From assembly GCF_003334305.1 (NCBI RefSeq), contig NZ_QOWS01000002.1: DNA of 64,000 bases. One strand, given 5' to 3'. Source of the DNA: Escherichia coli (GTDB lineage Bacteria; Pseudomonadota; Gammaproteobacteria; Enterobacterales; Enterobacteriaceae). Shown here one piece after another: positions 1 to 64,000 of the stretch (positions are counted from its first letter, which is position 1; each line of letters opens with the position of its first letter). Below the pieces are notes generated by a model. That model searched no databases and was not told the origin of the DNA. It saw only the letters and a list, made by a program, of their open reading frames with translations. The position numbers were made by a program, and so were the translations under genes.

Positions 1-51
1 TGGCAGCAATATGCCAGGCCATATCACTATTGCGGATTTGAATATGTTTCA

Positions 52-984
52 TTACAGAGTTTCCTCAAAGAACGGAGCTAATACTGAAATTGCTTCAGCC
101 ACATAGGCTTTGCCGTCATAAAGATCCATATGGTTTGCGCCTTCAACAATGTGATAGCGTTTATCCTGGCTTGATGCCCGATCGTACAGGTCGTCACTCA
201 TCCATTTGCTCCCTGCCTGGCTGCCCGCCACAATCTGCATCGGCTGAGTCAGGTACACTTCCGCCATATGGTAAGCATCATAGGTAATAATCTGGTTAAG
301 GCTGCGCAAAGTAGCGTAACCCGGTGCTGTTGGATACTGCGCGCGAGGGGTGTGGTAATACTCCCAGGCCTGACGCAGTTCTTCGTTCGGCGCATCGGAC
401 TCCTTCATTGGTGCCAGTGGCATAACGGCATATTCTCCGCTGCTAATATCGCTGGTTCGGGCGTTTGAACCCGCTTCAACGTATGGCAGGGCATCAATAG
501 ATTTCACATTGTTTTCCCAACCATTACGGAACATCGAACCAATATTGACCGCACTAACGGTACCGATGGCCTTGATGCGGCGATCCTGAATTGCAGCATT
601 GGCTGTATATCCTGCACCGGCACAAATTCCCATCGCACCAATTCGGGTATTGTCGACATAAGAAAGCGTTGTCAGGTAATCAATCACGGCACTGATGTCT
701 TCAGTACGAATGTATGGGTTTTCTAACTGACGCGGCTCGCCGCCACTTTCACCTTGATAAGATGCGTCATAAGCAATAGTGACAAATCCCTTTTCCGCCA
801 GTTTTTTGGCATAGGTTCCGGCCGTTTGTTCTTTAACGCCCCCACCTGGGTGAGATACCACAATTGCCTGATACTGACGGGTTTCATCAAATTTTGGAGG
901 GAAATAGATCACTGCAGACAAAGAGATGGTTGGATTATTGCTGTTAGTGAAGCTGACTTTATTATTCATCATTCCGTTCCTCAT
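52..984 (-). CDS. ycjY: alpha/beta hydrolase (dienelactone-hydrolase-like) YcjY
   Basis: 310-aa ORF from track; recognised as YcjY; synteny next to ycjZ/mppA. Confidence 0.75.
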   Translation of the reverse strand: MRNGMMNNKVSFTNSNNPTISLSAVIYFPPKFDETRQYQAIVVSHPGGGVKEQTAGTYAKKLAEKGFVTIAYDASYQGESGGEPRQLENPYIRTEDISAVIDYLTTLSYVDNTRIGAMGICAGAGYTANAAIQDRRIKAIGTVSAVNIGSMFRNGWENNVKSIDALPYVEAGSNARTSDISSGEYAVMPLAPMKESDAPNEELRQAWEYYHTPRAQYPTAPGYATLRSLNQIITYDAYHMAEVYLTQPMQIVAGSQAGSKWMSDDLYDRASSQDKRYHIVEGANHMDLYDGKAYVAEAISVLAPFFEETL

Positions 985-1109
985 GGAGTTGTCGGTTCGT
1001 TTTAACGGTTGGTGATATCACTATAGATATTGATCATTAAGTTGATTAGACCCAAAATCATGATTAGACCTATCATTTAAATGATTAATAGATTGCATGG
1101 AGATACTGA

Positions 1110-2009
1110 ATGAAGCGTGAAGAAATCGCTGATCTGATGGCGTTTGTCGTCGTTGCAGAGGAGCGTAGCTTCACTCGTGCAGCAGCCCGCCTGAGCATGG
1201 CGCAGTCAGCTTTAAGCCAGATAGTGCGTCGTATAGAAGAACGATTGGGATTGCGGCTTCTGACGCGAACCACGCGCAGCGTTGTTCCAACTGAAGCGGG
1301 CGAGCATCTTTTGTCTGTTCTTGGCCCTATGTTGCATGACATAGATTCAGCCCTGGCATCCCTGAGCGAGCTGCAGAACCGCCCATCCGGGACAATACGT
1401 ATTACTACTGTAGAACATGCAGCAAAAACGATATTGTTACCAGCAATGCGCACATTCCTGAAATCGCATCCTGAAATTGATATTCAGCTCACCATTGATT
1501 ATGGTTTGACCGATGTCGTTTCTGAACGTTTTGATGCAGGCGTCCGTCTGGGTGGGGAGATGGATAAAGATATGATCGCCATTCGAATCGGGCCAGATAT
1601 ACCAATGGCTATTGTTGGCTCACCGGATTATTTTTCTCGCCGAAGTGTTCCAACGTCAGTGTCACAATTAATAGATCATCAGGCAATTAATTTGTATCTT
1701 CCCACATCGGGTACAGCAAATCGCTGGAGATTAATACGCGGTGGACGTGAAGTTCGTGTTCGCATGGAAGGTCAGCTTTTACTGAATACGATAGACCTGA
1801 TCATTGATGCTGCAATTGATGGGCATGGATTGGCGTATCTACCTTATGATCAGGTTGAGCGGGCTATTAAAGAAAAAAAACTGATACGTGTTTTGGATAA
1901 ATTCACACCAGATTTACCCGGTTATCACCTGTACTATCCACACCGTCGACATGCTGGCTCGGCATTCTCATTATTTATAGATAGGCTGAAGTATAAAGGT
2001 GCTGTTTAG
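1110..2009 (+). CDS. ycjZ: LysR-family transcriptional regulator
   Basis: 299-aa ORF with N-terminal HTH and LysR substrate-binding domain; divergent from ycjY. Confidence 0.8.
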   Translation: MKREEIADLMAFVVVAEERSFTRAAARLSMAQSALSQIVRRIEERLGLRLLTRTTRSVVPTEAGEHLLSVLGPMLHDIDSALASLSELQNRPSGTIRITTVEHAAKTILLPAMRTFLKSHPEIDIQLTIDYGLTDVVSERFDAGVRLGGEMDKDMIAIRIGPDIPMAIVGSPDYFSRRSVPTSVSQLIDHQAINLYLPTSGTANRWRLIRGGREVRVRMEGQLLLNTIDLIIDAAIDGHGLAYLPYDQVERAIKEKKLIRVLDKFTPDLPGYHLYYPHRRHAGSAFSLFIDRLKYKGAV

Positions 2010-2345
2010 CACTACTTGCTGATACATTAATTTAATTTCTCTCTTAACGTATTCTCAGTTCCTTTCAACGTTTTGGTTATTTTTTATTCTTCGTACAATG
2101 GCGACAGATGCTGATTATGATACCGAAAACTGGTTTGAACGTGCGAAGCCTGAACGTAGTGTTCGGTGTTCTATGTGCTTTACCGCATTTTGGCGTCGAT
2201 TATTTACACTAAATCTGATTTAATATATTGATACATAAAACATTTTATGCTTCCTGTGTCACTTTTTTGATGGAAGTTGTTTGCATTTCTTTAAGGCGAA
2301 ACAAATAATTACGCATCAATTTTAATGTCGGTTAGAGGGAAACTT

Positions 2346-3959
2346 ATGAAGCACTCTGTTTCAGTCACGTGTTGTGCGCTGTTGGTCAGCAGCATTTCTC
2401 TTTCGTATGCTGCAGAAGTTCCGAGCGGCACAGTACTGGCAGAGAAGCAGGAGCTGGTGCGCCACATTAAAGATGAGCCTGCGTCGCTGGATCCCGCTAA
2501 AGCCGTGGGCCTGCCAGAGATTCAGGTCATTCGCGATCTGTTTGAAGGACTGGTGAATCAGAACGAGAAAGGGGAGATTGTCCCCGGCGTTGCGACTCAG
2601 TGGAAAAGTAATGACAACCGTATCTGGACTTTTACCCTGCGCGATAACGCAAAATGGGCGGATGGCACACCGGTAACGGCGCAAGATTTTGTCTACAGCT
2701 GGCAACGTCTGGTGGACCCGAAAACTCTATCGCCATTTGCATGGTTTGCCGCGCTGGCGGGAATCAACAACGCACAGGCGATTATTGATGGTAAAGCTAC
2801 GCCTGACCAGCTTGGCGTCACCGCAGTTGATGCCCATACTTTGAAAATTCAGCTTGATAAACCGTTGCCGTGGTTTGTGAATTTAACCGCTAACTTTGCC
2901 TTCTTCCCGGTGCAAAAAGCCAACGTAGAAAGCGGTAAAGAGTGGACGAAACCCGGAAATCTGATTGGCAATGGCGCTTATGTTCTTAAAGAGCGCGTAG
3001 TCAATGAAAAACTGGTCGTGGTACCGAATACCCATTATTGGGATAACGCCAAAACGGTACTGCAAAAAGTGACCTTCCTGCCAATTAATCAGGAATCCGC
3101 AGCCACTAAGCGTTACCTCGCGGGGGATATTGATATCACCGAATCCTTCCCGAAAAATATGTATCAGAAGCTGTTGAAGGATATTCCGGGGCAGGTTTAT
3201 ACGCCGCCGCAGCTCGGGACCTATTATTATGCGTTTAACACGCAAAAAGGGCCGACGGCAGATCAGCGCGTTCGTCTGGCATTAAGTATGACGATAGATC
3301 GCCGCCTGATGACCGAAAAAGTATTAGGGACGGGCGAAAAGCCAGCGTGGCATTTTACACCAGATGTTACCGCCGGATTTACGCCGGAACCTTCGCCGTT
3401 TGAACAAATGAGTCAGGAAGAACTGAATGCGCAGGCAAAAACTTTGTTGAGCGCAGCTGGTTATGGTCCGCAAAAACCGCTGAAGCTGACGCTTTTGTAT
3501 AACACTTCAGAAAACCATCAAAAAATTGCGATTGCTGTAGCATCGATGTGGAAAAAGAACCTTGGCGTAGATGTTAAATTGCAAAATCAGGAATGGAAAA
3601 CCTATATCGATAGCCGTAACACCGGCAATTTTGATGTTATCCGCGCCTCATGGGTGGGGGATTATAATGAACCCTCCACTTTCCTGACATTATTAACGTC
3701 AACGCATTCAGGAAATATTTCACGCTTTAACAATCCGGCATATGACAAAGTTCTGGCCCAGGCATCGACGGAAAATACCGTTAAAGCGCGTAATGCCGAT
3801 TACAACGCGGCAGAAAAAATCCTCATGGAGCAAGCACCGATTGCACCAATTTATCAATATACCAATGGACGATTAATCAAACCGTGGCTGAAAGGTTATC
3901 CCATTAATAACCCTGAAGATGTGGCGTACAGTCGGACTATGTATATTGTGAAGCATTGA
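2346..3959 (+). CDS. mppA: periplasmic murein tripeptide-binding protein MppA
   Basis: Track ORF 2325-3959; start trimmed to ATG at 2346 (MKHSVSV..., signal peptide); OppA-family solute-binding protein. Confidence 0.85.
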   Translation: MKHSVSVTCCALLVSSISLSYAAEVPSGTVLAEKQELVRHIKDEPASLDPAKAVGLPEIQVIRDLFEGLVNQNEKGEIVPGVATQWKSNDNRIWTFTLRDNAKWADGTPVTAQDFVYSWQRLVDPKTLSPFAWFAALAGINNAQAIIDGKATPDQLGVTAVDAHTLKIQLDKPLPWFVNLTANFAFFPVQKANVESGKEWTKPGNLIGNGAYVLKERVVNEKLVVVPNTHYWDNAKTVLQKVTFLPINQESAATKRYLAGDIDITESFPKNMYQKLLKDIPGQVYTPPQLGTYYYAFNTQKGPTADQRVRLALSMTIDRRLMTEKVLGTGEKPAWHFTPDVTAGFTPEPSPFEQMSQEELNAQAKTLLSAAGYGPQKPLKLTLLYNTSENHQKIAIAVASMWKKNLGVDVKLQNQEWKTYIDSRNTGNFDVIRASWVGDYNEPSTFLTLLTSTHSGNISRFNNPAYDKVLAQASTENTVKARNADYNAAEKILMEQAPIAPIYQYTNGRLIKPWLKGYPINNPEDVAYSRTMYIVKH

Positions 3960-4009
3960 TGTGATGGGAACTGGCGTTACCCTTGTGGATAACGCCAGTG
4001 ATGTCTGAT

Positions 4010-5041
4010 TTAGCGACCCTGTTCCGGCGGTGTAATGTTATCCATATACAGCGTCTGGCTGGGGAAGGCAAAGTCCGCGCCGTGTGACTGTACAATATCG
4101 ATAATCTTCAAATAAACGTCTTGCTGTGCAGCAAGCCATTCAGCCCATACCGTGGTTTTGGTAAAGCAATAAACCATAATATTCAATGACGAGTCGGCAA
4201 ACTGGTTGAAATAAACCAGTAAGGTTTGTCGCTGGTCGATGGCCGGGTGATTTTTCAGCATCTCACGTACGGCTTCGACAATAACGCCCACTTTTGCCGC
4301 ATCCTCATAACGTAAACCAATGGTCGTGGTAATGCGGCGGTTGGTCATTCGTCCTGGGTTTTCTACGCTGATCGACGAAAACAGCGAGTTCGGTACGTAC
4401 AATGGACGATTATCAAAGGTCGTAATTTTGGTAATTCGCCAGCCAATTTCCGCTACTGTACCTTCGATATTTCTGTCCGGTGAACGGATCCAGTCGCCAA
4501 TACTGAAAGGACGGTCGAAATAGAGCATGATCCCGGAAAAGAAATTACTCAGAATATCTTTACCGGCCATACCGACAGCCAGACCACCAATACCACCAAA
4601 GGTCAACAAGCCAGAAAGGCTCATGCCGAAATGTTCGCCATAAAGCAGAACAAGCACCACAATAATGGTGATTTTGATAATGCGCGACATAATCCGCGCA
4701 CTGGTGATATCGCGACCTTTTTTAATCTGCTGTTTTTCAAACTGATTAATCAGCAAAAATAGCTTAATCGTCAGAATAACCGCAATCAGGGACGTACAGA
4801 TAAAATCGATAACGCCTGGGGTGATAAATTTGAGTTTATAGTTTTCTATAACATAATTAATAATGCTACCAACAGCACTGATAATTATGGTGTAGATTAA
4901 AAATTGCACCGCATGGAATAAAAAACCTTTTCTTTTACGATTTCCGCGGCGAAACCAAAAGCTCATCAGAATCAATGCTGCGCAGCTACCGAAAATAATG
5001 ACCAGATTAAGCGCATTATTTGTAAACAGTTCAGCGATCAT
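4010..5041 (-). CDS. ynaI: MscS-family mechanosensitive channel YnaI
   Basis: 343-aa ORF, N-terminal TM helices plus MscS domain. Confidence 0.85.
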
Positions 5042-5284
5042 TGTTTTATCAGGCTCCTCCAGATAATTGTCGTCATGCCGGAAACCCCTGGCGGGGCTAT
5101 TTTACCGCGACAATTCATTCAGATCATCAATAGTCAGGGAAGGAAGTAGCAATATTAGCTAACTAATCAATGCGTTGATTGTAAATCCAGCTAAGAGGTG
5201 AGGTTTTCAGAGCAGACAACGGTGAAATGTCATGGTATTGTTACGTTTAGGTAACAAGAAATTTGTCTGCACAAGGATTACATC

Positions 5285-5542
5285 ATGATTATGGCGAAAC
5301 TGAAGTCAGCGAAAGGGAAGAAATTTCTCTTTGGTTTGTTGGCGGTTTTCATTATTGCGGCGTCGGTTGTGACTCGCGCGACTATCGGCGGCGTTATAGA
5401 ACAGTACAATATTCCGCTGTCTGAGTGGACGACATCAATGTATGTGATTCAGTCATCGATGATTTTTGTTTATAGCCTGGTCTTTACTGTGTTGCTGGCA
5501 ATCCCGTTGGGAATTTATTTCCTTGGCGGCGAAGAGCAGTAA
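5285..5542 (+). CDS. ynaJ: small inner-membrane protein YnaJ
   Basis: 85-aa ORF with two hydrophobic segments; synteny between ynaI and uspE. Confidence 0.7.
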   Translation: MIMAKLKSAKGKKFLFGLLAVFIIAASVVTRATIGGVIEQYNIPLSEWTTSMYVIQSSMIFVYSLVFTVLLAIPLGIYFLGGEEQ

Positions 5543-5591
5543 GTAAAAAATAGGCCCGATAACTCGGGCCTTGTCAGTTATTGAAGAGTCG

Positions 5592-6542
5592 TTAATCGTC
5601 TTCTTCGTCATCCAGTTCAACGGGTGTCTGATACTGGTCAGGTTTAATGACCAACAGATCGCAGCGAAGATGATCAATCACCTGTTCCGCCGTGTTGCCG
5701 AGGAATGCTGCTGAAATACCGGTGCGTCCTACCGTGCCCAGAACCACAATCCCCGCCTGTAAGTGCTCCGCCAAATCAGGAATCACCTCTTCTGGCAGAC
5801 CTTTTTCTACGTGCGTCATGTTTTCATTAATGCCGAATTTCTGCCGCAGAGCTTTCATTGCCAGCAAATGTTGCCCACGAATGGCATCGTTATAAACGCT
5901 CGGATCAAATTCCGGCAGTTCAATCGCGATATTAATTGGCGTTACCGGATAAGCGCCAACCAGATGAACTTCGGTATGGTTGACTTGTTCTGCCAGTTCG
6001 ATCGTCTCTTTGACCAGTTTTTCATTGAGCGCATTATGATACGGCTCTTCACTGGCGAGATTCACCGCCACCAGCGCCTTGCCTCCTTCCGGCCACGGCT
6101 GGTCTTTCACCATCCACACCGGGCTTGGGCATTTGCGTAACAGATGCCAGTCCGTTGGCGTAAAAATCACCGCTTCCAGACGGTCATGTTGGTGCGCCAT
6201 TTTTAGCACCAAATCGTGCCCGCCGCTGATCACTTCCTGAATGATGGCTTCGAAAGGACGGTTATGCCAGACCACTTTAATTTCAATGGGAACGCCAGCA
6301 TTGAGATAATATTTTGCCTGCTCGTGGATCCAGGCTGTACGCTGGCTGATGACGCCCTGACGCATAGCCGTACGTTCGTCCGGGGAGAGCAGGGTGGTCA
6401 TTTCGTATGAGAAGTCATAGATCGGCAAAAAGGCTTTAATTTTGCCACCAATCCGTTGATGTAAATAAACAGCTCGCCGCAATGCTGGTTGGTCGTCCTG
6501 GTTAGGATCGATAACAACGAGCATGTTCTGATACATAGCCAT
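5592..6542 (-). CDS. uspE: universal stress protein E (tandem Usp domains)
   Basis: Track ORF 5592-6569; start trimmed to [10 protein letters not shown] (316 aa). Confidence 0.85.
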
Positions 6543-6693
6543 ACAGGGTCTCCTTACAACAACTGTCAACGCAGTTTGTAATTAAAAGATTAACCCATAT
6601 CTGGTGAATGAAACAGTGATGAACCTTCTGCCAGATCAATAAATCAGAAAAATTTAATGATATGACAGAAGGATAGTGAGTTATGCGGAAAAA

Positions 6694-7446
6694 TCAGGCA
6701 ACATTACGCGTATGACCAGCAAGCTGGGCCAGCGCATCGTTATTTTCGATGGTGATGTATTTACCTTTGACTGCCAGCATACCGCTTTTCTGGAAGCGAC
6801 CTAGCAGACGGCTGATGGTTTCTACCGTCAGGCCCAGATAGTTACCGATATCGCCACGAGTCATCGTCAGGCGGAATTCACGAGGGGAGAAGCCGCGTTG
6901 GGCAAAACGACGGGACAGGTTGTAGATGAATGCAGCCAGACGTTCCTCGGCATTTTTCTTCGACAACAGCAGGATCATGTCCTGATCGCCTTTGATTTCA
7001 CCGCTCATCAGACGCATCATCTGCTGACGCAGATTCGGCATTTTACCGGACAAATCGTCCAGCGTTTCGAACGGGATTTCACATACCATCGAGGTTTCCA
7101 GCGCCTGAGCGAAGCTCGGGTGATGGCCGCTGCCGATGGCGTCAAATCCCACCAGGTCGCCTGCTAAATGGAAACCAGTGATTTGCTCGTCGCCTTGCTC
7201 AGTGATGGTATAACTTTTAATCGTACCGGAGCGGATGGCATAAAGCGATTTAAGTTCATCACCAGCCTTAAACAGCGTCTGGCCTTTCTGAATAGGCTTC
7301 TTCCGCTCAATGATATTATCAAGCTGATCAAGCTCATGTTCGTTGAGTGTGAACGGGATGCAAAGCTGGCTGATGCTGCAATCCTGGCAATGGATAGCAC
7401 AACCGCCAGACTGAATGCGCCGTATAATTCGCTTTTCCGGGATCAT
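6694..7446 (-). CDS. fnr: FNR, CRP-family anaerobic global regulator
   Basis: Track ORF 6694-7503; start trimmed to [10 protein letters not shown] (250 aa); Cys cluster CAIHCQDC present. Confidence 0.95.
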
Positions 7447-7465
7447 AGGTCTGCTCAAGCCGTAA

Positions 7466-7479
7466 TTGATATTTGTCAA
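7466..7479. promoter_or_regulatory. FNR-box-like inverted repeat TTGAT-N4-GTCAA just upstream of the fnr start (autoregulatory site)
   Basis: TTGATATTTGTCAA read at 7466-7479, 20 nt upstream of the fnr ATG (rc of 7444-7446). Confidence 0.55.
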
Positions 7480-7640
7480 TTTTAACATCTTTTTAGGGAG
7501 CAAGTAAGTCTAAGCAAACCTTAACAGCAGAGAATTCCGATATTAGATGTAAATATATGTCTATCTATTTGAAAACCCTTAAGTTGTTAAGGGTAACTTT
7601 ACATAAAAGTGTGAACAAGCTGGCACAAATTGTTTAATGT

Positions 7641-8156
7641 TTACAGCAAAAGATAACCTTCGTGGCGCAATAACCACTCTTTTCGCTGAACTCCGCCTGC
7701 ATATCCGGTCATGGTGCCGTTTCGGCCAATAACCCGATGGCAAGGTACGACGATGCTGATGGGATTCGATCCGTTTGCCGCACCAACGGCACGCGCCGCG
7801 CCAGGGCGGCCCAATTGTTCAGCCAGTTGGCCGTAATGCATTACCTGCCCGCAGGGGATAGTGCGTAGAGTTTTCCAGACTTCGCGCTGAAATGGCGTCC
7901 CCCCTGTGGCAGTGGGAAGCGTATCAATAATGCTAAGATTACCGGCAAAATAATCACGAAGCTTGTCGCTTAAACCGCCTGGGTTGGTGGCAGAAATGCG
8001 CTCATAGCCTTCTTTGCGATAATGGATGTCCAGCAGCTGCACCATGCGTTCGCTGTACTCTTCCCATTCAACCGCCCGCAGGCGAAATTGCTCATCGCAA
8101 ATCACCCACAGTGGACCCAGTGGCGTGGCAATTTTTTCTTCAAGTAATCTCAGCAT
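7641..8156 (-). CDS. ogt: O6-alkylguanine-DNA alkyltransferase
   Basis: 171-aa ORF with PCHRV active-site motif. Confidence 0.95.
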
Positions 8157-8166
8157 CCGTTCTCTC

Positions 8167-9693
8167 TTAAGACAAACGTGGGTAAATCCCCGGACCTATC
8201 GGCAGACCAACAAGATACCACGCCAGCAACATCAGCAGCCATACCACCAAAAAGATAAGCGGATAGGGCAAGACTAACGAATAGTAAGTACCCAGTTTTG
8301 CGTCTGGTTTGTAGCGTTGCAGGAATCCAAGAAACAGTGGAACAAAAGGAGATACCGGCGCTAAAGGCAATACGGATGAGTCGGCAATACGAAAGAGGAT
8401 TTGCGCAAATGCCGGGTGAAAGCCAAGTAGCATAAACATTGGTACGAAAATGGGGGCCAGAATCGACCAGATTGCGGAACCGCTGGCAATAAACATGCAT
8501 AAGAAAGAGGAAAGCAACGCCAGACCGACAAACGCCGGGATGCCGCTAAGCCCTGAACTTTCAAGTATATCGGTCAGCCCCACGGCGATGAATTTCCCCA
8601 TGTTGCTCCAGTTAAACATGGCGACAAACTGGGCGAGGGGAAAAACCATCACGATAAATCCCGCCATCTCTTTCATCGGTTCAATCATTAAATGCGGTAA
8701 ATCCGCCTGACGTCGAATTGTGCGGGTAGCGATGCCATAAGCCAGCGAAACCACAAAGAAAAAAAGAATGATTAGTGGCACGATACCTTTAATAAAGGGT
8801 GATGGCATCACGGTGTGATTAATCGGATCGCGCAATATCCCGTTTTCCGGGATCACCATCAGCGCGATCGCAGCAATAAAAAGTAGCGATACGACACCTG
8901 CTATGCGTAAACCAAAACGCTGACTTTCGGTCAATGTCTGCAGTTTCTCATCGCTGTTTCCCTGCCATTGACCTAACCGTGGCTCGATGATTTTGTCGGT
9001 TATCAGGCCGCCAACAATCGTCAGTACGACTACGGAGCTGGCCATAAAATACCAGTTATCAATTACACTGACGTGCATTTGCGGATTGAACGCAGCCGCC
9101 GCTTCCGTGCTGATCCCCGACAGCAACACGTCGGTTGTGACAATCAGTAAATTAGCCGTGAAGCCGCAACCTACGCCTGCAATGGCGGCCAGTAAACCTG
9201 CAACTGGATGCCTGCCCACCGCCAGAAAAATCAGCGCACCCATCGGTGGCATGATCACTAACGCCGCATCGGAAGAAATGTGGCTGAAAAAAGCAATAAA
9301 CAGCACCATATAACTGGCGTAGCGGGCATTAACATGCGATGCCATTTTAACCATTAGCGCTGGCAGTAAGCCGACGCGCTCCGCTAGGCCGGCACCTAAA
9401 ACCAGCGCCAGGATCGCTCCAAGTGGAGCAAAACCGCTAAAGTTTTTAATCACATTGGGTAAAAACCAGTGTAATCCTTCCACACTGAGCAGGTTTTTCA
9501 CCACCACCGGCGTACCATCGGTCGGGTTTTTCGCACTGACGCCAAAGGCTGACAAAATTGCCGTCGTCACCATGAGTACGATTATCAAATAGATAAAGAG
9601 CAAAAAAGGATGGGGAACCTTGTTACCAATTCTTTCGACCCAGCCATAGAGCTTCCCGGATTGGGAGGACGACGGTATGGATGACATACTCAT
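8167..9693 (-). CDS. abgT: p-aminobenzoyl-glutamate transporter AbgT
   Basis: Track ORF 8167-9699, polytopic membrane protein; start codon approximate. Confidence 0.85.
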
Positions 9694-9729
9694 GGGCATT
9701 CCTCGGTTGTTGTGTTTGCGTTGTTGTTG

Positions 9730-11175
9730 TTATTTTAAAGGTGACGGTGTCACGTTTTTCGGGATAGGGCAGTGATACGGTTGCGTGTCCGTAACTTGCT
9801 GATGCTCTTGTTGGCATTCTTGCAATAGCCCTGAATCAATGAAGAGATTGACTGTGGTTGCTGCCATAGTTTTCGCCGCCAGCAGCATTCCTTTATGAGC
9901 AATCGATGTTCGCCCCTGGCTAACCAGTTGCCACGTATGTAGCGGTGTACCGACGGCAAAACAGGGGCTGAAACACTGGGCAACAGGCAGTTTCCAACTG
10001 ACGTCGCCGACATCAGTCGATGCCGCAAGCACGTTATCGGTGGCGGCATATGGAGCGACCTCATTCGCCAGTACCGTTTCACGATGACGTAGTGCAAAAA
10101 CCTTGCCGTTTTCGCCACCGGTTGCGGCGATATTATTCAGACTGTTTTGCCGATCGTTGGGGGTGAGCGTAGCCTGAATTTGTTTCGCAAAAGCCAGTTC
10201 TTCGGAGTTCCATTCCGGGGTACCAAAATGGGATAGGGCATGGTACATGGCATTTTCTAAGGTGCGATTCGGGAGATAACTGGAACAGGCTTTGTCGAAG
10301 CGGCATTCAACCGTGGTTTCGGTCATCAATGCCGCACCTTCGGCGATTTTGGCGACCCGATCATAAATATGCTGCACGTCGGTCATTTCGGGGGCGCGGA
10401 TAAGATAAAGCACTTCTGCCTGCGCCTGGACCACGTTGGGCGAGATCCCGCCGCTATTTGTGATGGCATAGTGTACGCGCGCTTTTTCAATAATATGTTC
10501 GTTGAGGAAGTTGGTGCCAGTGGTCATCAACGTTACGGCATCAAGGGCGCTGCGTCCCAAATGAGGGGAATTCGCGGCATGTGCTGCGATCCCTTTAAAG
10601 CACCATGATGCCTGAATGTTTGCCAGCGTGCGGGTATTGAACATGCCGGCAAAGGCTTCCGGGTGCCAGGTGAGTGCCGCATCCACATCATCAAATACCC
10701 CCTCGCGGACCATGAACGTTTTACCCGAGCCGCCTTCTTCGCCAGGACAACCATAAAAGCGCACTGTGCCGCCTTGCCCATATTGTTCCAGCCATTTCTT
10801 GACGGCTATTGCAGCGGCAAAGGCGGCGGTTCCCAGCAAATTGTGTCCGCAACCGTGACCATTTTCACCGGGCGTCGCGGATGTAGGTTGCGCGCAACCA
10901 GCTTGCTGACTTAAACCTGCCAGGGCGTCATATTCTCCCAGCAGGGCGATAACCGGTTTGCCTTGACCAAACGAAGCAATAAATGCATTTGGGATATTGC
11001 CTACGTTGCGGGTAACGGTGAAGCTTGCAGATTCCAGCGCCGAAGCCAGATGCTCCGCTGACCAGAACTCTTCAAAACGTGTTTCTGGATGATCCCAGAT
11101 TTGATCGGCAATATCGGTATAACGTTGGCGATCGGCTTCAATCGCATCGTCGATAAAACGATAGATTTCCTGCAT
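9730..11175 (-). CDS. abgB: p-aminobenzoyl-glutamate hydrolase subunit B (M20 peptidase)
   Basis: 481-aa ORF; operon abgABT. Confidence 0.9.
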   Translation of the reverse strand: MQEIYRFIDDAIEADRQRYTDIADQIWDHPETRFEEFWSAEHLASALESASFTVTRNVGNIPNAFIASFGQGKPVIALLGEYDALAGLSQQAGCAQPTSATPGENGHGCGHNLLGTAAFAAAIAVKKWLEQYGQGGTVRFYGCPGEEGGSGKTFMVREGVFDDVDAALTWHPEAFAGMFNTRTLANIQASWCFKGIAAHAANSPHLGRSALDAVTLMTTGTNFLNEHIIEKARVHYAITNSGGISPNVVQAQAEVLYLIRAPEMTDVQHIYDRVAKIAEGAALMTETTVECRFDKACSSYLPNRTLENAMYHALSHFGTPEWNSEELAFAKQIQATLTPNDRQNSLNNIAATGGENGKVFALRHRETVLANEVAPYAATDNVLAASTDVGDVSWKLPVAQCFSPCFAVGTPLHTWQLVSQGRTSIAHKGMLLAAKTMAATTVNLFIDSGLLQECQQEHQQVTDTQPYHCPIPKNVTPSPLK

Positions 11176-12485
11176 CAGATACCTCGCGTCCAGGGAAAAT
11201 TGAGCGCGGTGCGCGCCAGCGTTTCGACGGCAATAGCGAGAACCTGCTCGTCAAAATCGAATTTTTCGTTGTGATGACCTGCCGCCAGCTGTGTGCCAAA
11301 CACCACGTAGGAGGCTTGCCCTTGATGTTGCTGCACGCGGGCCATCATTAATGTGGCATCTTCGGAACCCGCAGGCGCTTCAACACGTTCAATGGCCTGA
11401 TTGACCCCCGCGACCTGAGCCGCCTGACTTTGCAACCATGCGACCCATTGCGGCGAAGGAGAACTGGCGGTAGCTGCACCCATCAGACGAGTTTCAACGC
11501 CGACACCATACATGGTTGCTGCGCCCTGAATCGCTTGTTGTGCACGGTCAAAAACATATTGATTAATGACGTCGCTGGCCCCGCGTGTTTCCACTTTCAG
11601 CAACGCCGAGGCAGGAACAACGTTACGACCGCTTCCTGCCTGCATAACGCCCACGTTTACTCTGGAAGCTCCTTCGCTGTGCGGGGCGATTGCATGCAGT
11701 GCAAGAGTGGCTTGTGCTGCCGCCAACAAGGCATTGTGACCGTCTTCTGGTTTTGCGCCTGCGTGAGCGGCGGTACCGGTGAAGTGCGCGTCAAATTTGG
11801 TGGTTGCCATAAAATTATCACTGCCGCACACCACGGTGCCCGCAGGTACGCCAGTGCCAATGTGCACGGCAGTAAAATAATCAACATCATCTACGACACC
11901 TGCATCGACCATCGCCCGCGCGCCACGCGTACCTTCCTCTGCAGGCTGAAAAATCAGTTTGATGACGCCATGTAGTCCGGACTCGAATTGTTTAAGGGTA
12001 TGCGCCAGCCCAAGCCCAATGGCGGTATGTCCATCATGACCACAGGCATGCATCATTCCGGCGTTACATGACGCAAAACCGTCGCGGTAGGGGCGATGGC
12101 TGACATCCTGCTCTTCACTGAGATCCAGCGCGTCCATATCGACACGGAAAGCCATCACCGGACCGGGGCGACCGGTATCCAGGGTGGCGACGATACCAGT
12201 GAAACCACCTTCAAAAACCGCAATCCATTGTGCTAGCGCACCCTGTTGACGAGCGCGCTCGAATTCGCGTTGTAGAGTGAGTTCATCAGGTAGTCCCATC
12301 CGGCTACTTTCATTAACTACTTCGCGGCCCAGCGCCAGTGAATAGCCGAGCTGCTGCAATTCTTCCGCAACAAGGGTGGCAGTGCGGAATTCCACCCAGC
12401 CAGACTCTGCATAGTGATGAAAATCACGTCGCCAGTGCGATAATTTTGGGGCAAGCGAATTAACAAATTGATTCAAAGACTCCAT
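11175..12485 (-). CDS. abgA: p-aminobenzoyl-glutamate hydrolase subunit A (M20 peptidase)
   Basis: Track ORF 11175-12500; start trimmed to MESLNQ; stop overlaps abgB start. Confidence 0.9.
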   Translation of the reverse strand: MESLNQFVNSLAPKLSHWRRDFHHYAESGWVEFRTATLVAEELQQLGYSLALGREVVNESSRMGLPDELTLQREFERARQQGALAQWIAVFEGGFTGIVATLDTGRPGPVMAFRVDMDALDLSEEQDVSHRPYRDGFASCNAGMMHACGHDGHTAIGLGLAHTLKQFESGLHGVIKLIFQPAEEGTRGARAMVDAGVVDDVDYFTAVHIGTGVPAGTVVCGSDNFMATTKFDAHFTGTAAHAGAKPEDGHNALLAAAQATLALHAIAPHSEGASRVNVGVMQAGSGRNVVPASALLKVETRGASDVINQYVFDRAQQAIQGAATMYGVGVETRLMGAATASSPSPQWVAWLQSQAAQVAGVNQAIERVEAPAGSEDATLMMARVQQHQGQASYVVFGTQLAAGHHNEKFDFDEQVLAIAVETLARTALNFPWTRGI

Positions 12486-12544
12486 AACCTTTCCCGTCAT
12501 CAGTAAAAAGTGTGACCCGGTTCACGTAGCGATAGTTTTTACTT

Positions 12545-12557
12545 ATCACTAACTGAT
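12545..12557. promoter_or_regulatory. ATCA-N5-TGAT inverted repeat in the abgA/abgR divergent promoter region (candidate LysR-type box)
   Basis: ATCACTAACTGAT read in the 160-bp divergent intergenic region. Confidence 0.3.
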
Positions 12558-12660
12558 TTTTCACAGTTTTAACCGTTCATAAATTACCCTGACACAATCA
12601 TCTGCATTAAAGTAGATGCCAGTTTCTTTGGTCTGATAAATAACGGTTATCGGTGGCGTC

Positions 12661-13569
12661 ATGACTTTTCAGGTAAAAATTCATCAAATTCGTGCTTTTG
12701 TTGAAGTGGCTCGTCAGGGCAGCATTCGCGGAGCGAGCCGAATGTTGAATATGTCGCAACCGGCACTGAGTAAATCTATTCAGGAGCTGGAAGAAGGATT
12801 AGCGGCGCAACTCTTTTTTCGCCGTAGTAAAGGCGTGACGTTAACTGATGCCGGTGAAAGTTTTTATCAGCACGCCAGTCTTATTCTTGAAGAGCTGCGC
12901 GCAGCGCAAGAGGAAATTCGCCAACGACAAGGGCAACTGGCAGGGCAGATTAATATCGGCATGGGGGCCAGTATTTCCCGCAGTCTGATGCCAGCTGTCA
13001 TATCTCGTTTTCATCAGCAGCATCCGCAGGTAAAAGTACGCATTATGGAAGGGCAACTGGTGTCGATGATTAATGAATTGCGTCAGGGAGAATTGGATTT
13101 CACCATCAATACCTATTATCAGGGACCGTACGACCACGAATTTACTTTTGAGAAATTACTGGAAAAGCAATTCGCGATCTTTTGCCGCCCGGGACACCCC
13201 GCCATTGGTGCCCGTTCGATCAAACAGTTACTGGATTACAGCTGGACAATGCCGACGCCACACGGCAGTTACTACAAACAGTTGAGTGAATTGCTTGACG
13301 ATCAGGCGCAAACGCCACAGGTCGGTGTAGTCTGCGAGACGTTCTCAGCCTGTATCAGTCTGGTGGCAAAAAGCGATTTTCTCAGCATACTGCCTGAAGA
13401 AATGGGCTGCGATCCCTTGCACGGACAGGGGCTGGTGATGTTGCCGGTTAGCGAAATTTTACCGAAAGCGGCCTATTATTTGATTCAGCGGCGTGATAGT
13501 CGCCAGACACCACTGACCGCGTCATTAATCACGCAATTCCGGCGAGAATGCGGCTATCTGCAAAGTTAA
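12661..13569 (+). CDS. abgR: LysR-family regulator of the abg operon
   Basis: 302-aa ORF, divergent from abgA. Confidence 0.9.
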   Translation: MTFQVKIHQIRAFVEVARQGSIRGASRMLNMSQPALSKSIQELEEGLAAQLFFRRSKGVTLTDAGESFYQHASLILEELRAAQEEIRQRQGQLAGQINIGMGASISRSLMPAVISRFHQQHPQVKVRIMEGQLVSMINELRQGELDFTINTYYQGPYDHEFTFEKLLEKQFAIFCRPGHPAIGARSIKQLLDYSWTMPTPHGSYYKQLSELLDDQAQTPQVGVVCETFSACISLVAKSDFLSILPEEMGCDPLHGQGLVMLPVSEILPKAAYYLIQRRDSRQTPLTASLITQFRRECGYLQS

Positions 13570-13898
13570 AACTGCATAAAAAAATAGAGTCTGTCGACAT
13601 CCGCCAGACTCTACAGTACACACAGCAGTGCATCCGCGTCTTAAGTCCGGCATTGTCTCCTCTGCGCCGGTGACTGTGTTATAACGGTTTTAACCTTTAG
13701 TTGCCAATTTTCTTCAGTGACAGATTTCACGAAAATATAAGTTACATTATTAATATCGTGAATGAATAATCATGCATAAGCATTTTGCTTAAAATATCGG
13801 CAATATTTGGAACTTATTACTGGAATTTTGGGTAATACGTTGTTGGACCGACCCGGTCTGGTTATCATATCGCGCTCTTAATTGCGGGAGGATGTAAC

Positions 13899-14462
13899 AT
13901 GAACCTTGACGACAAATCGCTGTTTCTTGACGCCATGGAAGATGTCCAGCCGCTGAAACGTGCTACCGATGTCCACTGGCATCCAACGCGTAACCAACGT
14001 GCGCCGCAGCGTATCGACACGCTGCAGCTTGATAATTTCCTCACCACCGGATTTCTCGACATCATCCCACTAAGTCAGCCGCTGGAGTTTCGGCGGGAAG
14101 GGTTGCAACATGGGGTGCTGGATAAGCTGCGCAGTGGTAAATATCCGCAACAGGCGAGCCTGAATCTTTTGCGCCAGCCGGTGGAAGAGTGCCGCAAAAT
14201 GATGTTCAGTTTCATTCAACAAGCCATGGCTGATGGTTTGCGTAACGTGCTGATTATTCATGGCAAAGGACGGGATGATAAATCGCATGCCAATATTGTC
14301 CGCAGCTATGTGGCGCGCTGGCTGACCGAATTTGATGATGTTCAGGCATATTGCACCGCGCTACCGCATCATGGCGGCAGCGGGGCGTGTTACGTCGCAC
14401 TACGTAAAACGGCGCAGGCGAAGCAAGAAAACTGGGAGCGCCACGCTAAGCGCAGTCGTTGA
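13899..14462 (+). CDS. smrA: Smr-domain endonuclease SmrA (YdaL)
   Basis: 187-aa ORF with C-terminal Smr domain. Confidence 0.85.
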   Translation: MNLDDKSLFLDAMEDVQPLKRATDVHWHPTRNQRAPQRIDTLQLDNFLTTGFLDIIPLSQPLEFRREGLQHGVLDKLRSGKYPQQASLNLLRQPVEECRKMMFSFIQQAMADGLRNVLIIHGKGRDDKSHANIVRSYVARWLTEFDDVQAYCTALPHHGGSGACYVALRKTAQAKQENWERHAKRSR

Positions 14463-14482
14463 TCTCGAGACGCATCCGCGGC

Positions 14483-15715
14483 TTATGCCGCCAGCACGCG
14501 GTTGCGACCATCATTTTTCGCCCGATACAAAGCATCATCAACGCGTTTAAACAGTTCATCGATGCTTTCATTTCCTTCGTGATGCGCCACACCAATGCTG
14601 ACGGTAAAGCGTGGTAAGCCCGAAATACTCACTTTTGCCACGCTTACGCGGATAGTTTCAGCCAGCGAAAGCGCGGTATCCAGTGGGGTTCTTGGTAGCA
14701 ATAAGACAAACTCTTCGCCTCCCCAACGAAACACCAAATCGCCTTTGCGAGCGCAACTTTCGAGGGTGCGGGCGAGGGCGCATAACACCTCATCACCTTT
14801 AGAATGCCCATAGAGATCGTTAATGTGTTTAAAACGATCGGTGTCGATGAGCAACAAGCTGTAATCCTGAGCGATGGCGAGATGCTGCATTTGGCCTGGT
14901 TCCGTAATGTGATAAAACTGTCGCCGATTCAGTAATCCGGTCATCGCGTCATGGTGAGCAGCATGTTCCAGCTGCTCCTCCAGCCGTTTTTGCTCAGTAA
15001 TATCATGCACAATACATAACATGAGCTTGTCGCCATAAATTTCAATCGGTCCGGCATAGGTCTGCACATGACGAGTAGATCCATCCGCCAGTTTATGAAC
15101 AAAATTCAAAGGTTTATGACCGCCGGGTAAATGCGAAATTTCATGCATGATAGGCATGACGCGACGCCCGAGCATATTTATTTCCCAGGTATGTTTCTGG
15201 CACATCGTTTCATGGTTATAACCATAGAAATTGAGCGCGGCGAGGTTAGCATCGACGATTTGTCCATCTCGTGACGGGTCAATCAACAACATTGGTGCAG
15301 AGTTAGTCAGAAAAAAGCGCGCATAAAAACCTTGTTTTTTGCGCTGATAATTTGCCGAGCGACTGGCTTTTAACCCCAGCGTTGCCGGCGCTTCGATACC
15401 TTCGAAAATAATCACCGGTTCTGTTTCTGTCAGCTCTCGCAAAACAAGCCGACAGCTTAATGCTGTTTCCTCTTCTTTACGCTGAACAGTGAGGATTTCG
15501 ATAATATCGTGTTGGTTTTGCAGATCGGAGAGGTATTTCGGCAGTTCTTTTTGTGAGGAGACGGAATAGGGACCGGTTCGTAGCTGACTAAACGTGAGGT
15601 CTTGCATCAACAGTCGCGCCGCGCTATTGGCATAAATTAACTGTTCCTCAAAGGGCGAAACGATCCAGACAGGACTGGTGAGTAAGTCCAGGGTATTGAA
15701 GTTGTGCGTAATCAT
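14483..15715 (-). CDS. dgcM: diguanylate cyclase DgcM (YdaM), PAS-GGDEF
   Basis: Track ORF 14483-15775; start trimmed to MITHNF; GGEEF motif present. Confidence 0.85.
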   Translation of the reverse strand: MITHNFNTLDLLTSPVWIVSPFEEQLIYANSAARLLMQDLTFSQLRTGPYSVSSQKELPKYLSDLQNQHDIIEILTVQRKEEETALSCRLVLRELTETEPVIIFEGIEAPATLGLKASRSANYQRKKQGFYARFFLTNSAPMLLIDPSRDGQIVDANLAALNFYGYNHETMCQKHTWEINMLGRRVMPIMHEISHLPGGHKPLNFVHKLADGSTRHVQTYAGPIEIYGDKLMLCIVHDITEQKRLEEQLEHAAHHDAMTGLLNRRQFYHITEPGQMQHLAIAQDYSLLLIDTDRFKHINDLYGHSKGDEVLCALARTLESCARKGDLVFRWGGEEFVLLLPRTPLDTALSLAETIRVSVAKVSISGLPRFTVSIGVAHHEGNESIDELFKRVDDALYRAKNDGRNRVLAA

Positions 15716-15948
15716 TGAGATCCCATTATTTTTATCAATTTTTGTTGCTATCCGATCGCAAAAAAGCCACGTCATATGATCAGATAATTCTGATAATGAT
15801 AGACGCTATTTAACACTTCACACGGTTTGTATACGGAAAAGCATTTTGCTTTTTGTATTCAATTTAGACAGAATTTTATTAATCATTTCAGGGTAATGGG
15901 GTGATGAGATGTTGCGTAACAGGGCCAGAAGGCTAGACTACAAAATAA

Positions 15949-16953
<1,005 letters not shown>

Positions 16954-17142
16954 CAAAAGCAATTTTTCCGGCTGTCTGTATACAAAAACGCCGCAAAGTT
17001 TGAGCGAAGTCAATAAACTCTCTACCCATTCAGGGCAATATCTCCATTGCAGGTGAATGCAACGTCAAGCGATGGGCGTTGCGCTCCATATTGTCTTACT
17101 TCCTTTTTTGAATTACTGCATAGCATAATTGATTCGTACGAC

Positions 17143-17170
17143 GCCGACTTTGATGAGTCGGCTTTTTTTT
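17143..17170 (+). terminator. Rho-independent terminator-like hairpin plus T8 run downstream of zntB
   Basis: GCCGACT...AGTCGGC stem followed by TTTTTTTT. Confidence 0.6.
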
Positions 17171-17227
17171 GCCTGTTATTTATCAGCGTCTACCCTTTAA
17201 GAGTCCACCCAATGACCGGAGGGAAAT

Positions 17228-17401
17228 ATGACGACACTTATTTATTTGCAAATTCCTGTCCCTGAACCGATTCCTGGCGATCCTGTTCCAGTGCCCGATC
17301 CGATCCCTCGCCCGCAACCCATGCCTGACCCACCACCCGATGAAGAACCGATTAAATTGTCGCATCGTGAGCGTAGATCTGCGAGGATACGCGCCTGCTA
17401 A
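17228..17401 (+). CDS. hypothetical 57-aa proline-rich small protein (candidate upstream ORF of dbpA)
   Basis: ATG at 17228 preceded by GGAGG 7 nt upstream; codons read by hand to TAA at 17399-17401; below the size cut-off of the ORF track. Confidence 0.4.
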   Translation: MTTLIYLQIPVPEPIPGDPVPVPDPIPRPQPMPDPPPDEEPIKLSHRERRSARIRAC

Positions 17402-17430
17402 CTTTGCGTCGATGACCACGAGAATAGATT

Positions 17431-18804
17431 GTGACCGCTTTTTCTACCCTGAATGTTTTGCCTCCCGCCCAACTCACGAACCTTAATGAGTTGGGTTATT
17501 TAACCATGACGCCGGTGCAGGCCGCCGCGCTTCCGGCGATCCTTGCCGGAAAAGATGTTCGCGTGCAGGCGAAAACCGGCAGCGGCAAAACGGCGGCTTT
17601 TGGCCTCGGCTTGTTACAGCAAATTGATGCGTCGCTATTTCAAACCCAGGCTTTAGTGCTGTGTCCTACGCGTGAACTGGCGGATCAGGTGGCAGGTGAA
17701 TTGCGTCGGCTGGCGCGTTTTCTGCCAAATACCAAAATTTTGACGTTGTGCGGTGGTCAACCGTTCGGTATGCAGCGTGATTCGTTGCAACATGCGCCGC
17801 ATATTATCGTGGCAACGCCGGGTCGTTTGCTGGATCACTTGCAAAAAGGCACGGTATCACTGGATGCGCTGAATACTTTGGTGATGGATGAGGCCGACCG
17901 CATGCTGGATATGGGATTTAGCGATGCCATTGATGATGTCATCCGTTTTGCGCCTGCATCTCGACAGACGCTTCTGTTTTCGGCAACCTGGCCGGAAGCC
18001 ATCGCCGCAATCAGCGGACGAGTGCAACGCGATCCTTTGGCGATTGAAATTGACTCAACAGATGCTTTGCCACCCATTGAACAACAATTTTATGAGACAT
18101 CCAGCAAAGGCAAAATTCCTCTGTTGCAACGGTTATTAAGCTTGCATCAGCCATCCTCTTGCGTGGTGTTTTGCAATACCAAAAAAGATTGCCAGGCTGT
18201 CTGCGACGCGCTGAATGAAGTAGGGCAAAGTGCATTGTCGTTACACGGCGATCTGGAGCAACGCGATCGCGATCAGACTCTGGTACGTTTTGCTAACGGT
18301 AGCGCCCGTGTACTGGTTGCTACTGATGTTGCTGCGCGTGGTCTGGATATTAAATCGCTTGAGCTGGTGGTGAACTTTGAGCTGGCGTGGGACCCTGAAG
18401 TTCATGTACATCGCATCGGTCGTACAGCTCGTGCAGGAAATAGCGGTCTGGCGATCAGTTTCTGTGCTCCGGAAGAAGCACAGCGGGCCAATATCATTTC
18501 TGACATGTTGCAGATAAAACTTAACTGGCAAACGCCGCCAGCTAATAGTTCCATTTTGCCGCTGGAAGCAGAAATGGCAACGTTGTGTATCGATGGCGGG
18601 AAAAAAGCCAAAATGCGCCCGGGTGATGTATTAGGTGCGCTGACAGGAGACATCGGGCTTGATGGCGTAGATATTGGCAAAATCGCCGTGCATCCGGCGC
18701 ATGTCTATGTCGCGGTCCGTCAGGCTGTTGCTCATAAAGCATGGAAACAGTTACAGGGCGGGAAGATTAAAGGAAAAACGTGCCGGGTGCGGTTATTAAA
18801 ATAA
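17431..18804 (+). CDS. dbpA: ATP-dependent 23S rRNA-specific DEAD-box helicase DbpA
   Basis: 457-aa ORF, GTG start, DEAD motif (VMDEADRM) present. Confidence 0.95.
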   Translation: MTAFSTLNVLPPAQLTNLNELGYLTMTPVQAAALPAILAGKDVRVQAKTGSGKTAAFGLGLLQQIDASLFQTQALVLCPTRELADQVAGELRRLARFLPNTKILTLCGGQPFGMQRDSLQHAPHIIVATPGRLLDHLQKGTVSLDALNTLVMDEADRMLDMGFSDAIDDVIRFAPASRQTLLFSATWPEAIAAISGRVQRDPLAIEIDSTDALPPIEQQFYETSSKGKIPLLQRLLSLHQPSSCVVFCNTKKDCQAVCDALNEVGQSALSLHGDLEQRDRDQTLVRFANGSARVLVATDVAARGLDIKSLELVVNFELAWDPEVHVHRIGRTARAGNSGLAISFCAPEEAQRANIISDMLQIKLNWQTPPANSSILPLEAEMATLCIDGGKKAKMRPGDVLGALTGDIGLDGVDIGKIAVHPAHVYVAVRQAVAHKAWKQLQGGKIKGKTCRVRLLK

Positions 18805-18852
18805 TGAAATGTTGAATTGCCGGGTGCAAGAGTAAACATCTTATGCGGGATT

Positions 18853-18925
18853 GCCGGATGCGACGCTGGCCGCGTCTTATGCGGCCTCCATAAGAGTAGC
18901 CCGATACGCTTGCGCATCGGGCGCT
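18853..18925. repeat. REP-like (repetitive extragenic palindromic) elements between convergent dbpA and ttcA
   Basis: GCCGGATGCGACGCTGGCCGCGTCTTATGCGGCC matches the REP consensus as recalled; second GC-rich palindrome follows. Confidence 0.6.
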
Positions 18926-18932
18926 ATCCTGG

Positions 18933-19868
18933 TTATTTCACTTCAACCACATTCAGCCGTAACTCATCCAACTGATTTTCATCTTCTTCTGGCTGCCAGC
19001 CCGCCGGTTGTAGTGGGATCTCTTCGCGATCAAACGCCAGATCACCCCCGTTAACCACTTCAGAACCGTGGGTAATGCCTTTGAAATCGAACAGGTTGGT
19101 ATCGCACAGATGCGACGGCACCACATTCTGCATCGCGCTGAACATCGTCTCGATACGCCCTGGATAACGTTTATCCCAGTCACGCAACATGTCAGCAATC
19201 ACCTGACGTTGCAGGTTAGGCTGTGAACCGCACAGGTTGCACGGAATAATCGGGAACGCTTTTGCATCGGCAAATCGCTGAATATCTTTCTCGCGGCAGT
19301 AGGCCAGCGGACGAATAACGATATGTTTGCCATCATCGCTCATCAGTTTCGGAGGCATACCTTTCATCTTGCCGCCGTAGAACATATTTAAGAACAACGT
19401 TTGCAGGATATCGTCACGATGGTGACCCAACGCGATCTTCGTCGCCCCCAGTTCCGTTGCGGTACGATAAAGGATACCGCGACGAAGGCGAGAACACAGT
19501 GAGCAAGTGGTTTTGCCCTCTGGAATCTTCTCTTTCACGATACCGTAAGTATTCTCTTCAACAATCTTGTACTCAACGCCCAGCTTTTCAAGATACTCGG
19601 GCAGAACGTGTTCCGGGAAGCCCGGTTGCTTTTGATCGAGGTTAACAGCCACCAGCGAAAAATTGATTGGCGCGCTTTGCTGCAAATTGCGCAGAATCTC
19701 CAGCATGGTATAGCTGTCTTTACCCCCGGAGAGGCAAACCATGATGCGATCGCCTTCTTCAATCATATTGAAGTCAGCAATGGCTTCGCCCACGTTACGA
19801 CGCAGACGTTTTTGTAATTTGTTCAGGTTGTATTGTTCTTTCTTACTAATTTCTTGATTTTGCGACAT
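18933..19868 (-). CDS. ttcA: tRNA 2-thiocytidine biosynthesis protein TtcA
   Basis: 311-aa ORF with PP-loop SGGKDS and CxxC pairs. Confidence 0.9.
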
Positions 19869-20009
19869 TTAAAAGCGACTCAATTCGTTATATGGCATCA
19901 GAAGAGTATGCGTCATGCCGGAACGCCCAGCATAAGAAATCTGATATAAAAACTGTGGCGTGTATGGTACGGATTAGAGGGGAAAATGTCAGCACATTTG
20001 CGAAATGAA

Positions 20010-20037
20010 TCAAAAAGCCCGCAGCAATGTGCGGGCG
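20010..20037 (-). terminator. Rho-independent terminator of uspF
   Basis: GCCCGC...GCGGGC hairpin; T-run on the minus strand (A5 on plus at 20012-20016). Confidence 0.6.
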
Positions 20038-20043
20038 TTAGTG

Positions 20044-20559
<516 letters not shown>

Positions 20560-20583
20560 TTAGATCAAAGGAGGAAGAATAAG

Positions 20584-20611
20584 CAGAAAAAGCCCGCCAT
20601 AACAGCGGGCA
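20584..20611 (-). terminator. Rho-independent terminator of ompN
   Basis: GCCCGC-CATAACAG-CGGGC hairpin with T-run on the minus strand. Confidence 0.6.
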
Positions 20612-20618
20612 GGAGGAT

Positions 20619-21752
20619 TTAGAACTGATAAACCAGACCTAAAGCGACAATATCATCGGTAGAGATGCCATTGGCAGCGTAGAAACTGTCATCTTCATCC
20701 AACAGGTTGATTTTATAGTCAACATAAGTGGACATGTTTTTATTGAAATAGTAAGTCGCGCCAACATCGGCGTATTTAACCAGATCTTTATCATCAACAC
20801 CTGCCGGGTTGTCTGCACCACCGGCAGCGTGCAGGTCACGGCCTTTAGACATCAGGAAAGAGACTGCCGGACGCAGACCAAAATCAAACTGGTACTGTGC
20901 AGTGACTTCAAAGTTCTGGGTTTTGTTTGCAACAGCATAATCGCTGTCGCCAAACGGGGTCATATTACGCGTTTCTGAATACATGGTTGCCAGGTAAATA
21001 TTGTTAGCATCGTATTTTAGCCCAGCAGTCCACGCGTCTGCTTTATCACCACCCGCCGCAGTATGGTTAACCTGATCATTGGTGCGGTCAGAAGAGGTGT
21101 ATGCCGCACCAGCGCTAAAGCCCATGCCTAAATCATATGTTGTGGAAAGACCCCAGCCGTCACCGTTTTCATGGCGAACATCACGTCCGTTGTTGGTGCC
21201 TTCCTGACCATTACTGGCACCTTCGTTGTTACCTTGATACTGCACCGCGAAGTTCAGACCATTTACCAGACCGAAGAAATCAGTATTACGATAAGTCGCG
21301 ACGCCATTGGCTCGACCAGTCATAAAGTTGTCTGCATTGGTATAAGAGTCACCGCCAAATTCAGGCAGCATATCGGTCCAGCCTTCGATGTCGTACATTA
21401 CGCCATAATTACGTCCGTAATCGAAAGAACCGTAATCTGCAAATTTCAGCCCGGCAAATGCCAGACGGGTCCATGACTGGTTTTTTGAAGATTCAGTGTT
21501 GTTTGCCTGAATATTGTATTCCCATTGACCGTAGCCAGTGAGTTGATCGTTAATTTGGGTTTCGCCTTTAAAACCCAGACGCGCATAGCTCTGATCGCCA
21601 TCTTTCGCTGAATTATCAGAAAAATAATGCAGGCCATCAACTTTGCCATACAGATCTAATTTGTTGCCGTCTTTATTATAAACTTCGGCTGCATGTGCAG
21701 CACCTGCGGCGAGCAGGGCAGGAATTAAAAGTGCCAGTACTTTGCTTTTCAT
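20619..21752 (-). CDS. ompN: outer membrane porin OmpN (OmpC/F family)
   Basis: 377-aa ORF, signal peptide, C-terminal aromatic residue (ends LVYQF). Confidence 0.9.
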
Positions 21753-21979
21753 TGAATAAATCCTTTAGTTATTTTATTTGCCTTTTATCCCCATTCCGGG
21801 GAGTGAAAACATCCTAAAGGAGAAGTTCAGTTAGCCGATAAATATCATTTGTTACGCCTTAAGTAAAACCTTAATCAAATAATTCCTCTGAAATGATAAT
21901 AAGTCTGGTGAATGTATCGAAGATAATACATACAAAATAAAAATTATACTTTTAATTTTCTATACGTTATTCTGCGCGG

Positions 21980-22089
21980 GTTATATGCCTTTATTGTCAC
22001 AGATTTTATTTTCTGTTGGGCCATTGCATTGCCACTGATTTTCCAACATATAAAAAGACAAGCCCGAACAGTCGTCCGGGCTTTTTTTT
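21980..22089 (+). ncRNA. micC: MicC small RNA (Hfq-dependent regulator of ompC)
   Basis: GTTATATGCCTTTATTGTCACAG...GCCCGAACAGTCGTCCGGGC plus T9 matches MicC as I recall it; located between ompN and ydbK. Confidence 0.85.
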
Positions 22090-22118
22090 TAGAATTGGAT
22101 AATCCTTATCCAGAGCAT

Positions 22119-25100
22119 TTAATCGGTGTTGCTTTTTTCCGCTTTTCCGGCCATTTGTGCCAGGAAGTCATAGCGTTTTTGCAAATCAGCTGCAGCATCT
22201 TTCCATAACTGTTCTGCCACTTCTGGCTGCTGCGAATTCAGCCGACGGAAACGTTGCTCGTGAAGTAACGTTTCTTCCAGTGCTACTGACGGCGGGCGTG
22301 AATCCAGCGCCAGCGGCAGTTTGCCTTCATCGGCACGACGCGGATCGAAGCGATATAGCGGCCAGAAGCCGGTAGCTGTGAGTTGGCGCATCTGGTCGTG
22401 GCTGAGTGCCAGATCGTAACCATGCTCTTCACATGGGCTATAAGCGATGATCAGCGATGGCCCCGGATACGCTTCCGCTTCCTGAATCGCTTTCACCGTC
22501 TGGTTGAGCTGCGCGCCGAGAGAAATCTGCGCCACATAAACATGACCGTACATCATCATACTGACGCCAAGATCTTTACGCGCTTTACGTTTGCCGTGCT
22601 CGCCAAATTTAGTTACTGCACCCAGCGGTGTCGCTTTCGACGCCTGACCACCGGTGTTGGAATAGCATTGCGTATCCAGCACCAGAATGTTGACGTTTTC
22701 CGTCAAACTCAATACATGATCCAGACCGCCAAAGCCGATATCGTAAGCCCAGCCGTCGCCACCAATCAGCCAGATTGATTTTTCCACCAGTGCATCTGCG
22801 TCACGCAGCAGTTCATGTGCTTCGGCAACATCGTTGAGTTGCTGGCGTAAAGCTGCGACCTGTTCTCGACGAACCTCTGGCGTAGCGTCTGATTTCAACG
22901 CTGTCAGTAATTCCGCCGGGATTTTATCGGCAAATTGATCCAGCAGACGCAGCACGCGGACACGGTGTTGATCGACCGTCAGGCGGAAACCAAGGCCAAA
23001 TTCGGCATTATCTTCAAACAGAGAGTTCGCCCATGCCGGCCCACGACCGTTGGCATCGGTGGTATACGGTGTAGAGGGCAGGTTACCGCCATAAATTGAA
23101 GAACAGCCGGTGGCGTTAGCGATCAACATCCGGTCGCCATAGAGCTGAGTCAGCAATTTAATATACGGCGTCTCGCCACAACCGGAGCAAGCACCTGAAT
23201 ATTCAAACAGCGGTGTAATCAGCTGCGATGTACGAATATCAATACGTTCCAGTTTGCTACGGTCGATTTCTGGCAGGTTGAGGAAGAAATCGTAATTGAT
23301 TTTCTCTTCTTCGACATGTTCCAGGCGCGACATCATATTGATGGCTTTAATCTCTGGATTCTGACGGTCTTTCGCCGGGCAAACTTCGACGCACAGGTTA
23401 CAACCGGTGCAATCTTCCGGAGCCACCTGCAAGACATATTTCTGCCCGCGCATATCACGCGATTTCACATCCAGCGAATGCAGGCTGGCAGGGGCGTTTT
23501 CCATCGCTTCAGGCGGCACCACTTTTGCGCGAATAGCTGAGTGTGGGCAAGCGGCAACGCAGTGGTTACATTGGGTACAGAGTTCCTCTTTCCAGATGGG
23601 GATCTCTTCGGCGATATTGCGTTTTTCCCAGCGAGTGGTGCCCATCGGCCAGGTGCCGTCTGGCGGCAGCGCCGAAACGGGGAGGGCATCACCAAGCCCT
23701 GCGAGCATCGCTGCGGTTACGGTTTTCACGAAATCAGGGGCGGCATCGGAAACCACTGGCGGTCGATTGGCGCTGTGCGGATTTACCGGTTGCAACGGAA
23801 CTTCTTCTACGGATTCACGCGCCAGCGCCAGAGCCTGCCAGTTGCGTTCCACCAGATCCTGGCCTTTGCTACTGTAACTTTTGGCAATCGCACCCTGCAA
23901 TTCTGCGAGGGCGCTATCGCCAGGCAGAATTTGCGTCAGATGGAAAAAAGCCATCTGCATGACGGTATTAATACGGGCCGCCAGGCCACATTCGCGGGCG
24001 ATTTTCGCCGCGTTAATCACATAGAAGCGCGCTTTTTTCTGATTTAGCACGGCCTGAACTTCCTGCGGCAAGCGCGACCACACTTCATCTGCGCTGTACG
24101 GCGTGTTGAGCAGGAAAATGCCGCCAGGTTTTAAACGCTCAGCCATCTGATATTTATCGATAAACTGCAACTGGTGGCAGCCAACAAAATCAGCCTGGGA
24201 AATGAGATAAGCGGAACGAATCGGCTGTTCGCTCACGCGAAGGTGAGAAACCGTCAGGCCGCCCGCCTTTTTGGAGTCGTAAACAAAATAGCCCTGTGCG
24301 TACCACGGCGTGGAATTACCGATAATCTTGATATTGTTTTTGGTCGCGGAAACGCTGCCATCACTACCAAGGCCATAAAACAAGGCTTCCAGTTTCGCCG
24401 AGTTTGGCAGGGTGTTTTCCGGCAACGGCAGTGACAGATTGGTCACATCATCGTAAATACCAACCGTAAAGCGCGCTTTCGGTTTAGCCGCGTTGAGCTC
24501 GGCAAATACCGCCAGTACACAGTCCGGGCCAAATTCTTTGGATGAAAGACCATAGCGCCCACCAATGACACGGGGCAGAGTTTCGCGCTCGCCATTATTA
24601 AAGGCTTCTGCCAGTGCGGTCATTACATCCAGATAGAGCGGTTCTGCCTGGGCACCGGGTTCTTTGGTTCTGTCCAGTACCGCCACGCTGCGTACGGATC
24701 CCGGCAGAGCTTGCAGCAAGTGTTTGGCGGAGAAGGGACGGTACAGGCGAACTTTCAGCACGCCAACTTTTTCGCCACGGGTTAGCAATTCATCAACCAC
24801 TTCTTCACAGGTGCCAATGGCAGAGCCCATCAGGATAATCACCCGTTCCGCTTGCGGATGCCCGTAATATTCAAACGGCTGATACTGACGACCTGTCGCG
24901 GCAGAGAAATCATTCATCGCCTGTTCAACATGGTCATAGACCGCGTCGTACCATGGGTTGGTGGCTTCGCGAGACTGGAAATAAGTGTCAGGATTGGCGG
25001 ACGTACCGCGGATCACCGGATGTTCCGGGTTGAGCGCCCGGGCGCGATGAGCATCAATTTCGGCCTGCGGCATGAGATCAAGAATAGTGTCATCGGCCAG

Positions 25101-25643
25101 CGGGACAATTTTATTGATTTCGTGGGACGTGCGGAAACCATCAAAGAAATGAATAAATGGCACGCGGCTCTTCAGCGTTGCGATGTGCGAAATGAGAGCA
25201 AAATCTTGCGCTTCCTGGACGTTAGCCGCACACAACATCGCGCAACCCGTCTGGCGCACCGCCATAACGTCGGAATGATCGCCAAAAATAGAAAGTGCAT
25301 GTGTGGCAACGGTACGTGCCGCTACATGCAGGACAAATGGCGTCAGTTCGCCTGCCAGTTTGTACAGCGTCGGGATCATCAGCAGCAAACCCTGCGATGA
25401 CGTAAACGATGTTGAAAGGGCACCCGTCTGCAAAGCGCCATGCACGGTAGCGATAGCACCCGCTTCCGACTGCATTTCAACTACGCGTGGTGTGTCTCCC
25501 CAAACGTTCTTTAAGCCGTTTCCGGCCCAGGCATCAGCCTGTTCTGCCATCGTGGAACTGGGGGTAATAGGGTAGATGGCGATAACTTCACTGGTGCGAA
25601 ATGCGACCGAAGCAACCGCGCCATTACCGTCAATAGTAATCAT
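22119..25643 (-). CDS. ydbK: pyruvate:flavodoxin/ferredoxin oxidoreductase
   Basis: 1174-aa ORF with two 4Fe-4S ferredoxin CxxCxxCxxxCP motifs and TPP-binding region. Confidence 0.9.
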   Translation of the reverse strand: MITIDGNGAVASVAFRTSEVIAIYPITPSSTMAEQADAWAGNGLKNVWGDTPRVVEMQSEAGAIATVHGALQTGALSTSFTSSQGLLLMIPTLYKLAGELTPFVLHVAARTVATHALSIFGDHSDVMAVRQTGCAMLCAANVQEAQDFALISHIATLKSRVPFIHFFDGFRTSHEINKIVPLADDTILDLMPQAEIDAHRARALNPEHPVIRGTSANPDTYFQSREATNPWYDAVYDHVEQAMNDFSAATGRQYQPFEYYGHPQAERVIILMGSAIGTCEEVVDELLTRGEKVGVLKVRLYRPFSAKHLLQALPGSVRSVAVLDRTKEPGAQAEPLYLDVMTALAEAFNNGERETLPRVIGGRYGLSSKEFGPDCVLAVFAELNAAKPKARFTVGIYDDVTNLSLPLPENTLPNSAKLEALFYGLGSDGSVSATKNNIKIIGNSTPWYAQGYFVYDSKKAGGLTVSHLRVSEQPIRSAYLISQADFVGCHQLQFIDKYQMAERLKPGGIFLLNTPYSADEVWSRLPQEVQAVLNQKKARFYVINAAKIARECGLAARINTVMQMAFFHLTQILPGDSALAELQGAIAKSYSSKGQDLVERNWQALALARESVEEVPLQPVNPHSANRPPVVSDAAPDFVKTVTAAMLAGLGDALPVSALPPDGTWPMGTTRWEKRNIAEEIPIWKEELCTQCNHCVAACPHSAIRAKVVPPEAMENAPASLHSLDVKSRDMRGQKYVLQVAPEDCTGCNLCVEVCPAKDRQNPEIKAINMMSRLEHVEEEKINYDFFLNLPEIDRSKLERIDIRTSQLITPLFEYSGACSGCGETPYIKLLTQLYGDRMLIANATGCSSIYGGNLPSTPYTTDANGRGPAWANSLFEDNAEFGLGFRLTVDQHRVRVLRLLDQFADKIPAELLTALKSDATPEVRREQVAALRQQLNDVAEAHELLRDADALVEKSIWLIGGDGWAYDIGFGGLDHVLSLTENVNILVLDTQCYSNTGGQASKATPLGAVTKFGEHGKRKARKDLGVSMMMYGHVYVAQISLGAQLNQTVKAIQEAEAYPGPSLIIAYSPCEEHGYDLALSHDQMRQLTATGFWPLYRFDPRRADEGKLPLALDSRPPSVALEETLLHEQRFRRLNSQQPEVAEQLWKDAAADLQKRYDFLAQMAGKAEKSNTD

Positions 25644-25916
25644 ATGACACCCTTACATTGCGCAAATGAGGGGCGCACGAAATTGCTGCGCGCCCAGTAG
25701 TAATCTTTCAATTTTAGCAAATGGCTTTCTTCTGCATTTTCGCTTTTGTGTCCCCCACATCAGCGTAATGAATGTTTTGATCAAACAGAGGGCAAAAAAA
25801 TAGCCATAAAAAAGTAAAAATGCGGGGCAACGCGCAGGACAGCTCTCGACGCCGCCCTCTGTGCTGCCTATTATTTATGGCGGTGTCGTTTGGCTTGAAG
25901 ATCAGAGGAAGAAAAG

Positions 25917-26183
25917 ATGCGAGCAGCGTTTTGGGTAGGGTGTGCCGCTTTATTGTTGTCGGCGTGTAGTAGTGAGCCTGTTCAGCAGGCGACTGCGGCG
26001 CACGTAGCGCCAGGTTTAAAAGCGTCGATGTCCAGTAGTGGAGAAGCAAATTGTGCAATGATCGGCGGTTCGCTTTCTGTTGCCCGTCAACTGGATGGTA
26101 CGGCGATTGGGATGTGTGCATTACCCAACGGCAAACGCTGTAGTGAACAGTCACTTGCCGCCGGGAGCTGTGGCAGCTATTAA
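25917..26183 (+). CDS. ydbJ: DUF333 lipoprotein YdbJ
   Basis: 88-aa ORF with lipobox (LLSAC). Confidence 0.7.
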   Translation: MRAAFWVGCAALLLSACSSEPVQQATAAHVAPGLKASMSSSGEANCAMIGGSLSVARQLDGTAIGMCALPNGKRCSEQSLAAGSCGSY

Positions 26184-26602
26184 TTCATTAAATCCGCCAG
26201 CTTATAAGTTAATGTCTGTTTCGCGGTCGCCAGCGTTAACTGGTTCGCGGTCAGATCCACTTGTGCACCTTCTTTCAGCATTTCGCTAATGGTGTTATCG
26301 AGTTCATTAAGCTGCGGGTTAGCGCACATCATACGGGTCATTGCCAGCCCTTTGGCTGTCAGTTCACCATTAGACAGTTTGCCTTCACCGCTAAAGCGGT
26401 TACACATGCTGCCGGAAATCATCATTTTTTCACCAAAGCTGATTTCTGGCGGATTTTTATCGCTGGTCACGGGCTTACCGTTTACGCTTTCCAGCACAAA
26501 GCGATGATGCTGTAACTGTTCTGGCGTTACAGCAATTTTGTCACTACTTACACATCCCGCCATCAGCAGGCTTAGCGCAACAAGCGCGGCTACTTTCTTC
26601 AT
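26180..26602 (-). CDS. hslJ: heat-inducible lipoprotein HslJ
   Basis: Track ORF 26180-26614; start trimmed to MKKVAALVALSLLMAGC; convergent 4-bp overlap with ydbJ. Confidence 0.85.
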   Translation of the reverse strand: MKKVAALVALSLLMAGCVSSDKIAVTPEQLQHHRFVLESVNGKPVTSDKNPPEISFGEKMMISGSMCNRFSGEGKLSNGELTAKGLAMTRMMCANPQLNELDNTISEMLKEGAQVDLTANQLTLATAKQTLTYKLADLMN

Positions 26603-26682
26603 TGTGGTTCTCAATTACAGTTTCTGACTCAGGGCTATTTTAAGAATAGAGGATGAAAGGTCTTTGGGGATTATCTGAATAA

Positions 26683-26705
26683 GCTCCCCTGGAATGCAGG
26701 GGAGC
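26683..26705 (-). terminator. stem-loop downstream of ldhA (weak terminator candidate)
   Basis: GCTCCCCTG-GAATG-CAGGGGAGC hairpin; flanking U-run is poor. Confidence 0.35.
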
Positions 26706-26712
26706 GGCAAGA

Positions 26713-27702
26713 TTAAACCAGTTCGTTCGGGCAGGTTTCGCCTTTTTCCAGATTGCTTAAGTTTTGCAGCGTAGTCTGAGAAATACTGGTCAGAGCTTCT
26801 GCTGTCAGGAATGCCTGATGCCCGGTAAACAGCACGTTGTGGCAGGCAGACAGGCGACGGAATACGTCATCCTGAATTACGTCGTTGGATTTATCTTCAA
26901 AGAACAGATCGCGTTCGTTCTCATATACGTCCATACCCAACGAACCAATTTTCTGATTTTTCAGCGCTTCAATTGCCGCCTGAGAATCAATCAATGCACC
27001 GCGACTGGTATTGACGATCATCACGCCATTTTTCATCTGATCGAAGGCGGCTTCGTTCAACAGATGGTAGTTTTCCGGTGTCAGCGGGCAGTGCAGAGAG
27101 ATAACGTCTGATTCAGAGAACAGGGTTGGCAGATCGACATACTCCACACCGAGTTCCAGCGCCGCCGCACTTGGATACGGATCGAACGCCAGCAGACGCA
27201 TACCAAAACCTTTCAGAATGCGCAGCATCGCCACACCGATTTTACCGGTACCGATAACGCCTGCCGTTTTGCCATACATAGTAAAGCCGGTCAGACCTTC
27301 CAGAGAGAAGTTAGCGTCACGGGTACGCTGATACGCGCGGTGAATACGGCGGTTCAGCGTCATCATCATACCGATGGCGTGTTCAGCAACGGCCTCTGGA
27401 TCATAGGCTGGAACACGGACTACTTTCAGCCCCAGTTCTTTTGCCGCGTCAAGGTCGACGTTATTGAAACCGGCACAGCGCAGGGCGATATATTTAACGC
27501 CGTGCTTTTTCAGCTCTTCCAGCACCGGGCGGCTGCCGTCATCGTTTACGAAAATACATACCGCTTCGCAGCCATTGGCAGTTTTAGCGGTTTTTTCCGT
27601 CAGCAGAAAGTCAAAAAATTCCAGCTCAAAGCCAAAGGACTCGTTCACCTGTTGCAGGTACTTCTTGTCGTACTGTTTTGTGCTATAAACGGCGAGTTTC
27701 AT
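26713..27702 (-). CDS. ldhA: fermentative D-lactate dehydrogenase
   Basis: 329-aa ORF, 2-hydroxyacid dehydrogenase with GxGxxG NAD site. Confidence 0.95.
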   Translation of the reverse strand: MKLAVYSTKQYDKKYLQQVNESFGFELEFFDFLLTEKTAKTANGCEAVCIFVNDDGSRPVLEELKKHGVKYIALRCAGFNNVDLDAAKELGLKVVRVPAYDPEAVAEHAIGMMMTLNRRIHRAYQRTRDANFSLEGLTGFTMYGKTAGVIGTGKIGVAMLRILKGFGMRLLAFDPYPSAAALELGVEYVDLPTLFSESDVISLHCPLTPENYHLLNEAAFDQMKNGVMIVNTSRGALIDSQAAIEALKNQKIGSLGMDVYENERDLFFEDKSNDVIQDDVFRRLSACHNVLFTGHQAFLTAEALTSISQTTLQNLSNLEKGETCPNELV

Positions 27703-27909
27703 AAGACTTTCTCCAGTGATGTTGAATCACATTTAAGCTACTAAAAATATTTTACAAAATTTCAAATATAATTGAAAGCTATGGCGATATTGAAAAATTC
27801 ATCAACAACTATGCTTAGTGTAGGCGCAACCTTCAACTGAACGGTTAAACATGCCACAATACCCGTATTGAATGCTTAATTTTTCGCTAAATCAGGATAT
27901 TAACTACCC

Positions 27910-30549
27910 ATGCTGGGTAAATATAAAGCCGTTCTCGCGCTGTTATTACTGATTATTCTTGTGCCGTTGACGCTGCTGATGACGCTCGGGCTGTGGGTTC
28001 CCACGCTGGCGGGCATCTGGCTACCGCTCGGGACACGTATTGCATTAGATGAAAGCCCACGCATTACGCGTAAAGGTTTAATCATTCCCGATCTCCGTTA
28101 TCTGGTGGGAGATTGTCAGCTTGCGCATATCACCAACGCCAGCCTTTCACATCCCAGCCGCTGGTTATTGAACGTCGGCATGGTAGAACTTGATTCTGCT
28201 TGTCTGGCGAAATTGCCGCAGACGGAGCAATCGCCAGCTGCTCCAAAAACCCTCGCGCAGTGGCAGTCCATGCTGCCTAACACCTGGATCAATATCGATA
28301 AACTGATTTTTTCTCCCTGGCAGGAATGGCAGGGAAAACTCTCTCTCGCATTAACCTCTGATATCCAGCAACTGCGTTATCAGGGCGAAAAAGTTAAATT
28401 TCAAGGCCAGCTGAAAGGGCAACAACTTACAGTCAGCGAACTGGATGTCGTCGCGTTTGAAAATCAGCCGCCGGTTAAACTGGTGGGGGAATTTACTATG
28501 CCGCTCGTGCCGGATGGACTTCCTGTAAGTGGGCATGCTACTGCGACGTTAAACTTGCCGCAGGAACCGTCACTGGTGGATGCAGAGCTGGACTGGCAGG
28601 AAAATAGCGGGCAATTGATTGTGCTGGCACGGGATAACGGCGATCCGTTGCTCGATTTGCCGTGGCAAATTACTCGTCAACAATTGACCGTAAGCGATGG
28701 TCGCTGGAGCTGGCCGTATGCAGGTTTTCCTTTGAGTGGCCGACTGGGTGTCAAAGTCGACAACTGGCAGGCAGGGCTCGAGAACGCTCTGGTCAGCGGG
28801 CGACTGAGTGTGCTGACCCAGGGGCAAGCGGGTAAAGGCAACGCGGTGCTTAATTTTGGTCCAGGAAAATTAAGCATGGAAAAAAGTCAGATGCCACTGC
28901 AACTGACCGGTGAAGCGAAACAGGCGGACCTCATTTTATATGCCCGCTTACCCGCGCAGCTAAGTGGAAGTCTGACTGACCCAACGCTGGCCTTTGAGCC
29001 CGGCGCGTTATTACGTTCGAAGGGAAGAGTCATCGATTCGCTGGACATCGATGAAATCCGCTGGCCTTTAGCGGGTGTAAAAGTCACCCAACGTGGTGTT
29101 GACGGACGTTTGCAGGCCATTTTGCAGGCGCATGAAAATGAACTGGGCGATTTCGTGCTGCATATGGATGGGCTGGCGAATGATTTTCTCCCTGACGCTG
29201 GCCGCTGGCAGTGGCGCTACTGGGGAAAAGGCAGTTTTACACCGATGAATGCCACCTGGGATGTTGCAGGAAAAGGTGAGTGGCATGACAGCACGATTAC
29301 GCTGACCGATCTCTCCACCGGTTTCGACCAGTTACAATACGGTACGATGACGGTAGAAAAGCCGCGATTAATTCTCGACAAGCCCGTCGTCTGGGTACGT
29401 GACGCACAGCATCCCTCCTTCAGCGGCGCGCTGTCACTGGACGCCGGGCAAACGCTGTTCACTGGCGGCAGTGTGTTACCGCCATCAACCTTAAAATTTA
29501 GCGTCGATGGGCGCGATCCGACGTATTTCCTCTTTAAAGGCGATTTACATGCTGGTGAGATTGGCCCGGTTCGGGTAAATGGTCGCTGGGACGGTATTCG
29601 TCTGCGCGGTAACGCCTGGTGGCCAAAACAATCACTGACTGTATTCCAGCCGCTGGTGCCACCCGACTGGAAGATGAACTTACGCGATGGTGAACTGTAT
29701 GCTCAGGTTGCATTTTCTGCTGCGCCTGAACAAGGATTCCGCGCGGGAGGACACGGCGTGTTGAAAGGCGGTAGTGCCTGGATGCCAGATAATCAGGTTA
29801 ACGGTGTCGATTTTGTCCTGCCTTTCCGTTTTGCCGATGGAGCCTGGCATCTGGGGACTCGCGGCCCCGTTACGTTGCGAATTGCCGAAGTGATTAATCT
29901 GGTGACAGCGAAAAATATTACGGCTGATTTGCAAGGGCGTTATCCGTGGACTGAAGAAGAACCCTTGCTGTTGACTGATGTTAGCGTCGATGTGTTAGGC
30001 GGTAACGTACTGATGAAACAATTACGTATGCCGCAACATGACCCGGCGCTGTTGCGGCTGAATAATCTCTCATCCAGCGAACTGGTTAGCGCCGTCAATC
30101 CGAAACAATTCGCCATGTCCGGGGCATTTAGTGGTGCATTGCCGTTATGGCTAAACAACGAAAAATGGATAGTGAAAGATGGTTGGCTGGCAAATAGCGG
30201 GCCAATGACCTTGCGGCTGGATAAAGACACCGCAGATGCGGTGGTGAAAGACAATATGACTGCGGGTTCAGCAATTAACTGGTTGCGCTATATGGAAATT
30301 AGCCGGTCATCGACAAAAATTAACTTAGATAATCTCGGTTTATTAACCATGCAGGCCAACATTACAGGTACCAGTCGCGTTGATGGTAAAAGCGGTACGG
30401 TAAACCTTAATTACTATCATGAAGAGAATATTTTTACGCTGTGGCGCAGTTTACGCTTTGGCGATAATCTCCAGGCATGGTTGGAGCAGAACGCACGTCT
30501 GCCGGGAAATGACTGTCCGCAAGGAAAAGAGTGTGAGGAAAAACAATGA
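27910..30549 (+). CDS. ydbH: AsmA-family envelope protein YdbH
   Basis: 879-aa ORF, N-terminal TM anchor, beta-rich periplasmic body. Confidence 0.9.
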   Translation: MLGKYKAVLALLLLIILVPLTLLMTLGLWVPTLAGIWLPLGTRIALDESPRITRKGLIIPDLRYLVGDCQLAHITNASLSHPSRWLLNVGMVELDSACLAKLPQTEQSPAAPKTLAQWQSMLPNTWINIDKLIFSPWQEWQGKLSLALTSDIQQLRYQGEKVKFQGQLKGQQLTVSELDVVAFENQPPVKLVGEFTMPLVPDGLPVSGHATATLNLPQEPSLVDAELDWQENSGQLIVLARDNGDPLLDLPWQITRQQLTVSDGRWSWPYAGFPLSGRLGVKVDNWQAGLENALVSGRLSVLTQGQAGKGNAVLNFGPGKLSMEKSQMPLQLTGEAKQADLILYARLPAQLSGSLTDPTLAFEPGALLRSKGRVIDSLDIDEIRWPLAGVKVTQRGVDGRLQAILQAHENELGDFVLHMDGLANDFLPDAGRWQWRYWGKGSFTPMNATWDVAGKGEWHDSTITLTDLSTGFDQLQYGTMTVEKPRLILDKPVVWVRDAQHPSFSGALSLDAGQTLFTGGSVLPPSTLKFSVDGRDPTYFLFKGDLHAGEIGPVRVNGRWDGIRLRGNAWWPKQSLTVFQPLVPPDWKMNLRDGELYAQVAFSAAPEQGFRAGGHGVLKGGSAWMPDNQVNGVDFVLPFRFADGAWHLGTRGPVTLRIAEVINLVTAKNITADLQGRYPWTEEEPLLLTDVSVDVLGGNVLMKQLRMPQHDPALLRLNNLSSSELVSAVNPKQFAMSGAFSGALPLWLNNEKWIVKDGWLANSGPMTLRLDKDTADAVVKDNMTAGSAINWLRYMEISRSSTKINLDNLGLLTMQANITGTSRVDGKSGTVNLNYYHEENIFTLWRSLRFGDNLQAWLEQNARLPGNDCPQGKECEEKQ

Positions 30550-30731
30550 AAATTTTACTGGCTGCGTTGACGTCATCTTTTATGCTGGCTGCCTGTACGC
30601 CGCGTATTGAAGTCGCTGCGCCCAAGGAACCGATCACTATCAATATGAACGTTAAAATTGAGCATGAGATCATCATCAAGGCAGACAAAGATGTCGAAGA
30701 GCTGCTTGAAACTCGTAGCGATCTTTTCTGA
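30546..30731 (+). CDS. ynbE: small lipoprotein YnbE
   Basis: 61-aa ORF with lipobox (MLAAC); start overlaps ydbH stop by 4 nt. Confidence 0.8.
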   Translation: MKILLAALTSSFMLAACTPRIEVAAPKEPITINMNVKIEHEIIIKADKDVEELLETRSDLF

Positions 30732-30738
30732 GGCGATG

Positions 30739-31065
30739 ATGAAGAAAACATTACTTCTTTGTGCGTTTCTTGTTGGGCTGGTAAGCAGCAATGTAATGGC
30801 ATTGACTCTGGATGAAGCCAGAACTCAGGGGCGGGTAGGTGAAACATTTTATGGTTATCTGGTTGCGCTGAAAACGGATGCTGAAACAGAGAAATTAGTA
30901 ACCGACATTAATGCCGAACGTAAAGCGAGTTACCAACAACTGGCAAAGCAAAATAATGTGTCTGTAGATGATATCGCGAAACTCGCCGGGCAAAAGCTCG
31001 TAGCTCGGGCCAAACCGGGGGAATATGTACAAGGGATAAACGGTAAATGGGTGCGAAAATTTTAA
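30739..31065 (+). CDS. ydbL: periplasmic DUF1318 protein YdbL
   Basis: Track ORF 30658-31065; start trimmed to the ATG pair at 30736/30739 just after the ynbE stop; signal peptide. Confidence 0.75.
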   Translation: MKKTLLLCAFLVGLVSSNVMALTLDEARTQGRVGETFYGYLVALKTDAETEKLVTDINAERKASYQQLAKQNNVSVDDIAKLAGQKLVARAKPGEYVQGINGKWVRKF

Positions 31066-31236
31066 TAGCAAAACCGCAATATCGGGATAACGCTACAGGA
31101 GAAAGCGATTGATCTATTTTCCTGAAACAAGGTGAATATTCAAAAACTCCTGTCAAATTGCCTTTCGCCCTGAAAAATGCATAGTCAAATATCTGTTTTA
31201 ACTAATTGGCGTTGCAGTACACACAACGCCAATTAG

Positions 31237-32142
31237 TTAGCGGAATTTACGTCGATACTCGCCTGGCGTCATCCCAAAGCGTTGCTTAAATACCGTTGAA
31301 AAATGACTCTGGTCAGAAAATCCCCAATGAAAGCCGATGCCTGCCAGTTTTTCATCATCTGCGGCATGGCGAATCGCATCTGCACAAAAATCGAGACGAC
31401 GGTTACGAATATATTGCGCGACTACCAAACCTTTATCGGCAAACATTCGGTACAAACTACGTACTGACATACCTGTCTCTCCGGCTATCCACTCCGGGCG
31501 TAATATCTCTTCGCGAATATTATCGTCTATCAACGTAACCACTTTTTGAAACTGACGTTCACGACGAGGTTGAACAGATTCCCGCTGATGAAGTACCGGG
31601 CGCAGCAGACACACCATCGCCTGTAGCGCAGCTTCACTTTCTGTTTCAGAAAGTGCCGGATTATTCATGCTCTCCTGTAACAGGCGATGACTGAGTTGCA
31701 CCATGGGTAAGTCAGCGTCCAGTCTTTCTGCGCAGACAGGTTTTTGATGGGGAAAATATTGTTCCAGCAGAGTGCGTGGCAAAAGTAATGAAATCTGTTT
31801 AGAAGACTCCTGCCAGTAAAGCGAACAGGGGCGTGAGGCATCGAGTAACGTAATATCGCCAGCGCCAATCTGCACCTGACGCTCATCCTGCTCCATTATT
31901 GCCTGACCACTAAGCTGAAAAACGGTGTAAAACCAGGCATCGTCGCTGCCTTTTACCTCCTGCCAGGTGCGGGATAAATTCACCCCGCTGGTTGTCACGG
32001 TACTCAGCTTTAGTCCTTTGGCAAAATGCGTGTCCAGTACACCCGTGTAACGCTCAGTCAGCAGGCGTCCGGTAAAATTTCCGCATACCTGATTGATTTG
32101 GGAAAGCCATTGCTGAAACTCATTATCCATTGCGGGGTTCAT
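31237..32142 (-). CDS. feaR: AraC-family activator of feaB/tynA
   Basis: 301-aa ORF with C-terminal AraC HTH. Confidence 0.9.
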   Translation of the reverse strand: MNPAMDNEFQQWLSQINQVCGNFTGRLLTERYTGVLDTHFAKGLKLSTVTTSGVNLSRTWQEVKGSDDAWFYTVFQLSGQAIMEQDERQVQIGAGDITLLDASRPCSLYWQESSKQISLLLPRTLLEQYFPHQKPVCAERLDADLPMVQLSHRLLQESMNNPALSETESEAALQAMVCLLRPVLHQRESVQPRRERQFQKVVTLIDDNIREEILRPEWIAGETGMSVRSLYRMFADKGLVVAQYIRNRRLDFCADAIRHAADDEKLAGIGFHWGFSDQSHFSTVFKQRFGMTPGEYRRKFR

Positions 32143-32377
32143 GGCACGTTTTCGCTCTGTGAAATGTATTTTTATTGTTGCATTTGTGTTGCAATAAACG
32201 AAGCTAATGAGCCTGACTATAGGAAATAAGTCTTGTCAGGCATAGAGACATAAGCGGTTATTGTCACGATTTGCGGAGCTTGTCACAGCTGACAAAGCGA
32301 ATGTCACAGCGAAAAAAGTGACTTTTCTTGTCGCTGCGTACACTGAAATCACACTGGGTAAATAATAAGGAAAAGTG

Positions 32378-33877
32378 ATGACAGAGCCGCATGTAGCAGT
32401 ATTAAGCCAGGTCCAACAGTTTCTCGATCGTCAACACGGTCTTTATATTGATGGTCGTCCTGGCCCCGCACAAAGTGAAAAACGGTTGGCGATCTTTGAT
32501 CCGGCCACCGGGCAAGAAATTGCGTCTACTGCTGATGCCAACGAAGCGGATGTAGATAACGCAGTCATGTCTGCCTGGCGGGCCTTTGTCTCGCGTCGCT
32601 GGGCCGGGCGATTACCCGCAGAGCGTGAACGTATTCTGCTACGTTTTGCCGATCTGGTGGAACAGCACAGTGAGGAGCTGGCGCAACTGGAAACCCTGGA
32701 GCAAGGCAAGTCAATTGCCATTTCCCGTGCTTTTGAAGTGGGCTGTACGCTGAACTGGATGCGTTATACCGCCGGGTTAACGACCAAAATCGCGGGTAAA
32801 ACGCTGGACTTGTCGATTCTCTTACCCCAGGGGGCGCGTTATCAGGCCTGGACGCGTAAAGAGCCGGTTGGCGTAGTGGCGGGAATTGTGCCATGGAACT
32901 TTCCGTTGATGATTGGTATGTGGAAGGTGATGCCAGCACTGGCAGCAGGCTGTTCAATCGTGATTAAGCCTTCGGAAACCACGCCACTGACGATGTTGCG
33001 CGTGGCGGAACTGGCCAGCGAGGCTGGTATCCCTGATGGCGTTTTTAATGTCGTCACCGGGTCAGGTGCTGTATGCGGCGCGGCCCTGACGTCACATCCT
33101 CATGTTGCGAAAATCAGTTTTACCGGTTCAACCGCGACGGGAAAAGGTATTGCCAGAACTGCTGCTGATCACTTAACGCGTGTAACGCTGGAACTGGGCG
33201 GTAAAAACCCGGCAATTGTATTAAAAGATGCTGATCCGCAATGGGTTATTGAAGGCTTGATGACCGGAAGCTTCCTGAATCAAGGGCAAGTATGCGCCGC
33301 CAGTTCGCGAATTTATATTGAAGCGCCGTTGTTTGACACGCTGGTTAGTGGATTTGAGCAGGCGGTAAAATCGTTGCAAGTGGGACCGGGGATGTCACCT
33401 GTTGCACAGATTAACCCTTTGGTTTCTCGTGCGCACTGCGACAAAGTGTGTTCATTCCTCGACGATGCGCAGGCACAGCAAGCAGAGCTGATTCGCGGGT
33501 CGAATGGACCAGCCGGAGAGGGGTATTATGTTGCGCCAACGCTGGTGGTAAATCCCGATGCTAAATTGCGCTTAACTCGTGAAGAGGTGTTTGGTCCGGT
33601 GGTAAACCTGGTGCGAGTAGCGGATGGAGAAGAGGCGTTACAACTGGCAAACGACACGGAATATGGCTTAACTGCCAGTGTCTGGACGCAAAATCTCTCC
33701 CAGGCTCTGGAATATAGCGATCGCTTACAGGCAGGGACGGTGTGGGTAAACAGCCATACCTTAATTGACGCTAACTTACCGTTTGGTGGGATGAAGCAGT
33801 CAGGAACGGGCCGTGATTTTGGCCCCGACTGGCTGGACGGTTGGTGTGAAACTAAGTCGGTGTGTGTACGGTATTAA
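32378..33877 (+). CDS. feaB: phenylacetaldehyde dehydrogenase
   Basis: Track ORF 32375-33877; start at MTEPHVAVL; aldehyde dehydrogenase motifs. Confidence 0.9.
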
Positions 33878-33893
33878 TCTGGTTCGCTCATAA

Positions 33894-33924
33894 GTAAAAA
33901 ACGGCACCTGGTGCCGTTTTTTTG
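33894..33924. terminator. bidirectional Rho-independent terminator between convergent feaB and tynA
   Basis: A5-ACGGCACC/GGTGCCGT-T7. Confidence 0.7.
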
Positions 33925-33934
33925 TCTGAAACAA

Positions 33935-36208
33935 TCACTTATCTTTCTTCAGCGCCCCTAGCGTTGGCGTTTCGTCAAAGAAGTTCCATGGTTTAAGCAG
34001 AGTATGTACCCATTCGGTCGGCATAATCGGCCACTCTTCGGCGCGGGCCACATGTGTGGTGCCGGTGGTCATCCAGACAACGGCGTCGGTGTTGTCCAGC
34101 GACTCGTTATCTTTACTGTATTGTCCAAGACCGGTGTCATGAGTAGAACGGTTCGGATATTTGCCTTCCGGGAAACGCTCGCCAGGATGATAACGCGTTA
34201 CCCAAAGCTGCTTGTCCATAAAGCTTAAACGATGATAGATCCACTCGTCCGGCGCGAACTGGGCACCTTTTGCTACCGGGTGAGTACCACCTGCATAAGG
34301 AATAATTTGATAGGAAACTGGATTGCCCATGCGGTTCTCTTTGTTCGGGTTACTCAACAGACGAATCGTGCCCGGATCAAACTTCTGCGCGGCATCCTGT
34401 TCATTGCCGATGTTGTACTGATTAACTTGCATGGTACTGGTGCGTGGGCCACCGGCAGTATTCGGTTTTACCACTGGGTCCATCGCCACCAGGCTGTTAT
34501 TCTCGCCATCTACATCCAGATCGAGGCGGAAATTATAAATATGTTGGTGTGTAGTACCCACGATATTGTGATCGATAAGCGTGCCGTAGCGCGTGTCATC
34601 TTTCGCCGTCTCATCGTGCATGGTTTTCGCTTTAACACCTTTCACCGCTTCGATGCCCGTAGCACCGGCATCAATGCCAATAGTGCCGTTTTCATGGAAG
34701 ATCCAGTCAAAAATGTAGTCATAGTTACCCACTGTACTGATCCAGCGCACCACTAACTCCCGGCGTTCGGTACTGACGTTGGGCTGGCCCATTTCCTGAT
34801 GCTTATACTCCGGCCCGGCATAACGTTCAAATACCGCGATAGCGCGAGGGATCTCCATCGGCACGCCAGTGTAGTCGGCGATGGTTTCATTAAGGAGCAC
34901 TGCGTTAGACGGGGCATCTTTACCACGAGCAATTGGTGAGGTTAGCGTGCCCATACCGTAGTCACCAGAGTCCAGATACGCTTTAAAGTACCAGCCAATA
35001 TCAGGATCACCGTAAGGCACAATCATGCCGCCGAGAGAACCTTCGTACATGACTTTGCGTTTGGTGCCATTGTCGTTATAAGTCACGGTGGAGATCATCG
35101 GCCCGACGCGAGAGTTCATGCTGAGGTGAAAATCCCAGTTCCGCCAGTGAATCATATCGCCAGTAATGGTGTAATTTTTACCTTCAGGCTCAATGATTTG
35201 CATAGGCTTAACTGCCGGAGCAACGCGGTCACGGCTATCAAATGGGCGTGCGGTCATTGGCACCGGAACTACCGGACCTTCTTCAATCTTAACGATTTTT
35301 TTCTGTTCTAAATCAACGACCGCCACCAGGTTTTCGATGGGATGTGCCCAGTAGTTGCCATCACCGACATCAAGATAGCTGATGACTTTGAGCAACCGGG
35401 CATCTTGTTTCAGGCCATCTTTACCATCGAAATAACCTACGGTCAGCGGCGTGGTAATCACTTTTTTCGCATCAGTAATACCGCGTTTCTTCACGGCAGC
35501 GGCAAATTCTTCACTGTTGTTAATAATGTTCTGCACACTGGCGAAATCATCCAGCAACACCATACCGTGGGCGTCTTTAATGGGTTGCCAGGAGAGCAGT
35601 TTGTTGTTTTGCAGATCCACCACCGCTTCGATGATATGTTTGCCGTCGAGCATAATGACGTCGGCTTTGCGCGGCTGGTCAACCGGTTTGTTTTCCAGCG
35701 CAAACGCCCAGACAGCTTCTTTATCTGGCGGTAGCAGGGAGATCTCAGTAAAACGGGTATTGGGTTTGAAGTCCGCGGAAGCTTTAACAATTTCAACGGC
35801 CTGTTTAATTTCGTCCGCAGTTAGCGCATTAAGTGGGTGAGGGCGCTTTTCTACCTGAAAGGTTTGATCCAGACCGGACTGGAAAACATCGTTAATAAAG
35901 GTGTCAGAAACCCAGGCCTTATTGTCTTTCATCACTACCGGCACTTGCAGTGCCAGAGGTTGACCATTAACAATTGCTGTTTGCGCACCAGGCTTCACTT
36001 TCACGTACGCGCCATCTTTAATCAGGGTAAAGATCTGGGCGTAGTCGTCCCACTGCACATCGGCACCAAATTCTTTAAGCGTTTCATCCATTGGCACCAT
36101 ATGCGCTTCACCACCGTGGGCAAATACCGGCGCTTGCCAGGCGAAACTTAAGGCGACTGCCAACGCCAGGGTTGTTTTACGGGCAGAATACAGAGAGGGG
36201 CTTCCCAT
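33935..36208 (-). CDS. tynA: periplasmic copper/topaquinone amine oxidase
   Basis: Track ORF 33935-36244; start trimmed to MGSPSLYSARKT (757 aa). Confidence 0.9.
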   Translation of the reverse strand: MGSPSLYSARKTTLALAVALSFAWQAPVFAHGGEAHMVPMDETLKEFGADVQWDDYAQIFTLIKDGAYVKVKPGAQTAIVNGQPLALQVPVVMKDNKAWVSDTFINDVFQSGLDQTFQVEKRPHPLNALTADEIKQAVEIVKASADFKPNTRFTEISLLPPDKEAVWAFALENKPVDQPRKADVIMLDGKHIIEAVVDLQNNKLLSWQPIKDAHGMVLLDDFASVQNIINNSEEFAAAVKKRGITDAKKVITTPLTVGYFDGKDGLKQDARLLKVISYLDVGDGNYWAHPIENLVAVVDLEQKKIVKIEEGPVVPVPMTARPFDSRDRVAPAVKPMQIIEPEGKNYTITGDMIHWRNWDFHLSMNSRVGPMISTVTYNDNGTKRKVMYEGSLGGMIVPYGDPDIGWYFKAYLDSGDYGMGTLTSPIARGKDAPSNAVLLNETIADYTGVPMEIPRAIAVFERYAGPEYKHQEMGQPNVSTERRELVVRWISTVGNYDYIFDWIFHENGTIGIDAGATGIEAVKGVKAKTMHDETAKDDTRYGTLIDHNIVGTTHQHIYNFRLDLDVDGENNSLVAMDPVVKPNTAGGPRTSTMQVNQYNIGNEQDAAQKFDPGTIRLLSNPNKENRMGNPVSYQIIPYAGGTHPVAKGAQFAPDEWIYHRLSFMDKQLWVTRYHPGERFPEGKYPNRSTHDTGLGQYSKDNESLDNTDAVVWMTTGTTHVARAEEWPIMPTEWVHTLLKPWNFFDETPTLGALKKDK

Positions 36209-36455
36209 TATTAACCTCGTCAGATGTTGTGTTCTTGTTAGCAACCGCGCTCTGTGGGCGGTTTAGTCAGGTTCACATTATCAGTACTGATGCAAAGGGG
36301 ATTGCCTGCACCTGCCAGGTTGTTTGGCAGGTGTGCCAGCTTTTCATACAGTGGGTGCCCTGAAAATAGATGTACACATCATGCATAATGTGACAACGTC
36401 ACAAAACTTAGTGAAATAAAAGGGCAACTATTGGCCGTTGCCCTTCATTCACCGA

Positions 36456-38099
36456 TTAATCGACAAAATCACCGTGCTGCCTGGCCACCAGCGTCAGAAT
36501 TGAATACAGCGCCACCGGGGTTTGATGCTGATTGAATACCTCTACCGCCCATTCCACCACACCTGTTGGTTTTTCTTCTGCGCTACGCTGTTTTTTCAGC
36601 GTCTTGCGCTTACAGGTGAGACGCACCTGGATGGTATCGCCTGGCTTTACGGGTTCGATAAAGCGCAAGTTTTCCAGCCCATAATTAGCAATGACCGGAC
36701 CGACACCGGCATCGACAAACAGACCCGCAGCCGCAGAAAGCACAAAATACCCATGCACCACACGCTCACCGAAAATAGATTCGGCAGCAGCAATCTTATC
36801 CATATGCGCATAGAAATGATCGCCGCTGAGGCAAGCAAAGTTAACAATATCGGCCTCTGTCATTGTGCGGCGGGGAGTCAGCAGGCTGTCGCCTGGTTGT
36901 AGCTCCTCAAAATATTTGCGGAACGGATGAATACGATCTTCTTCGACTTTCGCACCACGCACCCACTGTTTACTGATAGCTGCAAGCATCGTCGGACTAC
37001 CCTGAACAGCGGTTCGCTGCATGTAATGTTTCACCGCTCGTAAACCACCTAATTCTTCACCGCCTCCTGCGCGACCAGGCCCACCATGTAACAGTTGTGG
37101 CAGTGGGGAGCCATGCCCGGTGGATTCTTTTGCCGATTCCTCATTGAGGATCTGAATTCGCCCATGCGTACGTGCCGCGTCGGTAATAAACTGACGCGCA
37201 ATTTGCGGATCAGCCGTCACCAGCGTTCCCGCAAGGCTACCGCCGCCTGCACAAGCCAGTTGCAGAGCATGTCGCTGGTTTTGTGCTGGCATCAGCGTTG
37301 CGACAGGGCCAAAGGCTTCTGTTGCATGTACCGCCGGTGTTTCATCCGGCTGCGGACAGTACAATAAGGTTGGCGGGAAGAAGGCACCCGCAGCAGATAA
37401 ATCCGCCTGACCACCGAGGCGAATCTCGCATCCTGCAGCCAGCAATATGTTCACTTTTTCCTGCACATCGGCACGCTGCTCAGCATTTACCAGTGCGCCC
37501 ATTTTCACGCCTTCCTGAGCAGGATCACCGACCACGACTTTCTGTAATCGCGCAACCAGAGCATCACTGACAGCATTAACCAATGCCTGCGGCACAATAA
37601 TCCGCCGGATTGCCGTACATTTTTGCCCGGCTTTTGTGGTCATCTCACGCACAACTTCACGAATAAACAGCGCAAACTCCGGTTGATCCGGGGTGACATC
37701 TTCGCCCAGTACGCAGCAGTTCAGGGAATCAGCTTCCATAGTGAAGGGGATAGATTTGGCGACGATATTTGGCTGAACTCGCAGCATCTGTCCGGTCGCC
37801 GCTGACCCCGTGAAAGTCACCACATCCTGGCTGTCCAGATGATCCAAAAGGTCGCCCGCACTACCGCAGATCAGACTAATTGCGCCTTCGGGAACAAGAC
37901 CACTATCGACAATTGATTTCACCATCGCCTGAGTCAGTTGGGCCGTCGCGGTAGCTGGTTTGATGATGGCTGGCATTCCGCCCAGCCACGTTGGTGCCAG
38001 CTTTTCCAGCATTCCCCAGCAGGGGAAGTTAAAGGCGTTAATATGCACTGCCACGCCTGACTTTGAGGTCAGTACATGGCGCGCGGCAAATCCACCTTC
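36456..38099 (-). pseudogene. paaZ: paaZ, 5'-truncated (about 130 N-terminal codons missing)
   Basis: PaaZ-like frame continues upstream of the track GTG start (...[23 protein letters not shown]) and ends at an in-frame stop (rc TGA at 38100-38102) created at the junction; at most 548 codons versus about 681 recalled for intact PaaZ. Confidence 0.8.
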
Positions 38100-38100
38100 T

Positions 38101-39051
38101 CATTTGACCTTAAAAGCCAGTCTTGATGGTGAAGAATTACGCCGTTGTTACTCCATTTGCCGCAGCTACCTGCCTGGCGAAATTAGTGTGGCGGTGAAAG
38201 CCATTGAAGGCGGACGTTTCTCCCGCTATGCCCGCGAACACATCCGCCAGGGTATGACGCTGGAGGTCATGGTGCCGCAGGGGCATTTCGGCTATCAGCC
38301 ACAGGCCGAACGCCAGGGCCGCTATCTGGCTATTGCAGCAGGATCAGGTATTACGCCAATGCTGGCGATTATCGCCACCACTTTACAAACCGAGCCTGAA
38401 AGTCAGTTCACCCTGATCTACGGTAACCGTACCAGCCAGAGCATGATGTTTCGCCAGGCACTGGCAGACCTGAAAGACAAATATCCTCAGCGTTTACAGT
38501 TGTTGTGCATTTTCAGTCAGGAAACCCTCGACAGCGATCTGCTTCACGGGCGTATTGACGGTGAAAAATTACAGTCACTTGGGGCCTCGCTCATTAATTT
38601 TCGTCTTTATGATGAGGCATTTATTTGTGGTCCGGCGGCGATGATGGATGAGACGGAAGCCGCCTTAAAAGCACTGGGAATGCCAGATAAAACCATTCAT
38701 CTGGAGCGGTTTAATACGCCTGGCACGCGCGTCAAACGTAGCGTTAACGTGCAAAGTGACGGACAAAAAGTGACTGTACGTCAGGATGGGCGGGATCGGG
38801 AAATCGTGCTTAATGCCGACGATGAAAGCATTCTCGATGCGGCATTGCGCCAGGGGGCTGATCTGCCCTATGCCTGCAAAGGCGGCGTCTGTGCGACCTG
38901 CAAATGCAAAGTGCTGCGTGGCAAAGTGGCGATGGAAACCAATTACAGTCTGGAACCGGATGAACTGGCCGCAGGTTATGTGTTGAGTTGCCAGGCACTG
39001 CCGCTGACCAGCGATGTGGTGGTTGACTTTGACGCGAAGGGGATGGCATGA
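38101..39051 (+). pseudogene. paaE: paaE, 5'-truncated (about 40 N-terminal codons missing), fused in frame to antisense paaZ sequence
   Basis: PaaE-like sequence starts abruptly at HLTLKASLDGEELRRCYSICRS... at 38101; C-terminal 2Fe-2S motif (CKGGVCATCKC) intact. Confidence 0.8.
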
Positions 39052-39815
39052 GCGAACTGATCGTCAGCCGTCAGCAACAAGTATTGTTGCTGACCCTTAA
39101 CCGTCCCGCCGCACGTAATGCGCTAAATAATGCCCTTCTGACGCAACTGGTAAATGAACTGGAAGCTGCGGCTACCGATAGCAGCATTTCGGTCTGTGTG
39201 ATTACCGGTAATGCACGCTTTTTTGCCGCTGGGGCCGATCTCAACGAAATGGCAGAAAAAGATCTCGCGGCCACCTTAAACGATACACGTCCGCAGCTAT
39301 GGGCGCGATTGCAGGCCTTTAATAAACCACTTATCGCAGCCGTCAATGGTTACGCGCTTGGGGCGGGTTGCGAACTGGCATTGTTGTGCGATGTGGTGGT
39401 TGCCGGAGAGAACGCGCGTTTTGGGTTGCCGGAAATCACTCTCGGCATCATGCCAGGCGCAGGAGGAACGCAACGTTTAATCCGTAGTGTCGGTAAATCG
39501 TTAGCCAGCAAAATGGTGCTGAGCGGAGAAAGTATCACCGCTCAGCAAGCACAGCAGGCCGGGCTGGTTAGCGACGTCTTCCCCAGCGATTTAACCCTCG
39601 AATACGCCTTACAGCTGGCATCGAAAATGGCACGTCACTCGCCGCTGGCCTTACAAGCGGCAAAGCAAGCGCTGCGCCAGTCGCAGGAAGTGGCTTTGCA
39701 AGCCGGACTTGCCCAGGAGCGACAGTTATTCACCTTGCTGGCGGCAACAGAAGATCGTCATGAAGGCATCTCCGCTTTCTTACAAAAACGCACGCCCGAC
39801 TTTAAAGGACGCTAA
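39048..39815 (+). CDS. paaF: 2,3-dehydroadipyl-CoA hydratase (enoyl-CoA hydratase)
   Basis: 255-aa crotonase-fold ORF in paa synteny. Confidence 0.9.
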   Translation: MSELIVSRQQQVLLLTLNRPAARNALNNALLTQLVNELEAAATDSSISVCVITGNARFFAAGADLNEMAEKDLAATLNDTRPQLWARLQAFNKPLIAAVNGYALGAGCELALLCDVVVAGENARFGLPEITLGIMPGAGGTQRLIRSVGKSLASKMVLSGESITAQQAQQAGLVSDVFPSDLTLEYALQLASKMARHSPLALQAAKQALRQSQEVALQAGLAQERQLFTLLAATEDRHEGISAFLQKRTPDFKGR

Positions 39816-40603
39816 TGATGGAATTCATCCTCAGTCATGTAGAAAAGGGCGTGATGACACTAACGCTCAACCGCCCGGAACGCCTGAACAGTTTTAATGA
39901 TGAGATGCACGCACAACTGGCAGAGTGCCTGAAACAGGTCGAGCGCGACGACACTATCCGTTGCCTGTTACTTACAGGTGCCGGGCGCGGATTTTGTGCT
40001 GGTCAGGATCTTAACGATCGTAACGTTGATCCCACAGGCCCCGCACCGGATTTAGGGATGTCAGTTGAACGTTTCTATAACCCACTGGTACGTCGCCTGG
40101 CAAAACTGCCAAAACCGGTGATCTGTGCAGTCAATGGCGTGGCGGCAGGGGCAGGCGCAACACTGGCACTGGGGTGCGACATCGTTATTGCTGCCCGTTC
40201 AGCAAAATTCGTCATGGCGTTTAGTAAGTTAGGCTTAATACCCGATTGCGGTGGAACCTGGTTACTGCCACGCGTTGCTGGGCGAGCGCGCGCCATGGGG
40301 CTGGCACTGCTGGGGAATCAACTGAGTGCTGAACAGGCGCACGAATGGGGGATGATCTGGCAGGTTGTTGATGATGAAACGCTGGCAGATACCGCGCAAC
40401 AGCTGGCACGGCATCTGGCGACACAACCGACATTTGGTCTTGGACTTATCAAGCAAGCGATAAATAGCGCTGAAACCAATACGCTCGATACGCAACTGGA
40501 TCTGGAACGTGACTATCAGCGACTTGCCGGACGGAGCGCAGATTATCGTGAAGGTGTCAGTGCGTTCCTGGCTAAACGCTCACCGCAGTTCACGGGGAAA
40601 TAG
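39815..40603 (+). CDS. paaG: 1,2-epoxyphenylacetyl-CoA isomerase (crotonase family)
   Basis: 262-aa ORF, start overlaps paaF stop. Confidence 0.9.
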   Translation: MMEFILSHVEKGVMTLTLNRPERLNSFNDEMHAQLAECLKQVERDDTIRCLLLTGAGRGFCAGQDLNDRNVDPTGPAPDLGMSVERFYNPLVRRLAKLPKPVICAVNGVAAGAGATLALGCDIVIAARSAKFVMAFSKLGLIPDCGGTWLLPRVAGRARAMGLALLGNQLSAEQAHEWGMIWQVVDDETLADTAQQLARHLATQPTFGLGLIKQAINSAETNTLDTQLDLERDYQRLAGRSADYREGVSAFLAKRSPQFTGK

Positions 40604-40604
40604 C

Positions 40605-42032
40605 ATGATGATAAATGTGCAAACTGTGGCAGTGATTGGGAGCGGCACCATGGGGGCAGGCATTGCTGAAGTTGCCGCCAGTCATGGACATCAGGTTTTA
40701 CTGTATGACATTTCTGCTGAAGCGCTGACCCGCGCAATCGACGGGATACACGCGCGGCTAAATTCACGCGTGACGCGGGGAAAACTGACCGCTGAAACCT
40801 GTGAACGCACATTGAAACGCCTGATCCCGGTGACCGATATTCACGCGCTGGCAGCAGCGAATCTGGTTATTGAAGCGGCGTCTGAACGTCTGGAAGTTAA
40901 AAAAGCGCTCTTTGCACAACTGGCGGAAGTTTGCCCGCCACAAACGCTATTGACCACTAACACTTCGTCAATCTCTATAACCGCGATTGCTGCGGAGGTA
41001 AAAAATCCTGAACGTGTTGCGGGGCTGCATTTTTTTAACCCGGCACCGGTGATGAAGTTGGTGGAGGTGGTCAGTGGGCTGGCAACGGCAGCGGAAGTTG
41101 TCGAGCAGTTGTGTGAACTGACATTGAGTTGGGGTAAGCAGCCAGTGCGCTGTCATTCGACCCCCGGATTTATCGTTAACCGTGTTGCGCGTCCTTATTA
41201 TTCCGAGGCCTGGCGGGCACTGGAAGAGCAGGTTGCTGCACCAGAAGTGATTGACGCTGCACTTCGCGATGGCGCTGGTTTCCCGATGGGGCCGCTGGAA
41301 TTAACCGATCTGATTGGTCAGGACGTCAATTTTGCTGTCACCTGTTCGGTGTTTAACGCTTTCTGGCAGGAGCGTCGTTTTTTACCTTCGCTGGTGCAAC
41401 AGGAACTGGTGATTGGTGGACGGTTGGGCAAGAAAAGTGGGCTGGGCGTGTACGACTGGCGCGCGGAACGTGAGGCAGTTGTTGGCCTGGAAGCGGTAAG
41501 CGACAGTTTTAGCCCAATGAAAGTAGAAAAGAAAAGTGACGGTGTCACGGAAATTGACGATGTTTTATTGATTGAGACACAAGGCGAGACGGCACAGGCG
41601 CTGGCAACACGACTGGCGCGCCCGGTGGTAGTTATCGACAAAATGGCGGGCAAGGTGGTGACCATTGCTGCGGCAGCGGTGAACCCGGACTCAGCGACCC
41701 ACAAGGCCATTTATTACCTGCAACAGCAGGGCAAAACAGTGCTGCAAATTGCAGATTACCCAGGAATGCTGATTTGGCGAACGGTAGCAATGATCATCAA
41801 TGAAGCCCTTGATGCGCTGCAAAAAGGCGTGGCCTCTGAACAGGATATCGATACCGCCATGCGTCTTGGGGTGAATTATCCATATGGCCCGCTTGCCTGG
41901 GGAGCGCAACTTGGCTGGCAGCGAATATTAAGGCTCCTGGAAAATCTACAACATCACTATGGCGAAGAACGCTATCGCCCATGTTCATTGCTGCGCCAAC
42001 GGGCGCTTCTGGAGAGCGGTTATGAGTCATAA
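40605..42032 (+). CDS. paaH: 3-hydroxyadipyl-CoA dehydrogenase
   Basis: Track ORF 40509-42032; start trimmed to MMINVQTVAVIGSGTMG. Confidence 0.9.
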   Translation: MMINVQTVAVIGSGTMGAGIAEVAASHGHQVLLYDISAEALTRAIDGIHARLNSRVTRGKLTAETCERTLKRLIPVTDIHALAAANLVIEAASERLEVKKALFAQLAEVCPPQTLLTTNTSSISITAIAAEVKNPERVAGLHFFNPAPVMKLVEVVSGLATAAEVVEQLCELTLSWGKQPVRCHSTPGFIVNRVARPYYSEAWRALEEQVAAPEVIDAALRDGAGFPMGPLELTDLIGQDVNFAVTCSVFNAFWQERRFLPSLVQQELVIGGRLGKKSGLGVYDWRAEREAVVGLEAVSDSFSPMKVEKKSDGVTEIDDVLLIETQGETAQALATRLARPVVVIDKMAGKVVTIAAAAVNPDSATHKAIYYLQQQGKTVLQIADYPGMLIWRTVAMIINEALDALQKGVASEQDIDTAMRLGVNYPYGPLAWGAQLGWQRILRLLENLQHHYGEERYRPCSLLRQRALLESGYES

Positions 42033-42444
42033 GGCCTGGCAAAATGCCCATGCAATGTATGAGAACGATGCCTGCGCGAAAGCGCTTGGCATCGACATTA
42101 TCTCAATGGATGAAGGCTTTGCTGTAGTGACCATGACCGTCACTGTACAAATGCTTAATGGTCATCAAAGTTGCCACGGCGGGCAGCTATTTTCACTGGC
42201 TGATACTGCCTTTGCCTACGCCTGCAATAGCCAGGGGTTGGCAGCTGTCGCTTCTGCCTGCACGATTGATTTTTTACGTCCAGGCTTTGCCGGAGACACC
42301 TTAACTGCGACTGCGCAGGTTCGTCATCAGGGCAAGCAAACCGGTGTTTACGACATCGAAATTGTTAACCAACAACAAAAAACGGTTGCGCTGTTTCGCG
42401 GTAAATCTCACCGCATCGGCGGCACCATTATAGGAGAAGCCTGA
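42022..42444 (+). CDS. paaI: hot-dog-fold phenylacetyl-CoA thioesterase
   Basis: Track ORF 41959-42444; start trimmed to MSHKAWQ (140 aa). Confidence 0.85.
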   Translation: MSHKAWQNAHAMYENDACAKALGIDIISMDEGFAVVTMTVTVQMLNGHQSCHGGQLFSLADTAFAYACNSQGLAAVASACTIDFLRPGFAGDTLTATAQVRHQGKQTGVYDIEIVNQQQKTVALFRGKSHRIGGTIIGEA

Positions 42445-43649
42445 TGCGTGAAGCCTTTATTTGTGACGGAATTCGTACGCCAATTGGTCGCTACGGCGGG
42501 GCATTATCAGGTGTTCGGGCTGATGATCTGGCTGCTATCCCTTTGCGGGAACTGCTGGTGCGAAACCCGCGTCTCGATGCGGAGTGTATCGATGATGTGA
42601 TCCTCGGCTGTGCTAATCAGGCGGGAGAAGATAACCGTAACGTAGCCCGGATGGCGACTTTACTGGCGGGGCTGCCGCAGAGTGTTTCCGGCACAACCAT
42701 TAACCGCTTGTGTGGTTCCGGGCTGGACGCACTGGGGTTCGCCGCACGGGCGATTAAAGCGGGCGATGGCGATTTGCTGATCGCTGGTGGCGTGGAGTCA
42801 ATGTCTCGGGCACCGTTTGTTATGGGCAAGGCAACCAGTGCATTTTCTCGTCAGGCTGAGATGTTTGATACCACTATTGGCTGGCGATTTGTGAACCCGC
42901 TCATGGCTCAACAATTTGGAACTGACAGCATGCCGGAAACGGCAGAGAATGTAGCTGAACTGTTAAAAATCTCGCGAGAAGATCAAGATAGTTTTGCGCT
43001 ACGCAGTCAGCAACGTACGGCAAAAGCGCAATCCTCAGGCATTCTGGCTGAGGAGATTGTTCCGGTTGTGTTGAAAAACAAGAAAGGCGTTGTAACAGAA
43101 ATACAACATGATGAGCATCTGCGCCCGGAAACGACGCTGGAACAGTTACGTGGGTTAAAAGCACCGTTTCGTGCCAATGGGGTGATTACCGCAGGCAATG
43201 CCTCCGGGGTGAATGACGGAGCCGCTGCGTTGATTATTGCCAGTGAACAGATGGCAGCAGCGCAAGGACTGACGCCGCGGGCGCGTATCGTAGCCATGGC
43301 AACCGCCGGGGTGGAACCGCGTCTGATGGGGCTTGGTCCGGTGCCTGCAACTCGCCGGGTGCTGGAACGCGCGGGGCTGAGTATTCACGATATGGACGTG
43401 ATTGAATTGAACGAAGCGTTCGCGGCCCAGGCGTTGGGTGTACTACGCGAATTGGGGCTGCCTGATGATGCCCCACATGTTAACCCCAACGGAGGCGCTA
43501 TCGCCTTAGGCCATCCGTTGGGAATGAGTGGTGCCCGCCTGGCACTGGCTGCCAGCCATGAGCTGCATCGGCGTAACGGTCGTTACGCATTATGCACCAT
43601 GTGCATCGGTGTCGGTCAGGGCATCGCCATGATTCTGGAGCGTGTTTGA
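42444..43649 (+). CDS. paaJ: 3-oxoadipyl-CoA / 3-oxo-5,6-dehydrosuberyl-CoA thiolase
   Basis: 401-aa thiolase ORF. Confidence 0.9.
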
Positions 43650-43675
43650 GCATATCAACCTGCGAGTACCCTACA

Positions 43676-44989
43676 ATGATAACCAATACAAAGCTTGACC
43701 CGATTGAAACCGCGTCTGTTGATGAGTTACAGGCGTTGCAAACACAGCGTCTGAAATGGACGCTCAAACACGCGTATGAAAATGTCCCGATGTATCGGCG
43801 CAAATTCGACGCAGCAGGCGTACATCCTGATGATTTCAGGGAACTTTCAGACCTGCGTAAATTTCCCTGTACCACCAAACAGGATCTGCGCGACAACTAT
43901 CCCTTTGACACCTTTGCCGTGCCGATGGAACAAGTGGTGCGCATTCATGCTTCTTCGGGAACCACAGGTAAACCGACAGTTGTCGGTTATACGCAAAACG
44001 ATATTGATAACTGGGCCAATATTGTAGCGCGTTCTTTGCGTGCGGCAGGGGGCTCGCCCAAAGACAAAATTCATGTTGCCTATGGTTACGGCCTGTTTAC
44101 TGGTGGGCTGGGCGCGCACTATGGTGCCGAACGTCTGGGCGCTACGGTGATCCCGATGTCTGGCGGGCAGACGGAAAAACAAGCGCAACTGATCCGCGAT
44201 TTTCAACCAGATATGATCATGGTTACGCCATCTTATTGCCTTAACCTGATTGAAGAGCTGGAGCGGCAGTTGGGCGGTGATGCCAGCGGTTGCTCGCTGC
44301 GGGTTGGCGTGTTTGGTGCTGAGCCGTGGACACAGGCCATGCGTAAAGAGATTGAACGGCGTCTGGGGATCACCGCACTGGATATTTATGGCCTGTCAGA
44401 AGTGATGGGGCCGGGGGTGGCGATGGAGTGTCTGGAAACTACCGACGGTCCAACTATTTGGGAAGATCATTTCTATCCTGAAATTGTTAATCCTCATGAC
44501 GGCACACCGCTTGCCGATGGTGAACATGGCGAACTGTTATTCACCACGCTGACCAAAGAAGCATTGCCGGTCATTCGTTACCGCACGCGTGATTTAACCC
44601 GACTGTTACCAGGAACGGCGCGGACTATGCGCCGCATGGATCGCATCAGCGGACGCAGCGATGACATGTTGATTATTCGCGGTGTAAATGTCTTTCCGTC
44701 ACAACTGGAAGAAGAGATTGTCAAATTCGAACATTTATCGCCGCATTACCAACTGGAGGTGAACCGCCGGGGGCATCTTGATTCACTTTCTGTGAAAGTG
44801 GAGTTGAAAGAAAGTAGCCTGACATTGACGCATGAGCAGCGTTGCCAGGTATGCCACCAGCTGCGCCATCGGATTAAGTCGATGGTGGGGATCTCTACCG
44901 ATGTGATGATCGTTAACTGTGGCAGTATCCCGCGTTCAGAAGGCAAGGCGTGTCGGGTGTTTGATCTGCGCAATATTGTTGGTGCCTGA
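43676..44989 (+). CDS. paaK: phenylacetate-CoA ligase
   Basis: Track ORF 43592-44989; start trimmed to MITNTKLDP (437 aa). Confidence 0.9.
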   Translation: MITNTKLDPIETASVDELQALQTQRLKWTLKHAYENVPMYRRKFDAAGVHPDDFRELSDLRKFPCTTKQDLRDNYPFDTFAVPMEQVVRIHASSGTTGKPTVVGYTQNDIDNWANIVARSLRAAGGSPKDKIHVAYGYGLFTGGLGAHYGAERLGATVIPMSGGQTEKQAQLIRDFQPDMIMVTPSYCLNLIEELERQLGGDASGCSLRVGVFGAEPWTQAMRKEIERRLGITALDIYGLSEVMGPGVAMECLETTDGPTIWEDHFYPEIVNPHDGTPLADGEHGELLFTTLTKEALPVIRYRTRDLTRLLPGTARTMRRMDRISGRSDDMLIIRGVNVFPSQLEEEIVKFEHLSPHYQLEVNRRGHLDSLSVKVELKESSLTLTHEQRCQVCHQLRHRIKSMVGISTDVMIVNCGSIPRSEGKACRVFDLRNIVGA

Positions 44990-45050
44990 CGTGTCGTCTG
45001 GCCCTGGTGAGGTAAAGCGTCAGGGCCAGAAGTCGATACGACCTGTGCTA

Positions 45051-45089
45051 TGATTCATAAATCACAACAATAACAACAGACTGAATCGA
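45051..45089. promoter_or_regulatory. PaaX-operator-like inverted repeat TGATTC-N27-GAATCG abutting the paaX start
   Basis: TGATTC at 45051-45056 and GAATCG at 45084-45089, spacing counted as 27 nt; compare the described PaaX operator TGATTC-N27-GAATCA. Confidence 0.5.
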
Positions 45090-46040
45090 ATGAGTAAACT
45101 TGATACTTTTATCCAACATGCTGTAAACGCTGTTCCGGTCAGTGGCACATCTTTGATCTCCTCTCTGTATGGTGATTCGCTTTCCCATCGTGGTGGTGAA
45201 ATCTGGCTTGGTAGTCTGGCTGCTTTGCTGGAAGGGCTGGGATTTGGTGAGCGTTTCGTGCGCACTGCTTTGTTTCGTCTTAATAAAGAAGGCTGGCTGG
45301 ATGTTTCCCGCATCGGGCGACGCAGTTTCTATAGCCTCAGTGATAAAGGCTTGCGCCTGACGCGACGGGCAGAAAGTAAAATTTATCGCGCAGAGCAACC
45401 TGCATGGGATGGTAAATGGCTCCTGTTGCTCTCGGAAGGTTTAGATAAAGCGACGCTGGCTGATGTCAAAAAGCAGTTGATCTGGCAAGGTTTTGGCGCA
45501 CTGGCACCCAGCCTGATGGCATCGCCGTCGCAAAAACTGGCGGATGTACAGACACTTTTGCATGAAGCGGGGGTGGCGGATAACGTGATTTGTTTTGAAG
45601 CGCAAATACCACTGGCGCTTTCTCGCGCAGCACTGCGTGCCAGAGTAGAAGAGTGCTGGCATTTAACTGAACAAAATGCCATGTACGAAACCTTTATTCA
45701 GTCATTCCGCCCGCTGGTGCCGCTGTTAAAAGAGACGGCAGACGAGTTAACCCCGGAGCGTGCATTTCATATTCAGCTTTTACTGAGCCATTTTTATCGC
45801 CGTGTCGTCCTTAAAGACCCATTGTTGCCGGAGGAGTTGCTTCCGGCTCACTGGGCAGGGCATACGGCGCGTCAGCTGTGTATCAACATTTATCAGCGCG
45901 TAGCGCCTGCTGCTTTAGCGTTCGTTAGTGAAAAAGGTGAAACCTCAGTCGGTGAACTGCCTGCGCCGGGAAGCCTGTATTTTCAACGTTTTGGCGGCTT
46001 GAATATTGAACAGGAGGCGTTATGCCAATTTACCAGATAG
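45090..46040 (+). CDS. paaX: PaaX repressor of the phenylacetate catabolic genes
   Basis: 316-aa ORF in paa synteny. Confidence 0.9.
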
Positions 46041-46612
46041 ATGGTCTGACTCCGGTTGTGCCAGAAGAGAGCTTTGTCCATCCGACAGCGGTATTGATCG
46101 GCGATGTTATTCTCGGCAAGGGCGTTTACGTTGGGCCTAATGCCAGCCTGCGTGGCGATTTTGGTCGTATCGTGGTGAAAGATGGCGCGAACATTCAGGA
46201 TAATTGCGTTATGCACGGTTTTCCCGAGCAGGATACTGTCGTGGAAGAAGATGGGCATATTGGTCATAGCGCTATCCTTCACGGCTGCATTATCCGCCGC
46301 AATGCATTAGTGGGAATGAACGCGGTAGTGATGGACGGTGCGGTGATTGGCGAGAACAGCATTGTTGGCGCATCCGCATTTGTGAAAGCCAAAGCAGAAA
46401 TGCCTGCTAATTACCTGATTGTCGGCAGCCCGGCCAAAGCGATTCGTGAACTTAGTGAGCAGGAGTTGGCATGGAAAAAGCAGGGTACGCATGAGTACCA
46501 GGTGCTGGTGACACGCTGTAAGCTGACGTTGCATCAAGTCGAACCATTGCGGGAAGTTGAACCTGGCAGGCAGCGCCTGGTATTTGATGAGAATCTGCGA
46601 CCGAAACAGTAA
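46022..46612 (+). CDS. paaY: PaaY hexapeptide-repeat thioesterase
   Basis: 196-aa ORF overlapping the paaX stop. Confidence 0.9.
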
Positions 46613-46655
46613 CGTCCAGATACTGAACATTCTAATTTTTAGCATGTGATACCTA

Positions 46656-46688
46656 AACCGCAACGCTGATACAGGTTGCGGTTTTTTA
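46656..46688 (+). terminator. Rho-independent terminator of paaXY
   Basis: AACCGCAAC-loop-GTTGCGGTT followed by TTTTT. Confidence 0.7.
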
Positions 46689-46841
46689 TTGCCGGATGCG
46701 GTACTTGTCGCGTTTTGTTTTGTGTTTTTCAGGACAATAGAGCAACTCATCCAGTAATCTTGTTTACGCCCTCGCATTATTTATCTCTTTTCGTTTCTAT
46801 ACTGATTTTTCTTAATCCGTTTTATTACAGGGCAGGGTGCG

Positions 46842-47702
46842 ATGAGCAGCAATACATTTACTCTCGGTACAAAATCCGTTAACCGTCTTGGTTATGGCGC
46901 GATGCAACTGGCAGGTCCTGGGGTTTTTGGCCCCCCAAGAGATCGCCACGTCGCTATAACCGTGCTGCGCGAGGCGCTGGCATTGGGCGTCAATCACATT
47001 GATACCAGCGACTTTTATGGTCCGCACGTCACCAATCAGATTATCCGCGAAGCGCTTTATCCTTACTCTGACGACCTGACAATTGTCACTAAAATTGGTG
47101 CGCGGCGTGGAGAGGACGCTTCCTGGTTGCCCGCCTTTTCTCCGGCAGAGTTGCAAAAAGCGGTGCACGATAATCTACGTAATCTCGGCCTGGACGTACT
47201 GGATGTGGTTAACCTGCGCGTTATTATGGGGGATGGTCATGGCCCAGCGGAAGGATCGATTGAGGCCAGCCTGACCGTGCTGGCAGAGATGCAACAACAA
47301 GGCTTGGTAAAACATATTGGCCTGAGCAACGTCACACCGACGCAGGTTGCAGAGGCGCGCAAGATTGCCGAAATTGTCTGTGTGCAAAACGAATACAACA
47401 TCGCGCACCGTGCTGATGATGCAATGATTGATGCTTTGGCCCACGATGGCATTGCCTACGTGCCGTTCTTCCCGCTCGGGGGCTTTACACCGCTGCAATC
47501 CTCTACGCTGTCGGATGTTGCTGCGAGCCTGGGTGCAACACCCATGCAGGTGGCGCTGGCGTGGCTGTTACAACGTTCACCGAATATTTTGCTGATCCCA
47601 GGGACGTCTTCTGTTGCGCATTTACGGGAGAATATGGCTGCTGAAAAATTGCATCTTTCTGAGGAAGTGTTGTCTACGTTGGATGGTATTTCGCGAGAAT
47701 AA
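46842..47702 (+). CDS. ydbC: aldo-keto reductase family oxidoreductase
   Basis: 286-aa ORF. Confidence 0.85.
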   Translation: MSSNTFTLGTKSVNRLGYGAMQLAGPGVFGPPRDRHVAITVLREALALGVNHIDTSDFYGPHVTNQIIREALYPYSDDLTIVTKIGARRGEDASWLPAFSPAELQKAVHDNLRNLGLDVLDVVNLRVIMGDGHGPAEGSIEASLTVLAEMQQQGLVKHIGLSNVTPTQVAEARKIAEIVCVQNEYNIAHRADDAMIDALAHDGIAYVPFFPLGGFTPLQSSTLSDVAASLGATPMQVALAWLLQRSPNILLIPGTSSVAHLRENMAAEKLHLSEEVLSTLDGISRE

Positions 47703-47765
47703 CGAATATACAAAAGGGAAAGATGCATTTCCCTTTTGTTTCTTTTTTAATGGCATGGAGTGCAT

Positions 47766-50072
47766 ATGTTTAAGGCCAGGATTTGCGGCTGGATAGGTTT
47801 ACTTCCCCTGTTTATGCTGAGTCTTCCAGTACAGGCGGAACTTCGATGTGTTGCAAATACAGTTGATATTGAACCATTTTTTTCTGCGGCTACCGCTGAA
47901 GATAAACAACAAGTTGAACAAGCTATCAACAGTAGCGTGAATCTTGTCCCCTTCGGTTTATCTGCATCGGACTGGAAAGTGCATCGTGGCGATTTAGTGG
48001 TAGAAGGTAATATAGAGAGTAATCAAAAACTGATTGTTCTTGGTAATTTGACAGTCAAAGGTAATATTTCCACTTTCTCTCTTTCTAATCCATGGGTTAT
48101 TCTCGGTAACGTGACGGCAACGAATATAGTTACGGATTCACCACTGTTAATTACCGGTTCGATAAATGCAAGTGGACTGGTATTTATCGACTCATATTAC
48201 GATAATCCGTCTACGATTAAGGGGAGTATTAATGCGCGTGGGATATTTATCAATGACATAATTGCACCTGTTGTTGCGTCTTCGACAAATAGTGAATTCA
48301 TGGTCCGTGCGAGTGACAAAAATGACACTGAAAATGTCAAAAAAGCGCTGATGATAATAAATCCTGATGCATATTATTGGGGTCTAATAAATGATGAAGA
48401 TGCTCTGAAAGAAATTTTTAAGCGAAGCAATATTCGCATGGCAGGGAATGTCTGTAATCAGATGAAAAAAGAAGCGCTGTTTCGCCCTAAGCCTTCTCCT
48501 GAGTTAGTGCAGGAATTGCAAATGCTGGATGAAGGCAACGTTGCTGCATTTGAAGGACGAGATATTGCGACATTTGATCTTGCCATAATCCGAACTCTCC
48601 CAAGGCTTAAAGGAATTTCAGCTAACCTACGCAAACAACTTATTAATAGCAATGATGAACAAACGATTGAAAGTATGGCGAGATATATGCCTGACAATGA
48701 GATTCTGGAGTTGACCGATCAGCAATTGGGTTACCAGCCTGTTGTTCTGTGGTTGCTCGACCGTGAACCGCTCTCTGTCGAAATAATGACGCGAATGAGT
48801 CGTCTACCTGATGGTGTCGGTCCGTTGAATCTTGCGCTACGTGAAAATCTCCCTCTGGATATCGTAATGACTCTGGCGAAAAGAGATTGGGATATGATCA
48901 TTCAGGAGCTTTATAAAGATGCGTGGTTATTGCCTGAATCCATTATTGATGGCTATATCCGCAGTGATGATTCCTCTATTCGTCAGGTCGGTGCTGGAGG
49001 ACAACTCACCTACAATCAGGCAATGCAGTTGGCGAACGATTCATCAAACAATGTTGTCACAAGCTTAGCGTTCAAGCTGGCAGAGATGAAACACCATGGT
49101 CAATTATTGCGGATGACGCCACAAGAGAGTGACAAAGTTGCAGCCTATTTATACCAAAAATTCGAGAATGACGATGATCTAATACGTGTGTTATTTTTAG
49201 CATTGCCAGATAACTTACAGTTTAATTTTGTTAAAAGGATGGAGAAAAAATCCCCTGCCTACTTTTGCTGTCGGGATATGCAGGTAATTCACTCTGACGC
49301 TGCTCTACAACGGTTATTGACACGTTTCAACGATCCTGAGGGGTGGAGTAATCTGGCGAAAAATCAGTATCTGAGCACGTCGATGAAACAAAAAATTTGG
49401 CAACGTGCTTTATCGCATCGGAAAAATAATCCGAAAGCAGATTCAGCTGCGTATGAAACCAGCGCTGATATGATTTTGTCTGAGCTTATCAGCCACGGTG
49501 AAGTTGATGATCAGATGCTATTAAATGCCACAGCCCTGATACGTTTGGAAGACTGGGACTTTTTAGAGAGTGCATTAGTTAGTTGGGATAATTTACCCGC
49601 TGTTGTCCTCAAGGAATTACAGCAAAATACGCCACGCAATGATATTTGGGCGAAGTTTTTTCTGAGGCAGGAAAACAGCTCCCGTGCGCAGGTTGATGAA
49701 GCATTACGCGTCTATTATGCACTCGACCCCGATGCGTTAGCACAACTGGATGTACTGGCAAAACAACCGGATCGTATATGGTGGAGTACACTGGCGAAAA
49801 GCAATCTCACATTTTTCAAGTTCGGCGCACTTAACAACCGCCACACACCGCCTGCAGTACTGGCGGCAGAAATTGATCCCGAGTGGTGGATTGTGGCGAT
49901 GAATAATCCCCGTTTTCCAGTTGATGTATTAAAGGCGAGGCTGAAACGTGATCCTTTGCTGGCGTTAGAGCTTGTTAACCCTGAACTGGATTTAGTCCGC
50001 CAGCTGGCGCTTAACGGTAAGACGCGCGCAATACGGGAACAAGCGATGAGAAAACTTGATGAGTTGTATTGA
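47766..50072 (+). CDS. ydbD: uncharacterised secreted protein YdbD
   Basis: Track ORF 47760-50072; start at MFKARICGWIG; N-terminal signal peptide. Confidence 0.8.
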   Translation: MFKARICGWIGLLPLFMLSLPVQAELRCVANTVDIEPFFSAATAEDKQQVEQAINSSVNLVPFGLSASDWKVHRGDLVVEGNIESNQKLIVLGNLTVKGNISTFSLSNPWVILGNVTATNIVTDSPLLITGSINASGLVFIDSYYDNPSTIKGSINARGIFINDIIAPVVASSTNSEFMVRASDKNDTENVKKALMIINPDAYYWGLINDEDALKEIFKRSNIRMAGNVCNQMKKEALFRPKPSPELVQELQMLDEGNVAAFEGRDIATFDLAIIRTLPRLKGISANLRKQLINSNDEQTIESMARYMPDNEILELTDQQLGYQPVVLWLLDREPLSVEIMTRMSRLPDGVGPLNLALRENLPLDIVMTLAKRDWDMIIQELYKDAWLLPESIIDGYIRSDDSSIRQVGAGGQLTYNQAMQLANDSSNNVVTSLAFKLAEMKHHGQLLRMTPQESDKVAAYLYQKFENDDDLIRVLFLALPDNLQFNFVKRMEKKSPAYFCCRDMQVIHSDAALQRLLTRFNDPEGWSNLAKNQYLSTSMKQKIWQRALSHRKNNPKADSAAYETSADMILSELISHGEVDDQMLLNATALIRLEDWDFLESALVSWDNLPAVVLKELQQNTPRNDIWAKFFLRQENSSRAQVDEALRVYYALDPDALAQLDVLAKQPDRIWWSTLAKSNLTFFKFGALNNRHTPPAVLAAEIDPEWWIVAMNNPRFPVDVLKARLKRDPLLALELVNPELDLVRQLALNGKTRAIREQAMRKLDELY

Positions 50073-50242
50073 TCCACAACGTAATATTTCTTAACCCTTT
50101 GATTAATTGGGGATAATTATTCCTGACAGTGAGTCCCCAATACCTTGATATATTCTGAATTTTTAATGAAGCGGCGTGTTGCGATATCTCCGTCAGGGGA
50201 ATTGATGCACCATAGCGCAAACCGAATTATCAAGGATTGATA

Positions 50243-50848
50243 ATGACGCTCTACCAGATAAAACCGCTCTTTCAGTCGCTGTTAAGGCCGACGATGTTTT
50301 GGCTTTATAAGCACCACGTTACAGCGAATCACATCACTCTTACGGCACTGGCGCTTTCTCTTTTTACCGGATTGCTGTTGGTGTTGGTGGCACAACCCAT
50401 CCTCTTTTTGCTATTGCCCATCGTGCTTTTTATCCGTATGGCGCTCAATGCGCTGGATGGCATGTTGGCGCGTGAGTGCAATCAGCAAACACGTCTGGGG
50501 GCGATTTTGAATGAAACTGGCGATGTTATTTCCGATATTGCGCTCTATTTACCGTTTTTATTTTTACCGGAAAGTAACGCATCACTCGTAATACTCATGT
50601 TATTTTGCACCATATTGACTGAGTTTTGTGGTTTACTCGCGCAGACAATTAACGGTATTCGCAGTTATGCCGGTCCATTTGGCAAAAGCGATCGCGCGTT
50701 AATATTTGGTCTGTGGGGTCTGGCCGTTGCCATTTATCCACAGTGGATGCAGTGGAATAATCTTTTATGGAGCATTGCTTCAATTCTGCTTCTCTGGACT
50801 GCGATTAATCGTTGTCGGAGTGTGCTTCTTATGAGCGCTGAAAGATAA
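50243..50848 (+). CDS. ynbA: CDP-alcohol phosphatidyltransferase-family membrane protein
   Basis: Track ORF 50237-50848; multiple TM segments; start approximate. Confidence 0.8.
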   Translation: MTLYQIKPLFQSLLRPTMFWLYKHHVTANHITLTALALSLFTGLLLVLVAQPILFLLLPIVLFIRMALNALDGMLARECNQQTRLGAILNETGDVISDIALYLPFLFLPESNASLVILMLFCTILTEFCGLLAQTINGIRSYAGPFGKSDRALIFGLWGLAVAIYPQWMQWNNLLWSIASILLLWTAINRCRSVLLMSAER

Positions 50849-51744
50849 TGCTGGAAAAATCTCTGGCAACACTTTTCGCGTTGTTAATTTTAGCAACGCT
50901 GATAAACCATTTTCTGCTATGGCGGTTACCGGAGAGAAAAGAGGATGAAGTTACATTACGTATTCGTACCTGGTGGGGCATCGTCATTTGTTTTTCACTG
51001 GTGATTTCAGGTCCACGCTGGATGACGTTGACGTTTTTTGCGCTGATAAGTTTTCTGGCATTGAAAGAATATTGTACGCTTATATCTGTACATTTTCCGC
51101 GGTGGTTATATTGGGTTATTCCTCTTAACTATTTGTTTATCGGTTTTAATTGCTTTGAGCTGTATCTATTATTTATACCTTTGGCTGGGTTTCTAATATT
51201 AGCCACCGGGCAAGTTTTTATGGGGGACCCCTCCGGTTTTCTGCATACCGTGAGCGCCATTTTTTGGGGCTGGATAATGACCGTTTTCGCCTTGAGTCAT
51301 GCCGCCTGGTTATTAATGTTGCCAACCACAAATATCCAGGGCGGGGCGTTACTGGTGTTATTTCTTTTGGCATTAACCGAGTCAAACGATATTGCACAGT
51401 ATTTATGGGGGAAATCCTGCGGCAGAAGAAAAGTGGTCCCCAAAGTCAGCCCGGGAAAAACGCTGGAAGGTCTGGTGGGGGGCGTAATCACCACCATGAT
51501 TGCGTCACTGATTATTGGACCGTTGCTGACACCGCTAAATACATTACAGGCATTATTAGCGGGTTTGTTAATTGGTATTAGTGGTTTTTGCGGCGATGTC
51601 GTGATGTCAGCCATCAAACGAGATATTGGTGTTAAAGATAGTGGGAAACTATTACCAGGACATGGCGGACTCCTTGACAGGATTGACTCATTAATTTTCA
51701 CCGCTCCGGTATTTTTTTATTTTATTCGCTACTGCTGTTACTGA
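50848..51744 (+). CDS. ynbB: CDP-diglyceride synthetase (CdsA)-like membrane protein
   Basis: 298-aa polytopic ORF; start overlaps ynbA stop (ATGA). Confidence 0.8.
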   Translation: MLEKSLATLFALLILATLINHFLLWRLPERKEDEVTLRIRTWWGIVICFSLVISGPRWMTLTFFALISFLALKEYCTLISVHFPRWLYWVIPLNYLFIGFNCFELYLLFIPLAGFLILATGQVFMGDPSGFLHTVSAIFWGWIMTVFALSHAAWLLMLPTTNIQGGALLVLFLLALTESNDIAQYLWGKSCGRRKVVPKVSPGKTLEGLVGGVITTMIASLIIGPLLTPLNTLQALLAGLLIGISGFCGDVVMSAIKRDIGVKDSGKLLPGHGGLLDRIDSLIFTAPVFFYFIRYCCY

Positions 51745-51759
51745 AGGAAAATAGAGAAA

Positions 51760-54823
<3,064 letters not shown>

Positions 54824-54873
54824 GTGGATTGAGATGTGGACTGAACTACAGTCCACATCAAGATCGTGTCCGG

Positions 54874-55488
<615 letters not shown>

Positions 55489-55679
55489 TTATAGATGTTT
55501 GAATGGGCGATGCCCCGTTGCTTGCTGACACTTTATTCACAATCCTGCCACAGAGATAGCGCAATAAATCGAAGCCTATGTTCGAATTTATTGAACAACG
55601 CATAGAAAGCCGCGATGTGGTACTCTATATCTATCATTTAAAAGAAAATTAATCAGGCAGACTACTGCCCACTAACGTT

Positions 55680-58600
55680 ATGACAGAACAACAAAAATTG
55701 ACCTTTACGGCCTTGCAGCAGCGGCTGGATTCGCTGATGCTGCGCGACAGACTGCGTTTTTCTCGGCGTCTGCACGGTGTTAAGAAGGTTAAAAATCCTG
55801 ATGCACAACAGGCCATTTTCCAGGAGATGGCGAAAGAGATTGACCAGGCGGCAGGGAAAGTCCTGCTGCGTGAAGCGGCACGACCGGAAATTACTTATCC
55901 TGACAATTTACCTGTTAGTCAGAAAAAACAGGACATTCTCGAAGCGATTCGTGATCACCAGGTGGTGATCGTCGCCGGGGAAACGGGTTCTGGTAAAACG
56001 ACTCAGTTACCGAAAATCTGTATGGAGCTGGGGCGCGGGATTAAAGGGCTGATCGGCCATACCCAGCCGCGTCGCCTGGCGGCAAGAACGGTGGCGAACC
56101 GTATTGCGGAAGAGCTGAAAACGGAGCCGGGCGGTTGCATCGGTTACAAAGTGCGTTTCAGCGATCACGTTAGTGATAACACGATGGTCAAGCTGATGAC
56201 CGACGGTATCCTGCTGGCGGAGATCCAGCAAGACCGCCTGCTGATGCAGTACGACACCATCATTATTGACGAAGCACACGAACGCAGCCTGAATATCGAT
56301 TTTCTGCTCGGCTATTTGAAAGAGTTGCTGCCGCGGCGTCCTGACCTAAAAATCATTATCACTTCCGCGACTATCGACCCGGAACGCTTTTCGCGCCACT
56401 TTAATAATGCGCCGATTATCGAAGTCTCCGGTCGGACCTATCCGGTGGAAGTGCGCTATCGACCGATTGTTGAAGAAGCCGACGACACCGAGCGCGATCA
56501 GTTGCAGGCGATTTTTGACGCCGTAGACGAACTGAGTCAGGAAAGCCCTGGCGACATTCTGATCTTTATGAGTGGTGAGCGGGAAATTCGCGATACCGCC
56601 GATGCGCTGAACAAGCTAAATCTGCGTCATACCGAAATCTTGCCGCTTTATGCGCGGCTTTCGAACAGCGAACAGAACCGCGTGTTCCAGTCGCACAGCG
56701 GACGGCGCATTGTGCTGGCGACCAACGTCGCGGAAACCTCGCTGACCGTACCGGGGATTAAATACGTTATCGACCCCGGTACAGCACGTATCAGCCGCTA
56801 CAGCTATCGCACCAAAGTGCAGCGTTTGCCGATTGAACCCATTTCGCAGGCGTCTGCCAATCAGCGTAAAGGCCGCTGTGGGCGTGTGTCCGAAGGGATC
56901 TGTATTCGTCTCTATTCCGAAGACGATTTCCTTTCGCGCCCGGAGTTTACCGATCCGGAGATTCTGCGTACCAACCTGGCCTCGGTTATTTTGCAGATGA
57001 CCGCGCTGGGGCTGGGCGATATCGCTGCGTTCCCGTTTGTCGAAGCACCGGATAAACGCAATATCCAGGATGGCGTGCGTCTGCTCGAAGAACTGGGCGC
57101 GATCACCACGGATGAACAGGCCAGCGCCTATAAACTGACGCCGCTCGGTCGCCAGCTCTCGCAGTTGCCTGTCGACCCACGTCTGGCGCGTATGGTGCTG
57201 GAAGCGCAGAAACATGGCTGCGTGCGTGAGGCGATGATTATCACGTCCGCGCTCTCCATTCAGGACCCGCGTGAGCGGCCGATGGACAAACAGCAGGCAT
57301 CGGACGAAAAACATCGTCGCTTCCACGACAAAGAATCCGACTTCCTCGCGTTTGTAAATCTGTGGAATTATCTTGGCGAGCAGCAAAAGGCGCTTTCTTC
57401 CAACGCCTTCCGTCGCCTGTGTCGTACCGATTACCTCAACTATCTGCGCGTGCGCGAATGGCAGGATATCTACACCCAGTTGCGTCAGGTGGTGAAAGAA
57501 CTTGGCATTCCGGTTAACAGCGAACCGGCGGAGTATCGCGAAATTCACATTGCGTTGCTGACGGGTTTACTTTCCCATATCGGCATGAAAGATGCCGATA
57601 AACAAGAATATACCGGCGCACGTAACGCGCGTTTCTCCATCTTCCCCGGTTCTGGTTTATTCAAAAAACCGCCGAAATGGGTAATGGTGGCGGAACTGGT
57701 AGAAACCAGCCGCCTGTGGGGGCGCATTGCTGCGCGTATCGACCCGGAATGGGTGGAGCCTGTCGCTCAGCATTTGATTAAACGTACCTACAGCGAACCG
57801 CACTGGGAACGGGCGCAGGGCGCGGTGATGGCAACGGAAAAAGTCACTGTTTATGGTTTGCCGATTGTTGCCGCGCGCAAGGTCAACTACAGCCAGATCG
57901 ATCCGGCGTTATGTCGTGAACTCTTTATTCGCCATGCGCTGGTGGAAGGTGACTGGCAGACGCGTCACGCATTCTTCCGTGAAAACCTGAAACTGCGGGC
58001 CGAAGTGGAAGAGCTGGAACACAAATCACGTCGCCGCGATATTCTGGTTGATGACGAAACGTTGTTTGAGTTCTACGACCAGCGCATCAGCCACGATGTG
58101 ATCTCTGCGCGCCACTTCGATAGCTGGTGGAAAAAAGTCAGCCGCGAAACGCCTGATTTGCTCAACTTTGAAAAAAGCATGTTGATCAAAGAGGGCGCAG
58201 AAAAAATCAGCAAGCTGGATTACCCGAACTTCTGGCATCAGGGCAATCTCAAGCTGCGTTTGAGCTATCAGTTTGAGCCCGGCGCGGATGCTGACGGTGT
58301 GACCGTACATATTCCGCTGCCGTTACTTAACCAGGTTGAGGAAAGCGGGTTTGAATGGCAGATCCCCGGTCTGCGCCGCGAACTGGTGATTGCTCTGATT
58401 AAATCGTTGCCGAAACCGGTACGCCGTAATTTTGTACCCGCGCCAAACTATGCCGAAGCGTTTTTAGGCCGCGTCAAACCGCTGGAGTTACCGTTGCTCG
58501 ACAGCCTTGAGCGCGAGTTACGGCGGATGACCGGCGTTACCGTTGACCGCGAAGACTGGCACTGGGATCAGGTGCCCGATCACCTGAAAATCACCTTCCG

Positions 58601-59582
58601 CGTGGTGGACGACAAAAATAAGAAGCTAAAAGAAGGGCGCTCATTACAGGATCTGAAAGATGCGCTGAAAGGCAAAGTGCAGGAAACGCTGTCCGCGGTG
58701 GCGGATGACGGTATCGAGCAGAGCGGCTTACATATCTGGAGTTTTGGTCAGCTGCCGGAAAGCTACGAACAGAAGCGTGGCAACTACAAAGTGAAGGCGT
58801 GGCCGGCGCTGGTGGATGAGCGCGACAGTGTGGCGATCAAACTGTTTGATAACCCGCTGGAGCAAAAGCAGGCAATGTGGAACGGTCTTCGCCGTCTACT
58901 GCTGCTGAATATTCCATCGCCAATCAAATATTTACATGAAAAGTTACCGAACAAAGCCAAGCTGGGACTGTACTTTAACCCGTATGGCAAAGTGCTGGAG
59001 CTGATCGACGACTGTATCTCCTGCGGTGTGGATAAATTGATCGACGCCAATGGTGGCCCTGTCTGGACGGAAGAAGGCTTTGCTGCGCTGCATGAAAAAG
59101 TGCGTGCCGAACTGAACGACACGGTGGTGGATATTGCGAAGCAGGTCGAGCAAATCCTTACGGCAGTGTTCAATATCAACAAACGTCTGAAAGGGCGGGT
59201 GGATATGACCATGGCGCTGGGGCTTTCTGACATTAAAGCGCAGATGGGCGGGTTGGTATATCGCGGTTTTGTCACTGGTAACGGCTTCAAACGGCTGGGC
59301 GACACGCTGCGATATTTGCAGGCGATTGAAAAACGGCTGGAAAAACTGGCGGTTGATCCACATCGCGACCGTGCGCAGATGCTGAAAGTCGAAAACGTCC
59401 AGCAGGCGTGGCAGCAATGGATCAACAAACTGCCGCCCGCACGTCGTGAGGATGAAGACGTGAAAGAGATCCGTTGGATGATAGAAGAGTTGCGCGTTAG
59501 TTACTTCGCTCAACAACTTGGTACGCCTTATCCTATTTCGGATAAGCGTATTTTGCAGGCGATGGAGCAGATTAGCGGTTAA
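55680..59582 (+). CDS. hrpA: DEAH-box ATP-dependent RNA helicase HrpA
   Basis: 1300-aa ORF with GETGSGKTTQ Walker A and DEAH motifs. Confidence 0.95.
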   Translation: MTEQQKLTFTALQQRLDSLMLRDRLRFSRRLHGVKKVKNPDAQQAIFQEMAKEIDQAAGKVLLREAARPEITYPDNLPVSQKKQDILEAIRDHQVVIVAGETGSGKTTQLPKICMELGRGIKGLIGHTQPRRLAARTVANRIAEELKTEPGGCIGYKVRFSDHVSDNTMVKLMTDGILLAEIQQDRLLMQYDTIIIDEAHERSLNIDFLLGYLKELLPRRPDLKIIITSATIDPERFSRHFNNAPIIEVSGRTYPVEVRYRPIVEEADDTERDQLQAIFDAVDELSQESPGDILIFMSGEREIRDTADALNKLNLRHTEILPLYARLSNSEQNRVFQSHSGRRIVLATNVAETSLTVPGIKYVIDPGTARISRYSYRTKVQRLPIEPISQASANQRKGRCGRVSEGICIRLYSEDDFLSRPEFTDPEILRTNLASVILQMTALGLGDIAAFPFVEAPDKRNIQDGVRLLEELGAITTDEQASAYKLTPLGRQLSQLPVDPRLARMVLEAQKHGCVREAMIITSALSIQDPRERPMDKQQASDEKHRRFHDKESDFLAFVNLWNYLGEQQKALSSNAFRRLCRTDYLNYLRVREWQDIYTQLRQVVKELGIPVNSEPAEYREIHIALLTGLLSHIGMKDADKQEYTGARNARFSIFPGSGLFKKPPKWVMVAELVETSRLWGRIAARIDPEWVEPVAQHLIKRTYSEPHWERAQGAVMATEKVTVYGLPIVAARKVNYSQIDPALCRELFIRHALVEGDWQTRHAFFRENLKLRAEVEELEHKSRRRDILVDDETLFEFYDQRISHDVISARHFDSWWKKVSRETPDLLNFEKSMLIKEGAEKISKLDYPNFWHQGNLKLRLSYQFEPGADADGVTVHIPLPLLNQVEESGFEWQIPGLRRELVIALIKSLPKPVRRNFVPAPNYAEAFLGRVKPLELPLLDSLERELRRMTGVTVDREDWHWDQVPDHLKITFRVVDDKNKKLKEGRSLQDLKDALKGKVQETLSAVADDGIEQSGLHIWSFGQLPESYEQKRGNYKVKAWPALVDERDSVAIKLFDNPLEQKQAMWNGLRRLLLLNIPSPIKYLHEKLPNKAKLGLYFNPYGKVLELIDDCISCGVDKLIDANGGPVWTEEGFAALHEKVRAELNDTVVDIAKQVEQILTAVFNINKRLKGRVDMTMALGLSDIKAQMGGLVYRGFVTGNGFKRLGDTLRYLQAIEKRLEKLAVDPHRDRAQMLKVENVQQAWQQWINKLPPARREDEDVKEIRWMIEELRVSYFAQQLGTPYPISDKRILQAMEQISG

Positions 59583-59608
59583 CACTGCTATTTGCCTGAT
59601 AAAGAAAA

Positions 59609-59640
59609 AACCCGGTAAGCATTTAGCGCCGGGTTTTTTA
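59609..59640 (+). terminator. Rho-independent terminator of hrpA
   Basis: ACCCGG-loop-CCGGGT followed by TTTTTT. Confidence 0.7.
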
Positions 59641-59853
59641 TTAATTCTAAAACGGTAAGGGTAAAAATTCAGGAATTCAGAAAAATACAATTCTCTGCTG
59701 CAAGATGAATAATGTTTATCTACAGCATTTCCTTAAAAGATATGTCAGGATTGCGGAGTGGCGGTTAAGGAAATACGACTTCCTCCTTTCAGAGTGCTCC
59801 GCTTCTCACTATTATCTCACGCAGTATTCTTAAGGGAACGATAAGGAGGAACC

Positions 59854-60654
59854 ATGAACATTACCCCGTTTCCGACGCTTTCGCCGGCAACTATAGATGC
59901 CATAAATGTTATCGGACAGTGGCTGGCGCAGGATGATTTCTCCGGTGAGGTGCCGTATCAGGCCGATTGCGTGATCCTTGCAGGCAATGCGGTTATGCCG
60001 ACTATCGACGCGGCATGTAAGATTGCTCGCGATCAGCAAATTCCTTTACTGATTAGTGGTGGTATCGGTCACTCGACAACTTTTTTGTATAGCGCCATCG
60101 CACAGCATCCGCACTACAACACTATCCGCACCACTGGCAGAGCAGAAGCGACCATCCTGGCGGATATCGCTCATCAGTTCTGGCACATTCCGCATGAAAA
60201 AATCTGGATTGAAGACCAGTCAACAAACTGCGGTGAAAACGCACGCTTTAGCATCGCGCTATTGAATCAGGCCGTAGAACGAGTTCATACGGCTATCGTT
60301 GTTCAGGACCCCACCATGCAGCGGCGCACGATGGCGACGTTCCGCCGTATGACTGGGGACAATCCCGATGCACCACGCTGGTTAAGTTATCCCGGATTCG
60401 TTCCTCAGTTAGGAAATAACGCAGACAGTGTAATCTTTATTAATCAGTTACAAGGATTATGGCCAGTTGAGCGTTATCTCTCACTACTCACTGGCGAGCT
60501 GCCGCGTTTACGCGATGATAGCGATGGCTACGGTCCCCGCGGGCGAGATTTTATCGTTCACGTTGATTTTCCGGCAGAAGTCATCCATGCATGGCAAACG
60601 CTGAAACATGATGCGGTGCTCATCGAGGCGATGGAAAGTCGCTCGTTACGTTAA
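59854..60654 (+). CDS. ydcF: DUF218-domain protein YdcF
   Basis: 266-aa ORF. Confidence 0.85.
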
Positions 60655-60850
60655 AAATTGCCCGTTTGTGAACCACTTGTTTGCAAACGGGCATGACTCC
60701 TGACTTTTATTTCTGCCTTTTATTCCTTTTACACTTGTTTTTATGAAGCCCTTCACAGAATTGTCCTTTCACGATGCCGTCTCTCTGATGATTGATGTTA
60801 ATTAACAATGCATTCACCGAAAACAAACATATAAATCACAGGAGTCGCCC

Positions 60851-62290
60851 ATGTCAGTACCCGTTCAACATCCTATGTATATCGATGGACAGTTTGTTAC
60901 CTGGCGTGGAGACGCATGGATTGATGTGGTAAACCCTGCTACAGAGGCTGTCATTTCCCGCATACCCGATGGTCAGGCCGAGGATGCCCGTAAGGCAATC
61001 GATGCAGCAGAACGTGCACAACCAGAATGGGAAGCGTTGCCTGCTATTGAACGCGCCAGTTGGTTGCGCAAAATCTCCGCCGGGATCCGCGAACGCGCCA
61101 GTGAAATCAGTGCGCTGATTGTTGAAGAAGGGGGCAAGATCCAGCAGCTGGCTGAAGTCGAAGTGGCTTTTACTGCCGACTATATCGATTACATGGCGGA
61201 GTGGGCACGGCGTTACGAGGGCGAGATTATTCAAAGCGATCGTCCAGGAGAAAATATTCTTTTGTTTAAACGTGCGCTTGGTGTGACTACCGGCATTCTG
61301 CCGTGGAACTTCCCGTTCTTCCTCATTGCCCGCAAAATGGCTCCCGCTCTTTTGACCGGTAATACCATCGTCATTAAACCTAGTGAATTTACGCCAAACA
61401 ATGCGATTGCATTCGCCAAAATCGTCGATGAAATAGGCCTTCCGCGCGGCGTGTTTAACCTTGTACTGGGGCGTGGTGAAACCGTTGGGCAAGAACTGGC
61501 GGGTAACCCAAAGGTCGCAATGGTCAGTATGACAGGCAGCGTCTCTGCAGGTGAGAAGATCATGGCGACTGCGGCGAAAAACATCACCAAAGTGTGTCTG
61601 GAATTGGGGGGTAAAGCACCAGCTATCGTAATGGACGATGCCGATCTTGAACTGGCAGTCAAAGCCATCGTTGATTCACGCGTCATTAATAGTGGGCAAG
61701 TGTGTAACTGTGCAGAACGTGTTTATGTACAGAAAGGCATTTATGATCAGTTCGTCAATCGGCTGGGTGAAGCGATGCAGGCGGTTCAATTTGGTAACCC
61801 CGCTGAACGCAACGACATTGCGATGGGGCCGTTGATTAACGCCGCGGCGCTGGAAAGGGTTGAGCAAAAAGTGGCGCGCGCAGTAGAAGAAGGGGCGAGA
61901 GTGGCGTTGGGTGGCAAAGCGGTAGAGGGGAAAGGATATTATTATCCGCCGACATTGCTGCTGGATGTTCGCCAGGAAATGTCGATTATGCATGAGGAAA
62001 CCTTTGGCCCGGTTCTGCCGGTGGTCGCATTTGACACGCTGGAAGATGCTATCTCAATGGCTAATGACAGTGATTACGGCCTGACCTCATCAATCTATAC
62101 CCAAAATCTGAACGTCGCGATGAAAGCCATTAAAGGGCTGAAGTTTGGTGAAACTTACATCAACCGTGAAAACTTCGAAGCTATGCAAGGCTTCCACGCC
62201 GGATGGCGTAAATCCGGTATTGGCGGCGCAGATGGTAAACATGGCCTGCATGAATATCTGCAGACCCAGGTGGTTTATTTACAGTCGTAA
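60851..62290 (+). CDS. aldA: lactaldehyde/glycolaldehyde dehydrogenase
   Basis: 479-aa aldehyde dehydrogenase ORF. Confidence 0.95.
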   Translation: MSVPVQHPMYIDGQFVTWRGDAWIDVVNPATEAVISRIPDGQAEDARKAIDAAERAQPEWEALPAIERASWLRKISAGIRERASEISALIVEEGGKIQQLAEVEVAFTADYIDYMAEWARRYEGEIIQSDRPGENILLFKRALGVTTGILPWNFPFFLIARKMAPALLTGNTIVIKPSEFTPNNAIAFAKIVDEIGLPRGVFNLVLGRGETVGQELAGNPKVAMVSMTGSVSAGEKIMATAAKNITKVCLELGGKAPAIVMDDADLELAVKAIVDSRVINSGQVCNCAERVYVQKGIYDQFVNRLGEAMQAVQFGNPAERNDIAMGPLINAAALERVEQKVARAVEEGARVALGGKAVEGKGYYYPPTLLLDVRQEMSIMHEETFGPVLPVVAFDTLEDAISMANDSDYGLTSSIYTQNLNVAMKAIKGLKFGETYINRENFEAMQGFHAGWRKSGIGGADGKHGLHEYLQTQVVYLQS

Positions 62291-62300
62291 TGAGTAAAAG

Positions 62301-62324
62301 AGGCGGAGGTTTTTTCCTCCGCCT
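62301..62324. terminator. bidirectional Rho-independent terminator between convergent aldA and gapC
   Basis: AGGCGGAGG-TTTTTT-CCTCCGCCT. Confidence 0.75.
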
Positions 62325-62331
62325 GTGCGCG

Positions 62332-63333
62332 TCAGAGTTTAGCGAATTTTTCGAGGGTGCGAATAAGCTGCGTGACGAAGCCATATTCGTTATCGTACCA
62401 GGCGACCGTTTTCACCAGTTGTAAATCGCCCACGGCGGTAATTTCCGTTTGCGTGGCATCAAACACCGAACCGAAATGGCTGCCAATGATATCGGAAGAG
62501 ACTATTTCTTCATCGGTATAACCAAATGACTCGTTATTGGTGGTTGCTTGTTTAAGTGCGTTATTCACCTCTTCGGCAGTCACTTTTTTTCCGAGAATGG
62601 ACACCAGCTCAGTGACCGAACCTGTTTTCACCGGCACGCGTTGCGCATGACCTTTCAGTTTGCCGCTCAGTTCCGGGATCACCAGACCAATGGCTTTTGC
62701 CGCCCCCGTAGTGTGGGGAATGATATTTTCTGCCGCTGCGCGTGAAGCACGTAAATCTTTACCACGTGGGCCATCCACCAGTGACTGGGTGCCAGTATAG
62801 GCATGAATGGTCGTCATCGTGCCGACTTCTATCCCGAAACTGTCATGCAAGGCTTTGGCCATCGGCGCAAGACAGTTAGTGGTGCATGACGCCACGGAAA
62901 CAATGGTGTCGTTGCCATCCAGAGTGTCGTCATTGACGTTATAAACGATAGTTTTCATTTCACCGGCAGGGGCGGAAATCAACACCTTCTTCGCACCAGC
63001 ATCAAGATGCGCCTGCGATTTCTCGGCGGAGGTATAAAAGCCAGTACATTCGACAATGATTTCTGCACCTTTCGCTTTCCACGGAATATTTTTAGCCTCT
63101 TTTTCGGCGTAAACCGCGATACTTTTCCCATCAACGATAAGTGAATCTTCCGTAAAATCAACGCTCCAGGGGAATGGTCCGTAGTTTGAATCATGTTTCA
63201 GCAGGTAGGCGAGAATTTTTGGGGAAGTGAGATCATTAATAGCGACAACGTCTATGTTGCTTTTGACTTCAAGTAATCGACGCAACACCAGTCGACCGAT
63301 ACGACCAAAACCGTTAATACCAACTTTACTCAT
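62332..63333 (-). CDS. gapC: glyceraldehyde-3-phosphate dehydrogenase (GapC-type), intact
   Basis: Uninterrupted 333-aa ORF with NAD-binding GFGRIGR and catalytic SCTTNC motifs. Confidence 0.85.
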
Positions 63334-63521
63334 GGTTTTCTCCTGTCAGGAACATTCGGATGAAAATTGATCCTTTCCAGGCTTAGACCAGGATTGTGGG
63401 ATGGGCAATCTCCATTCTTACAGTGAAACGTAACGTACTGAAAACGGGTGAACAATATTTAATGAAATTTTGAGAAAAGCCCGTTATGTTAACGGAAAAT
63501 TATGTTAAAGCAGGAAATGTT

Positions 63522-64000
63522 ATGGAAAATAAATACTCAAGGTTACAAATCAGCATTCACTGGCTGGTCTTTTTGCTGGTTATCGCAGCGTATTGCGCAA
63601 TGGAGTTTCGTGGTTTCTTCCCACGTAGCGATCGGCCACTCATCAACATGGTTCATGTTTCCTGTGGTATCTCAATTCTCGTGCTGATGGTGGTTCGTCT
63701 TTTGTTAAGACTGAAATACCCAACCCCGCCGATTATACCTAAGCCAAAACCGATGATGACGGGACTGGCGCATTTGGGACATTTGGTGATTTATCTCCTG
63801 TTTATTGCGCTGCCAGTGATTGGTTTGGTGATGATGTATAACCGGGGCAACCCGTGGTTTGCGTTTGGTTTGACGATGCCTTACGCTTCAGAGGCCAATT
63901 TCGAACGGGTTGATAGCTTAAAGTCGTGGCATGAGACGCTGGCGAATCTGGGATATTTTGTCATCGGGTTGCACGCTGCGGCTGCACTGGCACACCACTA
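63522..64000 (+). CDS. cybB: cytochrome b561 (5' partial, runs off the window)
   Basis: ATG at 63522 (MENKYSRLQISIHWLVFLL...); hydrophobic helices with conserved His; no stop before the window end, so absent from the ORF track. Confidence 0.8.
   Translation, partial: MENKYSRLQISIHWLVFLLVIAAYCAMEFRGFFPRSDRPLINMVHVSCGISILVLMVVRLLLRLKYPTPPIIPKPKPMMTGLAHLGHLVIYLLFIALPVIGLVMMYNRGNPWFAFGLTMPYASEANFERVDSLKSWHETLANLGYFVIGLHAAAALAHH

Follow-up and report, generated by a model that had tools for sequence, protein, structure and literature searches.

An intact gapC gene for a second type I glyceraldehyde-3-phosphate dehydrogenase between aldA and cybB in Escherichia coli

The DNA analysed here is a stretch of 64,000 nt from Escherichia coli (hereafter the window), towards the end of which four genes follow each other: ydcF (59854..60654), aldA (60851..62290, plus strand), gapC (62332..63333, minus strand) and cybB (63522..64000, plus strand), the last of which encodes cytochrome b561/superoxide oxidase and is truncated at the end of the window. 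This gene order is the same in K-12, and the order aldA-gapC-cybB is also found in strain E2863. While aldA, an intact ORF of 479 aa, is convergent with gapC, cybB is divergent from it. In K-12, the sRNA gene rydC is found immediately past cybB, hence outside the window. gapC itself consists of 333 codons followed by TGA, and its product is the type I NAD-dependent glyceraldehyde-3-phosphate dehydrogenase (GAPDH) known as GapC or EcGAPDH1 (WP_000048667.1).

The gapC reading frame opens with ATG (63333..63331) and runs unbroken to its TGA, in agreement with the initial annotation, which had described an uninterrupted minus-strand ORF of 333 aa, and realignment with other copies of the gene revealed no frameshift in the window copy. 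A Shine-Dalgarno sequence, AGGAG (63340..63344, minus strand), can be read directly in the sequence 6 nt 5' of the start codon. Four codons 5' of the ATG there is a stop in the gapC frame, so that no longer form of the protein is possible. An N-terminally extended product, of the kind that database clusters of 383 aa might bring to mind, is rejected on account of this stop; the 383-aa GapC proteins in databases are C-terminal frameshift read-throughs, and such variants occur in metagenomic data. The frame read by these late-frameshift variants corresponds to a 67-aa minus-strand ORF (62181..62384) that overlaps the 3' end of gapC and the terminator described below, and that shows no sign of being a separate gene.

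Downstream of gapC, a consensus scan identified an intrinsic-terminator hairpin (62301..62324, minus strand; AGGCGGAGG-aaaaaa-CCTCCGCCT then CTTTT), which begins 8 nt past the gapC stop and has a stem of 9 bp, including seven G-C pairs, followed by a T-tract. This hairpin occupies the 41-nt gap that separates the convergent aldA and gapC genes and is flanked by A-rich and T-rich sequence, a geometry suggesting that it is probably a bidirectional terminator common to both genes. Upstream, the promoter scan of the divergent gapC-cybB intergenic region returned a sole sigma-70-like match (63499..63528, minus strand; TTTCCA-18-CATAAT), which is weak (9/12) and no better than expected from shuffled sequence, and no promoter is claimed. 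This intergenic region is normal in the window, in contrast to E. coli B, where it carries an IS1: in the derivative B-DidR, an IS1A (2144..2461 of the locus segment) begins ~170 nt ahead of the gapC start codon and could alter the activity of the gapC and cybB promoters in B/BL21 strains.

The assignment of GapC to the GAPDH family is straightforward. Against the NCBIfam model for type I GAPDH (TIGR01534, GAPDH-I), the protein scores 447.3 bits for a curated cut-off of 367.2, and the alignment is end to end, residues 3-325 of GapC matching positions 1-330 of the 330 in the profile, which shows that gapC is not a chance ORF. The two motifs whose retention had been pointed out from the sequence are indeed in place, i.e. 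the Rossmann-fold NAD-binding glycine motif GFGRIGR (63292..63312, minus strand) at residues 8-14 and the active-site motif SCTTNC (62872..62889, minus strand), with the catalytic Cys150, at residues 149-154. The acidic residue for NAD preference is Asp34, found within AINDL, and the catalytic histidine is His177, found within TTIHAYT, which gives GapC the arrangement typical of type I GAPDH, where the catalytic histidine lies ~27 residues downstream of the cysteine in SCTTNC.

How GapC relates to the other members of the family is also clear. GapA (b1779), the housekeeping glycolytic enzyme, has the fold, the catalytic cysteine and histidine, SCTTNC and the NAD-binding motif in common with GapC, and both are type I phosphorylating enzymes, but the two proteins are only 46% identical and GapC reaches 300.6 bits with the GapA-type model (NF011954/PRK15425), for which the cut-off is 662. 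GapC is therefore a separate type I GAPDH isozyme and no duplicate of GapA. gapA is absent from the 64,000-nt window and is located elsewhere on the chromosome; its presence in addition to gapC is a general feature of E. coli genomes. The modest identity to GapA, together with sub-threshold matches to models for erythrose-4-phosphate dehydrogenase and for the ArsJ-associated GAPDH, could be taken to mean that GapC is a paralogue within the family whose main substrate or role is a different one, either Epd/GapB-like or coupled to ArsJ in arsenate detoxification. These scores are, however, far under the curated cut-offs (276.6 versus 530.55 for TIGR01532 and 280.2 versus 539 for NF010058, the two Epd models, and 306.8 versus 450 for NF033735, the ArsJ-associated model), and no arsJ gene was found adjacent to gapC, the flanking genes being aldA and cybB.

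What also argues against another substrate is that the very same protein has already been purified and crystallised. Window GapC is identical at 333 of 333 positions to EcGAPDH1, the structures of which are available (PDB 7C5F, 7C5H, 7C5P and 7C7K), the only difference being an extra 19-residue N-terminal tag in the crystal construct; beyond these entries, the closest solved structures belong to other bacteria (E-values 1e-144 to 1e-119). Purified EcGAPDH1 is an active NAD-dependent GAPDH with an apparent KM of 0.73 mM for D-glyceraldehyde-3-phosphate (G3P), in assays performed at 50 °C and pH 10 (PMC8615399). Replacing Cys150 by alanine abolishes activity, while the C150S and H177A mutants are ~10^4-fold less active (PMC8615399). 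Structures were obtained with bound NAD, G3P, phosphate and a thioacyl intermediate, and Arg11, Ile12, Asp34 and Ser120 were found to contact NAD (PMC8615399). Given that EcGAPDH1 uses G3P and NAD+ in catalysis and crystallises with G3P, NAD and phosphate, a different main substrate for GapC is highly improbable.

The initial annotation had gone no further than calling this a potentially functional second GAPDH, a wording that complete identity to an assayed and crystallised enzyme allows to be strengthened. As shown by this identity at the sequence level, window gapC is expected to encode a working phosphorylating NAD-dependent GAPDH that would act via Cys150 and His177. In the reaction as established for the identical protein, NAD+ is held by the N-terminal Rossmann domain (GFGRIGR and Asp34), His177 serves as the base, and G3P is oxidised to 1,3-bisphosphoglycerate via a thioacyl intermediate on Cys150. 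E. coli B, HS, E2863 and WCHEC035148 share this protein accession. In engineered methylotrophic E. coli, the GapC of BL21 was swapped in for gapA (PMC11611044, PMC11471845), and this replacement indicates that GapC can carry glycolytic flux in vivo. We infer that the BL21 protein is the same as the one in the E. coli B derivative.

The contrast with K-12, for which the initial annotation described gapC as a split pseudogene, is genuine and well documented. In MG1655 (NC_000913.3), gapC (b4493) is indeed annotated as a pseudogene of 1001 nt (1489713..1490713), to which PGAP adds the remark 'frameshifted; internal stop' in an MG1655 derivative, and the locus, formerly annotated as gapC_1 (b1417) and gapC_2 (b1416), lies between aldA and cybB as in the window. 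In a global alignment of the window and K-12 copies, the comparison that had been suggested for pinpointing the K-12 lesion, 994 out of 1002 positions are identical and eight differences appear, two of which are disruptive. The first is a nonsense mutation at codon 39 (63217..63219, minus strand), where the window has AAA (Lys) and K-12 has a TAA stop, the changed base being 63219. The second is found in a run of seven A (62584..62590, minus strand), made up of the third base of Gly248 and the codons for Lys249 and Lys250. K-12 has only six, which results in a -1 frameshift that leads to GKK and then directly to TGA, after residue 250, and that accounts for the former division of the annotation into gapC_1 and gapC_2. 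Of the other six substitutions, one changes codon 18 from CGT to GGT in K-12 (R18G) and five are synonymous. The K-12 pseudogene is a derived form that belongs to one natural lineage, brought about by the codon-39 nonsense mutation and a -1 slip in the A7 run.

One of these lesions sits in a 7-nt homopolymer, where sequencing errors are classically found, which raises the concern that the intact frame in the window might be an assembly or sequencing artefact, with a miscounted homopolymer hiding a gene that is truly of the K-12 type. This is effectively refuted. The other lesion is a base substitution, for which the window has AAA, as do the 3222 complete genomes that match its 61-mer at this codon exactly; the six further substitutions make window gapC a different allele from that of K-12; and the 24 kb from position 40000 to 64000 have a 100% match in several complete genomes of wild E. 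coli that are independent of it, including those of A7 (from an orangutan), H15, A28 and NCTC9088.

The state of gapC across the species was gauged in 5426 complete E. coli genomes. The gapC region, searched with a 1301-nt query, is present in all but eight of them (5418), and at least 80% of this query is covered at 90-100% identity in 5408. Although allele counting by 60- and 61-mers is approximate, three exact counts are firm: the K-12 61-mer with TAA at codon 39 occurs in 1152 genomes, the K-12 60-mer with the A6 frameshift in 1046, and the window 61-mer with AAA at codon 39 in the 3222 mentioned above. The difference between the two K-12 counts may stem from strains that have the stop alone or from SNPs close by. 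The window-type 61-mer across the A7 run was recovered in 1257 genomes, which undercounts intact alleles, since other alleles lack a 28-nt seed owing to three linked synonymous SNPs. Of 40 hits sampled at even spacing, seven showed the 1300-nt span and 98.8% identity typical of K-12. Lesions of the K-12 type are thus present in about 18-21% of the 5,426 complete genomes.

These lesions are by no means restricted to the laboratory. Both are present, with the remark 'frameshifted; internal stop', in a river-water isolate from Japan and in an isolate from pig faeces in Canada, and the carriers of the double lesion also include bovine and human isolates. It has been written, with regard to gapC, that 'laboratory strains accumulate mutations' (PMC2949598), a wording that is too narrow since wild isolates carry the K-12 lesions and the allele is a natural one.

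Rare lesions of independent origin are also found. In OkiPb01697, from bovine faeces, gapC is a pseudogene (344..1343 of its locus segment) owing to the loss of 2 nt (gene positions 131-132), which is unrelated to the K-12 lesions. In SCPM-O-B-7615, from raw milk, an IS1-associated deletion has taken most of gapC together with the 3' end of aldA, leaving an IS1A between the 3'-truncated aldA and a gapC remnant of the first 199 nt (locus segment 1029..3206). LF82 has a GapC of only 314 aa ('glyceraldehyde-3-phosphate dehydrogenase c'), which lacks 19 residues, in frame, directly before the catalytic SCTTNC, a deletion that probably inactivates the protein. gapC is intact in all ten other lineages sampled, namely O157:H7, Nissle 1917, APEC O1, W224N, 1579, Lstone01, EC42405, HS and E. 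coli B, all by PGAP, and WCHEC035148. PGAP also annotates an intact 'gap' at the identical locus of strain E2863. Across gapC this strain is 100% identical to the window, whereas the annotation gives it a frameshifted aldA (1303 nt; 2789..4091 of the locus segment). Most E. coli carry the intact gene, a point on which the initial annotation, arguing from the K-12 pseudogene, had underrated how ordinary such an allele is.

Inactivation on this scale (the K-12-type double lesion in roughly 1046-1152 of the 5426 genomes, and the independent lesions in OkiPb01697, SCPM-O-B-7615, LF82 and the C-terminal frameshift variants) shows that some natural lineages can clearly do without gapC. It also gives some weight, as does the weak sigma-70-like promoter match, to the idea that the gene is silent or decaying here despite its intact ORF, in other words that it is cryptic and adds nothing physiologically to GapA. 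The pattern of variation tells otherwise. Ten intact alleles show 74 segregating sites and only nine variable amino-acid positions, and pairwise dN/dS values are 0.02-0.08, for dS values of up to 0.2. Such values, across deep E. coli lineages, are not expected of a neutral gene and indicate that gapC is maintained by strong purifying selection. Furthermore, intact orthologues of 332-333 aa, with 87-97% identity, are found in other species and genera (E. albertii, Citrobacter, Trabulsiella, Klebsiella oxytoca/grimontii, Phytobacter and Scandinavium). As for the origin of the gene, horizontal acquisition has been asserted (PMC1796617). There is no sign of a recent transfer, considering that the orthologues are spread across Enterobacteriaceae and that the composition of gapC (GC 48.2%, GC3 49.1%) is close to the window average (49.8%) and to that of its neighbours, which differ little.

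Evidence of expression from other strains bears on the same question. In EPEC, a gapC transcript has been detected, which is lower in a csrA mutant (PMC6333774). In K-12, a sigma-S RNA polymerase ChIP peak was found in the gapC-cybB intergenic region (PMC4447067), and gapC_1 was among the genes that respond in carbon-limited chemostats (PMC4512719), so that even the promoter region of the pseudogene is bound by sigma-S RNA polymerase and responds to carbon limitation by induction. Taken with the low dN/dS and the conserved orthologues, these reports make a silent or decaying gapC in the window quite unlikely.

The gene is reportedly intact in natural isolates, a statement attributed to Espinosa-Urgel and Kolter in 1998. 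Passages in two later articles present fresh water as the preferred condition for expression of gapC and the gene as intact in environmental isolates (PMC2949598, PMC1796617). From these published expression data, it can be proposed that GapC is probably an isozyme that assists GapA and that would come into play in stationary phase, under nutrient limitation or in cool aquatic conditions. As the gene has been lost in some lineages, its share in vivo beside GapA may be small or bound to particular conditions.

Overall, we consider it about 95% probable that window gapC is a wild-type, functional chromosomal allele that provides a second NAD-dependent type I GAPDH, encoded between aldA and cybB. 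An intact and functional gapC is real, ordinary and already known, through a crystal structure, enzyme kinetics and routine PGAP annotation. What is mildly new here is only the population estimate, with the K-12 double lesion as a natural allele carried by roughly one in five complete genomes and scattered independent inactivations. The finding nevertheless has a practical side: with two working GAPDH isozymes in this strain, metabolic models and knockout designs derived from K-12, in which gapA is the only GAPDH gene, would be wrong, and the same error would hold for most wild E. coli. Beyond correct annotation, this is of little import. The coexistence of a natural K-12 allele in ~20% of genomes with purifying selection elsewhere frames the question of when GapC is needed. 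One tentative reading, to which we would give somewhat less than an even chance, is that gapC has been lost in nature repeatedly and lineage by lineage, rather than through laboratory domestication, while other lineages keep it under strong purifying selection. If this is true, and if the losses track ecology, with host-restricted lineages on one side and environmentally cycling ones on the other, the polymorphism would amount to a natural experiment pointing to the role of GapC.
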